DNA of 64,000 bases. Origin: Candidatus Dormiibacterota bacterium (GTDB lineage: Bacteria; Chloroflexota; Dormibacteria; Aeolococcales; Aeolococcaceae). Below, piece by piece: positions 1 to 64,000 of the stretch; the stretch's first letter is position 1; each line of letters opens with the position of its first letter. The stretch covers positions 300,918 to 364,917 of the forward strand of contig CAVPXI010000004.1 of NCBI GenBank assembly GCA_963709585.1. The letters run 5' to 3'. The notes under the pieces are model-generated. The model saw only the letters and a program-made list of their open reading frames with translations, was not told the origin of the DNA and made no database searches. The position numbers and the translations under genes were made by a program.

Positions 1-1349
1 ACGGGTTCAACGGCGCGCACAGCATCTCCTACGGGCTGATCGCGTACCAGACGGCGTACCTGAAGGCGAACTTCCCCCGAGAGTACATGTGCGCGCTGCT
101 CAACAGCAGGGCGGACAACTTCGACAAGCTGAAGCAGTCGATCCTCGATTCGCACGCGCGTGGGCTCGTCGTCCGCCCCCCGGATGTCAACCGGAGCGCA
201 TCGGACTTCAGCCTCGGCGATGAGGCGCAGGGCGAGATCCTCTACGGGTTGCGGCACATCAAGACCGTCGGCGAGCGCGTCGCCGCCGAGATCGTTGCCG
301 AGCGCGAGGGCGAGGGACCGTTCACCTCGCTCTTCGACCTCTGCCTCCGAGTTGCGAGCCGCGACCTCAACCGTCGCGTCGTCGAGGCCCTGATTCGCAG
401 CGGAGCCTGCGATTCGCTCGGGGAACGCGGGGCCATGCTCGCCGTGCTCGACCGTGCTCTCGACCGCGCCGCGACGATCCGACGCGAACGCGAGTTGGGC
501 CAGACCTCGCTGTTCGGCGATATCGTCGTCCTGGTCGAGCCGGTTTCGCAGCCGGCGGACGAGCTCGACGGCCGCGATGTCAACGGGCCGTTCGCGATCG
601 CGGCCGACGAACGGCTGAGCTGGGAACGCGAGTTCCTCGGCATGTACCTGAGCGATCACCCGCTTCGCAGGATTGCGGGCGAGCTACAGCAGCGTGTCGA
701 CACCACCATCAACGAGCTCGGCGCGCATCTCGACGGTCTCATCGTGCAGGTGGGCGGTGCCATCCGGGACATGCGCACGTTCGTGCCGCGCAGGAGCACG
801 ACCGGCCAGCGGATGGCCGCGCTCCAGATCGAGGATCTGACCGGGAGCGTCGAGGTCGTGGTGTTCGCACGGGTTTTCGAGGAGTGCGTCGCCGCGCTGC
901 GCCCCGATGCGGTGATCGTGGTCCGCGGCAAGGTCGAGGCGGGGCGGACGACCAGCGGTGCCACGACCACGCACGCGGGTGAGGATGAGGATCGCGTCGA
1001 CCTCGAACCCCCGCAGATTCTCGCCGAGGCCGTGTACGCCTACGACGATCCCCGTCTTGCCACCTGGCGGCGGGACAGCACCGTGCACATCAGCGTCAAT
1101 GCGTCGCAGATCGCCACACTCGGCGCGCTCCGGCACGCCTTCGAGGAGCACCGGGGCGACTGCCCGGTGGTGCTGCACGTCGACTCGGGGACGAGCGTCG
1201 ACGAGATCACGCTCGCCGTCGACTTCACTGTCGAACCATGTCCGGCGCTCGAGCGCGCCGTGGAGTACCTGGTCGGGGACAGCGCGTATCGCGTCGAGAT
1301 GCGGCGCGTCCGTGCCCCCGAACGCGAGCGCACTGGCGCACGGCGCTGA
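1..1349 (+). CDS. dnaE: DNA polymerase III alpha subunit, C-terminal part (truncated by window start)
   Basis: YGLIAYQTAYLKANFP upstream of ORF; PPDVNRS, LIRSGACD, EREFLGMYLSDHP and OB-fold IEDLTGSVEVVVF motifs. Confidence 0.95.
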   Translation, partial: GFNGAHSISYGLIAYQTAYLKANFPREYMCALLNSRADNFDKLKQSILDSHARGLVVRPPDVNRSASDFSLGDEAQGEILYGLRHIKTVGERVAAEIVAEREGEGPFTSLFDLCLRVASRDLNRRVVEALIRSGACDSLGERGAMLAVLDRALDRAATIRRERELGQTSLFGDIVVLVEPVSQPADELDGRDVNGPFAIAADERLSWEREFLGMYLSDHPLRRIAGELQQRVDTTINELGAHLDGLIVQVGGAIRDMRTFVPRRSTTGQRMAALQIEDLTGSVEVVVFARVFEECVAALRPDAVIVVRGKVEAGRTTSGATTTHAGEDEDRVDLEPPQILAEAVYAYDDPRLATWRRDSTVHISVNASQIATLGALRHAFEEHRGDCPVVLHVDSGTSVDEITLAVDFTVEPCPALERAVEYLVGDSAYRVEMRRVRAPERERTGARR

Positions 1350-1357
1350 GCTGCCGC

Positions 1358-1924
1358 TCAGATCGATGGGAGCAGCAAACCGAAGACGATCCTGATCACG
1401 ATGATCAGCACGATGTACATGATCAGTGCCGCGATGGCCGGGTAGTCGATCCCGGCGGTCACGCGCCCGCGGTGCAGGCCCGCGAACGGGGCGACGAGCG
1501 GGTTGGTCATGGTGCGAACCATTTGCACCATCGGATGCCACGGGTCGGCGTGGAACACGGCGAGCAGGATGCGGATGAACACGATGATGGCGATGGCGAT
1601 CGCGATGTCGACCACCAGCGTCTCGATGAGCGCCACGATGGTTCCAGCGGTATCCACGCCACCGCCGGCAACGAGCGTCTGCAGGATCTGCGCGACGAAA
1701 TTGATGACCACGATCGCCAGAATCGGCGAGAAGTCGATGCCGCTGAACGTGGGGAGGATGCGGCGGAAGGGCGCGAGGATCGGGTCGACGATGATGCGCA
1801 ACCAGCGCACCACCGGATGCCACGGGCTGAGCCCGATCCACGACACGGCGATCCGCGCGATGATCAGGACGGTCAGCGCCACCTCGACGAAGCCGATGAC
1901 GTTGAAGAGCAGCAGTTGTGTCAC
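1358..1924 (-). CDS. YggT-family membrane protein (two repeats)
   Basis: HPVVRWLRIIVDPILAPFRRILP...GIDFSPI and a second HPMVQMVRTMTNPLVAPF...GIDYPAI repeat; GTG start overlaps lgt stop. Confidence 0.85.
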   Translation of the reverse strand: MTQLLLFNVIGFVEVALTVLIIARIAVSWIGLSPWHPVVRWLRIIVDPILAPFRRILPTFSGIDFSPILAIVVINFVAQILQTLVAGGGVDTAGTIVALIETLVVDIAIAIAIIVFIRILLAVFHADPWHPMVQMVRTMTNPLVAPFAGLHRGRVTAGIDYPAIAALIMYIVLIIVIRIVFGLLLPSI

Positions 1925-2829
1925 CGGGCGGCGGCGGGCTCCTTGGCGGCGGCGGGTTCGTCCGGTGAGCGCTTCTCGAACCGGGTGATGGTTCGCCGCC
2001 ACAGCAGGTAGAGCAGCGGTACCGCGAACACGAGCATCGCAATCGACGTCCACTGTGCCTCGCGCAGCCCGAGCGGACCGGGCGGTTCACTCGCCCGAAA
2101 CTCGAAGAGGATCAGCTGGCTCACCGCATAGAGGGCGACGTAGGTGATAGCGAGCACGCCGGGGCGCACGTTGCGGCGCATCAGCAGAAGCAGCACGATG
2201 CCGATACAGATGGTGCCGAGCGCCTCGTACACCGCCGCGGGCTGATACGCGATGCAGTGCGCCGGCGTGCAGATGCTGAAGCCGCTTTGCAGGATCGCGT
2301 GTTGATTCGAGTACGCGGTCGCCCACGGTAGCGTGCTCGCCGCACCAAGGATGTCGCCGTTGATCACGTTGCCGATGCGTCCGATCGGCTGACCCACCAC
2401 AGCGAAGAGCACACCGCCGTCAAGCGCGAGCCACGGGTTGTATCCGTACCGCCAGGCGCAGATGGCGAGGGTCACGAAGCCGACGATGATGGCGCCGAAG
2501 AAGGCCATCCCACCCTGCCAGAAGGCAATGATGTTGATCGGGTGGAGCACGTAGTTGTTCCACAGGTCCGGCTGCTGCAGCACGTAATAGAGACGGCCCC
2601 CCAGCAGCCCGAAGATGATCGTCCAGACGCAGATTTTCTCGGCGACCGGCTTTGGCAGGCCGCGCTTGATCGCGTAGGGGAGCACCCCGAACTGATAGGC
2701 GGCCAGGAACGCGACCGCATACATCACGCCGTACCAGTGGATCGGCAGGGGACCCAGGTTCAGGACCGGGTCGATGTTGATCGTGATGAAGCCGACGGGG
2801 CCGGCGCTAGCGGGCACGGCTGTCATCAT
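1921..2829 (-). CDS. lgt: prolipoprotein diacylglyceryl transferase
   Basis: IHWYGVMY, GGRLYYV, WQGGMAFFG, GRIGNVINGD, YQPAAVYE motifs. Confidence 0.93.
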   Translation of the reverse strand: MMTAVPASAGPVGFITINIDPVLNLGPLPIHWYGVMYAVAFLAAYQFGVLPYAIKRGLPKPVAEKICVWTIIFGLLGGRLYYVLQQPDLWNNYVLHPINIIAFWQGGMAFFGAIIVGFVTLAICAWRYGYNPWLALDGGVLFAVVGQPIGRIGNVINGDILGAASTLPWATAYSNQHAILQSGFSICTPAHCIAYQPAAVYEALGTICIGIVLLLLMRRNVRPGVLAITYVALYAVSQLILFEFRASEPPGPLGLREAQWTSIAMLVFAVPLLYLLWRRTITRFEKRSPDEPAAAKEPAAAR

Positions 2830-3439
2830 GCGGACTTCCCGCGGCCGGATGCACCTCGAGGACGCGATAGCCGCCCTTGGAGCGGACCCGCTCGACGCGA
2901 TGACCGAGGCCCGCCAGCCACGCGGCCAGGGAGTCGGCACCGAGATGGCGATGCACCACGAGCAGTGCCACAGCCTCCGGCTCGAGCCGCCCAATCCAGG
3001 CGAGCAGCAGCTCGTGGAGCGCCGGCTTGCCGAGCCGGACCGGTGGGTTGGAGTAGACGGCCGCAAACCTGCCGCGGTCGGGAACGGCGTCGGGCTCGGC
3101 GGGGACCACGTTCTGGGCACCGGCGCGCTCGGCATTGCGCACACACAGGTCGAGCGCGCGGCGGTTGACGTCCACCGCCCACACCCGGGCGTCAGGATTG
3201 CGCAGCGCGAGAGTGATGGCGATCGCGCCGTAGCCGCAGCCGACGTCGACCAGCTCTCCCGCGGGTACCGGCGGCAGGCTCCTCAAGAGGAGGTCGGTTC
3301 CGAAGTCGAGGTGACCGTGGGCGAAGACGCCGCGGTCGGTGTCGAGCTCGAAGCTCAGATCCGGGAGGCTGACCCGGATCGTGCGCGGACGCGACGCGAC
3401 CTTCGGCTCGGCGCTGAAATAGTGATCCTGGCTCACCAT
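2807..3439 (-). CDS. class I SAM methyltransferase (RsmC/MTS-like)
   Basis: HYFSAEP, GVFAHGHLDFGT, VDVGCGYG, SNPP motifs. Confidence 0.88.
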   Translation of the reverse strand: MVSQDHYFSAEPKVASRPRTIRVSLPDLSFELDTDRGVFAHGHLDFGTDLLLRSLPPVPAGELVDVGCGYGAIAITLALRNPDARVWAVDVNRRALDLCVRNAERAGAQNVVPAEPDAVPDRGRFAAVYSNPPVRLGKPALHELLLAWIGRLEPEAVALLVVHRHLGADSLAAWLAGLGHRVERVRSKGGYRVLEVHPAAGSPHDDSRAR

Positions 3440-3461
3440 CTCAGGGTAGTAGGCTGCGGCG

Positions 3462-4634
3462 GTGAGCACCTATGACGTCGCCGTGGTCGGCCTGGGCGCG
3501 GCCGGTGCGGCGACGTTGTACCAACTCGCCCGGCGCGGGGTGAGCGTCATCGGTATCGATCGATTCTCGCCGCCGCACATCTACGGCTCGACCCACGGGG
3601 ACACGCGGATCACCCGCGAGGCAATCGGGGAAGGCGAGGCCTACACCCCGCTTGTGCAGCGTTCGCATGCCATCTGGCGGGAGCTCGAGGCCGACACCGG
3701 CCAGGATCTCCTCACCCAGTGCGGCGGTCTGATCATCGAGGCCGCCGGCGGCGGGGCCGCGGGTCACCATCGTCATGAGTTTCTCGCCAGCACGATCGCC
3801 TGCGCGAACCGGTACGGCATCAGGCACGAGCTGCTCAGCGCCGCGGATGTCACCGGCCGTTTCCCGCAGTTCACACTCGACGGCGACGAGTCCGCCTTCT
3901 ACGAGCCGACCGCCGGCTTCGTCCGTCCGGAGCGATGCGTGAATGCGCAGCTGACTGTCGCTGCCCGCCTCGGTGCCGAGATTCACCGCGACGAGCGCGT
4001 GCTAGCAGTTGAATCGTCGGAAAGCGGCGTGCGGGTGCGCACCGACGGCGGCGTCCACGAAGCCGCGCGTGTGGTCCTGGCGGTGGGGCCGTGGGTGCGC
4101 GATTTCGTCGAGCCGGAGCAGCTCCGATTGTTCAATGTCTACCGGCAGGTGATGGCCTGGTTCGAACTGAAGCCGAACGCCGTGGATCACACGCCCGGCG
4201 CGATGCCGGTGTTCATCTGGGGCCTGAGCGACGGCAACGCGTTCTATGGATTGCCGGCGATTGATGGGTGCCGCGAGATCAAGGTCGCGACCGAGGAACT
4301 CGACCATCCCACCAGCGCGGACGAAGCCTCACTCGATGTCGATCCCGGCGAACCGCGTTCGCTGCATGACTCGCTGATCCGCACACGTTTCCCGGGCGTC
4401 TCGTCCCGGTGCGTCCGGGCGGCGCGATGCCTCTACACCGTCACCCCGGACGCGAACTTCGTCATCGACGATCACCTGGACCTCCCCGGGGTTCTGCTCG
4501 TGTCGCCCTGTTCCGGGCACGGGTTCAAGCACTCGGCCGGCCTCGGCGAGGCGATCGCCCAGCAGGTCACGACGGGGACGAGCGACGCGGACCTCTCGCA
4601 GTTCAGGCTCGACCGGTTTGGAGCGGTCGTTTAG
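3462..4634 (+). CDS. solA: N-methyl-L-tryptophan/monomeric sarcosine oxidase family flavoprotein
   Basis: VVGLGAAG Rossmann motif, GSTHGDTRITR, CLYTVTPD, CSGHGFK. Confidence 0.85.
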   Translation: MSTYDVAVVGLGAAGAATLYQLARRGVSVIGIDRFSPPHIYGSTHGDTRITREAIGEGEAYTPLVQRSHAIWRELEADTGQDLLTQCGGLIIEAAGGGAAGHHRHEFLASTIACANRYGIRHELLSAADVTGRFPQFTLDGDESAFYEPTAGFVRPERCVNAQLTVAARLGAEIHRDERVLAVESSESGVRVRTDGGVHEAARVVLAVGPWVRDFVEPEQLRLFNVYRQVMAWFELKPNAVDHTPGAMPVFIWGLSDGNAFYGLPAIDGCREIKVATEELDHPTSADEASLDVDPGEPRSLHDSLIRTRFPGVSSRCVRAARCLYTVTPDANFVIDDHLDLPGVLLVSPCSGHGFKHSAGLGEAIAQQVTTGTSDADLSQFRLDRFGAVV

Positions 4635-4857
4635 CGTTTCCCGGTCCCAGGACTTCGCTGATCTCGTAGCCGAACAGGTCGTGGACATGACGGACGGTCC
4701 CAAAGGCTGACCGGTTCTTAACCCCACCTTCATCAAGGTCCAAATACGATGGCCTTGACCCAACCCCCTTAGAGACCTTCGGCATCTCGCCGAGGGTCTC
4801 TCGCTATGTGGGGTTTTCTCGCGAGAAGAGCCAGGGCCCTCGGCCCACGTGCTCTAT

Positions 4858-5040
4858 TCAGACGTTTTCTTCGGTGTGGCTCTCATCCGGGGCCGCCGCC
4901 GGGTGGACGTCGAGTTGCCGGTTCGCGAAATCCGGATCGCTTGTGGCGTTGGCGAACTTGTGGCCCTTGGTGTCATCGTCCTCGGTCTCTCGGGTGCGAG
5001 CTTCCGGGGCTTCCTGCTCGTCGTTCGTGTCCGTGGTCAT
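4858..5040 (-). CDS. 60-aa acidic hypothetical peptide
   Basis: ATG preceded by AAGGAG Shine-Dalgarno; D/E-rich ORF. Confidence 0.5.
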   Translation of the reverse strand: MTTDTNDEQEAPEARTRETEDDDTKGHKFANATSDPDFANRQLDVHPAAAPDESHTEENV

Positions 5041-5260
5041 TGGCGTTTTCTCCTTGGCGGTTGGGACCGCGCTCTCACTGTTGGCATGATTCTTTCACTT
5101 GCCACGCGTTGAGTTAGTCGGCCACACGACAACTCCCTGGTCGCCGATCTGACAGCAGAGGAGGGCGGCGCATCGCGCAGCCTTGAACCGACCACGCGGC
5201 GACAACGCTCATCTCGTTTTGACGCTCTTGATAAGCACCAACTGAGTCGGTGGAAGCTCC

Positions 5261-5839
5261 TCAGAGTTGGATGAGGTTGACGCCGGCGAGCGGGTGGTGG
5301 ATCTGTTGCATCGCTCCGCCTGTCGCAAGGTCGCCGAGGTCGATGGTGGCGAAGCCCGCGTCCTGGAACAGTCCTGCGACCACGGACTTGGCTTCGACGT
5401 CGTCGCCGGAGATGAAGAGCACGCGCTGGCCGCCGGACTCGTGGGGATCCGAGGCGAGCACTTCGGCGCTCAGGGTGTTGGCGGCTTTGACGACACGCGC
5501 GCCGGAGACGAGGCCGGCGACGATCTCGCTCGATGTCCTCCCGTTGAGGTCGTCGGCGCCCCAGTCGTTGGTCGCGTCGATGACGACCTGACTGTTCCAC
5601 TCAAGACCGTTGACAGCGGCGGGCACGCGGTCTCACACGACGGCGATCACGACGATCGCTGCTGCCGCAGCGTCGGCCGGCCTGCCCGTGGAGATTCCTT
5701 CGCCCAGGGCAGAGGCGAGTGAAGTAAGTGACTCAGGGCCGCGGCTGTTGGCGATCACTACCGAGCGACCGGCGCGAACGGCGACGCGCGCCATAGCCTG
5801 GCCGAGCCGCCCGGCGCCGATGATGCCGATGTCGGTCAC
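5261..5839 (-). CDS. NADPH-dependent F420-reductase-like oxidoreductase, frameshifted near 5630
   Basis: IGIIGAGRLG and IANSRGPESL in one frame; VIDATN, VVKAANT, FISGDD in the next. Confidence 0.8.
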
Positions 5840-6498
5840 CGTGGCTCCTCGTACTCGGAGGCGAAAAGGTAGCTGACCGCCAGGCTGCGGTACGGCCGCC
5901 AACGTTCCGACATCTCAATCAGCTCTGCTTCGGAGGGAACGTGGTCGAAACCATAGACCCGTTGGATCGCGCGACGCAACGCGATATCGCCGGTGAGAAA
6001 CACGTCTGGTCGGTTCAGCGCGACGAGCAAGAAGCCGTGCGCCGACCACGGTCCGATGCCTGAAACGTCGGTCAGGGCTGCCTCGACCTCTTCGTCCGTC
6101 ATGCGCTCAAGCGCCGCATCGCTCAGCCGCCCATCCACGAATCGCTCCGCGAGCGCCCGTAGCGTCGCGCCCTTGCGAGCCGAGAGCCCGGCGGCCCGAA
6201 GCACCTCCGGAGCGGCAGCCAGCAATTCGGCCGGCGACGGCAAACGACCGCCAAACCGCTCCTCGATGCGAGACACGATCGTGCGTGTCGCAGCGACTGA
6301 CAACTGCTGACCGACGACCTGGAAAATGAGTGTCCCGAACGCATCGAGCGGCGGGAGCTCGTCCAGCCACGCTCGCGGACGAAAGGCTGGATGGGCGTCG
6401 ATGACGGCCGCGAGCACCGGATCGGCCTTGCGAAGGAACTCACGAGCCTTTCGGTCGGCGAGGGCGGCGCGTTGCCGCGGACGAGCACCCACGCTCAC
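5836..6498 (-). CDS. DNA-3-methyladenine glycosylase II (AlkA-like, HhH-GPD)
   Basis: VVGQQLS, GLSARK, LTDVSGIGPWSA, GDIALR, WRPYRSLA. Confidence 0.9.
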   Translation of the reverse strand: MSVGARPRQRAALADRKAREFLRKADPVLAAVIDAHPAFRPRAWLDELPPLDAFGTLIFQVVGQQLSVAATRTIVSRIEERFGGRLPSPAELLAAAPEVLRAAGLSARKGATLRALAERFVDGRLSDAALERMTDEEVEAALTDVSGIGPWSAHGFLLVALNRPDVFLTGDIALRRAIQRVYGFDHVPSEAELIEMSERWRPYRSLAVSYLFASEYEEPR

Positions 6499-7109
6499 GC
6501 CTTGAGCAGGCGCTCCGTGAGCACGATCTCGATGACATCGGCGACCGTATCCTCGCGAGCCCAGTCGCGCTGGAGCTCGACGGCGAGCGCCACCCAGGTA
6601 ACCGGCTGCGCACCTGCCTGGACGACACGCTCGATGCCCGTGCGATGGGCCTCCTCGCTCGTGCCGCCGATCGCGTCGACGACCGGGTAGACGTCATAGC
6701 CCTCTCTCATGGCATCAAGGGCGGGGAAGGCCATGCAGATCTCGGTCCAGAGCGCGCACAGGAGCAGCTTGCGCCGCCCGGTCGCGCGCACGGCGTCCAG
6801 GAACTCGGCGTCCTCCCACGCGTTGGTCGACGTCCTGTCGATCGCGGGGAAGTCGTCCAGCAGGTCAGCGAGCTCCGGAACCGTTGGCTGCCCGCGTCCT
6901 GACGCGACGTTGATCGTGGAGTGAACGATCGGCATGTGGAATGCCTTCGCGGTCTTCACGGTCGACACGATGTTCTCCAGCAAGAGGTCACGGTCCATCG
7001 ACTGGACGGCGGCGAACTGAGACGCCTGGTAGTCGATCACGACGAGCGCAGCGTTTTGCGGCGTCAGCAGGTGATCGCCGATCGGATCCCGTATCGGCAG
7101 GCTGGCCAT
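6495..7109 (-). CDS. isochorismatase-family cysteine hydrolase (YcaC-like)
   Basis: VVIDYQ, NAWED, LWTEICMAFPAL. Confidence 0.9.
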   Translation of the reverse strand: MASLPIRDPIGDHLLTPQNAALVVIDYQASQFAAVQSMDRDLLLENIVSTVKTAKAFHMPIVHSTINVASGRGQPTVPELADLLDDFPAIDRTSTNAWEDAEFLDAVRATGRRKLLLCALWTEICMAFPALDAMREGYDVYPVVDAIGGTSEEAHRTGIERVVQAGAQPVTWVALAVELQRDWAREDTVADVIEIVLTERLLKA

Positions 7110-8062
7110 CAGGGGTGCACCTGCGAGCCGTAACCCAGGTCCAGCCGGATCGATTCCATCACCCAGAAGGTTGTGCTCTCGGTGAACACGTCGGCGGCGG
7201 CCAGCACGCCGGTGTACTTCTCGATCACAGGTGCAGCTGCGGCCGCGGCAGTCGCGTCGAGATGAGCCTTCACTGCGGCCCAGGTGTTCTCACCGTACTT
7301 CACGTAATAAGGGGTGGGATCGAGAGTGTCGATGGCGGTCCTGACGCTCGCAGAGATATCCGCCATGTACTGCTGGTGCAAGGTCACGTCGTCGCGGGTG
7401 CCGATCCTGCCGAGATGGCCGCCGATGAAATGCTTCCACGAGTACGCAAGGGCATTCGCGGGCGCCTCGATGTAGCCGGGGATGTCCTCGGTCAGGTTGG
7501 AGATGTAGACCGGCGCCCAGCCAGCGTTGACGATGTCGACCAGCATCAGCGTGTCGTGGTCCGGCAGGTGGATGACGATGTTGTCCGGCGTGTGGTTGGC
7601 ACCGTGCCAGGCGAGGTCGATCCGCTCGCCGCCGATCTCAAGGGTGCGGCGGTCCTGGAACGTCTCCTCGTTGGGTGGCTTGGCCGGGTCGTCGTCGCGC
7701 AGCATCAGACGCCGGGTCTCCTCATGTCCGATGCGGGTGATGTTCTTGTCGAAGAGGAACGACGCGCCGGCGTGGTCGGCGTGGTGATGCGAGTAGATGA
7801 GGTGTGTGACCTTGCTGCTGACGCCGTTCGCGGCGGCGATCTCGTCGACCGCCCGCTGAATGTTGTGGCCGATGGTCGGGGGCGCGTCGAGCAGGACGAC
7901 GCCGTCGGACGTGGTCAGGAACGCCGACTGGTAGGTGCCGTCCGTGATCCAGTACAGGTTCCGCTCGACGCGGCCAACATAGTAGCCCTGCTCGTTGAGC
8001 GCGGGGCCGATCGCGGAGCGTGGGACGGGTGCGTAATCGGGGAGGGCTTCCGGGCTCATCAC
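7109..8062 (-). CDS. metallo-beta-lactamase-fold hydrolase
   Basis: YSHHHADH, NHTPD, GGH metal ligands. Confidence 0.9.
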   Translation of the reverse strand: MMSPEALPDYAPVPRSAIGPALNEQGYYVGRVERNLYWITDGTYQSAFLTTSDGVVLLDAPPTIGHNIQRAVDEIAAANGVSSKVTHLIYSHHHADHAGASFLFDKNITRIGHEETRRLMLRDDDPAKPPNEETFQDRRTLEIGGERIDLAWHGANHTPDNIVIHLPDHDTLMLVDIVNAGWAPVYISNLTEDIPGYIEAPANALAYSWKHFIGGHLGRIGTRDDVTLHQQYMADISASVRTAIDTLDPTPYYVKYGENTWAAVKAHLDATAAAAAAPVIEKYTGVLAAADVFTESTTFWVMESIRLDLGYGSQVHP

Positions 8063-8177
8063 CAGCCCGCCGATGGATCGAGGGTGGTTGTGTTGTTCAT
8101 GCCCGGATCGTGGCCTTTGCCGCCGGCGATCGAATCCCGAAAACCCGTAGTCCTGACCCCAGTGGCATGCTGCCTGG

Positions 8178-10923
8178 ATGGTCGTGAGGGCTCGTGCTGA
8201 GCAGTTGGTTGGCAGGAAGCGCGAGCGCGCGGTGCTCGAGCGGCTGCTGGATACCGCCCGGGGCGGTCACGATGCCGTCCTCGTGGTGCACGGAGACCCC
8301 GGCGTCGGCAAGACCGCGCTGCTCGAGTACACGATCGAGGCGGGCCAGGATTTTCGCGTCGTTCGGACTGCGGGTGTCGAGGGGGAGATGGAGCTCGACT
8401 ACGCGGCGCTGCAACGGCTCTGTTCGCCGATCCTCGAGTTCATCGACCGCCTTCCCGATCCCCAGCGTGATGCGCTGGGCGTCGCCTTCGGACTCAACAC
8501 CGGACACGCGCCGAGCCCATTCCTCGTCGGGCTCGCGGTTCTCGGCCTCCTCTCCGAAGCTGCCGAGCAGCAGCCGCTCCTGTGCGTGGTCGACGACGCG
8601 CAGTGGCTCGATGGCGCAACCGCCCAAGCGCTCGCGTTCGTGGCTCGCCGCCTGCTGGCCGAGCGGATCGCGCTCGCCTTCGGGACGCGTGAGGTGGGCA
8701 GCGGATTGGCGCGCTTCCCGGAGCTTCGCGTCGAGCCGCTGGGCCGCCGGGATTCACGAGCGCTCTTGGAGTCCGCCCTGGCTGCGCGGCTGGACGAGTC
8801 CGTGCTCGAGCGGATCATCGCCGAGACGGGCGGGAACCCGCTCGCGCTCCTCGAGCTCCCGCGCGGGCTGACGCCCGCCCAGCTCGCCGGTGGTTTCGGC
8901 CTGCCTGCGGCACTTCCTCTGTCGACTGGGATCGAACAGAGCTTCACGCGCCGGCTGGCGCGCCTTCCACGCGACGCACGGCGGTTGCTGCTCCTGGCGG
9001 CGGCAGAGCCGGTTGGCGACCCTGCGCTTCTCTGGCGGGCGGCGCACCAGCTTGGGATCCCGGAGACGGCCGCGCAGGCCGTGGAGTTGGACGGCTTGCT
9101 GATGGTCGATGGAGGAGTCGTGTTCCGTCATCCGCTGGTGCGCTCAGCGGTGTACGGGGCCGCCGAGCCCAGCGAGCGGCGCGAGGTTCACCGCGCGCTG
9201 GCGGACGCAACCGATCCGCTGACCGACCCCGATCGCCGCGCGTGGCACCGTGCGCAGGCGGCGTCGGTACCTGACGAAGCGGTGGCCACGGAGCTCGAGC
9301 ACTCCGCCGCGCGTGCGCAGGCGCGGGGCGGCTTCGCTGCTGCTGCTGCCTTCCTCGAACGCGCTGCCACACTGACACCCGCTCCGGCACGCCGTGCGCG
9401 CCGTGCGCTGGTCGCAGCTCAGACGAAGTTCCGGGCAGGCGCTCTCGACGACGCACTTGGTCTGCTCTCGTCAACGGAGATCGGAGCGCTCGACGAGCTC
9501 GATCGCGCCCGAGTTCGAGTTGCTGCGCGCGCAGATCGCATTCGTCTCCACGCACGGCAGCGACGCGCCCACGTTGCTGCTTGCGGCCGCGCGCCGGCTT
9601 ACGCCGCTGTCTCCGAGTTTTGCGCATGAGACGTACCTCGAGGCTCTGTCGGCAGCGATGTTCGCGGGACGCCTTGCGGCGCCGGGTGCGAGCGCGCTCG
9701 AGGTCGCGCAGGCCGTCAAGCGCGCACCGAGGCCGCCCGTCCTCGGCGGTCCCGAGTTGTTGCTCGATGGACTTGCGACCCGATTCACTGAGGGCTATGA
9801 GGCTGCTGTCCCGATCCTGCGGCGTGCACTTCAGGCGTTCGACGTCAGCGGCCTGGCCGTGAGCGAGCAACTGCGCTGGAAGTGGCTCGCGACCGTCTCG
9901 TCGGTCCACATGTGGGATGACACGGGCTGGGAGACCCTGTCCCAACGGCACGAGCAGATCGCCCGGGAGACCGGCGCCCTCGGGGAGCTTCCGCTCGCGC
10001 TGACCCAGCGCGTCTACGCGCATCTTTTCGTGGGCGCGCTGACGACAGCGGTGTCGCTGGTCGATGAGATCCGGGCGGCGATAGAGGTCACCGGCAGCAA
10101 CCTCGGGCCGTACGGTGCGGTCGGACTCGTCGCGCTTCGCGGCCGCGAGCTCGAGGCGGTCGCTCTCATCGACGAAAGCCGCCGGGACGTGGCTCTCCGA
10201 GGTGAGGGAATCGGTCTCTCGATCCTCGACTGGGCTGAGGCGGTCTTGTACAACGGCCTCGGCCGCTACGAGCAGGCATGCGCCGCGGCGCTGCGGGTTG
10301 CTGAGCATCCGCACGATCTCGGCACCTCGAACTGGTGCATCGCCGAGTTGATCGAGGCCGCGGTCCGAGCCGGAAGACCTGAGCTGGCAGCGGGTGCCCG
10401 TTCGCGTCTCGCGGTGATGGCCAAGGTGAGCGGGACGGACTGGGCCCGCGGGATCGCGGCTCGCTCGGACGCGCTCTGCGCGGAAGATGAGGGGGCCGAG
10501 GAGCTCTACGCCGAGGCCGTCAATCGACTCGGTCGATCCCGCATTGCGGTCGATCTCGCTCGCGCTCACCTCCTGTACGGTGAGTGGCTGAGACGTCAAC
10601 GCCGACGCCTTGATGCACGCAGGCAGTTGCGGTCGGCTCACGACCTCTTCTCCGACTTCGGCATGGATGCATTCGCTGAGCGCGCACGCGTCGAATTGGA
10701 AGCGACCGGCGAGCGTGCTCGCAGACGCACCGTTGATACCCTTGATCAACTCACTCCGCAGGAGGCACAGATCTCGCGCCTTGTGGCGCAGGGGAACAGC
10801 AACCGCGAGATCGCCGCTCAACTGTTCATCAGCCCCAGCACGGTCGAGTACCACCTGCGCAAGGTGTTCGGCAAGCTCGGCGTCAAGTCGCGCACGCAAC
10901 TGGCCAGGCGCCTGCTGGGTTAG
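8178..10923 (+). CDS. large ATP-binding LuxR-family (LAL) regulator, frameshift near 9510
   Basis: GDPGVGKT Walker A, VDDAQWLD, GGNPLALLEL; C-terminal LTPQEAQI...SNREIA...TVEYHL HTH. Confidence 0.9.
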
Positions 10924-10956
10924 GCGCGGGGCGCTGGTCTCACAGCAGCTTCAAAC

Positions 10957-11010
10957 TGCCGGGAGAGGGAGTTCGAACCCTCACGAGGTTGCCCTCGGCG
11001 GTTTTTGAGA
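10957..11010 (-). repeat. att direct repeat: copy of the 3' half of tRNA-Leu
   Basis: TGCCGGGAGAGGGAGT(T)CGAACCCTCACGAGGTTGCCCTCGGCGGTTTTTGAGA matches 18866-18918 with one extra T. Confidence 0.95.
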
Positions 11011-11343
11011 GCCCGGCCGCAGCGTTTTCGCGTGCCGGCGCGGGCCAAGTTGGCTCGTCGCGTATTCGGCTGACACGATGATCGTGACTCCGCGTGCTGC
11101 TGCAGGGTACGGGTTGACACTCCTGTAGGGGTACGCGCAGGGGTCCCGATCGCGCCGGATTTCTACTGATGGCGTCCGCCTTGCATGTCGCCGCCGGAAC
11201 GCCAACGACACACCGAGGCACTCTTGCCTTGCGCGCTTCAGTGATCGCCGGTCGCAGTCGTGGCGGGGCCACCGGAGTGAGCGATCACTTCTGCAAGTCT
11301 GGGGCTCGTCGACTTTCTGGCTGTGTAGCGATAGTGTGGCTGA

Positions 11344-11604
11344 GTGAGGCGCAACATCGCGATGGTGCTGGTGGCGGTAGCCGTGGGGGTGGGGATCTGG
11401 GTCGGTACTTGGGAGGCGCACTTTTGGGTCGTTAGCGGCGGCGAATGCCCTCCCGGCGGTATCCCCACGTATTGTGCGCCGCCGATTCGAGAACCCCAGT
11501 TCGCGTGGTGGCTGTGCGCGCTGCTGGGAGCCGGGGCAGCGGCCCTAATCGCCCTGATTGCCTTGGCCGTAGATCGCTGGCCTTCCGCGCCGGATTCAAA
11601 CTGA
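11344..11604 (+). CDS. small two-TM hypothetical membrane protein
   Basis: two hydrophobic segments flanking a Cys-Pro-rich loop. Confidence 0.45.
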   Translation: MRRNIAMVLVAVAVGVGIWVGTWEAHFWVVSGGECPPGGIPTYCAPPIREPQFAWWLCALLGAGAAALIALIALAVDRWPSAPDSN

Positions 11605-11967
11605 CCCGCTACGAAAACGGTCCAGATCAACTTCTGCGACCGTTGCTGGACCCGCGCCTGCGGGCGGAATCGTTTCATACCCGAGATTGGGGCCTACGTT
11701 TGGTACTCCTAGACTTGCCCGGGTGTGCATGGCGGCAGCCGAAGCGCGGCCACTTGAACACTCGATCCCGCAACTGGCGGGGCGCCGCAATTTGCACGTC
11801 CGCTGCCTTTAGCGCATACGTGATTTGGTGGGCTGAGGAATTCCTACTTGGCCCTGCCACGCTGGATTTGCGGCGCATTTGGTCTCAGTCCTTGAGGACT
11901 TGCAAAGGGATCAAACCGGCCCGGCGGAAAGCTCGCGGGCTGCCGGTGGCACAGTTAGCCCACACGC

Positions 11968-12393
11968 TGAGGCCCCCGGGGTTTCGTAGACACTCGCCCC
12001 GTATCGATCGCGCTCGGCGTCGATGTCGGTGGTCATCGGGGTCCTCGACCGCCGAGCTCGGTTCCGAAGAAACTGAGCCCCTTGAGAATCTCGTTGGCCC
12101 CGCGCAGCTCACGGTTCTCACGCTCCAGCTGCTTCAAGCGCTCGCGCCACTCGTGGTCAGGCCGAACTCGCTGCCCGGAGTCAACCTCGGCTCGCTTCAC
12201 CGACTCATGCAGCATCACCGGATGCATGCCGAACCTGCCCGCGATCGAACTGCGTCGCCTGCCACTCCGAATGTACTCGCGGCTGTGCTCCTTGACCATC
12301 CGCGCTGCCCGCTCCCTCAGCTACTAGGGATACCTTCTTGACCATTCCTTGCTCCGTCCACCGTGAGGGCTCCAGGATTCCCCGGGAGGTTCA
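11968..12393 (-). mobile_element. degenerate IS3-family fragment (orfA remnant with IS3-type ends)
   Basis: SIAGRFG..SVKRAEVDSG..LKQLERENRELRGANEILK; ends TGAGGCCCCCGGGG and CCCCGGGAGGTTCA. Confidence 0.75.
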
Positions 12394-12495
12394 TTCACCC
12401 CGCGGGGCGCGCCTGGGAACATCGCGTAGTCGTCTGCGTGATATAGGCATGACACTGGTCGATTTTCATCGCGAAGACGTGCTAAGGTCCCGGCT

Positions 12496-13335
12496 GTGGG
12501 CGAAGGTCGGGGTTCGCGAACGAGCGGCAGCATCCATCTCGTTCGCAGTCGACGTATCGGAGTCGTGGCGATAGTGGTGACGCTCGTCGTGGTGTTAGTC
12601 GAACCCATCTCAAGGGTTGCTTGGCGTCCGGCGGTGGCGATGGGTGCAACCCAGGGCTTCCGAGTAACCAGGCGAACCGTCACGACGGTGAGAGCCGTTA
12701 TCTCGGCGCAGGGGTGCCCGACGGTGTCATGGCGGTCGAGAAGAACTATTCGCCGTGGGTGGATCCGTCTCAGCCGATCGCTGACGCCTCAGGTTGGGTA
12801 ATGCTCGTCGACAACACCGGCAAATTGTATTCCCAATTTGGGTGGATTGAATTTGCCGGTGGCGTCAGGCACCTGTTCTCTGAGGTAGGTAACGCTACCA
12901 ATCCTCTCGGCCATGACTTTAACCGTCAGTTTTACTACCCAACGCCGGCTATAAACTCGCAAACCACAGTTGAGGTTTCATACCAGCCGAATAACTCGTA
13001 CAAGTATGACTACTATGCCAATGGGGCACGCGTTGGCGGGGACAACGATTCATATTCCCAATTTGTCCCAGCTCAAGCTCAAATCTCCGGCGAAATATGG
13101 TCTGACGATACTCAGATGCCAGGTGGGTATGCGGTCGACAATTCGACGTATCAATCGTGGACAGGTGAGCGCGTTTGGTATCCCGGAGACTCCTGGAGGG
13201 AACTGGCACTACTTCAATGAAAACTTCGATACCGCTGTCGTTCGCGACGACAACACTACTTTCTACGGTTATTCGAACTATCCGAATGCCTACCTTGACT
13301 CGCAATACATATGGGATTGGGGATGTCCCTACTGA
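12496..13335 (+). CDS. secreted beta-rich protein, possible glutamic-peptidase-like; frameshifted, start approximate
   Basis: hydrophobic signal in 12496 frame, body in 12621 frame, tail in 12970 frame; lower GC. Confidence 0.55.
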
Positions 13336-13853
13336 CTCGGACTCGGGCTGCGGCAGTTCTAGGCTTGACCCTCATCACCGCGATGAGCCTTACCTCTTGC
13401 CGAGCACTCGACGGCGCCTCAGCCACCTCTGTTGCTACACCTACCGTCCAGGCTTCGCCTCCGCCCATCCCGGTTGCCGTACTCGCGGCTAACGGTATTG
13501 TCGTAACCCCCGCACCGCCCGGCACGCAGGCGGCGGTGCCTGAGGATGACGCTGAGAAACTCGCCGTCCAGCAGTTCGCGCCCGGCAGCGTTGTCCTGAT
13601 TGCGGCCCTGATGAACGTCACTAGAGACGGCACGCCCCGTGGTATCTGTTGGGTCGTGTCGATCAATCCCTTAGGCGACGTAGGGTCGAATCCTGTCCCG
13701 AATGGAGCGGAAACTACGACGGTTCCCCCTAGCTTCGCGAACTTCGCGATCGTTGCCATTGACGCGACCACCGGGGCAATCGTCCTTGCTGACACCGGGC
13801 GCGATTCGAGCCTTCCAGACTTGCCGACCCTGGTGCCGGCAGCGGCTCCCTAA
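13323..13853 (+). CDS. lipoprotein with PepSY-like C-terminal motif
   Basis: lipobox LTSC; WVVSI...IVAIDATTGAIV. Confidence 0.6.
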   Translation: MSLLTRTRAAAVLGLTLITAMSLTSCRALDGASATSVATPTVQASPPPIPVAVLAANGIVVTPAPPGTQAAVPEDDAEKLAVQQFAPGSVVLIAALMNVTRDGTPRGICWVVSINPLGDVGSNPVPNGAETTTVPPSFANFAIVAIDATTGAIVLADTGRDSSLPDLPTLVPAAAP

Positions 13854-14278
13854 CGAGAAGTCGCGCCCAGGCAGGATCGAGTGCCAGGTCGGGCATCCGG
13901 CTGGGCGCCACCGGTTGACGGACCTGAAAGCGGCCGCATTGCGGTCCAATGGGCTGCCAATCGGGGAGGAGGTGTGTCGAACTGTTCGGGCTTCGCGGCG
14001 GACAATCCGTCCCTCGCGCCGGTCTGTTGGCTGCACCGCCCGGGGACGCATAACACGAAGCGTAAGGCTCGACGCTAACTGGCCTCGAGGCGAGCGCATC
14101 ACGCTCGCACCACACCGACGCGGTGGCCAAAGAACTCAACGAGCGCCCTCGACAAACCCTCGGCTGGGTGACACCCTTGCAGACGCTCGCCGAGATTGTC
14201 GCAGCGACCGGCTGAAATCCAAGCGCGAACGCTTCGATCTAGGGGTCTTTGCTCAGCGTTGGATGTTTAGGCGAGTCC

Positions 14279-15953
14279 CTACCACGGCTCCAGCTCCGGT
14301 GACATGCCCTGTTCGCGCTCGAACTCCAGTTGCGCTGCTTCCAGCTGCGCATCGATCTCGGGGGTGAGCCAACCGGCGACGGTCATCCCCTCGAGGTGGT
14401 TGTGCGGCCCGCCGCCGGCGTCCTCTGCGTCGATGCGGTCCAGCGCGCGGGCCACCATTTCGTGCGCGGCGTCGTCGGACATGCCCATCTCACACAACCA
14501 GCCTTCCACCTGGTCGTAGGCGCGCTGAGCCACTAGGCGGTCAATCTCCTCCCCGGCCTCCACCCCGGTCGCCTCCTGGGCCAGCTCGGGTCCGCCGAGC
14601 ATCTCGACCAGGGCGCGCTGCCGATCGGTGGCCAGCGCGTCGAGGCCGCTCCGCTGGGGCGTCTCGTAGCGCTCCGGGTAGTCGAGCGCCGACTCCTTCA
14701 ACTCGCTTCGGGTCCATGCCTGCACGGTGCGCTCCTCGGCAGATCGGTTTGTTTCCTTCCAGTGCTCAACGCCGAGGGTGTCCCGCTCGGGCGGGGTGAA
14801 CACCTCGTAGTAGTGGGTGGCGAGAGTGGCGCGCGACATCGCGGTGTACGCCCATTCCCGGGAGGCGCCCTCGGATCCCACCACCAGGGCGATGTCGGCG
14901 GTCATCCCCTGTGCCTTGTGCACGGTCAGCGCGTAGCCGCGGTCGATGGCGTCGTAGTGCGTGGTGTCGAGGGTCAGCTGACGCTTGTCGGGACGCTCCA
15001 GGGTCAGCGTGTGACGCTCGACATCGATCGCCGTGACCACGCCACGGGTGCCGTTGCTGACCGCGCCACTGCGCTCGTTGGCGAGGCAGATGACCCGGTC
15101 GCCAACCTGGTACTCCTTGTCACCGACCGTGAGCGCCGGGCCGTGGACTCTTCCCTCGGCCACCGACCGGGCGTGGGCCAGCTCGTTGAGCGCGGCCACC
15201 TCATCCCGGCGCAGGGCGAGGATGACCGTGTTGAGGCCCCCGGCCTCGAGCCGGGCGTGATCCTCGATCACGTCGACCCGGCGCTCGGCCACCGAGTGGG
15301 CGTCGTGGATGCGCCCGTAGCGCATATACTCGCGGTAGGCCGTACGAGCCTCGCCGTCGCGGAGCAGCTGCAGGGTCGCCCGCTCCCAGCCGCTGCACCC
15401 AGGTGGGGACGGTGATGTGCGTGTGCAGCTGCGGATCGACGGTGACCGCACCTGTGGTGGGATCGGTGACCGGGCGGGCCGTGCGATGCACGAACTCGGG
15501 CATGACCAACTTTGCGCGCACCGCCTCGGTGGTCTTGGTGTCCGGGTTGTACTGGCGCGCCCAGCCGGCGCTGGCCTGGAGATACTCGGCGGCGGCCTGG
15601 ACTCCCTCGCCGTGGATGCGCAGGATGGTCGACCTGGTGCGCTCGTCACCGAGCGCGTAGAGGATGCTCATGTCCTTGGGTGCGGATACGGTCACGTCGA
15701 AGGCGACGACCGTCTGCCTTCGCCAGTGCTTGCCGAGCTCCTCGCCCGTGCGCGGATATGTGCCGCTGAGTATCGCGGCGAAGTCGGTGTCGATCACCTC
15801 GCCGCGCAGACCCAACACTTCAGCGCCGGGTCCAGCCCAGCGTCCCGGCAACTCACCGCGGGCGGTGTAGTACTCGAGCTGCTGCTGCGCAACCGCCTCG
15901 CGCAGGTACCGCACCGCCTGCTCGACGCTGGTGAGCTTGCCGATGGAGATCAT
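14279..15953 (-). pseudogene. MobF/TrwC relaxase-helicase with large internal deletion
   Basis: EYY, FDVTVSAPK, HRTARP..DPQLHTH relaxase joined out of frame to helicase C-terminus GYALTVHKAQG..YTAMSR; no Walker A. Confidence 0.85.
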
Positions 15954-16280
15954 CGCGGAGACCCGTCCTGCACAGGCCTCAGCGTACGGAGAAAGCGCCT
16001 ACAGAGCGCTTACTTTTTCGGAACGTTTGATCTGGAAGAAATCAGCGATGCAACTGTGTGCGTGTCAGGGTCGGCGATGCGTGTGCGCGAGGCAATGATG
16101 GCGGTGAGGGACGGACGCGTGAAGCAGGCGTGCGTCTGTCGAAGGTGAGAGGAGATGGCCGGCGGGCGGAGGACCGAAAGGTGAGCCGAGGGAGCCGCGG
16201 GTGCGAGCAGCGAGGACCGAATGCGCGCAGCGACCGACACGGGCGCTGACCCTGAGGGGGAGTTCACAGCACGAGCGGAC

Positions 16281-16424
16281 GCGACGTTCGCGAATAGCGC
16301 GACGTTCGCGAATAGCGCGGTGCGCGCGAACCTCGCGAAGTGCGCTGGACGCGCGACGTCTGCCGAAAGCGCGATGTGCGCGGGAATCGCGATGTGCGCG
16401 GGAATCGCGCGATCCGCTCCATTC
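16281..16424 (+). repeat. 8 x 18-bp degenerate tandem repeat (9-bp sub-period)
   Basis: GCGACGTTCGCGAATAGC x2, GCGATGTGCGCGGGAATC x2 and four diverged units. Confidence 0.85.
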
Positions 16425-16872
16425 GCATGACACGTGGAAGGCGCGAATGCCGCTAAGCAGCTTTCACCATAGGAAGCGTGTCAACGTAGTGCGTACGCTC
16501 CCGGGGCGGATGCGTCCTGAGCTGTCTGTCGCCCACGTCCTGGACCCGCGGTGTCAAGTATCTGCCGGACTTTCACATGCCAAGGCTTGCTGGAAAAGTG
16601 TAGGCGCTACGTAAGCAAATACATGGCATGCTCGTGCCATGGCTATCGCCGACGTGTCGCCGGGTACCGGCAATGTGCGCGGGAAGCCTCGCGCGCATCA
16701 GACGAAACTTCCTTGGGGTGCCGATGAGCTGGTGTCGCCTCAAGGAACACCCGGGATCCATGCCGACCGGGACCCACGACGCCGACGAGCAACGCCCACC
16801 GCACCAGCGCCCTTGCTCGAGTCGGCCGCGCCGACACCTGTTGAGATTCCGCCTGGATCGACGCGCACTCCG

Positions 16873-17034
16873 ATGCTGCTCACCGTTCGCGACGTGGAAG
16901 CTGAACTGCAACTCGGTCGCACGCGAACCTACGAACTCTTACGCTCAGGCTCCATCCCCGTTATCCGCGTCGGTCGCGCGCTCCGCGTGCCGCGCGATGC
17001 GCTGCGCCACTGGGTCGATGAGCAGACCGCGTGA
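16873..17034 (+). CDS. excisionase-type HTH protein (ORF may extend to 16639)
   Basis: LLTVRDVEAELQLGRTRTYELLRSGSIPVIRVGRALRVP. Confidence 0.85.
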   Translation: MLLTVRDVEAELQLGRTRTYELLRSGSIPVIRVGRALRVPRDALRHWVDEQTA

Positions 17035-17054
17035 CCATTGCGGAGCGAGCGGCG

Positions 17055-17306
17055 TCAGCTCGCCCGCTGTACCGGTCGCACCATGGTGTGGAGTCCTTCC
17101 GGATCGAGGTCCGCACCGTTGGGCCACATCAGTGTGCCCAGCTCCGGATCCACGCGGACGCGGTCGAACTGAATCGGGTCTCGGAGCGGCTCGAACATCT
17201 CACCCCACAGCTCGGCAGCCAGGTCGATGTCACCGACAACCCCGTCGCTGAACGTGAGCCGGAGCCGGTACTCACCGAGGCGCTCTACGCGTGTGACCTT
17301 GACCAT
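17055..17306 (-). CDS. DUF2442 protein (putative antitoxin)
   Basis: YRLRLTFSDG..FEPLRD..WPNGADLDPEGL. Confidence 0.85.
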   Translation of the reverse strand: MVKVTRVERLGEYRLRLTFSDGVVGDIDLAAELWGEMFEPLRDPIQFDRVRVDPELGTLMWPNGADLDPEGLHTMVRPVQRAS

Positions 17307-17315
17307 TCCCCAATC

Positions 17316-17585
17316 CTATGCGAGCGGCTCGATGGATGCCAGCGCCGTGCGTTCGATCACACGTTGCCAGTTGTCTCGCAGCTCCTGCTCGTGCAGGGCC
17401 GCCCATTCCATGACATGCCCAAGCGCCCGAGCAGGCAGCGAACCGTCGAGCACCACCAGCGGCTCTATCCCGATCGAGGCCTCATGCTCCCCGTAGGTCG
17501 CGTGAAAGTGGGCCGCATGGTGTTGCCCGCCGGTCTCCCAGTACATGGTGATGACGATGCCGTAGAAGGCGCTGATCCGCGGCAT
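17316..17585 (-). CDS. DUF4160 protein (putative HicA-like toxin)
   Basis: MPRISAFYGIVITMY..HFHATYGE..EWAALHEQEL. Confidence 0.88.
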   Translation of the reverse strand: MPRISAFYGIVITMYWETGGQHHAAHFHATYGEHEASIGIEPLVVLDGSLPARALGHVMEWAALHEQELRDNWQRVIERTALASIEPLA

Positions 17586-17586
17586 G

Positions 17587-18753
17587 TCAACCCGTGGTGA
17601 TCAGTCGGGTGAGGCGGTCGGCCGCGTCGTCGTGCAACTCCTGGAGAACGTCGGCGTACGTGTCCGCCGTGATGCCGATCGTGGAGTGTCCGAGCACAGT
17701 GCTGACCACCTTCAACTCCGTCCCGCTCGCCAGCATCAGGGTCGCGGCGGCGTGGCGCAAATCGTGGAAGCGACGCACGGTCAGGCCGGCTCTGCGAAGG
17801 CCTGTCTTGAACCGATGGGTCATCCCGGTTGGCTCCACCGGATGACCGGTGGGGCGCGTGAACACCAGCCCGGCGATCGGCTCGTGCCAGGCGGATCCGA
17901 TGTGGAGGCGAGCCTCGCGCTGCCGCTGTCGCTGGACTGCGAGCAGCTCGACCAGCGGATCGGGAATCCGCAACGTCCGCCGAGACCGCTTCGTCTTTGG
18001 CTCGAGGATCTTGAAGAGCACCTCCGGGTCGGATCGCTGGTCACGAGGGATGCGGTGCAGTGCGCCAGTGACTCGCAGCACCTTGCGCTCCAGGTCGACA
18101 TCGTCCCAGCGCAGTCCGAGGATCTCGCCCTGACGCATGCCGAGATACAGGGCCGTGCCCACGACCGCCTCGAGCTCGGTACCGCGAAAGGCGTCGAGGA
18201 TCGCACGCGCTTCCTCGGGTCGAACCGACGCCGCCCGGGTCGCGGACACCTCGAGCGGCTCGGCGAGAGCTGCGGCGTTGCGAGCCACCGTGCCCCATCG
18301 CTGCGCGTCAGCCAGGGCCGAGCGAAGGACCGCGCGGGCATGGTTGACGGTTCGCGGTGCCAGGCCGCCGGCGACCGCCTGCCGCATGGCGATGTTCACC
18401 TGCTGCGGGGTCAGCTGCGCCAGCTTGACCCTCCCCAAGAGAGGAATCAGCTGGTACTTGATGAGGCTACGGTACCGCCGCATGGTGGTCGGGCGGATGT
18501 TCGTTTGCCCCTCGATCCAGGTGCCGAGAAAGTCACCCACCGTCTGCCGGTCGGAGGCGGGTGCCACTCCGAGAGCGAGCCCGCGGATTGCCGCATTCAT
18601 CTTCGCGATCGCATCGGCGCGGCTCTTGCCATACAGGCTGCGCCGGACCTGGCGACCTCTCGCATCAAAGCCGACCGTGACGCGCGCCTCCCACTGGCCC
18701 GGGCGTCGCTCCCGGATCGTCCCTTCGCCAAGGCCTCGGCGCCTGCTCGTCAC
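17587..18753 (-). CDS. tyrosine integrase
   Basis: GEGTI arm domain, GMRQGEILGLRW, HDLRH, LGHS, TADTY; SD GGAGG before GTG. Confidence 0.95.
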   Translation of the reverse strand: MTSRRRGLGEGTIRERRPGQWEARVTVGFDARGRQVRRSLYGKSRADAIAKMNAAIRGLALGVAPASDRQTVGDFLGTWIEGQTNIRPTTMRRYRSLIKYQLIPLLGRVKLAQLTPQQVNIAMRQAVAGGLAPRTVNHARAVLRSALADAQRWGTVARNAAALAEPLEVSATRAASVRPEEARAILDAFRGTELEAVVGTALYLGMRQGEILGLRWDDVDLERKVLRVTGALHRIPRDQRSDPEVLFKILEPKTKRSRRTLRIPDPLVELLAVQRQRQREARLHIGSAWHEPIAGLVFTRPTGHPVEPTGMTHRFKTGLRRAGLTVRRFHDLRHAAATLMLASGTELKVVSTVLGHSTIGITADTYADVLQELHDDAADRLTRLITTG

Positions 18754-18865
18754 CCTGTCCTCCCTGAATCTGTAGGGGTACTGTAGGGGTATTAGCGTCC
18801 TGGCGTCAACGGGATGGGTGGCTTCCGGGGCCGGCAACGGCAGCGATTTGAATTCAAAACCGGCC

Positions 18866-18948
18866 TGCCGGGAGAGGGAGTCGAACCCTCACGAGGTTGC
18901 CCTCGGCGGTTTTTGAGACCGCTGCGTCTACCATTCCGCCACCCCGGC
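18866..18948 (-). tRNA. tRNA-Leu(CAA)
   Basis: GCCGGGG acceptor, anticodon arm GCGGT-CTCAAAA-ACCGC, long variable arm, GGTTCGACTCC. Confidence 0.95.
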
Positions 18949-19012
18949 CGAATGGACAGCGTACCGGCTCCGCCGGGAACCGGAGCGCCTGCCGGCGCGT
19001 ACTCTCAAGTGC

Positions 19013-19587
19013 ATGGACGACGAGGCGCTCCTCGAGCGGGCACGCCGCGGCGACCGCGATGCGTTTGCAGCAATTGTCACTCGTCACCAGGATGAGCTCT
19101 ACACGATGGCACTCCGGATTCTCGGGTCCCCGGCCGACGCGGCAGACGTTGTTCAGGAGACCTTTCTTCGCGCGTACGTCAGGATCCCGGTGCTTCGCGG
19201 GCAGACAATCCGGGCCTGGCTGTTTCGGGTCGCCATCAACTGCAGCCACGACGTCCAGCGCCGGACTGTCCGCGGCCCGCTGATCCGCTCGAGGACGCGC
19301 AGGGCAACATCGTCGAGCTGCCCGACCCGGCACTCGGACCGGAGGCCAGTGCGCTCGCGCGAGAACGCCTTGCCGCAATCCGCGGGGCGCTGCTCACCCT
19401 TCATCCCGACTTTCGAGCCGTGGTCGTTCTCAGAGACGTCAACGAACTGAGCTACGAGGAGATGTCCGCAGCCCTTCGCGTCCCGATCGGCACCGTCAAG
19501 TCGCGGCTCAATCGCGCCCGCTCGATGCTCGCCAAAGCCCTGCGCGGGACAGCCGCCGCCCCCGGCTTCGCCGAGGAGAACGCATGA
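19013..19587 (+). CDS. ECF sigma-70 factor, frameshift near 19290
   Basis: GDRDAF, DVVQETF, WLFRVAIN; LSYEEM...GTVKSRLNRAR in shifted frame. Confidence 0.88.
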
Positions 19588-20513
19588 GCCCGCGCCGCCA
19601 TCTCGACGACCTCTTCTCCGCCGCCTACGAGGACGAGCTCTCGCCGATCGACGAGGCGCGCTTCCGGGCGCACATGCAGTCGTGCGCGCCCTGCGCGGCA
19701 GCATATGCGGAGTTCAGAGCGACCATCGAAGCTCTCCACGAGATGCCCCGGGCGCGCATGCCCCACGTCGTCCATCTCCCTTCGACACCCCCTGTCGCGG
19801 AACGTGTGTCACGGCCTCGCATCGGGCTGAGCTGGTTCAACCTCGGCCTGGTCCGTCGCTTCCCGGCGACGGCGATCGCCGGCGCAGCTGCCGTGGTCCT
19901 GGTCGTCTTCGCGCTCACGCACAACGGCGTCAGCCCTCAAAACAGCACCGCCGGCAGGTCGGCGTCGTCCGTGCCGGCAGCGGCGCCGGCTGACGGGTCC
20001 GTTGCCGCGTGCACCTCGATCGCCGACATCACCGCTGCCGCGCTGCCATCCAGCTTCACCCAGGAGGCTCTGGCGACCGATCCGGCGCAGCCGGCACTGC
20101 ATCTGGTGCTCGCCGCACCGACACTCGTCGTCGTCCCGGGCCGGCAGGCGGTCGTCTACGCGCAGCTGTCGGTGCCGGTCGCGGCGATCTCTGGCCCGGG
20201 TGCCGCGGCCACGCCGCCGACGGCCCGAGCGTTGCTGCCCTGCGTGTCGATTGGGGTCGGCAGCACGGGCGAACGCCTCGCCGCGAGCGCGGCCGGCATC
20301 GCGTCGCTCGACGTCCCTCGGGCCCCAGGCGCGACCCCATCCGCCGGCCTGGGCTTCCAGATCGGTGCAGGAGTTGGCCCGCTGCTCACCTTCCAGGTCC
20401 CCGCCGGTCTCGCCCCCGGGACCGAGATTCATGTCACCGCAACCATCCCCGCCGGCGATGTCAGCGCTGGCAGCCCGCCGCTCGCAGCGGAATTGACCCT
20501 CACGACTCGCTGA
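19584..20513 (+). CDS. zinc-finger (ZAS) anti-sigma factor
   Basis: HMQSCAPC HxxxCxxC, TM helix, ATGA overlap with sigma. Confidence 0.85.
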   Translation: MSPRRHLDDLFSAAYEDELSPIDEARFRAHMQSCAPCAAAYAEFRATIEALHEMPRARMPHVVHLPSTPPVAERVSRPRIGLSWFNLGLVRRFPATAIAGAAAVVLVVFALTHNGVSPQNSTAGRSASSVPAAAPADGSVAACTSIADITAAALPSSFTQEALATDPAQPALHLVLAAPTLVVVPGRQAVVYAQLSVPVAAISGPGAAATPPTARALLPCVSIGVGSTGERLAASAAGIASLDVPRAPGATPSAGLGFQIGAGVGPLLTFQVPAGLAPGTEIHVTATIPAGDVSAGSPPLAAELTLTTR

Positions 20514-20564
20514 CCACCGCGTCCGCGCAGTCTATGGCGCAGGTCCTTGACTAGACTGGGGGCA

Positions 20565-22133
20565 ATGCACCGCCGGCTGGCGTGCCTGGCTGTGGCGCTG
20601 CTGGTCTCCGGCTGCGGCTTCAGCGGGCTCGGCTCACCTCCGAACTACGGCTACGTCGTGATCACCGCGGGCGGAGTTGGCCTCCGCTCCGGCTCCCAGG
20701 ACGTGCCCCCCAACCTCAACCTCCGGCTCCACGCCACCGGCGCGGCTCTGCAGGCCTCGGACGTGACCGCGACCCTCGATGGGAACCAGCTCTCGCTCGC
20801 CACCCAGGATCAGGACCTGCTGGCGACGGTGAAGCCGCTGCCGCTCTCATCGAGCCACCACCTCTCGGTCGCGGTGGCGGGGATGAGCACCCAGAACTTC
20901 GCGTTCACGGTCATCTCGCCGACCGCCGCGATGCTCGCCGCCCACGTCGATCCTGCGAGTGGGCTGGTCGTCGATGCCGTCTTCGACGATGCTCCCGACC
21001 AGGCCGCAGTGGCCGCCGCTCTTCCCGGCGGGACGCTGACCTGGGTCGACGGAACCCATGCTCGGATCACCTGGAGCGCCAAGCCGCCGGCATCGATCGC
21101 GCTCCCCGCCACCATCGCCACCGCCGGCGGTGCACACCTGGACCCGGGCATCAGCCTTTCGCTCGTCGGCATTGCTCGTCACACCATCCGGCGGGTGACC
21201 GTGCCGCCGCCACCCCAGGTCGCGGGCATCCCGGTTGACGCGTTCGTGATCAACACCGGAGCGTCGAACTCGTCACTCGCCTTTCACCTCGGCGCGGTTG
21301 CGCAGGTGACCCCGACCGGTTGGCAGGCACAGGCGGACGGCTCGATCCTGGGCACTCCGGATCAGTCCGCGACCGGCCGTGCAGCTGTCGCGGGTCTGCC
21401 CATCTGGCCGTCGCTCGCCAACGACTTGACGAACCCGCCCGCCACCGACCAACTGCTCAACGATCCCAGCGCGACCAAGGTGCTCGTCAACGAGATGGTG
21501 GCCGCGATCCGCTACGACGGCTATCGCGGCATCAACCTCGACTTCGAGGGGATGCTCCCGACCGACAAGGCTCCGTTCACCGCGTTCGTGGAGCAGCTGG
21601 CGACTGCGCTCCATGCCCGAGGGGCCAAGCTGATCGTCGACGTGGTCCCCCACGACTTTGCCGGGGTCAATGCGTACTCCGCCGCATACGACATCGCCGC
21701 GATCGGCAAGGTGGCCGACTACGTGGATCTGATGGCCTACGACGAGCACGGCGATGGGGGAACGCCTGGGCCGGTGGCTGGTCTGGACTGGGACCGGGCG
21801 GTCCTGCAGGCGACCCTGCCGGATCTCAACCCCGCGCACGTCCTCCTCGGTGTTCCCCTCTACGGGCGCGCTTGGGGCAGCCTCGGCGGCGCGGCCGCAT
21901 ATTCGAACGTCATCTACAACGCGCTCTTGATACCCGGAGCTCGCGTCGACTACGACTTCAGCGCTCAGACCCCCTTCATCGTCTCCCCGGACGGCTCGCT
22001 CACCACCTACTTCGACGACCGGGACAGCCTGGCCCGCAAGGTCGCGCTGGTCCGGACCGACGGCCTCGCCGGGATCGCCGCCTGGCGGCTCGGTTTCGAG
22101 GACCCGGGCTTCTGGTCGCTCTTCCGCGCCTGA
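20565..22133 (+). CDS. GH18 glycosyl hydrolase lipoprotein
   Basis: lipobox VSGC; GINLDFEG, LMAYDEH, LGVPLYG, AWRLGFED. Confidence 0.88.
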   Translation: MHRRLACLAVALLVSGCGFSGLGSPPNYGYVVITAGGVGLRSGSQDVPPNLNLRLHATGAALQASDVTATLDGNQLSLATQDQDLLATVKPLPLSSSHHLSVAVAGMSTQNFAFTVISPTAAMLAAHVDPASGLVVDAVFDDAPDQAAVAAALPGGTLTWVDGTHARITWSAKPPASIALPATIATAGGAHLDPGISLSLVGIARHTIRRVTVPPPPQVAGIPVDAFVINTGASNSSLAFHLGAVAQVTPTGWQAQADGSILGTPDQSATGRAAVAGLPIWPSLANDLTNPPATDQLLNDPSATKVLVNEMVAAIRYDGYRGINLDFEGMLPTDKAPFTAFVEQLATALHARGAKLIVDVVPHDFAGVNAYSAAYDIAAIGKVADYVDLMAYDEHGDGGTPGPVAGLDWDRAVLQATLPDLNPAHVLLGVPLYGRAWGSLGGAAAYSNVIYNALLIPGARVDYDFSAQTPFIVSPDGSLTTYFDDRDSLARKVALVRTDGLAGIAAWRLGFEDPGFWSLFRA

Positions 22134-22159
22134 GCCGAGCTAGATCCCATAAGTTGTTG

Positions 22160-23362
22160 TCAAGCTAATCCGGCGCTGCCATGCGCCGGATCGAAGTCCT
22201 TGTCGCCGCGCCACACGCCCCAGACGATGGCGAGCGCCTTGCTCATGCAGTGACCAAGGGAGTTCATCGCTGACTTGCCCGCGGCCCGCTTGCGAGCGTA
22301 GTGGGCGCGGATGATCGGGTTGTGTTGCACGCCGACCACCGCCATCCGGTACGCCGCCGCACGCAGATACGAGTTGCCGGTCTTGGCCATGGTCCAGCTC
22401 GTCTCGGGGTTCGCACCCTTCTTCCCTGAACTCTGCTCCTTGGGATGCACGCCTGCGTAGGCGAGCAACTGGTCGACATCGCTGAAGCGCCAGATGTCGC
22501 CGATCTCGGCCATGAGTGTGGCCGCGGTGGACGGCCCGACACCGGGAATCGAGAGCAGCCGCTGCGACACCTCGCCGTCGAGCAGGGAGGCGACCCGGGT
22601 GTCCGCGCTGGCGATCTGCTGGTCGAGCAGGTCGTGCTGCGCAATCAGGAGGCGCATCTCGAACCCGACCTGCTGCGCGAGTTCCGGCGCAGCCACCGAG
22701 GTCTGAGCCAGCTGCTTGAGCTGGCCGGCCTTGAGCGGTCCGATCGCACGGCCACCACCGCCCGGACGCTTGAGCCGAGCCAGGCGGTCCTGGTGCATGC
22801 GCGCCACGGCCGCGGCGGTCGGCGCGTGGCGGAGCACCGCCAGGGCGCTCACGCAGGTCGGGTCGTCCCAGACCTCGCGCAGCTCAGGAAAGCCGATGTC
22901 CACCAACCGCTGGATGCGCTGGCAGACCTGGGCCTGCTCACGCACCAAACGCATCGCGAACCGCGCCGCCTCCTTGAGCTCGGCCCCCACCAGGGGCTCG
23001 CTGATCCGCGGCTGGTCGTGCGTTCCCAACGCCGCCAGTGTGCGCGCGTCGGCCGGGTCGCTCTTGCTCCGCTGCAGCCGGCTCTTGGCGAAGTACTTGG
23101 CCTGCAACGGGTTCACCACCGCCACCGGATACCCCTGGCGACGCAGGTGGCTGGCCAGGTTGAACCAGTAGTGGCCGCTCGATTCCATCACCACCACCTC
23201 GATCGGCGCTTCCTGCTTCGTCATCCACGCGTCCAGTTCGCCGAAGCCCTTGCGCTTGGTGGTGATGGTGAGCACCTTCCGATCCGCCTCGCGCTCACCC
23301 TGGCGACACACCGCCGCCGCGCACTTGTATGCCCCCACGTCGATCCCCACCGCCAGGCTCAT
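22160..23362 (-). CDS. IS110 DEDD recombinase/transposase
   Basis: GIDVG, MESSGHYW, KSDPADA, SIPGVG, QSSG; SD AGGAGG. Confidence 0.95.
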   Translation of the reverse strand: MSLAVGIDVGAYKCAAAVCRQGEREADRKVLTITTKRKGFGELDAWMTKQEAPIEVVVMESSGHYWFNLASHLRRQGYPVAVVNPLQAKYFAKSRLQRSKSDPADARTLAALGTHDQPRISEPLVGAELKEAARFAMRLVREQAQVCQRIQRLVDIGFPELREVWDDPTCVSALAVLRHAPTAAAVARMHQDRLARLKRPGGGGRAIGPLKAGQLKQLAQTSVAAPELAQQVGFEMRLLIAQHDLLDQQIASADTRVASLLDGEVSQRLLSIPGVGPSTAATLMAEIGDIWRFSDVDQLLAYAGVHPKEQSSGKKGANPETSWTMAKTGNSYLRAAAYRMAVVGVQHNPIIRAHYARKRAAGKSAMNSLGHCMSKALAIVWGVWRGDKDFDPAHGSAGLA

Positions 23363-23374
23363 ACGCACCTCCTG

Positions 23375-23575
23375 TGTCGGGTTGCGACCCCAGGGGTCCT
23401 CGCCTTGCTTCGTCGCCGCGTGGGCTGATGCTCCATCACCGGTCACCGCCGTCGGATCCCAATCACCGCTCGAAGACGAAGCACGAGGGCCGGTCACTAG
23501 CTCCATCGGTCCCGTCGCCGGATAGCTATGCGCCGGTCTCCCCGTCGAGGTCAGATTCCCCGCGATTCTGACCCT
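23375..23575 (-). ncRNA. putative IS110 bridge RNA (boundaries approximate)
   Basis: 5' hairpin GGTCAGA/TCTGACC; internal segments match element end (TGGGATC) and target flank (GAGCTAG). Confidence 0.7.
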
Positions 23576-23588
23576 GCCAGGAGATATA

Positions 23589-24119
23589 TCAGCTTTCGGA
23601 AGCGCCGGTCCCGAGATCGGGGAGGTTGAGGGTGTTGACCCAGTCGCGAATCTTGGCGAGCCGCTCCTCGCTCTCCGGATCCGTCTCGGTCAGGTCGCCG
23701 TCCTTGTCGGCCTCGGGGAGGACGCCGGCCTTGTCGAGCACCTCATCGGCGACGAAGATGCCCGCTCCGACCCGCACGGCGACGGCGATGGCATCCGAAG
23801 GTCGGGAGTTGATCTCCAGGCGGCGTCCGTCGACCTGCGCGAGGATCCGTGCGTAGAAGACCTCGTTGCTCAGGGATGTCACCACGATCCGCTCGACGGT
23901 GACCTCCACCGCGCTGAGCAGGTTGGCAAGCAGGTCGTGCGTGATCGGCCGCTCGGGGGTGATCCCGGTGATCTTCAGCGCGATCGCGTTGGCCTCATTG
24001 ATGCCGATCCAGATGGGCAGGTAGCGGTCGGCCGACTTTTCTTTGAGGATGACGACGTGCTGGCCGGTCGGCATGTGCACCCTGATGCTGTCGACGGTCA
24101 TTTCCACCAGGTCGGCCAT
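23589..24119 (-). CDS. bifunctional nuclease (DUF151)
   Basis: LPIWIG..EA, RPITHDL, FYARI, SRPSDAIA. Confidence 0.92.
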   Translation of the reverse strand: MADLVEMTVDSIRVHMPTGQHVVILKEKSADRYLPIWIGINEANAIALKITGITPERPITHDLLANLLSAVEVTVERIVVTSLSNEVFYARILAQVDGRRLEINSRPSDAIAVAVRVGAGIFVADEVLDKAGVLPEADKDGDLTETDPESEERLAKIRDWVNTLNLPDLGTGASES

Positions 24120-24186
24120 GCCTCGATCATAACCCCGGGAGTGCGCGAGCGAGGACATCCACGCCTCGCCGCTACCATGGATCGCT

Positions 24187-26958
24187 GTGGCTCGCGAGAC
24201 TTTGCTGCTGGTGGATGGGCACAACCTGGTGTACCGCGCCTTCCACGCGATGCCCGCGTTGAGCAACAGCCGGGGCGAGATGACCAACGCCGCGTATGGC
24301 TTCACGTCGATGCTCTTCAAGGCACTCAACGACACAACCCCGACGTATGCCATCGCCGCATTCGATCCCCCGGGACCGACCTTCCGGCACGAGAAGTTCG
24401 CCGAATACAAAGCGCAACGGTCGCGCGCGCCGGAGGAGCTCCGCGCCCAGTTTCCGTGGGCGCGTGAGGTCGTGGAAGCGCTCGGCATTCCGATCGTCGA
24501 GATCCCGACATTCGAAGCCGATGATGTCATCGGCACGCTGGCGCAGAAGGCAGAAGCCGCGGGACTTGACGTCATCATCCTCACCGGCGATCTCGACGTG
24601 CTCCAACTCGTGACCGAGCACATCCGGGTTTTCGCGAGTCGCCGCGGTCTCAGCGACACGATCATCTACGACGTCGACAAGGTTCGCGAACGCTACGGCT
24701 TCGAGCCGCCACTGGTCGTCGATTTCAAGGCGCTGCAAGGCGATCCGAGCGACAACATCCCCGGTGTCCCGGGCATCGGCGAGAAGACCGCAATGTCATT
24801 GGTGCAGCAGTACGGGCCACTCGAGAACGTGCTCGCTGCGGTGCCGACGATGCCGCCCGGGCGTGTTCAGCGCGCGCTGGAGAGCCACATGGAGCAGGCG
24901 CGGTTGAGCAAGTGGACGGCGACCATCAAGGTCGACATCGATGTCGACCTGCCACTGGAGGGCGCACGCCTCTTCAACTACGACGAGGCGGCAGTGCGCG
25001 AGTTGTTCGACCGCCTCGAGTTTCGCAGTCTGCTGCCGCGACTGCCCGGACGCGCGGTGGTCGACGGCGCGGCGCCGGCGTCCGCTACGCCGGCAAGCGA
25101 ACCAGCCCCGTTGCCCGGCGACCTGCAATCGCCGGCGACCGACGTCGAGACCGTCATCGACGCGCATCAAGCAGCCGACGCGATGCGGCGAGTTCGCGCA
25201 GCCGGCGCGATCGCGGTGCGCACCGTCGTTGACGGCAGCCCGAGGACCGGCGACATGATCGGCGTCGCCTTCGCGCCAAAGGGTGAGGACATCGCCTACT
25301 ACATGCCCGTGTGGCACGCCGGGCTGGAGCGCAATGCGGATCCGGCGGCAGTTACCGCACTGGAGGAGGTGCTTGCGGACAGCACGATTCCGAAGCGGGG
25401 GTACGACCTCAAGCGCGAGCTGCTCGCCTGGCGGCGGCGCGGCATCGCGATACAGGGGCTGCAGTTCGATGCCCTGCTCGCCGCCTACCTCACCAACTCG
25501 CGCCTCAAGGTTCCGACGCTGCCTGTCCTCGCGCACGACCTTGCGTTGCTGAGCGTCGAGGCCGAGGAGACGCTCCTCGGCAGCGGCCGTGGAAAGCGCG
25601 GGATCGCCGATGTTCCGGTGGAGGAGGCCGCCGCGTATTACGGCGTCTGGGTCGGCCTGCTCGACCCGGTGGGCGAGAAGTTGATTCGCGACATGGAGCG
25701 GGCGAACGCCACCCGGCTCCACGACACCATGGAGCTGCCGCTCGTGCCGATCCTCGCCGCGATGGAGATCGAGGGAGTCGCGGTTGACTGCGACCTCCTC
25801 GGGTCGATCAGCGCCGAGATGCACACACGGGTCACCGAGATAGAGCGCGAGGTCCAGGAGGTCGCCGGATACACGTTCAACCCCGGCAGCACCCAGCAAC
25901 TCGGACGCTTCCTCTACGACGACCTCGGCCTCGCCAGCGGGCGCAAGACCAAGACCGGACGCAGCACCGACGCCGACACGCTGGAAGCGCTGCGCGGCGA
26001 GCACCCGGTGGTCGACCAGATCCTGGAGTGGCGCCAGCTCACCAAGCTGAAGAGCACCTATGTCGATGCGCTGCCGTTGCTGTGCACTGCCGACTCGCGC
26101 GTGCACACATCCTTCAACCAGGCGGTGGCGACCACCGGCCGGCTGTCGTCGTCGGACCCGAACCTGCAGAACATCCCGGTGCGCACGCAGTGGGGTCAGC
26201 GAATCCGCCGCGCCTTCCATGCCGACAAGGGCCAGCGCCTGGTCAGTGCCGACTACTCCCAGGTGGAACTGCGCGTGCTCGCCCACGTGACCGGTGAGAC
26301 GGAGCTGATCGAGGCATTTCAGCGCGGTGAGGACATCCACCGGCGCACCGCCGCCGAGGTATATGCGGTCGCACCCGAGGCGGTGACGCCGGACATGCGC
26401 CGCATCGCCAAGGTGGTCAACTTCGGTGTGGTGTATGGGTTGAGCGACTTCGGGCTCGCCCGCGACACGGGCATGAGCCGCGAGGAAGCGCATGCGTTCA
26501 TCGATGCGTACTTCCGCAATTTCCCCGCAGTCACCGCGTACCTCGAAGGGGTGCGCAACCATGCCCGGGAGTACGGCTGGGTCGAGACCTTCATCGGCCG
26601 GCGCCGCTACATTGCGGACATTCGCGCCGCCAACCGGCAGCTGCGCTTCGCGGCCGAGCGCATGGCCGTGAATATGCCGATCCAGGGGGGCGCGGCCGAC
26701 ATCATGAAGCAGGCCATGATCCTCGTCGATGCGGCGCTGCGCGAGCGGGGGTTGCGCAGCCGGATCCTCCTCCAGGTGCACGACGAGCTCCTGCTCGAGG
26801 CGCCGGCGGAGGAGGTCGACGACCTGATCGTGCTCCTCCGGGATCGCATGGGCGCGGCCGAGGCACTCAAGGTGCCCCTCGACGTTGACGTCAAGGTCGG
26901 CGACAACTGGGGGGACATGACGCCCATTGCGAGGACTGAGGGTGCCCGAACTTCCTGA
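24187..26958 (+). CDS. polA: DNA polymerase I
   Basis: LLVDGH..YRAFHA, GDPSDNIPGVPGIGEKTA, TGRLSSSDPNLQNIP, DYSQVELR, QVHDEL. Confidence 0.98.
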   Translation: MARETLLLVDGHNLVYRAFHAMPALSNSRGEMTNAAYGFTSMLFKALNDTTPTYAIAAFDPPGPTFRHEKFAEYKAQRSRAPEELRAQFPWAREVVEALGIPIVEIPTFEADDVIGTLAQKAEAAGLDVIILTGDLDVLQLVTEHIRVFASRRGLSDTIIYDVDKVRERYGFEPPLVVDFKALQGDPSDNIPGVPGIGEKTAMSLVQQYGPLENVLAAVPTMPPGRVQRALESHMEQARLSKWTATIKVDIDVDLPLEGARLFNYDEAAVRELFDRLEFRSLLPRLPGRAVVDGAAPASATPASEPAPLPGDLQSPATDVETVIDAHQAADAMRRVRAAGAIAVRTVVDGSPRTGDMIGVAFAPKGEDIAYYMPVWHAGLERNADPAAVTALEEVLADSTIPKRGYDLKRELLAWRRRGIAIQGLQFDALLAAYLTNSRLKVPTLPVLAHDLALLSVEAEETLLGSGRGKRGIADVPVEEAAAYYGVWVGLLDPVGEKLIRDMERANATRLHDTMELPLVPILAAMEIEGVAVDCDLLGSISAEMHTRVTEIEREVQEVAGYTFNPGSTQQLGRFLYDDLGLASGRKTKTGRSTDADTLEALRGEHPVVDQILEWRQLTKLKSTYVDALPLLCTADSRVHTSFNQAVATTGRLSSSDPNLQNIPVRTQWGQRIRRAFHADKGQRLVSADYSQVELRVLAHVTGETELIEAFQRGEDIHRRTAAEVYAVAPEAVTPDMRRIAKVVNFGVVYGLSDFGLARDTGMSREEAHAFIDAYFRNFPAVTAYLEGVRNHAREYGWVETFIGRRRYIADIRAANRQLRFAAERMAVNMPIQGGAADIMKQAMILVDAALRERGLRSRILLQVHDELLLEAPAEEVDDLIVLLRDRMGAAEALKVPLDVDVKVGDNWGDMTPIARTEGARTS

Positions 26959-27766
26959 GGTGGAGACGGTCGCCCGCGATCTTCGCGTCGCGATCAACGG
27001 ACGGCGCATCGAGCACGTGACCGTCGACCGCCCCGACATCGTCCGCGTCCCCGACGGGCGGATGCTGCCCGGCTTGCTCACCGGGCAGCGTTTCGAGAAC
27101 GTGGATCGCCGGGGTAAGTACCTGCTGCTCGAGCTTGATTCCGGTGACGAGCTGATGGTGCATCTCGGGATGACCGGGCACCTGCTGGTCTGTGATGCGG
27201 ATGCCCCGGTCGCAAAGCACACTCACATCCGCGCCTCGCTGGACGACGGGAATGAGCTCCGTTTCGACGACGCGCGTCGCTTCGGCCGTGTGGCCTACGG
27301 TTCGCGCGAGGCGCTGACGGCTGCGCGGGTGCTGCCGAGGCTCGGCGTCGAACCGCTTTCCGATGCGTTCTCACAGGAGCGGCTCGATGCGGTATTGGGC
27401 AAAACGACGCGGACCGTGAAAGCCGCCCTGCTCGATCAGAAAGGTGTGGCTGGCCTCGGCAACATCTACATCGACGAGGCGTGTTTCCTCGCGGGCGTCC
27501 GGCCCACCCGGCGCTGCCATCGCCTGACGCGCCGCGAACGAGCAGCCCTGCTCGATGCCATCCCACGCGTGCTCACCGCAGCCGTCGCCAACCGGGGCAG
27601 CAGCGTCGACGACTACCGCGATGTCTGGAATGCGCGCGGGAGCAACCAGGAGCGCCTCCAGGTGTACGGGCGCGGCGGCCTGCCCTGCTTTGTGTGCGGC
27701 ACGACGCTGCGCCGCACCGTCACCGCCGGCCGCACCACCGTGTACTGCCCGCACTGCCAGCGATGA
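26942..27766 (+). CDS. mutM: formamidopyrimidine-DNA glycosylase
   Basis: PELPEVE, RRGKY, HLGMTG, GLGNIY, C-terminal Zn finger. Confidence 0.97.
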   Translation: MPELPEVETVARDLRVAINGRRIEHVTVDRPDIVRVPDGRMLPGLLTGQRFENVDRRGKYLLLELDSGDELMVHLGMTGHLLVCDADAPVAKHTHIRASLDDGNELRFDDARRFGRVAYGSREALTAARVLPRLGVEPLSDAFSQERLDAVLGKTTRTVKAALLDQKGVAGLGNIYIDEACFLAGVRPTRRCHRLTRRERAALLDAIPRVLTAAVANRGSSVDDYRDVWNARGSNQERLQVYGRGGLPCFVCGTTLRRTVTAGRTTVYCPHCQR

Positions 27767-28806
27767 CCCGGGTCACCATCGCGAGCTACGATGACGATCC
27801 ACCGCTCGGCGGGCAGGGCGTCGTCGTGCACGGCATGCGTGCTGCACTCGAGCGCCGCGGGGTGCGGGTGCACACCATCTCCGGCCGCGGCGAGCACGCG
27901 ATCGCGTTCGCGCGGCGGACCGGGCGGGCGCCGCTCGACTTCTCCATGGAGCTCAACCGATATCCGCGGATCCTGCTCCGCGCCGCGCCGGACGTGATCC
28001 ACGCTCAGGGCGGCCCCGGGGGCGTGCTGCTCTGGAAGCAGCTCGGTGCGCCGCTGGTGTACACGGCGCATCACACCTACCGTCAGGCGCACCGGCGCGG
28101 GTCGGTCAAGCGGTTGCTCAACGGCCTCGAGGCGCGCTCATACCGCGGTGCCGCGATGGTCCTCCCGGTCTCGCGTTCCACCGCGAACGCCCTGCTCGAG
28201 ATGGGAATCCCGGCAGCACGCATCGAAGTGCTCTCCAACGGTGTTGACGCGGTCGACCTCCCCGGCGTCGAACACGAGGACGGCCGGGTGTTGTTCGTCA
28301 GTCGCATGGAGCGCGAGAAGGGCGTGCTCGACGCGATCTCCGTGCTCCAAGCGCTCGCCGGCGCGGATCCGCGGGTGCACGGCGTCATGGTCGGGGGCGG
28401 CAGTCTCGAAGCCGACGTGCGCCGTGCGGCAGAATCGAGCCGGGGCAGGATCGAGTACCTGGGCGCGCTCGGTCGCGAAGCGCTCAACCACGAGTACGCG
28501 AGGGCTGCGATCGTGGTGATGCCCTCGCGGTTCGAGGGGCTGGGGATGGTCGCGCTGGAAGCCCAGGCCGCCGGGACGCCGGTCGTCGGCTTCGATGTCG
28601 ACGGGCTGCGTGACGCGGTCGGTGCCGGCGGGGTCCTGGTTCCCGCCGGCGACCTGCTCGCGCTGCGCGCCGCGGCGAGCGAGTTGCTCGCCGACCCCGC
28701 CCGTCGCGCCGAGGCGGGCGCGCGCGGACGTGAGGTCGTGCTCGCCGAGCACTCCTGGGACGCGATCGGCGCGCGCCTCGAGGAGATCTATCGCACCGTG
28801 ATCTGA
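27763..28806 (+). CDS. GT4 glycosyltransferase
   Basis: PSRFEGLGMVALEAQAAGTPVV. Confidence 0.9.
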   Translation: MTRVTIASYDDDPPLGGQGVVVHGMRAALERRGVRVHTISGRGEHAIAFARRTGRAPLDFSMELNRYPRILLRAAPDVIHAQGGPGGVLLWKQLGAPLVYTAHHTYRQAHRRGSVKRLLNGLEARSYRGAAMVLPVSRSTANALLEMGIPAARIEVLSNGVDAVDLPGVEHEDGRVLFVSRMEREKGVLDAISVLQALAGADPRVHGVMVGGGSLEADVRRAAESSRGRIEYLGALGREALNHEYARAAIVVMPSRFEGLGMVALEAQAAGTPVVGFDVDGLRDAVGAGGVLVPAGDLLALRAAASELLADPARRAEAGARGREVVLAEHSWDAIGARLEEIYRTVI

Positions 28807-28847
28807 GCCGAATTCGGCGGCAGTTCGGCAGCGACTAGACTCAAAGG

Positions 28848-30881
28848 GTGCCCGCCTTCGAGTTGCTCGCGCCCTTCGAACCCGCCGGTGATCAGCCCAC
28901 CGCCATCACGGCGCTCAACCGTGGGCTGACCGAGGGCCAGCGCGAGCAGATCCTGCTCGGGGTGACCGGGTCTGGCAAGACCTTCACCATCGCCAACGTG
29001 ATCGCCGAGCAGCAGCGTCCGACGCTGGTGCTCTCGCCCAACAAGACGCTCGCCGCCCAGCTCTGGGCGGAGTTCCGCGAGTTCTTCCCCAAGAACGCTG
29101 TGGAGTACTTCGTCTCGTACTACGACTTCTACCAGCCCGAGGCCTACATCCCGCGCACCGACACCTACATCGAGAAGGATTCGTCGCGCAACGACGAGAT
29201 CGACCGGTTGCGCAACAGCGCGACCCGCGCGCTGCTCACCCGGCGCGACGTGGTCGTGGTGGCTTCCATCTCGTGCATCTACGGCATCGGCTCGCCGGAG
29301 AACTACCTGGGCGAGTCGATCACCGTCAAGCGCGGCGAGTTGTGGCGCCGGGACATCCTGCTGCGCAAGCTCTCCGACCTGCAGTACGCGCGCAACGACA
29401 TGGACTTTGGACGCACGCGCTTTCGGGTGCGCGGCGACGTCGTCGACGTCCAGCCCGCGTATGAGGAGATCGCGACCCGCATCGAGTTCATGGGTGACAC
29501 CATCGAGTTGATCAAGGATTTCGATGCGCTCACCGGTGAGATCCTCACCATGCGCGACGAGCTGACGGTCTTTCCCGCCACCCACTACGTGACCCCCCAG
29601 GAGCAGATGGAACGAGCGCTCGTCTCCATCGAAGCTGAGCTCGAGGAGCGCGTGAAGCTGCTCGAAACCCGCGGGCGTCTGCTCGAGGCGCAGCGTCTGC
29701 GCCAGCGCACCAACTTCGACATGGAGATGATGCGCGAGACCGGCACCTGCGCCGGCATCGAGAACTACTCGCGTCACCTGAGCGGTCGCGCGGAGGGCCA
29801 GCGCCCGCACTGCCTGCTCGACTTTCTGCCCGACGATGCGCTCCTGATCGTCGATGAGTTGCACGTCGCGGTTCCCCAGATCGACGGCATGAACAAGGGG
29901 GATCGCGCTCGCAAGATTCCCCTGGTGGAGTATGGGTTTCGCCTTCCGTCGGCGCTCGACAACCGGCCCCTGACCTTCGCCGAGTGGGACTCGATGATCG
30001 GTCAGATCATCTACGTGAGCGCGACCCCCGGTCCGTACGAGGAAGGACGCGCGACCCAGGTGGTGGAGCAGATCATCCGGCCCACAGGCCTCGTCGATCC
30101 GACCATCGAGGTCAAGGAGTTGCACGGGCAGATCGACGATCTCATCGCCCAGATGCGACGGCGTATCGAGCGGCACGAACGCTGCCTCATCACCACGCTG
30201 ACCAAGAAGATGGCCGAGGACCTGACCGACTACCTGCGCGAGGCCGGGATCAAGGTGCGATACCTGCACAGCGATATCGACACGCTTGAACGCGTCGAGA
30301 TCATCCGCGACCTGCGCCTCGGGGTCTTCGACGTGCTGGTGGGTATCAATCTGCTCCGCGAGGGCCTCGACCTTCCCGAGGTGTCGTTCATCGGCATCCT
30401 CGACGCCGACAAGGAAGGCTACCTCCGCGGCTACCGGTCACTGATCCAGACCACCGGACGCGCCGCCCGTAACGTCCTCGGGCACGTGGTGATGTACGCC
30501 GACCGGATGTCGGACGCGATGGAGAAGGCGATCGCCGAGACCGACCGGCGCCGGGCGATCCAGGTCGCCTACAACGTCGAACACGACATCACGCCGCTCT
30601 CGATCGTCAAGGCCGTGTACCAGATGGAATCGCACCGCGATCAGCAGTCGCTCCGCGCCGCGGCATTCCAGGAGGCGTCCGGGTTGCCGCCCGATGAGGT
30701 GCTGCGCCTGGCCAAGGACGTGGAGAAGGAGATGCTTCGCGCGGCACGCGACCTCGAGTTCGAGCGCGCCGCGGAGCTGCGCGATCGCCTGGTCCAGTTG
30801 CGCCGCCGCCTCGAAGGGGAGGAGGAGCCGGAACCGGCGCAGACCCACCGCGGCAGGGGGCGCCCGGTCCACTCCCGATAG
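28848..30881 (+). CDS. uvrB: excinuclease ABC subunit B
   Basis: [37 protein letters not shown]. Confidence 0.98.
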
Positions 30882-30949
30882 GCGGCTCTTCCGGAGCGAG
30901 GAGAGCCCAGCACACCTTCCGTGTAGCTTTCAGACGCGAACACACTCGC

Positions 30950-30979
30950 TTGACAGAGCGTACATCTGTTCGGTAGGAT
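30950..30979 (+). promoter_or_regulatory. sigma70 promoter of radA with LexA-box-like site in the spacer
   Basis: TTGACA-18-TAGGAT; CGTACATCTGTTCG at 30959-30972. Confidence 0.65.
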
Positions 30980-30988
30980 GCGTCGCCC

Positions 30989-32357
30989 ATGGCAACCGAC
31001 CTGCAGCGCGCCGCGCCTCGCCTTCACTACGTGTGCTCCGCCTGCGGGGCCGAGGCGCCGAAGTGGCAGGGGCGGTGCCCCTCGTGCGAGGCCTGGAACA
31101 GCCTGAGCGAAGACGTGGTGCGCTTGACCAGGCGAGGGCCGGCGGCGCTCACGGCCGCCGCAACCACCACGCCCATGGATGCCGTGATGGCGGCACCCGC
31201 GCACATCCAGCCCACCGGATCGTTCGAAGTCGACCGCGTCCTCGGAGGGGGGATCGTCCCCGGCAGCGTCGTGCTGCTCGGTGGTGACCCTGGCATCGGG
31301 AAGTCGACCATCGCGCTGCAGATGTCGCACAGCTGCGGTGCCGAGGTCTCGCCAGCGCTGTACTGCACCGGCGAGGAGTTGCTTGAGCAGCTTGCCCTGC
31401 GAGCTCGGCGGCTTGGATGTACCGGTGCCAGGGTTCGCCTGCTCGTCGAATCCGACGTCGACACCGTGGTCGCGACCATCGAGGCGGAGCATCCGTCGCT
31501 GGTCGTGGTCGAACTCAGTGCAGACCCTTCGGGACGCCGCGACCCCCGGCCCGCCCGGCAGCGTTTCGCAGGTCCGAGCCGCGGTCCTGCGCATGAGCGA
31601 GGTCGCCAAGACGACTGGCGTCCCCGTGCTCCTGGTCGGGCACGTCACCAAGGAGGGTGCGATCGCCGGGCCGCGCACCCTCGAGCACATGGTCGACGTC
31701 GTCCTGTATCTCGAGGGAGAACGGCTCGGCGAGCACCGCATGCTCCGGGGCATCAAGAACCGGTTCGGCGCGACCGGCGAGGTGGGGCTGCTCACCATGG
31801 AGCTCGACGGCATGCGCGACGTGGCCGCACCGAGCCGGGGCATGCTCGACGCCGCATCGCTCGGCGCCTCCGGCAGCGTCCTGACCATCACCTGCGACGG
31901 GCTCCGCCCGATGGCTGTCGAGGTGCAGGCACTGGCGGCGGCCTCGCCATTCGAGTTCCCCAGGCGAACGGCGTCCGGGTTCGAGCTCAACCGGCTGCAT
32001 CTCATGCTCGCGATCCTCGCCAAGCGCGCTGCGATTGCCGTTTCCAAGCTGGACGTCTTCGTCAACGTCGCCGGGGGCATACGCCTCGCCGACCCCGGCA
32101 CCGACCTCGGGGTGGCGCTCGCCATCGCCGGATCGACACGCGACCAGGCGGTGTCAGCTGACTGCGCGGTCATCGGAGAACTCGGGCTTGGCGGCGAGGT
32201 CCGCCGGGTCTCGCGGACCGAGGTGCGCCTGGCGGAGGCGGCGGCGGTCGGGATGGAGGCGGTGATCCTGCCCGAGAGCTATCGCGGGGGAGTCCCCGGC
32301 AGCCTTCGCTGCCATCGGGTCGCCACCTTGATCGAGGCGGTTGCACTACTCGGGTGA
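30989..32357 (+). CDS. radA: DNA repair protein RadA/Sms, frameshift near 31510
   Basis: CSACG..CPSC, GDPGIGKST, GHVTKEG, KNRFG. Confidence 0.95.
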
Positions 32358-32410
32358 CCGTCGTGTCGCGCCGCCTGCCGGCGCGAAGGTCGTGTGGTTC
32401 AATCGCTGAG

Positions 32411-33574
32411 ATGCACACGCACGCCGATCGGACCATTCGACGGGCGCGGAACGTCTCGCGGATCATCGGCGCCGGCGTCGGTTTCGTCTTCGGCGTGCTC
32501 TACGGCGTGTTCATCCTCTCGGGGACCCCAGGCGTGCTCACCCAGAACACGACGATCGCGGGAGCGGCGCTGCTCGCCGCCGGCGCAGCCGGAGCCGCAT
32601 CACTGGCACTCGCGGCGCCGCTGCTCACCGTCGAACCGTATCTCTGGCTCGAGCGCAACCTCGAAGAGGCCCCGGCGGCCCAGGTCGTCGGCGCCGTGAT
32701 CGGCCTGATCGCCGCATTGCTGATCGCGACGATGGTCGCGATCCTCCTCAAGCCGCTCCCGTACGGCGCCGGCGTCCTGCTGTCCCTCGGGCTCGCGGCC
32801 GTCCTCGTCTACGTCGGTGTGCGCACCGGCAGCCGGCGGCGGGACGCCCTCGGGGTCGTCTTCGGCCGGGGTGCGGCCGCGGCCGGCGTGAATATCGACG
32901 ACGGAGGCCCGGGGCCACTCGACGGCCAGCCGGTGATCGTCGACACAAGTGTGCTCATCGACGGCCGTATCGTCGACGTCGCCGCCGCCGGCTTCGTCCC
33001 CGGACGCCTGCTCATCCCGGGTTTCGTCCTCGAGGAGCTGCAGCGCGTCGCCGATTCCGCCGATCCGTTCCGCCGCCAGAAGGGCCGTCGCGGGCTGGGC
33101 GTCGTCGACGCGCTCCAGAAGGCAGAGGACGTCGTCTGCGAGCTGGTCGATCTCGACTTTCCGGGCACCCCCGACGTCGACGCCCGCCTCGTCAAGCTCG
33201 CCCGGGCCCGCAACGCCTCGTTGATGACCCAGGACTACAACCTCAACCGGCTGGCGCAGATCGAAGGCGTGCGCGTGCTCAACCTGAACGACCTCGCCAA
33301 TGCCGTCAAGCCGATCGTGGGCGCCGGCGAGAGCATGGCGATCACCATCATCAAGGAAGGGAAGGAGCCTCACCAGGGCGTCGGGTACTTCGAGGACGGC
33401 ACCATGGTGGTCGTGGAGAATGGGCGCAGCCACGTCGACGAGACGGTCACCGTCACCGTGACCACCGTGCTCCAGACCACCGCGGGCCGGATGATCTTCG
33501 CGACCCTCGCCGACGAGGAGTCGGTCAAGCCTCGCGTGCTCCGGCCGGTCCGCTCCAAGGTAGCGCAGCGCTGA
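32411..33574 (+). CDS. membrane PIN/TRAM-domain protein (YacL-like)
   Basis: TM region, VDTSVLIDGRI, GVGYFEDGTMVVVE, QTTAGRMIFA. Confidence 0.92.
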   Translation: MHTHADRTIRRARNVSRIIGAGVGFVFGVLYGVFILSGTPGVLTQNTTIAGAALLAAGAAGAASLALAAPLLTVEPYLWLERNLEEAPAAQVVGAVIGLIAALLIATMVAILLKPLPYGAGVLLSLGLAAVLVYVGVRTGSRRRDALGVVFGRGAAAAGVNIDDGGPGPLDGQPVIVDTSVLIDGRIVDVAAAGFVPGRLLIPGFVLEELQRVADSADPFRRQKGRRGLGVVDALQKAEDVVCELVDLDFPGTPDVDARLVKLARARNASLMTQDYNLNRLAQIEGVRVLNLNDLANAVKPIVGAGESMAITIIKEGKEPHQGVGYFEDGTMVVVENGRSHVDETVTVTVTTVLQTTAGRMIFATLADEESVKPRVLRPVRSKVAQR

Positions 33575-34242
33575 GCAGCGCACTGATCGTCCCCGCCTTC
33601 GGGCGCGGCGTACGGACGGGGGAGGACAAGCTCTGGGCCTTCGTCTCGGGGCGGCCGGTCCTCGCGATCTCGCTCGAATCGATCGCCGCCGCAGGGTGCT
33701 TCGACCTCATCGTGATCGCCGCCCCTACGTCGCGATGGGATGCGATCCGCACCATCGCCGCCGACCATCAGCTCGCCAATGTCGTGCTCGTCGAGGGTGG
33801 TGAGCGCCGCCAGGACAGCGTCGCCGCCGCGATCGCCCGGTGCGACGGCCAGGATTGGATCACCGTCCACGACGCTGCCCGTCCGCTCACTCCACCCGAG
33901 GTCTTCCGGGCTGTGCTCGAGGCCGCGCGCGCGGATGGAGCGGCGATCGCCGGGGTACCCTGCGTGGACACTGTGAAGCAGGTGCAGAACGGCCGGGTCG
34001 CGGCCACCCTCGACCGCTCCTCGATCATCGCGGCGCAGACGCCGCAGTCGTTCAGCGCCGACCTTCTGCGCCGCGCACATCAGAACGCCGCGACCCACCG
34101 CATCAGCGCCGGCGATGATGCCGCGCTGGTCGAGGCGATCGGCTCGCCGGTGACGGTGGTCCCGGGAGATGCCCGCAACTTCAAGGTTACGTTTCCACAG
34201 GACCTCGTCCTGCTCCGCTCACTGCTCGAGGAGAACCGATGA
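33571..34242 (+). CDS. ispD: 2-C-methyl-D-erythritol 4-phosphate cytidylyltransferase (apparent CTG start)
   Basis: GGERRQDSV, VHDAARP, QTPQ, NFKVT; N-terminal GxGxR motif lies upstream of first canonical start. Confidence 0.9.
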   Translation: MSSALIVPAFGRGVRTGEDKLWAFVSGRPVLAISLESIAAAGCFDLIVIAAPTSRWDAIRTIAADHQLANVVLVEGGERRQDSVAAAIARCDGQDWITVHDAARPLTPPEVFRAVLEAARADGAAIAGVPCVDTVKQVQNGRVAATLDRSSIIAAQTPQSFSADLLRRAHQNAATHRISAGDDAALVEAIGSPVTVVPGDARNFKVTFPQDLVLLRSLLEENR

Positions 34243-34718
34243 CCCCGAGGATCGGTCATGGCATCGACGCGCACCGGTTCATCCCGGGGCGGCCGCTGAT
34301 GCTCGGAGGCGTGCTGGTTCCCTACGGCCGCGGTCTGCTCGGTCACTCGGACGGCGACGCCGTGGTGCACGCGCTCGTCGACGCGATCCTCGGCGCATCC
34401 GGGCTCGGCGACATGGGCAGGCACTTTCCCTCCGGCGACCCCCGCTGGAAGGACACCTCGGGCTGCGAGTTCCTGAAAATCGTCGCCGAGAAGCTCCGCG
34501 AGGAAGGCTGGACGATCAGCAGCGCCCACGTCATCGCGATCGCCGAGGAGCCGCGGCTCGCCGCCCATCTCGGGCCGATGTCCGACGCGATGTCGATTGC
34601 GTTGGGTCTCGAGCCCGGGACGATCGCGGTCGGCGCCACGACCACCGACGGCATGGGCTTCTCCGGTCGGAGTGAAGGGATCGCCGCCTCGGCGACGGTG
34701 CTGCTGGAACGGCGGTGA
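34239..34718 (+). CDS. ispF: MECDP synthase
   Basis: GHGIDAH, GHSDGD, GDMGRHFP. Confidence 0.96.
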   Translation: MTPRIGHGIDAHRFIPGRPLMLGGVLVPYGRGLLGHSDGDAVVHALVDAILGASGLGDMGRHFPSGDPRWKDTSGCEFLKIVAEKLREEGWTISSAHVIAIAEEPRLAAHLGPMSDAMSIALGLEPGTIAVGATTTDGMGFSGRSEGIAASATVLLERR

Positions 34719-36155
34719 CCCTCCAGCTGCACGACACGATGAGTTGGGAGCTGGTCAGCGTGGAACCCATCGAGCCTGGCCATGTCCGGCTGTACACCTG
34801 CGGCCCCACGGTTTGGAACCGGGTCCACATCGGCAATTTCCGTACCTTCATCTTCGAGGACGTCCTGCGTCGCTGGCTCGACCGTCGCTTCGCGAAGGTA
34901 ACCCACGTGATGAACCTCACCGACGTCGACGACCGGATCATCAAGAACGCCGTCGCCAACGGCCATACCCTCGCCGAGGAGACCGCGCCGTGGATCACCG
35001 CGTTCGAGGAGGATCGCGACACGCTCGGTATCCGGCCGGCGCAGCACTATCCGCGCGCCACCGAGTACATCGCGCAGATGGTCGACCTGATCGAGCGTCT
35101 CGAACGAGCCGGCGCGGCCTATCGGGCCGACGGCAGCTACTACTTTCACATCGCCGCGTTTCCCGCCTACGGGAAGCTGAGTGGCGCTCGCGCCGAGGGC
35201 CTGGTGTCCGGCGCAAGCGGCAGGATCGATGCCGACGACTACACCAAGGAGGACGTCCGAGACTTCGCGCTCTGGAAGGCGGTCGGACCCGACGACATCG
35301 GCTGGGATACACGCATCGGGAGGGGCCACCCGGGCTGGCACATCGAGTGCTCCGCGATGAGCATGGCACTGCTCGGCGAGAGCTTCGACATCCATTGCGG
35401 CGGCATCGACAACATCTTCCCGCACCACGAGAACGAGATCGCCCAGTCCGAGGCGGCGACCGGCAAGCGCTTCGTGCGCATCTGGTGCCACAGCCAGCAC
35501 CTGCGGGTGAGTGGCGAGAAGATGGCCAAACGGCTCGGCAACTTCGCCACCGTACGCGAGGTGCTCGATGAGGGCGCGAGTGCCGCGGCACTGCGCTACC
35601 TGCTCGCGGCGCGCACCCACTACCGCAAGCAGCTCGACTACTCGGACGAGCTGCTTGCCGACAGCAACGTGGCGGTCCAGCGGCTCGTGGACTTCCAGGC
35701 GCGCGTTGCCGGCCTGCGAACCGTCGAGGCCGAGGACACGACACGCGACGAAACCGTCCTCGCCTCGGTGCGCGGGATGCGGATCGGTTTCGACGAGGCG
35801 ATGGACGACGACCTCAACCTCCCCGAAGCGATGGGCATCGTCTTCTCCGGATTGCGCGATGTCAATCGCGTGCTCGACACCGGATCCGTCGGCGCCGAGA
35901 CGCAGCGCACCCTGCAGCATCTGCTCGAGGAGATCGACGGCGTGCTCGGCGTGCTCACGCTGGACGCGCGTGATCGCCAGGCGGCGCCGGACGCGGAGGA
36001 GCAGCGATGGCTCGACGAGCGCGCTGCCGCGCGAGCGGCTCGTGACTTCGCGCAATCCGACCATCTCCGCGTGCAGCTCGCGAGTTCGCGGGATCGAGGT
36101 GGAGGACACGCCCCAGGGTCAGCGCTGGAAGCGGACGTCGCCGCACCGCGGCTGA
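34715..36155 (+). CDS. cysS: cysteinyl-tRNA synthetase, frameshift near 36085
   Basis: CGPTV, HIGN, PGWHIECS, FPHHENE, KMAK. Confidence 0.96.
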
Positions 36156-36159
36156 GCGT

Positions 36160-36894
36160 TTGGACATCCTCTACGGGCGCAACCCGGTGCTCGAAGCGCT
36201 GCGCGCGGGTCGACCGGCGCGCAAGATCGTGGTCGCGAGCGCGATCCGGCCCGAGGCACGCCTCGCCGAGATTCTCGAGCACGCTGAAGCACGGGACATC
36301 CTCGTGGAGGAGGTGTCGCGCCAGCGACTCGATGACATCGCCCACACCGAGCATCACCAGGGCGTCGCCGGATACTTCCATGCGCGCGCGGCGCTCACGC
36401 TCCACGACGTGCTCGACCGGGCGCGCGCGCCGGCGCTGCTGGTTGTGCTCGACGGCATCCAGGATCCGCAGAACGTCGGCGCCATCGCGCGCAGCGCTGA
36501 AGCGTGTGGCGCGGATGGGATCGTGGTGCCGCGCCACCACGCCGCACCGCTCACCGCCGCGGCCGTCAAGGCGTCCGCCGGGGCGACCGAGCACCTGCCG
36601 CTGGTGACCGTGCCCAACCTCGCCCAGGCACTTGAGGTCATCGGCACCGCCGGGATCTGGCGCGTCGGTCTCGATGCTGACGCGCGGGATCGATACGACA
36701 CGGTCGATCTCTCATCGCCGGTCGCGATCGTGGTCGGCGCCGAGGGCGCGGGGATGCGCCGCCTGACCCGCGAGCACTGCGACCTCCTCGTGTCGATTCC
36801 GATGATGGGGCACGTCGCGTCCCTCAACGCCGGTGCGGCCGCAGCCGTCCTGCTCTTCGAGGTGCAACGCCAGCGCGGATTCGCGCCGCGTTGA
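36160..36894 (+). CDS. rlmB: 23S rRNA Gm2251 methyltransferase
   Basis: YGRNPV, DPQNVGAIARSA, GAEG, IPMMG..SLN. Confidence 0.93.
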   Translation: MDILYGRNPVLEALRAGRPARKIVVASAIRPEARLAEILEHAEARDILVEEVSRQRLDDIAHTEHHQGVAGYFHARAALTLHDVLDRARAPALLVVLDGIQDPQNVGAIARSAEACGADGIVVPRHHAAPLTAAAVKASAGATEHLPLVTVPNLAQALEVIGTAGIWRVGLDADARDRYDTVDLSSPVAIVVGAEGAGMRRLTREHCDLLVSIPMMGHVASLNAGAAAAVLLFEVQRQRGFAPR

Positions 36895-36910
36895 GAGGAG
36901 CGCCCCACCG

Positions 36911-37444
36911 TTGCACACGCTGATCGTCGACGGCTACAACATCATCCATGCGTGGCCCGCGCTGCACGCGACGCTGCGCGAGCGGGGCCTCGAGGATGCG
37001 CGCCGCCAGCTGGTCAGCCAGCTTGCGGAGTACGCCGCCCAGACCGGGGTCGCGGTCACGGTCGTCTTCGACGCGCACGCGCGTCCGGGCGCCATCCCGT
37101 CCACCGAGACGTTCGCCGGCGTCACGGTGCTCTTCGGGTCCAAGCGCGCGACCGCAGACCATGTCATCGAGCGCGTGGCGTACAGGGCATCGCAGCGTGG
37201 CGAGGGCGCGGATGTGGTGGTCGCGACCGACGATCGCCTCGAACGCGACGTCGTCGGCGCGATGGGGGTCGCGACCATGGGCGCGCGTGCTCTCGAGGCC
37301 GAGGTTGGCCGGATCGCAGGCAGCCTCAACGCCGAGACCAGGCGGATGCGCGACGACAGCCGACGGAGCACGCGCGTCGAGGATGGTCTCGACCCGGAGA
37401 TCAGGCGCCGGCTCGAACGCATCCGTCGCGGCGAGGATCGATAG
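36911..37444 (+). CDS. NYN-domain ribonuclease (YacP/Rae1-like)
   Basis: LIVDGYNII, VVFDA, TADHVIE, VATDD; conserved position after rlmB. Confidence 0.88.
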   Translation: MHTLIVDGYNIIHAWPALHATLRERGLEDARRQLVSQLAEYAAQTGVAVTVVFDAHARPGAIPSTETFAGVTVLFGSKRATADHVIERVAYRASQRGEGADVVVATDDRLERDVVGAMGVATMGARALEAEVGRIAGSLNAETRRMRDDSRRSTRVEDGLDPEIRRRLERIRRGEDR

Positions 37445-37484
37445 GCGCGGGCTCCGATCAGGGGTTCGGTACGCTTACGGCACC

Positions 37485-38741
37485 ATGGCTGATTCCGCAC
37501 CCCGCCGGGTCGTCGTCACCGGCATGGGCGCGGTGTCGCCGGTCGGCATGGGCGCGCCCCAGAGCTGGGAATCGCTTCGCACCGGCCGCAGCGGCATCGC
37601 CCCGATCACGCACTTCGACGCCTCGCGCCTTCCGGTACGAATCGCCGGCGAGGTCAAAGGCTTCGACGCGGCCGCGATCTTCGGGACCAAGGAGGCTCGC
37701 CGGGGAACGGCGCACGTGCATTTCGCCATGGCCGCGGCCCGCGAGGCGGTGGGCGACTCCGGTCTCGATGTCGCCGCAGAGTCGACGGATGTCGGTGTCC
37801 TGATCGCATCGGGCATCGGAGGCCTCGAGGTCATCGAGAACACCACGCGCATCCTCGACGCCCAGGGTGCGCGCCGGGTCTCACCGTTCGCCGCGGCGAT
37901 GGCGCTCGTCGACATGGCGCCGGGCATGGTCTCGATTGATCTCGGCGCGCGCGGACCGAACATGGCGGTGGTCAGCGCCTGCGCTTCGGGGGCCGACGCG
38001 ATCGGCCAGGGCGCCAACTGGATCCGGCAGGGCGACGCCGTGGCCGTGCTCGCGGGCGGCACCGAGGCCGGGATAACGTCGACGGGGATCGCGATGTTCG
38101 CGGCCGCGCGCGCTCTCTCGACGCGGAACGACGACCCTGAGCATGCTTCGCGGCCATTCGAGCGTGATCGCGACGGCTTCGTCGCCGCGGAGGGATCGGC
38201 GGTGCTCGTGCTCGAGGAACGTGAGCACGCGCTCGCGCGGGGCGCGACCATTCACGGCGAGCTGCTCGGCTATGCGGCGGCGGCGGACGCGTACCACATC
38301 ACCGCGCCGGAACCGAGCGGCGACGGTGCCATCCGCTGCGTGCGGCGCGCTCTCGAGCGCGCCGGGGTGCGACCGGAGGACATCGAGTACATCAACGCGC
38401 ACGGCACCGGGACGCCACTCAACGATCTCGCCGAGACGCGGGCGATCAAGGAGGTGTTCGGTGAATCCGCCTACTCTGTCCCGATCTCGTCGACCAAGTC
38501 GATGACCGGGCACATGCTCGGCGCCGCGGGGGCGTTCGAGGCGATGGTGACCATTCTCGCGATACGCGACGGGTTCCTCCCCCCGACCGTGAACCTCGAG
38601 AATCCCGACCCGGAGTGCGATCTCGATTACGTGCCCAACGTCGGCCGCGCGGTGAGCGCGCGACTGGCGATGACCACGTCGTTCGGGTTCGGCGGCCACA
38701 ACGCCTGCCTGGTGTTCACGGGAGGCCCGAACCCGGGCTGA
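37485..38741 (+). CDS. fabF: beta-ketoacyl-ACP synthase II
   Basis: RVVVTGMG, SACASG, INAHGTGT, KSMTGH, SFGFGGHN. Confidence 0.95.
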   Translation: MADSAPRRVVVTGMGAVSPVGMGAPQSWESLRTGRSGIAPITHFDASRLPVRIAGEVKGFDAAAIFGTKEARRGTAHVHFAMAAAREAVGDSGLDVAAESTDVGVLIASGIGGLEVIENTTRILDAQGARRVSPFAAAMALVDMAPGMVSIDLGARGPNMAVVSACASGADAIGQGANWIRQGDAVAVLAGGTEAGITSTGIAMFAAARALSTRNDDPEHASRPFERDRDGFVAAEGSAVLVLEEREHALARGATIHGELLGYAAAADAYHITAPEPSGDGAIRCVRRALERAGVRPEDIEYINAHGTGTPLNDLAETRAIKEVFGESAYSVPISSTKSMTGHMLGAAGAFEAMVTILAIRDGFLPPTVNLENPDPECDLDYVPNVGRAVSARLAMTTSFGFGGHNACLVFTGGPNPG

Positions 38742-38785
38742 TTGACTGCCGGGCAGTCGCGCGAGGGTCCTCCTGGCGTTGGACG

Positions 38786-39506
38786 TCAGGCGGCGGCCGT
38801 CACCACCCGATCGAGCGCCGCCTTGATGATCCCGTAGCACTCGCAGGCGACCGAACTCGAGACCCTCCCGATCGACGATGGTCACCCGGCCTCGGTGATA
38901 GCGGATGAGCCCGGCCGACTGCAGCAATCCCGCGGACAGGGTCACGGTGGCGCGTCGCGAGCCGAGCATCTGCCCGAGGAACTCGTGCGTGATCGGGAAC
39001 GTGTCAGTGCCGACGCGGTCGTGGCTCATCAGCAGCCAGCGGCTCAGACGCTCCTCGTTCGAATGCAGCCGGTTGCACGCGGCCGCCTGCGAGATCTGCC
39101 CGAAGAGGGCCTGGACGTACTTCTGCACCAGCCCGCGGAATCCGGGCAGGCCCTCGAGGCCCTTGATGAACTCACCGGCATCGATACGCAACGTGCGCCC
39201 GCCGACCTGGGAGATCGCGCGCACGGCGAGGGATCCACCCGGAACCAGTGGCACCCCGACGATGCCCTCGTTGCCGATGGTCGCCACCTCGACGATGTTG
39301 CCGTCGGCGAGCGGCGTGACCAGCGAGATCACGCCGTCGATGGGGAAGTGGACGAAGGGGATGGGCTGGCCAGGGTCGAAAAGCACCGTCTTCACCGTGA
39401 GGTGCGCGGGACGAAGATGCTCCATCAGCGCTTTCCGCTCCACGTCTGGTAGCGCATCGAGGAGGTGGTTGGCCGCTGGCGCCGCCAGGACGCTTCCCTT
39501 TGCCAT
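38786..39506 (-). CDS. Crp/Fnr-family regulator, frameshift near 38855
   Basis: IGNEG, ERLSRWLL, THEFLGQMLGSRR; ACECY in shifted frame. Confidence 0.88.
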
Positions 39507-39583
39507 AAGACCCTTTGTGAGGTTACCTCAGCGCCCCCATTGTGGCAACTTCAGCGAGCCCCCATGGGAGAATCGGTGGCCCA

Positions 39584-39655
39584 GCCGATGTAGCTCAGGG
39601 GTAGAGCAACCGCCTTGTAAGCGGTTGGTCGGGAGTTCGAATCTCCCCATCGGCT
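39584..39655 (+). tRNA. tRNA-Thr(TGT)
   Basis: GCCGATG acceptor, CT-TGT-AA loop, GTTCGAATC. Confidence 0.95.
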
Positions 39656-39710
39656 CCGAGGGGAGCGATCCCATCGGGCTTGTCATCAGACCCACGGTGT
39701 TGGAGGTGCC

Positions 39711-40379
39711 ATGGACGCCGACTTCGTCAACCAGGTGATCGATGTCGCTCAGCGTGTGGTGGCCAGCGGGGCTATCTCGGCCAATGGACATGGCAACGTC
39801 AGCATCCGGGTACAGGGCGGCGACGAGATGTACTTCACGGCCGGCCCGTCGCTGCGGAATCATGCAGCGTCGGCGGTGGTGCGAATCGGCCTCGACGGCA
39901 CGCTGCGCGAGGGTGAGTTGCCGCCGATCCAGGGAGCCGTGGTTGCGATGCACACCGCGATGTATGCGGACAGCCCCGATGTCGGGTGTGTCCTGCACAC
40001 GCACTCTCCGTTCGCCACCGCATTCGCGGCGGCACATCGCCCCATCGGGTGTTGGATCGAAGCGCTGGCGATGTTCGGTCTCCCGAACGGCGTGCCCGTG
40101 GCCGGCTACGGCCCGCGCGGGTCCGACCAGGCGGTGGCCAACATCCGGGCCGCGGTCACCCCTGGAGTGCCCGCGGTGCTGCTCGCCAATCACGGCGTGC
40201 TCGTGTTCCACCGCACCCCCGACCTTGCCATCCTCGTCGGCGGCGTCGTCGAGGAAGCTGCTCAGGCAGGGATCAGGGCCGGCGGCATCGGTGAGCCGGT
40301 GGAGATCCCTGAAGAGCTTCGTGCCGCAGCGCTGCAGCGAGCGATGGCGTTTGTGGCGAAGGGCACCGCCCGCGCATAA
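39711..40379 (+). CDS. class II aldolase/adducin family protein
   Basis: GNVS, HTHSPFA, LLANHG. Confidence 0.88.
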   Translation: MDADFVNQVIDVAQRVVASGAISANGHGNVSIRVQGGDEMYFTAGPSLRNHAASAVVRIGLDGTLREGELPPIQGAVVAMHTAMYADSPDVGCVLHTHSPFATAFAAAHRPIGCWIEALAMFGLPNGVPVAGYGPRGSDQAVANIRAAVTPGVPAVLLANHGVLVFHRTPDLAILVGGVVEEAAQAGIRAGGIGEPVEIPEELRAAALQRAMAFVAKGTARA

Positions 40380-40416
40380 CTGAGTTCATACCGCGGCTGC
40401 AACCTCACCCTCGCGA

Positions 40417-40725
40417 TCAGCTGAACGCGTCTGTGGGTTCCCACCGGTAGGTCACGTGAATGGACGGCACGCGCCGGTTGATGGTTCGGCTGAGCTGACC
40501 AAAGCCACCGCCGGTGTTCGCCGGGTAGGTCGAACTGATATACGCGTCGTTGTCCGCCTCGGACTCGACGAGGTAGCCGAGGGCTTCGAGCCTCGCCGAG
40601 TCCCTGGCGAAGGCGTCCTTGTGCCAGTACGGCTTCTCGATCAGATCGGGAAGCTGCTTGCGGCGACGCAGCCGTCGCGCGTCCACCTGATTTGCGTAAT
40701 CCTCAAGCCAGCTCCCGATGCCCAC
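40417..40725 (-). CDS. hypothetical protein
   Basis: fills gap between genes, plausible composition. Confidence 0.55.
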   Translation of the reverse strand: MGIGSWLEDYANQVDARRLRRRKQLPDLIEKPYWHKDAFARDSARLEALGYLVESEADNDAYISSTYPANTGGGFGQLSRTINRRVPSIHVTYRWEPTDAFS

Positions 40726-40758
40726 GACACCCCAGATGCTAGTCGCTTTGCGCGACCG

Positions 40759-41607
40759 TCAGCGCGCCGACACCGCCTCGGGATCGGCGTCGTCGATGGT
40801 CCATCCGGTCGCGGCAAGGTCGGCGATCTTTCGTGCGAAACCATCCTCCTCGACGCTCGCGAGCACCTCGTTCGCCGCGCTCATCACCGCTGGATCGCCG
40901 TCGCCGACGGCGTAGCTCCGGCCCGTCGCTCGGAACATCGCCAGGTCGTTGGGCATGTCGCCGAAACTGATCGCGGCCGACGGCGCGAGACCCAGCTCGT
41001 GCAGTGCGCGACATGTCCCCGAACCCTTGTCGACCCCTGGCGCGGTCACGTCCAGGACTGTCGTGCGTCCCACGTGACTCAACGCCGCGGAATCCGCTTC
41101 CGCTGCAACGAGAGCGGCGATGCGACCGAGATCGCCATTGCCATGTCGCAGCGCCATCGTGCAACACGGTGTCTCGGCGATGACGGCGCTGTCCACAACG
41201 ACGCGGGTTGGGCCGTGCGGCTGAATCGGACTCAGGCGGAAATACTCCTCGGTCATCCGCCACACCGTCCCGTCAAAGCTCGCCACCCCTGCGTCCGCGG
41301 CGAGTGCGATGTCGACAACCCGACGGATCACGGGCGGCGTCATCACGTCCATCCATGCAAGCGTTTTCTCACGCGACGACCACCCGATCGCACCGGAGCA
41401 GCACACCGCCATGGCGGTTCGCTGCGCGAGCACCTGAAAGTGCTCGAGACCCTGAGGCGTTCGCGCGGTGGCAACCACGAACGCGATGCCGGCTGACCTG
41501 ATGAGATCGAGGGCCTCGAGCGTGGCCGGCGAGATCGAGAAGTCCGAGCGCACGACGGTCCCGTCGAGATCGGTCACGACAGCCTCGATTCTCACGACCA
41601 GCAGCAT
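40759..41607 (-). CDS. Cof-type HAD hydrolase
   Basis: DLDGT, ATAR, DKG, FGDMPND. Confidence 0.9.
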   Translation of the reverse strand: MLLVVRIEAVVTDLDGTVVRSDFSISPATLEALDLIRSAGIAFVVATARTPQGLEHFQVLAQRTAMAVCCSGAIGWSSREKTLAWMDVMTPPVIRRVVDIALAADAGVASFDGTVWRMTEEYFRLSPIQPHGPTRVVVDSAVIAETPCCTMALRHGNGDLGRIAALVAAEADSAALSHVGRTTVLDVTAPGVDKGSGTCRALHELGLAPSAAISFGDMPNDLAMFRATGRSYAVGDGDPAVMSAANEVLASVEEDGFARKIADLAATGWTIDDADPEAVSAR

Positions 41608-41669
41608 GATTGCTCAGGCCCATCCTGCCGGCGGTCGCGGCGGCGACGACCGCCGCGACCCACCCGGCG

Positions 41670-41879
41670 TCAGAGGAGGTCGAGCGCCGCGGAGGTGACG
41701 CGGAGGCGCGCCTGCGCACGAACCCGGGCGTCGATCACGTGAGCAGCACGGCCGGAGAGGAGCACGTCCTCCGAGGCGAGCCTGGCGGCGTCGGCCCCCC
41801 GTCGGCGGCGGGCGGCGTCATCCAGCAAATCGCGGCGTCGTTCGCGGGCGAGGTCCATCAGCGTGTTCGGATTCATCAT
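41670..41879 (-). CDS. small hypothetical protein divergent from WYL regulator
   Basis: ARERRRDLLDDAARRRR helix. Confidence 0.55.
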   Translation of the reverse strand: MMNPNTLMDLARERRRDLLDDAARRRRGADAARLASEDVLLSGRAAHVIDARVRAQARLRVTSAALDLL

Positions 41880-41901
41880 GGTCCGGATGCTACAAGGCAA
41901 T

Positions 41902-41926
41902 AAGGACAGTATCCGTCCTATATGAT
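41902..41926. promoter_or_regulatory. palindromic operator plus -10 box of WYL regulator
   Basis: AGGAC-N7-GTCCT followed by TATGAT 6 nt before ATG. Confidence 0.65.
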
Positions 41927-41932
41927 GCTGAA

Positions 41933-42925
41933 ATGGATCTTTCCGTCGGCCGGCTCCTCACCCTCATCGAGCTGCTCCAGGTTTATCGCCAGCTCAACGC
42001 TGAGGAAATCGCGAGCCGGCTCGAGGTGAGCCCGCGCACGGTGCGTCGTTACATCACCGGCCTGCAGGAGATGGGCATCCCGGTGGAGACCGAACGCGGG
42101 CCCGCCGGCGGTTACCGGCTTCGGCGTGGCTTCAAGCTTCCTCCGCTGATGCTGAGCAACGAGGAGGCACTGGTCATCATCATCGGTCTCCTGGCAGCCC
42201 AGCGACTTGGGCTTTCAGCATCCGGCTCGCCGGTCCAGAGTGCCCTCACCAAGCTCGACCGCCTCCTGCCCGAAGCGCAGCGTGCTCAGGTCCAGGCGAT
42301 GCAGGATTTCGTCAGTCTCGGGCTCTCTCCGGTCGCCAGGGACCACGCCGATGCCGCCACGATTCTCCGTCTGGGCACCGCCGCACGGGATCGCACGGCG
42401 ATTCGTCTGACATACCGCTCGGCAGCGGGTGAAGTGACGGAGCGCGTCGTTGATCCGTATGGGGTCGCGTTCCAGAGCGGCCGTTGGTATCTGGTCAGCT
42501 GGGACCACTACCGGAGCGCGATGCGAACGTTCCGCCTCGACCGCATGCTGGCGACCGAGGCTATGACCGACACCTTCCAGCGGCCCGAGAATTTCGACGT
42601 CGTCGCCTACCTGCACCAGGCGCTCGCGGAGGCGGTGTACGGAACGCGCTGCGAGGTCCTGCTCTCCCTCACCCTCGAGGAGGCGAGGCGTCGCGTTTCA
42701 CCGACCGACGGCACGCTCGAGGAGGCTGAAGAAGGCACGGTGCTCAGCTTCAGCGCAGACGACTTCGACTGGGCGGCCGCGTATCTGGCCGGCCTTGAGT
42801 GCGACCTGGTGGTTCTGCACCCCCCCGAGCTTCGCGCGTCGTTGCGCACGATTGCGGGACGGTTGCGAGCGGCAGCTCGCAGTCCGAAGCGCCGTCGCGC
42901 CGGTGTTCTGCCTGGTTCAGGGTGA
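41933..42925 (+). CDS. YafY-type HTH-WYL transcriptional regulator
   Basis: LEVSPRTVRRYI, GPAGGYRL, GRWYLV, RTFRLDR. Confidence 0.93.
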   Translation: MDLSVGRLLTLIELLQVYRQLNAEEIASRLEVSPRTVRRYITGLQEMGIPVETERGPAGGYRLRRGFKLPPLMLSNEEALVIIIGLLAAQRLGLSASGSPVQSALTKLDRLLPEAQRAQVQAMQDFVSLGLSPVARDHADAATILRLGTAARDRTAIRLTYRSAAGEVTERVVDPYGVAFQSGRWYLVSWDHYRSAMRTFRLDRMLATEAMTDTFQRPENFDVVAYLHQALAEAVYGTRCEVLLSLTLEEARRRVSPTDGTLEEAEEGTVLSFSADDFDWAAAYLAGLECDLVVLHPPELRASLRTIAGRLRAAARSPKRRRAGVLPGSG

Positions 42926-43004
42926 CCCCGTCATCCATCAGAGGACAAATGCACAGTGCTCCTAAGGGGGGTTCTCAGAACGTCCACACACAACAAGAAT
43001 TTTC

Positions 43005-43033
43005 TTGACTGGGCGCCGGATGCGTGGTATTGT
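43005..43033 (+). promoter_or_regulatory. near-consensus sigma70 promoter
   Basis: TTGACT-17-TATTGT with TG extended -10 and AT-rich upstream tract. Confidence 0.7.
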
Positions 43034-43201
43034 TGTTGCTAACGTTCGATCTCCGGGGTGAAAGCCCGTCCGCTGGGATCGAGCGACGCAGTTGGAGAGA
43101 AGTTCGCGCGGGTAGTGCGTTTTAGCTGGGCTTGCCCCGCCATCGCCCATACTGCGGATCCGGCCGTGAGCCGATTGCGGCAACCGCTGACGAGTGAGCA
43201 C

Positions 43202-43444
43202 ATGACTGATACGCCACCTCCCGACAAGCCTCCCGAGCACGAGAAGAGTTGGCTGCGTCGCTTCGAGGACGCAGTCCACGACCGCCTGCTCGCGGCCGAG
43301 GTCGCGGCTGAGGAGGCCGCAGGATACGGCTCCCTCACGGCGGCACGAGAGGCTGCCGAGACCGCCGCCAACCCGGAGCACGAGCTCGGTGGCGATGACG
43401 AGGCCGACGCCGCCGATTCAGGCTCCGAGCACCCCGCGGAATAG
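43202..43444 (+). CDS. small acidic hypothetical protein
   Basis: ORF upstream of UbiA gene. Confidence 0.55.
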   Translation: MTDTPPPDKPPEHEKSWLRRFEDAVHDRLLAAEVAAEEAAGYGSLTAAREAAETAANPEHELGGDDEADAADSGSEHPAE

Positions 43445-43455
43445 AGCCCCCGCCC

Positions 43456-44301
43456 GTGTGGTGGGACGAGCGCAGGCCCGGCGGGACGATCCGGTCGCTG
43501 GTTTTCCTCGGCCACCCCGGTCCGTCATTGCTGGTGGCCGGGGTGCTGGTGGCAATCGCCGGTCTGGCTGGTCACGGCCTGCAGGAGGGCACGCGGGTCC
43601 TGCAGTTGGTGGGTGCAATGCTGCCGGTCCAACTCTGCATCGGCGTCATCAACGACGTTGTCGACCTGCCCGCCGATGCCGTCGCAAAACCCCACAAGCC
43701 GCTGGTGCGGGGGGTGGTCAACCGATCGACCGCGATTGGCATCGGGGTGGTGCTCGGCGCGATTGGGCTCGGGATCGCGGCCACCATCAACACAGCGACC
43801 CTCGGGCTGGACGCCCTCGCTCTCGCCGCGGGTCTCGCCTACGACCTGGGATTGCGCCGGACTCCACTCTCGTGGGTCCCCTGGTGGGGCGGAATGGCCG
43901 TCCTCCCGCTCGAGGGATACGCCTCGGTCGGGTCAATCCCATCGCGGCTGCTCGTCCTGCTTCCGCTGTCCGGCCTGATCGCGATCGGGCTCCATTTCGC
44001 CAACGCGCTGCCGGACATCAACGACGACCGGCTCGCGGGCCGCCGCAGCCTCCCGGTCGTGGTGGGGGTGGACCGCTCGCGATCGGCCGGGCCGATCGTC
44101 CTCGCCGCCGCCGGACTGCTCGCGCTCCTCATCGCCGGTCCCCTGGGCCAGGCTGGAATCGTCTTATTCAGTGGTGTCGGGGTGCTGGCCATCGGCGTCT
44201 TAGCGGTCGTCGCGACACGCTCGCCGAGGCCGTTTCCGATACTGGCTGTGACCACCGCAGTCTTTGCGATCGCATGGCTGGCGTCACTGCCACGCGCCTG
44301 A
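43456..44301 (+). CDS. UbiA-family prenyltransferase
   Basis: NDVVDLPAD..KPHKPL, ANALPDINDD, multiple TMs. Confidence 0.88.
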   Translation: MWWDERRPGGTIRSLVFLGHPGPSLLVAGVLVAIAGLAGHGLQEGTRVLQLVGAMLPVQLCIGVINDVVDLPADAVAKPHKPLVRGVVNRSTAIGIGVVLGAIGLGIAATINTATLGLDALALAAGLAYDLGLRRTPLSWVPWWGGMAVLPLEGYASVGSIPSRLLVLLPLSGLIAIGLHFANALPDINDDRLAGRRSLPVVVGVDRSRSAGPIVLAAAGLLALLIAGPLGQAGIVLFSGVGVLAIGVLAVVATRSPRPFPILAVTTAVFAIAWLASLPRA

Positions 44302-44336
44302 TCCCGGTGCGACGCCTTGGTACCATCGCCCGGCGT

Positions 44337-44408
44337 GCCCAAGTAGCTCAGTGGTAGAGCAACGCCTTGGTAAGGCGTAGGCCGTGAGTTCAATCCTCAC
44401 CTTGGGCT
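44337..44408 (+). tRNA. tRNA-Thr(GGT)
   Basis: GCCCAAG acceptor, TT-GGT-AA loop, GTTCAATCC. Confidence 0.95.
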
Positions 44409-44469
44409 ATACGGAATCAGCTTTGTGAGGCCTTGACGTACCCCCGCTGGCACCCCCACACTACCCGCT

Positions 44470-45531
44470 ATGGGGCGTTCAGCAGACGGCTCGGGGCACC
44501 TACGCAAGCGCAAGGACGGCCTCTACGAAGTCCGTGTGCGGCGTGACGGAAAGCGGATCAGCTACTACGGTCAGACCCAGGGTGAGGCGCTCAGGAAGGC
44601 TGTGGCTCCGAAGCAGTCCCGCGAGCAACTTCACGCGTTCCTGCGTGAATGGCTTGAGAAGAAACGAGGCACCATCCGGGCGTCCACGTGGAGACGATAT
44701 GAAACGACGGTTCGTTGCTCCTTGCTCCCGAACCTGCCCGACATCCGGCTCGGCGCCCTGACAACCTCGCACGTCGAGGACCTGAATGAAGAGACACTCG
44801 GGAGCGCGTCCCTCGCCCGCAAAGCTCGCGTCGTCCTGCACACGGCGATGGAGTACGCGGTGGACACGCACCGCATCCCGGCCAACCCCTGCCACTCCCG
44901 CGCGCTGCGCCTATCCGTCACCGGGCGCGACTGGGTGATCCTCGACCGCGATGAAACCCGCCGACTGCTTGAGGCCGCGAAGACCCAGCCCGCGTACGAA
45001 GCCCTGTACGTGCTCGCGGTCACCATCGGGGCACGGGTGGGCGAACTGTGCGCCCTACGCTGGCGGGACATTGACCTTGACGCCGGAACGCTCAAGGTGA
45101 ACGCCACCGTCAACAGGGGTGAGGACAATCGACTCGCTAGGCTGACGGTGAAGACGGAGCGGGCACGACGGACGATTCGGCTGCCGGACATAGCCGTCGA
45201 AGCCTTGCGGCGGACTCCACGCGATCAGGGCGGGACGCTCGTGGGTCATCGTGATCTCGTGTTCAAAGGTAGCGACGAGTACCTTGACCCGAGCGAGGTG
45301 ACAAAGCGCCATTTCGCGGACGTGCTTGACGCCGCTGGACTGCCGCCGATGACCATGCACGACCTTCGCCACACCTACATCACGAACGCCCTTGAGGATG
45401 GAGTGATGCCGCACACCGTCAGCGAGATCGTCGGGCACAGCAGCGCGGCCTTTACTTTGTCTCGCTATGCCTCAGTCACTCGCGGGATGCACGAGACGGC
45501 GGTAGAGGCGACGAACCGCCGCTACTCGTGA
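44470..45531 (+). CDS. tyrosine integrase
   Basis: GARVGELCALRW, HDLRH, VGHS, TLSRY. Confidence 0.95.
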   Translation: MGRSADGSGHLRKRKDGLYEVRVRRDGKRISYYGQTQGEALRKAVAPKQSREQLHAFLREWLEKKRGTIRASTWRRYETTVRCSLLPNLPDIRLGALTTSHVEDLNEETLGSASLARKARVVLHTAMEYAVDTHRIPANPCHSRALRLSVTGRDWVILDRDETRRLLEAAKTQPAYEALYVLAVTIGARVGELCALRWRDIDLDAGTLKVNATVNRGEDNRLARLTVKTERARRTIRLPDIAVEALRRTPRDQGGTLVGHRDLVFKGSDEYLDPSEVTKRHFADVLDAAGLPPMTMHDLRHTYITNALEDGVMPHTVSEIVGHSSAAFTLSRYASVTRGMHETAVEATNRRYS

Positions 45532-45651
45532 GCTAGGCATGCATCCGCCACTGGCGCTGATGCCGTCGGACCCAGCGGCCTGTCATAAGGCTCCCGGATC
45601 GTTACGGCGGCCTCTGTGTGAGGGCTGGGGCGAAGAGGGTATAACGGTGGC

Positions 45652-45900
45652 ATGGCACTGGAACAGGAAGCGGCGTACTTTGACGCCCATAAAGACGAAC
45701 TCCTTCAGCACTACCGTGGCCAGTACGCGCTCATCCACGGCGATGAACTTCTTGGCACGTTCACGCAGTTCCAAGAGGCGTTCGAGGCTGGTATTTCGAA
45801 GGTCGGGAACACGGCTTTCCTGATCCGGCAGGTTCTCGATGACAACCCAACTGTCCAATTCCCCGCGTTGGCCGTTGGGATGATCAGTGCCCACCCATAA
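45652..45900 (+). CDS. small DUF5678-like protein
   Basis: YFDAHKDELLQHYRGQYALIHGDELLG pattern. Confidence 0.65.
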   Translation: MALEQEAAYFDAHKDELLQHYRGQYALIHGDELLGTFTQFQEAFEAGISKVGNTAFLIRQVLDDNPTVQFPALAVGMISAHP

Positions 45901-46372
45901 CCACTTCCTCTCATCGGCTGCTTCTGGCGGCAAACCGGATGCCGAGGCCCTGGCGGTGGTCGGGGCGTTTCTGATCATGGACGTACAGGTGCCGCCTGTT
46001 GTCGCGACCGCACTCACAGATGCGGGCGAGCCTGTTCCCCCCTCTTCATCCGGGGTGGCGCTGGTCGATACAGGCGCGACGTTTACGTGCGTAGACGAAC
46101 CGATCCTGACTGGCCTGGGCCTTCACCCTGTGGGCACCGTGGCTTCTGGCACAGCGGCGGGGCCGGTTCAGCAATCGCTCTATGTGGCCCGCATTACCTT
46201 TCCGATATGGGCCTGGACTATGGACATACAAGTCGTAGGGGTTGATCTGAGCGGCCAAATCCTTCTCACCGATCCGCCGCAACGGCCGATTGCGCTGCTG
46301 GGACGCAACCTGCTCAAGTTCTGCGTTCTCATCTGGAACGGACCGGGCGGGTTCTGGACCATCACCCAGTAG
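45887..46372 (+). CDS. retropepsin-like (clan AA) aspartyl protease
   Basis: ALVDTGAT catalytic motif and LLGRNLL. Confidence 0.85.
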   Translation: MPTHNHFLSSAASGGKPDAEALAVVGAFLIMDVQVPPVVATALTDAGEPVPPSSSGVALVDTGATFTCVDEPILTGLGLHPVGTVASGTAAGPVQQSLYVARITFPIWAWTMDIQVVGVDLSGQILLTDPPQRPIALLGRNLLKFCVLIWNGPGGFWTITQ

Positions 46373-46399
46373 CGGTGCGGGTGATCCGCTAGCCGAGGA

Positions 46400-46567
46400 C
46401 TAGCCGCGCTTGCGCAGATCCTCGACCTGTTCGGCCAGCGTCTTGACTTGCGCCTCTAGCGGTCGAATGACATTGCGGACGAGTTTCGCGATTTCGCGCT
46501 CGACCAGATCCTTTATGGCTTCAGCTACGTCCTCGGGACCAGCAGCATCGGGTTCTTGATCTGTCAT
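46400..46567 (-). CDS. 55-aa coiled-coil protein
   Basis: manual translation MTDQEPDAAG..IRPLEAQVKTLAEQVEDLRKRG. Confidence 0.5.
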   Translation of the reverse strand: MTDQEPDAAGPEDVAEAIKDLVEREIAKLVRNVIRPLEAQVKTLAEQVEDLRKRG

Positions 46568-46791
46568 GCGGTCGATTGTAGGCGTGTCAGATTCTCAGGT
46601 CTGACTGCTCGCCCGGTCCCTCTTGCTCGCGGCGCCCGGCTGTGGGTGACGGGAGAGCAATTCGGTCATCCGCCGAGGCGCGGTATAGTGACCCACGCGC
46701 CGCCGCACATGGCAACATATGGGACCGAACAAATGATCGGACCACATCATGTTGTGGTGTCTTAGACGGGAATCTTTGGTAGGAGCGCACC

Positions 46792-47787
46792 TTGGCGGGT
46801 CAACTCAGCGTTCTTGAACTCTGCGCTGGAGCAGGCGGTCAGTCCCTCGGACTTGAACAAGCCGGATTTACCCACGCGGCCGCCGTCGAGATTGAACCTA
46901 TCTACGCTGAAACCCTGCGCGACAATCGGCCAGCTTGGCGCGTTCTCACCGCCGACATACGAGAGTTGAGTGGTCGTGCCTTCAAGGGGGTCGATCTCCT
47001 AGCGGGCGGCGTGCCGTGCCCGCCCTTCTCGATTGCCGGGAAGCAGCTCGGCGCCGATGACGACCGCGACCTGTTCCCTACCGCCCTTCGCCTTGTCGCT
47101 GAGGCAAGACCCCAGGCTGTGATGCTGGAGAACGTGCGCGGGCTCAGCGGGGCACGGTTCATCGACTACCGCCAACGGATCCTCGCCAAGCTCTATCAGC
47201 TTGGCTACGACCCGCACTGGCAGGTCCTCAATGCCTCGCAATTCGGGGTCCCCCAGCTCCGACCTCGTTTCATCCTCGTAGCCCTTCGCCAGAAGCACGC
47301 AAGGCACTTCCACTGGCCCGACACTCAGGGACCGCCCCCCACTGTTGGGCAGAAAGTGGGCGACCTGATGGCCGAGCGGGGCTGGCCAGGAGCGACGCGT
47401 TGGGCAGCTCAAGCGAACGGGATAGCCCCTACTATCGTCGGCGGGTCCGTCAAGCACGGCGGACCCGATCTCGGTCCAACGCGTGCCCGTGCCGAGTGGC
47501 TTCGGATGGGTGTGGACGGACTGGGACTTGCGAACGAGGCTCCGGGGCCTGAGATGCCGTCCAGTTTCATCCCCAAGCTGACGCTCCGTATGGTGGCCCG
47601 CTTGCAGGGGTTCCCCGATGACTGGCGCTTCGCCGGGAAGAAGACCGCCGCATACCGACAAATCGGAAACGCCTTTCCCCCGCCGGTTGCCGCTGCTGTG
47701 GGTCGCAGCATCTCCTCGGCGATTTTCGGTCTGCATACTCCCGTCGTAACTGAGGCTCAGGACACGCGCGAGCTAGTCCTCATCTGA
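46792..47787 (+). CDS. C5-cytosine DNA methyltransferase, M.NaeI/M.NgoMIV-like
   Basis: CAGAGG, GGVPCPPFS, ENV, QLRPR, APTIVGGS.KHGG.DLGPTRA TRD, QIGNA. Confidence 0.95.
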   Translation: MAGQLSVLELCAGAGGQSLGLEQAGFTHAAAVEIEPIYAETLRDNRPAWRVLTADIRELSGRAFKGVDLLAGGVPCPPFSIAGKQLGADDDRDLFPTALRLVAEARPQAVMLENVRGLSGARFIDYRQRILAKLYQLGYDPHWQVLNASQFGVPQLRPRFILVALRQKHARHFHWPDTQGPPPTVGQKVGDLMAERGWPGATRWAAQANGIAPTIVGGSVKHGGPDLGPTRARAEWLRMGVDGLGLANEAPGPEMPSSFIPKLTLRMVARLQGFPDDWRFAGKKTAAYRQIGNAFPPPVAAAVGRSISSAIFGLHTPVVTEAQDTRELVLI

Positions 47788-47790
47788 GAA

Positions 47791-48660
47791 ATGCCGAGCC
47801 TCAAGGACAGAGCGTTCGTCACCCGCGCGTTCTACGACGACTGCATCTGGCCGCAAGGTAGTCCGCGATTGGAAGACGCCTGGCTAGGGATCTACCAGAT
47901 GTTGCTCTGGTACGCGCACGGTTACATTCACATCCGCGAAGCAAACGATCTGGCACGCAACGCAACGTGGCAGCAGCGTGCCACCCGAGCAGAGGCGTAT
48001 ATCGCCAGCGCGTTGAGCCTTCCGCCCGACAGCCTGCCAGCGCACGTGGACAAGATGATGCAGTTGCCACGGTGGCAGGATGTTGTGAAGGACAAGGGCA
48101 CAACGATGACCTGCCCGCATTGCGGCAAGGACTTCTTGGTGCCGAAAGAAGGGCAGCGGAATAACCCGCTAGGAAATGGTCTCCGAATATTGACAGCAGA
48201 GATACTCCGCAAGTGGGGTGACGAGCGATTCACCTATGAGGAAGAAGTCAAAGCCACCAACTGGTTTCCTGGGATCCAGATGCCGGGGCGCAGCACGGAT
48301 CCCAAGATCGATGTGATGGCGCACACCCGGACAAGCGTGCGGGTGATCGTTTCCTGCAAGTGGAGCGGGCGACACGACCGCATGAGTGACGTTACAAATG
48401 AGTGCCAGCAGTACCGAGCAGCAGCGATGCAACTTCAGAACACAGATCTTCAGCACTTCGTGATCACTAACGAGCTGGATGGTCAGCGGACGGACAAGAT
48501 ACTCAACCAGCGATGCATCAGTGGACTGGTGATGGTTCACCTGCCCTTGGCTCAGGTAATGGGCACGACAACGCAGATGATGGAGCAAGAGATCGCCAGC
48601 GGACGGCTCCTCGATCTCACTGACTTCGTGAAGCTCGACGCGCACCTGGACGGTGTGATT
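47791..48660 (+). CDS. putative type II restriction endonuclease, CCGG family (no stop before Vsr)
   Basis: PKID...SCKWSGRHDR...VITNE resembles NgoMIV SCKWTIRSDR...VVTAE. Confidence 0.7.
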
Positions 48661-49083
48661 GTGGCCGACTGGCTCACGGCCGAACAACGCACACGCAACA
48701 TGGCGGCAATCAGGTCTTCCGGCACCTCGCCGGAGAAACGACTAGGCGTTGCGCTTCGCGTCGCGTTTCCACGGCGACACATCGTGAAAAATGCATCGCA
48801 GCTTCCGGGTCGACCGGACTACTACCTTCCCGGCTTGCGACTGGCCGTGTTTGCCGATGGCTGCTTCTGGCACTGCTGTCCCACCCATGGGCGTCTACCA
48901 AGCGACAACCGCGACTATTGGGAGCCGAAGCTGAGCCGCAACGTTTCTCGCGACCGAGAAGCTGCGACAGCCTTGCGCAACATGGGCATCCAGCCAATGC
49001 GACTGTGGGAGCACGAACTCGGGAAGCGAACAATGGACGCAACTATTCACCAGATCCAGGTAGCGGCAGCGGAGCGTCTGTAG
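48661..49083 (+). CDS. vsr: very-short-patch repair endonuclease
   Basis: D..T.EQR..NM..IRS..T.PE, GRPD, FADGCFWH, LWEHE. Confidence 0.93.
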   Translation: MADWLTAEQRTRNMAAIRSSGTSPEKRLGVALRVAFPRRHIVKNASQLPGRPDYYLPGLRLAVFADGCFWHCCPTHGRLPSDNRDYWEPKLSRNVSRDREAATALRNMGIQPMRLWEHELGKRTMDATIHQIQVAAAERL

Positions 49084-49091
49084 GTAGAGCG

Positions 49092-49880
49092 ATGGAGCGG
49101 GAGCAGGCATGGGCCACTGCCACCTTCGGTGTGGCTGCCGCGCTGGTCGTGGCGGCAATCGCCGTTACGAGCTATGGATTGCCGCTGATCATTGCAGCGG
49201 CAGTGCTCTTGGCAGTCTCCGGACTTCTCTTCCGTCGCGACCTACGCTCGCGTCCCCGCTTGGTCATTGGTGAACCCACCGCCGAGATCAGAGGTGTAAC
49301 TCATGAGCCAAGCGGCCGTCAGAGCCAGATGATGAGTACGACTACAACCACCGTCTACATGAGCAGCATCGACGTGAGCGAGATGGCTCTGACGGGGTTC
49401 GACCCAACGCGGCAGGGTAAGCGACGCGACAGTAGTCTCTTCGGCACTTACGTCCGCATATCCAACCAACCGCAGGTCGCGGGGCGCGATGCCGAGAACG
49501 TCGTTACAAGGCTGCGCTTTGAGGCATCCGATGGAACCGTCACGGAGATGCATGGACGTTGGTCGCAACTACCGCAGCACGGCGATCCCGAGCGCACCTT
49601 GGAAGCTGAGGGGATCACGATACCGAGCAATGGCGAAAGGAAGTGGCTTGACGTCGCTATCAAGTACCAGGACGACGAGATTTGCTATGCCTTCAATGAC
49701 GAAAACCGCTTCCGCAGCCGCGACCTTCGCTATCGCCCCTTGGGACCATCACCGATCCGGGTTGAGGTCACTGCGAAGGGCTCCAATTGCAGGCCAGCTA
49801 AGGCCAATTTCACCTTGACGCACTCAGGAAGGAAAAGCGGCCTTTCGATCCGGGCGGGTACCCTGGCGTTGAGCGTCTAG
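49092..49880 (+). CDS. hypothetical protein, N-terminal 2 TM + soluble domain
   Basis: two hydrophobic helices then beta-rich region. Confidence 0.6.
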   Translation: MEREQAWATATFGVAAALVVAAIAVTSYGLPLIIAAAVLLAVSGLLFRRDLRSRPRLVIGEPTAEIRGVTHEPSGRQSQMMSTTTTTVYMSSIDVSEMALTGFDPTRQGKRRDSSLFGTYVRISNQPQVAGRDAENVVTRLRFEASDGTVTEMHGRWSQLPQHGDPERTLEAEGITIPSNGERKWLDVAIKYQDDEICYAFNDENRFRSRDLRYRPLGPSPIRVEVTAKGSNCRPAKANFTLTHSGRKSGLSIRAGTLALSV

Positions 49881-49928
49881 TGCGGCCTCACAGCGTGTGC
49901 GTCCGCACGAGGGTGATGACACTCTGAG

Positions 49929-50237
49929 CTAGGCGGGCGTCCTCGGATCAGGGTCCCTCACCCTTGCCCTGTTGATGAGAATGTCGTCGTCGGGCGAGCC
50001 GACCCAGTACATCCACTCACCGCTGGGATCGTCCCAGTAGCGCGTCACCATCGTGGTGCCGCCCTTCCAGTGCATCGGGGTGCCATGTGCCCACACGTGT
50101 CGAGCAAACGCCGTCCAGGCCGCCTCATCGGCAGCATCAGCCCGACGCGTGTACCAGTGCTCGGCCCACTTGCGGTATGTCCATGCATATCGCCATCTGG
50201 CCGTCGCTATGAACTCTCTGGTCCCATCCTCGTCCAT
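49929..50237 (-). CDS. Trp-rich hypothetical protein
   Basis: FIATARWRYA..HWYT..YW..ILINRA. Confidence 0.6.
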   Translation of the reverse strand: MDEDGTREFIATARWRYAWTYRKWAEHWYTRRADAADEAAWTAFARHVWAHGTPMHWKGGTTMVTRYWDDPSGEWMYWVGSPDDDILINRARVRDPDPRTPA

Positions 50238-50396
50238 CCCTAGAGACTAACACTCGGAAGCCCGAAGGCCAAAGATGGGACAGGGTATGGACCTGTTGCA
50301 CGTTCGTTGTTGCCATCCTTGACAGAATAGCCCATGCTAGTACCCATAAGATGCGCGGCACGGTGTAACCCACCGGCCCGCACCGGAGAGACAACC

Positions 50397-50819
50397 GTGG
50401 AAACGAACACGCCCCGACCCGAGGTGCGCTCCACCTTCCAGAACCGGCCCGCGTACAGGTACCTTCGAGCGAGCGACAGACTGCCCACCTACGCCGAACT
50501 CCCCGAAGATGACGGCTCAGTCCTCTGCCGTGTACGGCTCTTCAACCCAACCGGGATCGGAACGTGGTGGGTGGCCGCGTATGACCCGGACACTCACATC
50601 GCTTGGGGTGTCGCGGAGCTACACGAACGGGAGATCGGGAACGCGATAGCCCTGAGCGTCACTGGCCGGTAGTGAAGATCCCGCTCTATCGGGAGCTTCT
50701 CGATGGACGAGTTGACCGAATACCGAGGCCGGTTCGGACTCCCGATGGAGCGGGATCTTCACTACCGGCCAGTGACGCTCAGGGCTATCGCGTACGGCCG
50801 GGAAGGGTTCGTGAGATGA
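50397..50819 (+). pseudogene. DUF2958-like protein interrupted by a 54-bp inverted duplication with a stop
   Basis: LFNPTGIGTWW..EIG / SFSMDEL..RGRFGLPMERDLHY; internal TAG at 50670-50672. Confidence 0.75.
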
Positions 50820-50970
50820 GCATGACTAGCGTTCTCTTCCACTGCGCGAGAATGTCGGCGGACGGGCGCGCCTGTCGGAAACACAGGGTTGTCCATAGGG
50901 TGCGGTCACACGTGATCGGTCGCTCGCTGGCACTCGGCGGATTCTGGCGGATGCTTTGGGGTGGATGGCG

Positions 50971-51489
50971 ATGAGGGCGGCCCTGTGGTGCCGCGTCTCC
51001 ACCACGCAACAGGACACCGAGAACCAGTTGATCGCCCTTCGGGCATGGGCAGAGCGCCGCGAAACGCCTGTCGTAAAGACGTTCATGGTGGAAGAGAGTG
51101 CCTGGAAAGGTGCTCAGCACCCCGCGTTGAAGGCCGCAATGGAATCCGCCCGCATGGGGGAGTACGACACGCTGCTCGTTTGGTCCCTGGACCGGCTGTC
51201 CAGAGAAGGTCCAGAGGCCATGCTGGGATGTCTACGCCGGTTCCGCGAGCTAGGCGTGACCGTCGAGTTGCTTCAAGAACCGTGGGTGAATGGTCCGCCC
51301 GAGATGCAGGAGCTTCTCGCGTCAATCATGGGATGGATCGCGGGCGTCGAGAGCACGCGGCGCAGTGAACGTGTCCGGGCGGGACTTGCTCGTCGGAAAG
51401 CGGCTGGTCAACCGATTGGCCGTCTCCCTGGTGCGAAAGATCGCAGACCCCGGAAGGTGTCGGGATACCACGCGAGGTACGGGCACTGA
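50971..51489 (+). CDS. serine resolvase/invertase
   Basis: WCRVST, ENQ, WSLDRLSR, ERVRAGL, IGR. Confidence 0.92.
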   Translation: MRAALWCRVSTTQQDTENQLIALRAWAERRETPVVKTFMVEESAWKGAQHPALKAAMESARMGEYDTLLVWSLDRLSREGPEAMLGCLRRFRELGVTVELLQEPWVNGPPEMQELLASIMGWIAGVESTRRSERVRAGLARRKAAGQPIGRLPGAKDRRPRKVSGYHARYGH

Positions 51490-51990
51490 GGCGGACACCG
51501 AGAAGCCAGTACATCCCTGGCGCGGGAGTTGCTGGACCGCGAATGTCAGCGATGGTCAACGGGTGCGGAATTGCCTCGCGGGGCAGGTACCAGAACACCT
51601 ACCCACCTATTTCCGTGTCGCTCAGGCCCGCACAGCGTCATGAATTGGTGCTTGCTATGTGGCTCGCGATGTGCATAGACCAAGAAACCCGGACATTGGC
51701 CGTTTCTGGCCGCGATCACCGGGTGACGACTTGCCGCCTAGGCCGCCTCAGTGGCACGAAACACGAGCATAAGATGAGACAGGGCAAGGTCTTATGGCCT
51801 GCAACAGGTTCGCCCTGACCCCTTGTTACTTCAGGGACGTGGCTGTACGCTTCCGGTACTGGACGCCAACGCGGCGATCCTCACGCAGCCCAGATACCGT
51901 AGAGGCGCGGAGCTACCGCCCGGTCAACGTGAGCCGGTGACGGGACCGCTGCCCGGCGACCCTGAGCACACTTCGTACCCAGGAGCCGAC

Positions 51991-52233
51991 ATGCGAATCA
52001 GCATAGGTGCTGCCCGACGCGCCGACAAACAACTCGCCCGGAACATGGACTTGATTCTTGGCTGGATCGAGTGCACTGCCAGGCACAACCATGACCCCGA
52101 GTGGGACCCAGCGGTCAAGGCCGCCGCCCGAGCCTTGCTTGACGCTCTGATCGACAGCGGAGCCGTTGTTGATGACGGCCAGACCCCAACACAGCGCGGG
52201 TACAACGCGGCTGTCGGAGCAGGACCCCGATGA
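51991..52233 (+). CDS. hypothetical protein
   Basis: SD AGGAG; ATGA-coupled to ATPase. Confidence 0.55.
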   Translation: MRISIGAARRADKQLARNMDLILGWIECTARHNHDPEWDPAVKAAARALLDALIDSGAVVDDGQTPTQRGYNAAVGAGPR

Positions 52234-53747
52234 CCGGCGAGGTCGTGGCGACCCCAAAGGAACCCACGCGCGCGGAGCAAGCCAAGGATGCCATGCGCGA
52301 TGCAGGTGACCTCTGGCACTCCGGGAAAGGAGACAAGCGTGAAGGATGGCTTTCATTCCAGGTGGATGACGGCGTGCAGAAGCCGCACTGTGAGCACTGG
52401 CCGATCATGTCACGCACGATTGACCTGCTCATCCGGCACACCTTCTACCTCAAGACGGGCTTTTCGCTCAAGGCGACAGAGGTGAAGGAAGTCCAGCGCG
52501 GACTCGAAACCCGCGCCCTGTTCCAGGGGGACCACCATGAGGTCCATCTGCGGATTGGACGCGCGGACGACGCGCTGTGGATCGACCTGCATGACCCCGA
52601 GTGGCGAGCGGTACGCGTGACCGCTGAGGGCTGGGTCGTAGTGAACGACCCGCCCATCATGTTCCGCCACGTGGACGGCATGGAAGCCCTGCCGATCCCG
52701 ATGAAGGGCGGCTCGGTGGAAGACCTGCGCCCCTTCCTCAACCTCAGTGACGACGACTGGATCATGGTGAAGGCGTTCATCGTCATGGCGTTCCGCGACA
52801 CCGGGCCGTTTCCAATCTTGGAATTCTGCGGGCAGGCTGGCGCGGCCAAGTCCACCTCGGCCAGGTTGCTCAGCCGCTTGATTGACCCGAGCGACAACGA
52901 GTTACTGGACGCCCCGAAGGAGTACGACTCCATGAGGGACGTGATGCTGGAAGTCAGGGAGCGGCGGCTTGTGGTCTTCGACAATCTGTCGAAGGTCTCG
53001 ACCACTTTCAGCAACATCCTCTGCGGCCTGAGCACGGGTCGGGGCTTCTCGACCCGCAAGCTCCGCACGGACCTCGAACGCGTACGCCTCAAGGCGATGC
53101 TGCCCGTTATCGTGTGCGGCGTCCCGGCGCTCGCGGAACGCAGTGACCTAGCTGACCGGGTAATCCTCATCCGGTCCAAGCGTCTCTCGAAGCGAAAGAC
53201 CGAACGCAAGCTGTTCCGGGAGTTCGACAAGGCCCGCCCGTTCGTCCTCGGCGCGGTGCTTGATGCGGTGAGCGGTGCCCTCGACCGGCTGCCACCACCA
53301 GATGCACCAGAGATGGAGTACCCACCACGACTCGCGGACTTCGCGGAGTGGAGTGTCGCCGCCGCCGATGACTTGGGCTTCACGGGGGCGGAGTTCCTGA
53401 CCGCGTACCAGAAGAACCGAGTTGCTTCGGCCATGATCGCGCTGGAACCCAGCCCGATTGCAAACGCCATCATCGACCTCGCCGGTCCGGGATGGCACGG
53501 CTCACCGACCGCGCTACTCGCGCTGCTCGGTGAGAGGTGCGACACGACGCGGGCTGACTACCCCGGGACGTTCAAAGCGCTCGCCAACGAGCTTGACCGG
53601 CTGCACGACCTCTTGCTCGCTGTCGATGTGGAAGTCATTCGCGGACACCGCACCGCGCAAGAGCGACTTATCACCATTCGGCGTACGCCCGTACGACCCG
53701 ACACACCCGTCACACCCGTCACACCCGTCACGAAGAAGGCGGCATGA
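52230..53747 (+). CDS. replication-associated P-loop ATPase/helicase of mobile elements
   Basis: GQAGAAKST Walker A, VFDN Walker B, RKLRTD, DLADR, PRLADF. Confidence 0.78.
   Translation: MTGEVVATPKEPTRAEQAKDAMRDAGDLWHSGKGDKREGWLSFQVDDGVQKPHCEHWPIMSRTIDLLIRHTFYLKTGFSLKATEVKEVQRGLETRALFQGDHHEVHLRIGRADDALWIDLHDPEWRAVRVTAEGWVVVNDPPIMFRHVDGMEALPIPMKGGSVEDLRPFLNLSDDDWIMVKAFIVMAFRDTGPFPILEFCGQAGAAKSTSARLLSRLIDPSDNELLDAPKEYDSMRDVMLEVRERRLVVFDNLSKVSTTFSNILCGLSTGRGFSTRKLRTDLERVRLKAMLPVIVCGVPALAERSDLADRVILIRSKRLSKRKTERKLFREFDKARPFVLGAVLDAVSGALDRLPPPDAPEMEYPPRLADFAEWSVAAADDLGFTGAEFLTAYQKNRVASAMIALEPSPIANAIIDLAGPGWHGSPTALLALLGERCDTTRADYPGTFKALANELDRLHDLLLAVDVEVIRGHRTAQERLITIRRTPVRPDTPVTPVTPVTKKAA
53702..53731 (+). 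repeat. 9-bp tandem repeat CACACCCGT x3
   Basis: direct inspection; encodes TPVTPVTPV. Confidence 0.9.
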
Positions 53748-53971
53748 GCAGGGACGCCGGTTACGACGCGGCGCGGCAGAGGCGACGTGACCGGGCACGT
53801 CCGAAGATGCGGTGCGAGTACTGCGGGCGTGTCATCACTCGGACACGGGTCACTCAGCGGTTCTGCCAGAACAACAATCTGTGCAAGCAGGCGATGTGGC
53901 GCGAGCAGGAGCGCGAGCGGAAGCTCGGGTGGTTACGCGCCGGGTTACGTGCCGGGGCAGACGATGAGTGA
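53744..53971 (+). CDS. small Zn-finger protein
   Basis: CEYCG..QRFC..C; ATGA overlap. Confidence 0.65.
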   Translation: MSRDAGYDAARQRRRDRARPKMRCEYCGRVITRTRVTQRFCQNNNLCKQAMWREQERERKLGWLRAGLRAGADDE

Positions 53972-54167
53972 GCAAGGCCAGATGGAAATGATGCCCTGTG
54001 TTCGCTGCGGCTCCACCCGGCGCGGTGCCCCACGTGAGCGCAACCCATACGGCGAGTGCCTGGACTGTGAGGCCATCAGGACTGCCGCTTGGTACGCCAA
54101 GTACAGCGGCCCCTACAACATCGCCCGCCGCTTGCGGAATACCTACGGCATCGAGATCTACGACTGA
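53964..54167 (+). CDS. small Zn-finger protein
   Basis: CVRCG..CLDC. Confidence 0.55.
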   Translation: MSEQGQMEMMPCVRCGSTRRGAPRERNPYGECLDCEAIRTAAWYAKYSGPYNIARRLRNTYGIEIYD

Positions 54168-54974
54168 GCCGGTTTCTGGGGATAGGGCTTGCCACACAGG
54201 CGTGCGATAACCGTCTGACTGGTATCAGTTTTGGAACCAACGGGTTGGACTGTTGCGGACGTGCCTGTCAGTGGAATTATTCTGTGGAAACCGCCCTGCC
54301 AGCCTTGCTTGTACAGCCTCTCACAGCATCGTACGTGCTGCCCCGTAGGGCACCCAGCAGACACGTCACGCCTCACCCCCCGTGTCCTTGCCCATGAGCA
54401 CGCCTACACAGGCAGAGCAGCACACATCCCATCCCGGGACAGGCAGCCCAACAAGCCTCTCAGAATCTCGGCGCTACGGCCTCTCAGAGCGCCCAGGAGA
54501 CTCGGGACTTGGTAGGTCCGTATCGTTGCCCTCACTGTATGGAGACGAGATCAGGACAGGTAGCGTCCATGCCCGGCTATCGCTGGCTCAGAGGCACGAA
54601 TAGCCTTGGCATGTTAGGTGCACACTCACGCGTGATTGGGTACGTGTGTCCGTATACGTCTGGCATCCGAACATGACCGAGAACGGTGGCCTAGCTTGTT
54701 TGCCCTGCTGCCATCACTCGCCTTGGTTCAGGGAATACTGATGACCTCGACCCGGTATCAGTCAAAGAGAGTGAAGTCGCTGATGCCGTATTTGTGCGCT
54801 CCCCGACGCGCTAGGTAGGCCCCGCTGTGTTCTTATCCAGGGCTGCTCGGGACGGCTTGAGATCAAACAAAGAGAGCGAAGGTGCACACCTATCCCTGCA
54901 TCAGAGCACTATTCCAGTCACTTTCCTCATCAGTTATCCGCATTCAGAGGTGTTGCTGGCCCCGGAAAACGGCC

Positions 54975-55484
54975 TCAGAGGGGCTTCGTTCGCCCAAATG
55001 GCTCGTAGGGCTTTGACCAGTCCATGCCGAATGCACTTATGTTGCCCGCAGGCTTGTCTACCTTGGGCGGACCCATGATCAAGGCTGGGCGCTCTCGCCA
55101 GCAATTAGGACTGAACGCCCGGTGCTTGAACGGGTATCCACCACACGAGCAGGGCTTCCTTTTGCCGATACGGTGAGTAGCCCCGTGGGAGTGGCATCTA
55201 TCGCCGCCGACTACCGCCCACCGCTGACAGGCCTGTCCGCTGGCGGAAACGCCTGAGCATTTCTGAGATGGCAGGTCAGGGTCGAACAGCGCCAGAACAG
55301 TCGTCGGCAGCCTGCGTCCACCCCTGGTCGGTTGTCCACCTACAAGGCCGGTGGGCTTGGTGCGACGTATGCCGAATTGGTCGCTCCACGTCTGCTTATG
55401 CCGCCGCCGAACAATGTCTCGTCGGACGATTGCCTTGGGGCGTGCCACTGACACCAGCGTATCGGCTGAACGCTCTGTTGTCAT
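54975..55484 (-). CDS. HGGxSTG-like Cys/His domain protein
   Basis: C.G...SG..C...A..G..RC..HGA. Confidence 0.5.
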   Translation of the reverse strand: MTTERSADTLVSVARPKAIVRRDIVRRRHKQTWSDQFGIRRTKPTGLVGGQPTRGGRRLPTTVLALFDPDLPSQKCSGVSASGQACQRWAVVGGDRCHSHGATHRIGKRKPCSCGGYPFKHRAFSPNCWRERPALIMGPPKVDKPAGNISAFGMDWSKPYEPFGRTKPL

Positions 55485-55505
55485 GAATACCCCGGCTGGC
55501 CGGGA

Positions 55506-56003
55506 TCAGACTGCCACCCGCTTGCGAAGCAGGTCTTCCAGGGAGACTTCCTCGGGTGTCTCGTCAGCCAGTACGGAAGGAACCCTTCGCACACCTGAAC
55601 CCGCCCTCACTCCGCGTTGAATGGCCGCGTCGATGTCGATGTTGCTGGCTCCGCTCTCTCGACAGGCCGCGAGGGCCACGCGAACACGTTGATCGTGTGG
55701 CTTGCCGCCGACTAAGTTCAGAACGCCGCTGATCATTAGGCTTTGCGCGACTGCCTGCTCAAGAGCTTGGAGAGCAAGTGCCGGTGACGGCGGTGTCGGC
55801 TCGTAGTCGATCTGGCGCGTGAGTAGGGGTTGGACGTGAGGATTCCAGGGACCGACGACCTCTACCGGCTTCGCTGCTCGCTGCCTTGCTCGTCTCGCAC
55901 TCTGCCGGGCGGATTGGCGGCGAAGGTTGCATGTGTGGCAGAGATGGGAGCGCCCGGTGACGGCTACCCCGCAATCCTCGCATCGCTGTTGGAAGCGGCT
56001 CAT
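55506..56003 (-). CDS. Zn-ribbon hypothetical protein
   Basis: RCEDCGVAV..CHTC. Confidence 0.6.
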   Translation of the reverse strand: MSRFQQRCEDCGVAVTGRSHLCHTCNLRRQSARQSARRARQRAAKPVEVVGPWNPHVQPLLTRQIDYEPTPPSPALALQALEQAVAQSLMISGVLNLVGGKPHDQRVRVALAACRESGASNIDIDAAIQRGVRAGSGVRRVPSVLADETPEEVSLEDLLRKRVAV

Positions 56004-56479
56004 GCCCGCCGCCTGTGCTCAGAGCCGCACGACGGACACGTGCACCTATCCCCGATGCTTGGCGTCGCAATCTCATCGTGTAGCTCACGCGTTGTCCAGC
56101 CGTTCGCGTCTGCCAGTGACAGCAAGCGACGTTGCTCGTCAGGATCTAGCGCAGCCACCTCACGATGGTGCGTCCACGAAAGAGATTCCACCCTTACCCG
56201 CGCGGGTACACGGGAGGCGACGGACTTGGCGTTCGCCTGCGTCTGGTAGGCGAAGCCGGTTGCGTCTTCAAGCTGCGCTGCCAACTCACCGAACCTGCCT
56301 TCTGCCCAGTTGAGGAAATCACCCATCCACCACATCGTCCCGCCGTGCAGCGTCTTCAGCGTTTCCCAGACCGTTGCGGCCTCGTCAAAGGTCAGGTTGC
56401 CGGGTTGATACGACACAGGCGTCAATACTCCGGGCAGCCCGGACAGTTCATTGCGCGGGGCAAGTGCGAGCGTGGTCAC
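56000..56479 (-). CDS. LmbU-like DNA-binding protein
   Basis: WWMGD..G..YQT..R...LSWTHHREVA..W...EL; C-terminal CPSCG. Confidence 0.7.
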   Translation of the reverse strand: MTTLALAPRNELSGLPGVLTPVSYQPGNLTFDEAATVWETLKTLHGGTMWWMGDFLNWAEGRFGELAAQLEDATGFAYQTQANAKSVASRVPARVRVESLSWTHHREVAALDPDEQRRLLSLADANGWTTRELHDEIATPSIGDRCTCPSCGSEHRRRA

Positions 56480-56605
56480 AACGATCCCACGTCCGCGTGA
56501 GCGCATCCACCATTGTCGGCGTGGTCGTGGTAGACGTGGCACGTCCAGCACAGACCGTAGCCCGCTTCAATGCGCGCCAACTGAGCGCCAAACTTCCTCT
56601 GGAAC

Positions 56606-57484
56606 TCAGACTTCCTCGGCCGCCTCGCGCTCAGCGACGGTCCTAATCGGTGGACCTGTGATGCCCCCTGCGGGGTCGTCCACGTCTCTGTCGGCACCAG
56701 TCACCCTGCCTGTTTGCGGTGATGCTGCTCGGACAGATACAGGAACAATCCCGATCTGGTCATCCACGGTTACTTGTTCAGGAATAGCTTGGGTAAGAAC
56801 TGATACAGATGCTCCATCAGTACCCAATGCCTGGTTTCGCGCCCGTGCCATTGTTACCCGACGCCGACTGAGTCGACGTTGGGCATATCTGAGGTGGGCG
56901 CGGTTGAGGAAGTTGAGGTCAATGACGAGTTGGCGAGAGCGTCCGTGCTCCCCTGGATGACCGGGGCGCAGCATGAAGCCAGGAATCTCTTTGATGCCCG
57001 CTTGGAGCCGAGCGTCGGCCGTGGCGAACCGACCACCGAGCGCGTTCCTGACGTAGCGTGCCGAGAGTTGTCCGGTGCTCCCACGGATGAGGGCCTGAAC
57101 CTCTGGGTCTGAACACCGCGCTGACTGAATGATCGAGGGGTACAGGGGGTTGATCTCGTCCACCATGTCCTTGTCTACGCGGCGTAGGTTGCGGACCTTC
57201 GGAGTGCGCTTGGGCTGATCCAGCCGCCCGCAGCGGTTGCACGTGACACCGTGAGCGCGTTTCCGGGGATCGGGGCTGTTGCGGTAGTCATAGACCTTGC
57301 CCTTGTGACGCCTGCCGATCACCTCACATAGCGGACACCGGCTACCGTGCCCGATCTCGTCCCACCACGCGGGTTTGAGGTGCGTCAGCGGCGGCCCGAC
57401 GCGAGGCGTGCGAGGGCGTGCTTCAGCGACAGGGGAAAGGTTGTGCTGCCGGGTATCAGCGGATGGTATTCTTGCGGAGATCAC
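56606..57484 (-). CDS. hypothetical protein with CxxC pairs
   Basis: CPLC and CNRC in long ORF. Confidence 0.5.
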   Translation of the reverse strand: MISARIPSADTRQHNLSPVAEARPRTPRVGPPLTHLKPAWWDEIGHGSRCPLCEVIGRRHKGKVYDYRNSPDPRKRAHGVTCNRCGRLDQPKRTPKVRNLRRVDKDMVDEINPLYPSIIQSARCSDPEVQALIRGSTGQLSARYVRNALGGRFATADARLQAGIKEIPGFMLRPGHPGEHGRSRQLVIDLNFLNRAHLRYAQRRLSRRRVTMARARNQALGTDGASVSVLTQAIPEQVTVDDQIGIVPVSVRAASPQTGRVTGADRDVDDPAGGITGPPIRTVAEREAAEEV

Positions 57485-57610
57485 TGTCAGTACCAGTGGT
57501 CACGCCCTCAAACTCCCTGCCAGGGGAGAGAGAGAACTCGTTGGATGGCTCAGCCGGGTGGCTGGGCCTTTCTACGTTTTGGGGGTTCACACGCATCACG
57601 GGGGTCGTCT

Positions 57611-58036
57611 TCATGACGCCACCTTCCGGGCCGCATAGCGGACACGTTTCCGTGCGTTGACTTCATCGCGATGCTCGGCGCGGTAAGTCCTCTCGGCGGC
57701 TTGAACGGGTTCGGGATTGGCGGCGTACCGGACGCGCTGCTGCTCACGATCCAGGGCACGACGGCGGTCGCGTTCCTCTTCGGTCATCCTCATCCGATGC
57801 GCTCGCTGGTAGTCAGCGTTTGAGAAGACGATGTGCTCGGGGTTGTGCCGCCTCGCGAAGTTCGCGCACGACCTGCACCTCGTGGGCTGGTGCGAGGCTG
57901 CCTGTCGCGAGATAGCTACGCCGCAATCCTGACAACGAGGCTCGGGATGAACGGTCGGCTGACTGCGTGCAGACGTGCTTTTGACTACCCTCTCACGTCT
58001 AAACCGGGCGAAGAACGCAGTCAGCAGAGAGAACAT
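57611..58036 (-). CDS. Zn-ribbon + Arg-rich helical hypothetical protein
   Basis: RCQDCGVAI..CRSC, YRAEHRDEVNARKR. Confidence 0.6.
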   Translation of the reverse strand: MFSLLTAFFARFRRERVVKSTSARSQPTVHPEPRCQDCGVAISRQAASHQPTRCRSCANFARRHNPEHIVFSNADYQRAHRMRMTEEERDRRRALDREQQRVRYAANPEPVQAAERTYRAEHRDEVNARKRVRYAARKVAS

Positions 58037-58037
58037 C

Positions 58038-58390
58038 TCAACGCCAGGACGCTATGAGGGCGGCAATGTCCTGCCCGGTGGCGCTCTTGCGGTTGCCGAT
58101 GCTCGTGATACGACCGCCCTCAGCGGTCCCTGCGTCTGCCGGTGGAAGCTGCGTCGGCTTGCCGTCTGGCGTGTAGTTCGGGTCAGCGAGTGGCTTGACG
58201 CCGACCATCGGCCCGACGAGTGGACGCCGCCTGCCTGCGGGCGCGCTCCCCGTGCCGCTCAGCGGCAGCGTCACATCAACGGCATCCGGGTTCGTTGCAC
58301 GGGACAGCCCCGGTTCAACATCGGCGCGTGGTGGCGTCGGTTGCATCCCCGGGACAGCGTTCGAGTGCGGCGGGGGACTGGCGTTGACGC
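58038..58390 (-). CDS. hypothetical protein, 5' end cut at junction
   Basis: frame stays open from 58346 up to the junction. Confidence 0.4.
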
Positions 58391-59677
58391 GAATACATCG
58401 TTCAATACACCGCCAAAGACCCGCTCGTCATGGGCATCGGCTTCGCCGCAACCCGCGACCTGAACTCCTTCCTCCGTTACTCAGCCAAAGACGACGCCGG
58501 CAATCCCAATCCGGTCGCCGGCCAAATCCGATGGGCGATAGCCAGGGCAATTCCCAATCCGGCAACTTCATACGATCTTTCATCAATCTCGGCTTCAACC
58601 AGGACGAAGCCAACCGCATCGTCTTCGACGGCGCCAATCCCCACATCGCCGCCCGCCAAATGGCTTTGAATTTTCGTTTCGCCAACGCCAAAGGAGCCGC
58701 CGGTCTGAACGAGCCCGGCAGCGAAGGCGTCCTTTGGTGGAGCGACTACAGACAAAGCCCGCCATCTCCAAAAGCCGGCCTCCTCGATCGCTGCAAAGCC
58801 ACCAACACCTGCCCGAAAATCATCGAGACCTTCGGCGCCCTCGAATTCTGGTACCTGCGCGAATCGCCCAACCTGGTCGGCACGGATGCCAAAACCGACA
58901 TCCCGCTCCCCAACAACGTCCGCCGCTATTTCTTCCCCGGCACATCGCACGGCGGAGGACGAGGAGGCTTCAGCGCCGCCACTCCCGCGCCGCCCAACGG
59001 CTGCACGCTCCCCACAAACCCCAACCCCGAAACCGAGACCATGCACGCCCTCAACAAGGCGCTCATCGACTGGGTCACCAAAGGCGCCGAACCCCCGCCC
59101 AGCCGCTATCCCCGGTCGCCCGCGGGTGAACTCGCCGCCGCCCGCCGACGGCCCGGTGGCTATCAACTCCTTCCTCGATAACGACTTCGGTCCCGACTTC
59201 AAATACGCCGATCTGTCAGGCGTCATCTCCCGTGAACCGCCCTTGGTCCGCCAGTCATCCCGATGCTGGTTCCCAAACGCGATGCCGACGGAAACGAACT
59301 AGGCGGAGTGCCTTCCGTCCTGCAATCCGCGCCCCTGGGCACCTACCTGGGCTGGAACATCGCGGCCAGCGGATTCGACAAAGGCAAAATCTGCGGACTG
59401 GCCGGAGGCTATCAACCCTTCGCGAAGACTAAAGCCGAGCACCTGGCAGCAAACGACCCGCGCCCTTCGCTCGAAGAGCGCTACGGAACCCACCAGGGCT
59501 ACGTAGAAGCCGTGAAGAAAGCCGCCGAACAAGCCGTCCGCGACCGCTTCCTGCTGCCGCGAGGATGCCGACAAACTCATCGCCCAGGCTCAGGCCAGCG
59601 ATGTCCTGCGCTCCGCCTGTACGCCATTGGTGGTGCATATCCACCGAGGCGAACGAAACGAGTCTTTAACACTATGA
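58391..59677 (+). CDS. alpha/beta-hydrolase-domain protein, C-terminal part, several frameshifts
   Basis: YTAKDPLVMGIGFAATRD, GNSQSG, DADGNELGGV, DPRPSLEERY. Confidence 0.8.
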
Positions 59678-59724
59678 AAACAAAGGAAAATATAATTGGC
59701 ATGACACCTGCTACCTTAAACGTC

Positions 59725-60641
59725 ATGAAACGGTCACTCGAAATACTCATCACGCTGGCGCGCTGCGCTGCCCCGTACTGGCGCAGAACTACCCCCCGCC
59801 GCCACCCCAATATCCACAGGCGCACGCAACACGCATCCAACAACAACAGCCGTACTATGGCAACAGCGTATCCGCCGCCCAATACCCCAGCAGCCGCCGC
59901 AATATCCCCGCAGCAGCTTGACCAGCTGGTAGCCCGCATCGCGCTCTACCCCGATCCGTTGCTGGCCCAGATACTGACCGCGTCCACCTTCTCCAACCAG
60001 ATCATGGATGCCGCCGGCTGGTCACGCGCCCACGCTTACCTGCAGCCCGACCAGATGGCCCACGCCATTCAGGAAGACCAGCTGCCCTGGGACCCCAGCG
60101 TCATCGGCCTCCTGCCCATTCCCCCAGGTCCTGAACATGATGTCCGGCGACATGGCTTGGACCCAGCAGCTCGGCAACGCCGTACTCGCCAACCGCGCCG
60201 CCGTAATGGATGCCATTCAGCGTCAGCGTCCGTCTCAATGAACTACGGCTACCTCCGCACCAACCCGCAGGAGCGCGTCGTTGTGGCAGGCCCCGGCGAC
60301 ATCGAGATCCTGCCGGTAGACCCCGGTTACATCTATGTACCGTACTATGACCCGTACATCGTCTACTCGCGGCCGCGCCCCGGCTTCTTCATCGGCGGCG
60401 CGATCAGCTTCGGCCCCCGCATCGGAATCGGCGTCTTCGCCCCTGGGGCTGGGGAGGCATCTCATTCGGATGGCGCAGTCACGCGATCATCGTGAACAAC
60501 CGCCCATGGGAACGCACCTGGGTGAATCGTCAGACCTACGTCCACCCTTACGTCAGCGCCGCGCTTCAACGGCCTACCAGGAACATCACGAGATGCGCGA
60601 ATACCACGCGCCGCCTCGCGAAGCGCGGCCGCGACCGTTAG
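59725..60641 (+). CDS. DUF3300 protein, frameshifted
   Basis: QLDQLVARIALYPDPLLAQIL.AST, WDPSV, YVPYYDP. Confidence 0.85.
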
Positions 60642-60645
60642 GGAC

Positions 60646-60664
60646 ACGCGCATTTCATGCGCGT
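60646..60664. terminator. hairpin between convergent genes
   Basis: ACGCGCAT-TTC-ATGCGCGT. Confidence 0.45.
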
Positions 60665-60742
60665 CTCTTCTGTACCGGGCGCTCGCTGGACCGGACATTG
60701 TGGGGCGGTGCCATCCTAGTGTTAATCGGCCACTGCGGGCCT

Positions 60743-62125
<1,383 letters not shown>

Positions 62126-62133
62126 AAGCCAGT

Positions 62134-62663
62134 TTATAACCTGTACGCGAAGATGGCGTCCACTTCAAGCGCGCCGCCGAACATGAGTGGGATTTTCTGC
62201 CCGGTTTGGTAGGTCTTCGAGGCGCCGTCGGGGGTGGAAACCTTCACGACGTGACGCTTCGGATCGACCACCCAGAACTCCTGGCAGCCGTTCTCCAGGC
62301 ACAGTTCTTCCTTCTCGAAGATCTCGGATGCCGAATTCGAGGGCGACAGCACCTCGACGACGAGCTCCGGAGCGCCCATCAGGTATCGTTGGATCGAACC
62401 GTACCGCTTGCGCGAAACGAACGCGACGGCGGCAATAAAATACTGATATTCGCCGGTCGGGCGAAAACCCCACTCGGTGCCCACGCAACCGGCAGACCCC
62501 CGGCCGCCGTCAGCAAGTCTCTGAGCTGCAGCTGAATGTGAAAATGATCGTGAAGCGGTATCGGCAATTCGATCAGTTCTCCATTGCGGAGTTCATATCG
62601 CCGCCCATTGTCCGGCATTTGCTCGAACTGCGCGAACGTCATCAGGCTTGTGGTCGTCGCCAT
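62134..62663 (-). CDS. Uma2-family endonuclease, frameshifted
   Basis: [29 protein letters not shown]. Confidence 0.85.
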
Positions 62664-62785
62664 CGCGGAAGCTCCTGACATCGATTGTAACCGTTATACT
62701 CAAGGCTTGCGGCGGTTGCCGGGCCGCCGACCCCGCCCTTGCCTTGACTCGGGTAGTGCGATCCGAAAGCAGACAGGACCCGTTC

Positions 62786-63998
62786 TTATGACGAATACCA
62801 GTTGTTTACCGGGAAAGGTGTCCCTTTCAAATCTCCGCCGGAGACAATCGCGGCCATCATTTCCATAGTCTCTTCATCGCTAAGCTGCAGAGTGGGGAGC
62901 GCGTCGAGGGCTACCTGTTTGTGGATGCCGAGTGCGATTCCCATACGGTAGATCGAAAGCATGGTATCCAACAGCCTGGTGATCGACGGCTCCAGGCCTG
63001 AGGCCCCTTTGTGATCGAACATCGCCGCAACATACATCAGCGAGTGCACTGGCGCGAATCGGGTAAACGTCCAGATCAAAGTCGGATCAGGAACGCTCGC
63101 CAATCGACCGTCATGGGCGATGACACTCCGGCCCGCAGCGTTGATCAAGTCCCGCAACCCCAGACGGAACAAACGGCTGGTACCGAAGTCCCTCATAATC
63201 GTTTTCGCGGGGAGGCCGGGCGGCAGACCGACGCGCGGCAGACCGGCCTGGAGTGCAGGCTCCAGACCGAATCGGTCGTGAAGAAGTGTCTTGTGATCAT
63301 ACGGGCCGAGCCGGAGCGCGGGGGATCGATGACCCATGTTGGCCGAACGGGTTCCAGACTGGGATGGTGAGCAAACCGGGCTGCTTTGAATGCGCGCGAA
63401 AGCGGTTCACCGGGATCACGGCTGCAGAGAAAATAGCCGCTCTGAATATGAATTCGTGCAAAATGCGGCGGAGCCGTTACGAGGACCAGCTGCTTCGCTG
63501 CCGAGACAAGGAGCTCGATTCCGTTTCGATGAAGTGTAATACTCCAATGCCATCGCCTGCCTTCAGTGTCGCAAAAAAAAGAGCGACTTCAGGATGGATG
63601 GTTACGTCAAGAAGGGCGGTTGGGCACCCATAGTGCTGACCCACGGCCAACGCCTGGACGTCACTCATGGTCTCGGTAAGATTTAGACAGATGCGCTTCT
63701 CGGCAGGGGACTTGAATCTACGGTACCCATGCAGGCGATCCCGCACTTTACTGCGAATCTGTCCTGGAATAGCTGCATTTAGCCAGTATTTCCGGTCGCG
63801 CTGCCGAACAACAGTCGGCTGACACGCACTTGGACCATACTCCTGCTTCTCGCCCCGATACAGGTATTTTACCGAGTCGGCGTCTTCGTAACGCACGAAC
63901 GATCGCCTAAACAATTGAAAAGTCCAAACCCACAACAAGAGCGAGTGGGCATCGGGAAAAGATGAAATCATCGGGTGCATCTCGATAGCTGGAGTCAA
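62786..63998 (-). CDS. FRG-domain protein, frameshifted, may begin beyond window
   Basis: LYRGE, GQHYGCPTALLDVT, VALFFA; RIHIQSGYF in shifted frame. Confidence 0.8.
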
Positions 63999-64000
63999 GC

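Follow-up and report, generated by a model that had tools for sequence, protein, structure and literature searches.

The window, by which we mean the whole 64,000-nucleotide stretch of Candidatus Dormiibacterota DNA analysed here, very probably carries an IS110-group insertion sequence that is intact, probably active, and uses a bridge RNA of the IS621 type, a reading drawn from sequence comparisons. The element and its bridge RNA are a new example of a known system and no new kind of mechanism. The original prediction, made from the letters of the window, had already proposed an IS110 element from a poorly sampled lineage, and the sampling bears this out, the titles of 19 of 24 genome-contig relatives naming Candidatus Dormi(i)bacterota, Dormibacteraeota, Dormibacteria or Dormibacterales. 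A phylum-wide protein search (401 genomes, E <= 1e-60) gave three matches, the window's own included, and added loci L042 and L043. The features are placed in Table 1.

Table 1. Features of the element and its insertion site, in window coordinates.
Feature	Position	Strand	Remarks
IS110-family element, inserted	22144..23592	-	1449 bp counting one CT core; gene and RNA on minus strand
Core dinucleotide CT, left copy (junction LT-CT-RD)	23591..23592	-	sole sequence common to both junctions (AG on plus strand)
Core dinucleotide CT, right copy (junction LD-CT-RT)	22142..22143	-	CT closes each of the 77 recovered right ends
Left target flank (LT), GAAAG on minus strand	23593..23597	-	own-genome and same-genus comparison
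Right target flank (RT), AGCTC on minus strand	22137..22141	-	with core, fully complementary to RTG GAGCUAG
Left end terminus TGATATATC: right donor (RD) and proposed extended -10	23583..23591	-	invariant; CTGATATA exact in 86/88 related left ends
TTGACA, proposed -35 of junction promoter	22158..22163	-	overlaps stop codon
Recombinase gene, 400 aa plus stop	22160..23362	-	RuvC-like DEDD domain, long middle region, Tnp domain
Ribosome-binding site AGGAGG	23368..23373	-	conserved in alignment of relatives
5' stem-loop of bridge RNA (predicted)	23547..23574	-	helix 1
Target-binding loop module (predicted)	23484..23546	-	helices 2-4: outer stem, 12-nt 5' internal loop, CGG/CCG hairpin, 13-nt 3' internal loop
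Donor-binding loop module (predicted)	23406..23483	-	helices 5-8: outer stems, LDG in 5' loop, CGG/CCG hairpin, RDG in 3' loop
Left target guide (LTG), CAUAGCU	23524..23530	-	informative at -4 to -1 plus core CU
Right target guide (RTG), GAGCUAG	23497..23503	-	5 nt plus AG opposite core; covaries with right flank
Left donor guide (LDG), UGGGAUC	23455..23461	-	same sense as right-end terminus through core C
Right donor guide (RDG, proposed), AUCAG	23425..23429	-	complementary to core and left-end start CTGAT
Donor-loop handshake nucleotide C (by analogy)	23424..23424	-	complementary to position -1 of LTG and LT
Remaining 3' side of donor loop (GUGAUGGAGC)	23430..23439	-	contains GGAG of the original prediction; not left-end guide

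The protein scores well above the cut-offs of both Pfam domains of the family (PF01548, 92.1 bits against 29, 3.9e-26; PF02371, Transposase_20, 82.4 bits against 21.3, 3e-23) and of the NCBIfam model NF033542, 'IS110 family RNA-guided transposase' (205.4 bits against 140). Its best solved-structure match is the ISCro4 transposase (PDB 9t56, E 2.7e-26), which has 341 aa against 400 here and shares the same two domains over residues 5-120 and 268-393, the comparison being by protein only. The match to IS621 is distant (E 4.2e-24): that recombinase has 326 aa, residues 5-123 and 267-393 are alignable, and the middle region here is about 75 aa longer. The bridge recombinase and bridge RNA of IS621 from Escherichia coli were described by Durrant et al. 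2024 (PMC11208160) and Hiraizumi et al. 2024 (PMC11208158), and the catalytic residues D11, E60, D102, D105 and S241 given in the parts of those papers used here align (8wt6_A) with D8, E60, D102, D105 and S312, which are invariant in eight relatives.

Comparison of copies and of uninterrupted sites places the ends. The window's genome holds three copies, 99.8-100% identical over 1460-1463 nt and with intact 400-aa frames; exactly the sequence from AG to AG on the plus strand is common to all of them, and on the left side the shared sequence reaches AGCTGATAT.... For the empty-site search 11 same-genus loci were fetched, two being missed by the search pattern, and in all nine recovered the site GAGC(C)T-AG-CTYTCGG is unbroken, its flanks separated by one AG only. 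In contigs from two public runs, X2 (DNA) and X16 (an RNA library), position 22140 is joined to 23591 through a CT, and loose contig ends lie at 22136-22143 and 23593-23594; these joints come from relatives, because the records are 6-10 letters different from the window and the X16 contigs are 90-95% alike. From the uninterrupted sites in nine genomes and the contigs of two runs it follows that the core is CT, at 23592..23591 and 22143..22142, and not AGAT. Insertion brings no duplication beyond the shared CT, of which the empty site holds one. In the related loci CTGATATA opens the left end in 86 of 88, standing beside 79 distinct 7-nt flanks among 85, although flank assemblies from MAGs and metagenomes can be chimeric at repeats.

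The resulting non-coding left end (23590..23363) is 228 nt long and the right end (22159..22144) 16 nt. Within the left end lies what the fold of an alignment identifies as a bridge RNA, with a 5' hairpin, a target loop and a donor loop in that order, which agrees with the order originally proposed. The alignment comprised 52 of 72 distinct left ends and the window, and near-duplicates, the longer L020-type left ends and those of L097, L105, L107, L109, L117 and L125 were left out for quality. The RNAalifold consensus (52 distinct sequences) has 39 pairs, 96.9% paired, and 19 of the 39 show compensatory changes, compared with 9.4 +/- 1.3 in shuffled alignments (0 of 500 as high) and 3-7 in slid controls. 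In helix 1, with 90.5% of its cells paired, seven of eight pairs are changed on both sides, as are six of eight in helix 5. In helix 7 a GAU is paired to the AUC within the proposed RDG; this helix never varies, so that it neither supports nor refutes the RDG pairing. A single-sequence free-energy fold of the left end (z = -2.0) was different and less informative than the alignment fold, and was not used. An Rfam scan of 22000-23800 returned chance-level hits, with no family at E < 0.4 and none in the left end, and Rfam 15 may have no bridge-RNA model. Contigs of RNA-library run X17 fall only on 23393-23700, which takes in both guide loops, the left junction and its flank, and not on the recombinase gene; loose ends are present, the library may hold DNA, and the uncovered stretch carries no weight, so these contigs amount at best to a faint hint of RNA from the left end.

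Covariation of the guides was examined in 93 related loci, most of them from MAGs of Candidatus Dormibacterota and from metagenomes of soil or peat, retained from 109 after 16 without a target-loop anchor (truncated or degenerate) had been dropped. Each test used only loci in which both partners could be extracted, and identical guide-flank pairs were merged; the shuffle counts given below overstate significance, since the relatives are kin, some insertions may be inherited and nothing beyond identical pairs was merged. For RTG and RT, 52 unique pairs with 33 distinct guides gave a mean of 4.12 matches in the five non-core positions, compared with 2.32 +/- 0.12 when shuffled, and 0 of 10000 shuffles were as high; beyond +5 of RT there was no signal, and AG closes the guide in 83 of 84 loci. 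For LTG and LT, 75 unique pairs averaged 3.85 of 7 against 2.58 shuffled, again with 0 of 10000 as high. Identity at positions -4, -3, -2 and -1 was 0.42, 0.78, 0.81 and 0.89, where 0.22, 0.30, 0.34 and 0.73 were expected, and no covariation signal appeared at -7 to -5 or when the register of the distal guide was shifted by -3 to +3. CT closes the LTG region in 84 of 86 loci, and the window's own LT matches its guide at -4, -2 and -1 and mismatches it at -3 and -5. A target-loop handshake with LD was without signal, 1975 of 10000 shuffles scoring at least as well.

In the donor loop, LDG covaries with the right end, the classes being GGGATC, GGGACC and GGGTTC; at its variable positions the match is 0.85 against 0.55 expected, with 2 of 10000 shuffles as high. 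RDG reads ATCAG in 88 of 92 loci and is complementary to CTGAT in 84 of 88, with one compensated change: the sole locus whose left end is CTGAC has GTCAG. In three loci GTCAG stands opposite CTGAT, that is as a G-T wobble. Covariation cannot otherwise test RDG because it is invariant, and the proposed pairing draws mostly on invariant complementarity together with the one covarying locus. The nucleotide after RDG complements position -1 of LTG in 85 of 86 loci, nine of which have a base other than G there, and its putative role as a handshake nucleotide is named by analogy with IS621, as set out in the parts of the reports drawn on here (PMC11208160; PMC11208158). When a two-nucleotide donor handshake was considered, the signal lay in the first nucleotide only.

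A different layout had been given in the original prediction, which took AGAT (ATCT on the minus strand) as the bounds with the core within ATCT, read UAUC (the partner of GATA) as LTG and GGAG as RDG, and expected the empty site TGAGCCGAGCTAGATATATCAGC. All of its motifs are present in the window: AGAT at 22142-22145 and 23582-23585, GATCCCA at 23455-23461 and 22143-22149, CTAGCTC at 23497-23503 as the reverse complement of GAGCTAG at 22137-22143, CTCC at 23431-23434, GATA at 23521-23524, and TTGACA, read as TGTCAA, at 22158-22163, where it overlaps the stop codon (22160-22162). When the 228-nt left end was shuffled 20000 times by mononucleotide, one or other of the 7-mers turned up in 1.4% and 1.9% of shuffles, and so both are unlikely by chance; they correspond to LDG and RTG, for which covariation confirms the assignments. 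The 4-mers are not unlikely by chance: GGAG occurs in 91% of shuffles, and four times in the actual left end, while TATC occurs in 26%. The two guides built on them found no support: LTG lies just 5' of GATA, while GGAG did not covary with left-end nucleotides 10-13 (4827 of 10000 shuffles as good) and is retained alongside at least 10 other left-end variants, including left ends without CTCC. In principle the GCTGATAT before ATCT could be a conserved target half, and a close relative should then have an uninterrupted site with ...TAGATATATCAGC...; the empty sites already refute this. A site was indeed found in relatives, as had been suggested, with a sequence other than the one foreseen: that matching the window's locus reads ...GAGCT-AG-CTTTCGG..., the ATATATCAG stretch is missing from the uninterrupted sites of the nine same-genus genomes, and ATATATC is absent both from these and from the joint in the two runs. 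A search of the window's own genome with the predicted pattern was uninformative, with one match at three mismatches compared with four for the reversed control. In addition, five copies in one relative genome (L020-L023 and L025) differ directly before CTGATATA, and LTG positions -3 to -1 covary with the bases there. We consider the AGAT layout almost certainly wrong. The empty sites and guide covariation thus moved one end by 7 nt, to beyond the AGAT on the left side, and with it changed the predicted target and circle junction. The earlier reading was said to fail if the element ends mapped elsewhere, and one end alone does; the corrected ends strengthen the bridge-RNA reading and do not weaken it.

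It is very improbable, if a shade less so, that the left end is a mere 5' leader of the recombinase mRNA, concerned with translation control or stability, with the protein choosing the target and the loop-flank matches coming from ancestry. The RNA does lie directly upstream of the ribosome-binding site with a conserved palindrome between them, and a small RNA and an mRNA leader alike would fit the sequence. Such a leader would, however, leave unexplained the 33 distinct 5-nt loop sequences that match DNA outside the element, the second loop that tracks the element's own right end, and the nucleotide after AUCAG that tracks LTG(-1). The strand pattern, moreover, is that of IS621 in the sections of the reports relied on here (PMC11208160; PMC11208158), the 5' side having the same sense as the top strand and the 3' side being complementary. 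If the bridge-RNA design is accepted, this particular copy could still be fixed and no longer mobile, which we regard as unlikely. There are only three copies, the genome has only two sites that differ from the ideal 11-nt target by no more than one base (92 for a control), and neither a circle nor same-strain excision was seen in assembled contigs, where RNA ends and rare junctions cannot show. On the other side stand the near-identity and intact frames of the three copies, the integrity of catalytic residues, guides and stems, and further flanks of the same element that are present as loose ends in run X2. The window's genome (88.8% complete) gave no match to the left flank of metagenome locus L046.

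For an intact element of this design, the corrected circle junction is proposed to supply the -10 that the original prediction failed to find; its statement that no good -10 exists holds for the junction it had drawn, and does not hold for the corrected one. Joined in silico, 71 of 73 circle junctions contain TTGACN-18-TGnTATAnn, here TTGACA-18-TGnTATAnn; the spacer of 18 nt and the absence of the usual final T from the -10 hexamer count against it. The -35 motif is TTGACA in 66 of the 73, TTGACC in four and TTGACT in three, and such a promoter was not found in the integrated element. The cycle that we infer by analogy with IS621 covers transcription, circle formation, the complex of RNA and protein, and the chemistry. 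The element would leave as a circle, and the joining of its right end (...TTGACA-N16) to its left end (GATATAT...) would create the promoter TTGACA-18 nt-TGaTATATC, from which transcription may start near the 5' hairpin. An RNA of roughly 170-190 nt would then carry the two internal loops, the target loop reading the target and the donor loop the circle junction. The 400-aa DEDD/Ser recombinase would swap strands at the CT core, the nucleotide after AUCAG could pair with the last base of the left target once the strands have been exchanged, and insertion would add no duplication beyond the shared CT.

The likeness to IS621, as far as the consulted parts of the two reports describe it, extends to a DEDD RuvC-like domain with a Tnp domain and catalytic Ser, a CT core, a long left and a short right end, an RNA in the order 5' stem-loop, target loop, donor loop, 5' loop sides that read the bottom strand and 3' sides that read the top strand, an LDG that ends one nucleotide short of LTG, a putative handshake nucleotide after RDG, and a sigma-70-like promoter rebuilt where right and left ends meet, which here is predicted from sequence. 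Guide lengths are reversed: in the same parts the LTG of IS621 has 9 nt and its natural RTG 4 nt, whereas here LTG is informative over 3-4 nt besides the core and RTG over 5 nt besides the core; RDG is split in IS621 but here forms an uninterrupted 5 nt. Unlike in IS621, the right half of the donor (CTGATATA) is invariant across this clade, in an element known from sequence alone. Elements of the IS1111 group, with their seekRNAs, have the same recombinase family and an RNA-guided two-loop design, but as portrayed in the portions of PMC11208160 used here they keep the RNA in a long right end and have subterminal inverted repeats of 7-17 bp, none of which we noted at the present ends. A long left non-coding end, a short right end and an RNA in the left end set the IS110 group apart in that source, and this is the arrangement of the element.

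It is quite possible, though we lean slightly against it, that the Dormibacterota clade represents a natural bridge variant in which the labour of the guides is reversed (a 7-nt right guide and 3-4 informative left bases), the right donor half (CTGATATA) is frozen because it doubles as an extended -10, and the preferred target contains CTAG, a word very rare in the host genome. The clade offers a worked case of natural bridge-RNA programming beyond the Proteobacteria and Firmicutes in culture from which such systems are characterised; its 33 distinct right guides matched to flanks amount to natural reprogramming and define the loop positions that are read. The recombinase is a compact high-GC orthologue with a different balance of guide lengths and could be tried as an orthogonal recombinase. 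For annotation, the lesson is that terminal repeats alone cannot set the ends of IS110 elements. Between the bridge RNA and the ribosome-binding site, the conserved palindrome occupies 23398..23386. If the variant reading is true, the rare CTAG word would limit the number of copies and direct insertion towards gaps between genes and TAG stop codons. In the window the element is inserted where two genes converge, between the stop codon of one with a GH18 domain and that of one with a bifunctional-nuclease domain; LT together with the core carries the end of the latter.

The element is a genuine member of the IS110 group with a bridge RNA of the IS621 type, carried by an uncultured Dormibacterota lineage. 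It belongs to a known kind of system and its mechanism is not new; a full-text literature search combining Dormibacterota with IS110 (the supplements of bridge-RNA papers lie outside its scope) found no paper. The core idea of the original prediction, an IS110 element with bridge-RNA guides, stands; its right target guide (RTG) and left donor guide (LDG) hold, while the two remaining guides, the core, one of the two ends, and the predicted empty site and circle junction do not. The recombinase contains both domains of IS110-family transposases (PF01548, 3.9e-26; PF02371, 3e-23), scores 205.4 bits with the NCBI model NF033542 ('IS110 family RNA-guided transposase'; cut-off 140), and has ISCro4 (E 2.7e-26) and IS621 (E 4.2e-24) as its closest solved relatives. 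Its residues D8, E60, D102, D105 and S312, invariant in 8/8 relatives (62-93% identical), align opposite D11, E60, D102, D105 and S241 of IS621, and mutating any one of the latter is reported to abolish recombination (PMC11208160; PMC11208158). Only residues 5-123 and 267-393 can be aligned with the shorter IS621 recombinase, so the middle region here is about 75 residues longer.

Related loci were drawn from species genomes (24, of which 19 are titled Candidatus Dormi(i)bacterota, Dormibacteraeota, Dormibacteria or Dormibacterales), from a phylum sample (two loci; 3 of 401 genomes match at E <= 1e-60, including the window's own) and from metagenome contigs (80). The genome of locus L042 is flagged unpublished; this locus accounts for one row of the alignment and adds one to the locus counts. 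In 93 of 109 loci the target loop has its conserved start. Exact CTGATATA opens 86 of the 88 left ends found, left ends adjoin 79 distinct 7-nt flanks among 85, and CT terminates all 77 recovered right ends; the 73 elements with both ends are 1383-1504 bp long. The bases directly before CTGATATA also differ among five copies in the genome of one distant relative (L020-L023, L025). Some relatives are partial or degenerate; for example, L027 and L028 are gene fragments, L015 lacks the CTGATATA terminus and L024 has a differing upstream region.

The window's genome holds three copies of the element, 99.8-100% identical, whose common sequence on the plus strand runs from AGCTAGATCCC... through ...GGAGATATATCAGCT and extends rightward past the AGAT at 23582-23585. 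All of the motifs originally named are present where they had been placed, but the three copies and nine empty sites locate the element end further right than this AGAT, which had been taken as the end, and change the core accordingly. The flank beyond the element was queried against 40 relatives; 11 same-genus loci were fetched and 9 recovered by script. All nine have both flanking genes, lack the element and show an uninterrupted site, ...GAGC(C)TAG|CTYTCGGA..., and none contains the ATATATC of the empty site predicted earlier. Only the limits 22144 and 23592 fit the window's flanks to this empty site, and these are therefore taken as the ends of the insert. The empty site has a single core AG (plus strand; CT on the gene's strand), and the window has one at each junction. 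A joint from 22140 to 23591 with CT between was found in contigs of a public DNA sequencing run (X2) and a public RNA-library run (X16), which show 6-10 differences from the window and therefore derive from relatives; further contigs exit the element at 22136-22143 and 23593-23594 into unrelated DNA.

A consensus fold of 52 distinct aligned left ends opens with a 5' hairpin, after which come two modules built on the same plan, namely an outer stem, an internal loop, a three-pair hairpin and an internal loop. Counted after removal of four spurious long-range pairs, the 39 helix pairs are 96.9% formed, and 19 have both sides changed, compared with 9.4 +/- 1.3 in shuffled alignments (0/500 as high) and 3-7 when partners were slid by 1-3 columns. 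Double changes occur in 7/8 pairs of the 5' hairpin and 6/8 of the outer donor stem; the inner three-pair stems and the outer target stem are nearly invariant and therefore little informative. No Rfam family matching the RNA was found. A palindrome, GACCCCTGGGGTC (23386-23398, minus strand), follows the donor module ahead of the ribosome-binding site and is conserved, with minor changes, in almost all of the 52 left ends; it could mark the 3' end of the RNA or act as a regulator of translation.

Features of the element and its flanks in window coordinates
Feature	Position	Strand	Remark
Recombinase gene	23362..22160	minus	400 aa; single long gene of the region
5' hairpin	23574..23547	minus	consensus fold mapped on the window
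Target module	23546..23484	minus	consensus fold mapped on the window
Left target guide (LTG), CAUAGCU	23530..23524	minus	directly 5' of 'GATA'
Donor module	23483..23406	minus	consensus fold mapped on the window
GH18-domain gene (PF00704)	ends at 22133		flank of the element
Bifunctional-nuclease-domain gene (PF02577)			other flank; last codons reach into the left junction

Guides were tested by applying the IS621 pattern to the loci and merging identical guide-flank pairs. For the RTG, 70 loci were scored by matching the 5 nt that precede AG in the 3' side of loop 1 to the 5 nt that follow the right-hand CT; they comprise 52 unique pairs with 33 distinct guides. The match was 5/5 in 26 pairs and 4/5 in 16, with a mean of 4.12 against 2.32 +/- 0.12 in shuffled pairs (0/10000 as high) and no signal past +5; the RTG originally proposed thus covaries with the right flank. 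For the LTG, the sequence ahead of CU on the 5' side was set against that preceding CTGATATA, and 75 unique pairs gave a mean of 3.85 of 7 against 2.58 (0/10000 shuffles as high), the signal being confined to -4 to -1 (0.42, 0.78, 0.81 and 0.89 against expected values of 0.22, 0.30, 0.34 and 0.73) and absent at shifted registers. 'GATA', previously read as the left target guide, lies just 3' of the true one. The window copy matches its own flank at 7/7 RTG positions, and its LTG matches at -4, -2, -1 and the core, with mismatches at -3 and -5; in the other two copies of the genome the LTG matches at 6/7 positions and the RTG at 6 and 7 of 7. The guide-length balance is reversed relative to IS621. 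The two 7-mers of the original prediction arise in 1.4% and 1.9% of 20000 left-end shuffles and are thus unlikely by chance, whereas its 4-mers are not (GGAG in 91%, TATC in 26%).

Through the core C, the LDG reads in the same sense as the terminus of the right end, and the two track together in the classes GGGATC, GGGACC and GGGTTC. At the variable positions of the guide the match is 0.85, where 0.55 would be expected (2/10000 shuffles as high), which bears out the LDG first proposed. The LDG ends one base before the full core; in IS621 the LDG (A123-C130) is described as falling short of the LTG (A50-U58) by one nucleotide (PMC11208160; PMC11208158), and the short LDG here may be its equivalent. 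The right donor guide (RDG), AUCAG, is complementary to CTGAT in 84/88 loci; the only left end beginning CTGAC has GUCAG, and GUCAG stands opposite CTGAT in three loci. Because both partners are nearly invariant, the RDG assignment rests on complementarity and position. In 85/86 loci, including 9 in which LTG position -1 is not G, the base following AUCAG is the complement of that position, which fits the donor-loop handshake described for IS621; in the corresponding target-loop test, the base after the RTG bore no relation to the donor. The CTCC/GGAG pairing originally proposed as a guide was discarded, as 4827/10000 shuffles were as good. GGAG is also kept in relatives whose left ends read ACGCGG, ACGCGC, CAGCCT and others. 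The 3' bases of the donor loop, GAUGGAGC (23430-23439, minus strand), vary with the class of right-end terminus: GGGATC occurs with GGAGC, GGGTTC with GGTGC or GGCGC, and GGGACC with GGGGG, GGGAC or GGGCC. No evident complementarity of these bases to anything was found, and the association could reflect shared ancestry or an unrecognised contact.

Since one element end has moved, the predicted circle junction changes as well. A TTGACA overlapping the recombinase stop codon had been noted without a -10; in junctions built in silico with the corrected end, TTGACN is followed after 18 nt by TATAnn preceded by TGn in 71/73 elements (TTGACA proper in 66/73). We propose this motif, whose -10 hexamer is without the canonical last T, as a putative promoter from its sequence, and IS621 is reported to rebuild a sigma-70-like promoter at its junction (PMC11208160; PMC11208158). 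With this layout the frozen CTGATATA serves at once as core, RDG target and proposed extended -10, and the usual distance from this -10 would place the start at the base of the 5' hairpin. A search of the integrated copy for a sigma-70-like site found none. Assembled contigs of one metatranscriptome library cover 23393-23700 only, and because of their loose ends and possible DNA carry-over they are at most a hint of expression.

The element lies between convergent genes; judging by window 22134-22141 and 23589-23597, their stop codons would be separated by only about 7 nt in the empty site. At its 3' end the nuclease-domain gene reads ...AGC TAG when uninterrupted and ...AGC TGA when the element is present, and the encoded protein is the same. 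No terminator-like hairpin was found in 22000-23800. Within one mismatch, the ideal 11-nt target has only 2 sites in the 3.5 Mb of its own genome, and the reversed control pattern has 92; most natural targets of the clade contain CTAG (G|CT|AG at 41 of the 69 loci tallied), and targets may be rare by composition. Compared with window 21563-23592, a metagenome contig (L046:1-2400) carries the same element, with 1448/1451 nt identical. Its right flank matches the end of the window's GH18 gene (557/579 nt), and its left flank is unrelated to the window's and was absent from the window's genome when searched. Either IS copies have rearranged with each other in a related strain, or the assembly is chimeric at this repeat.
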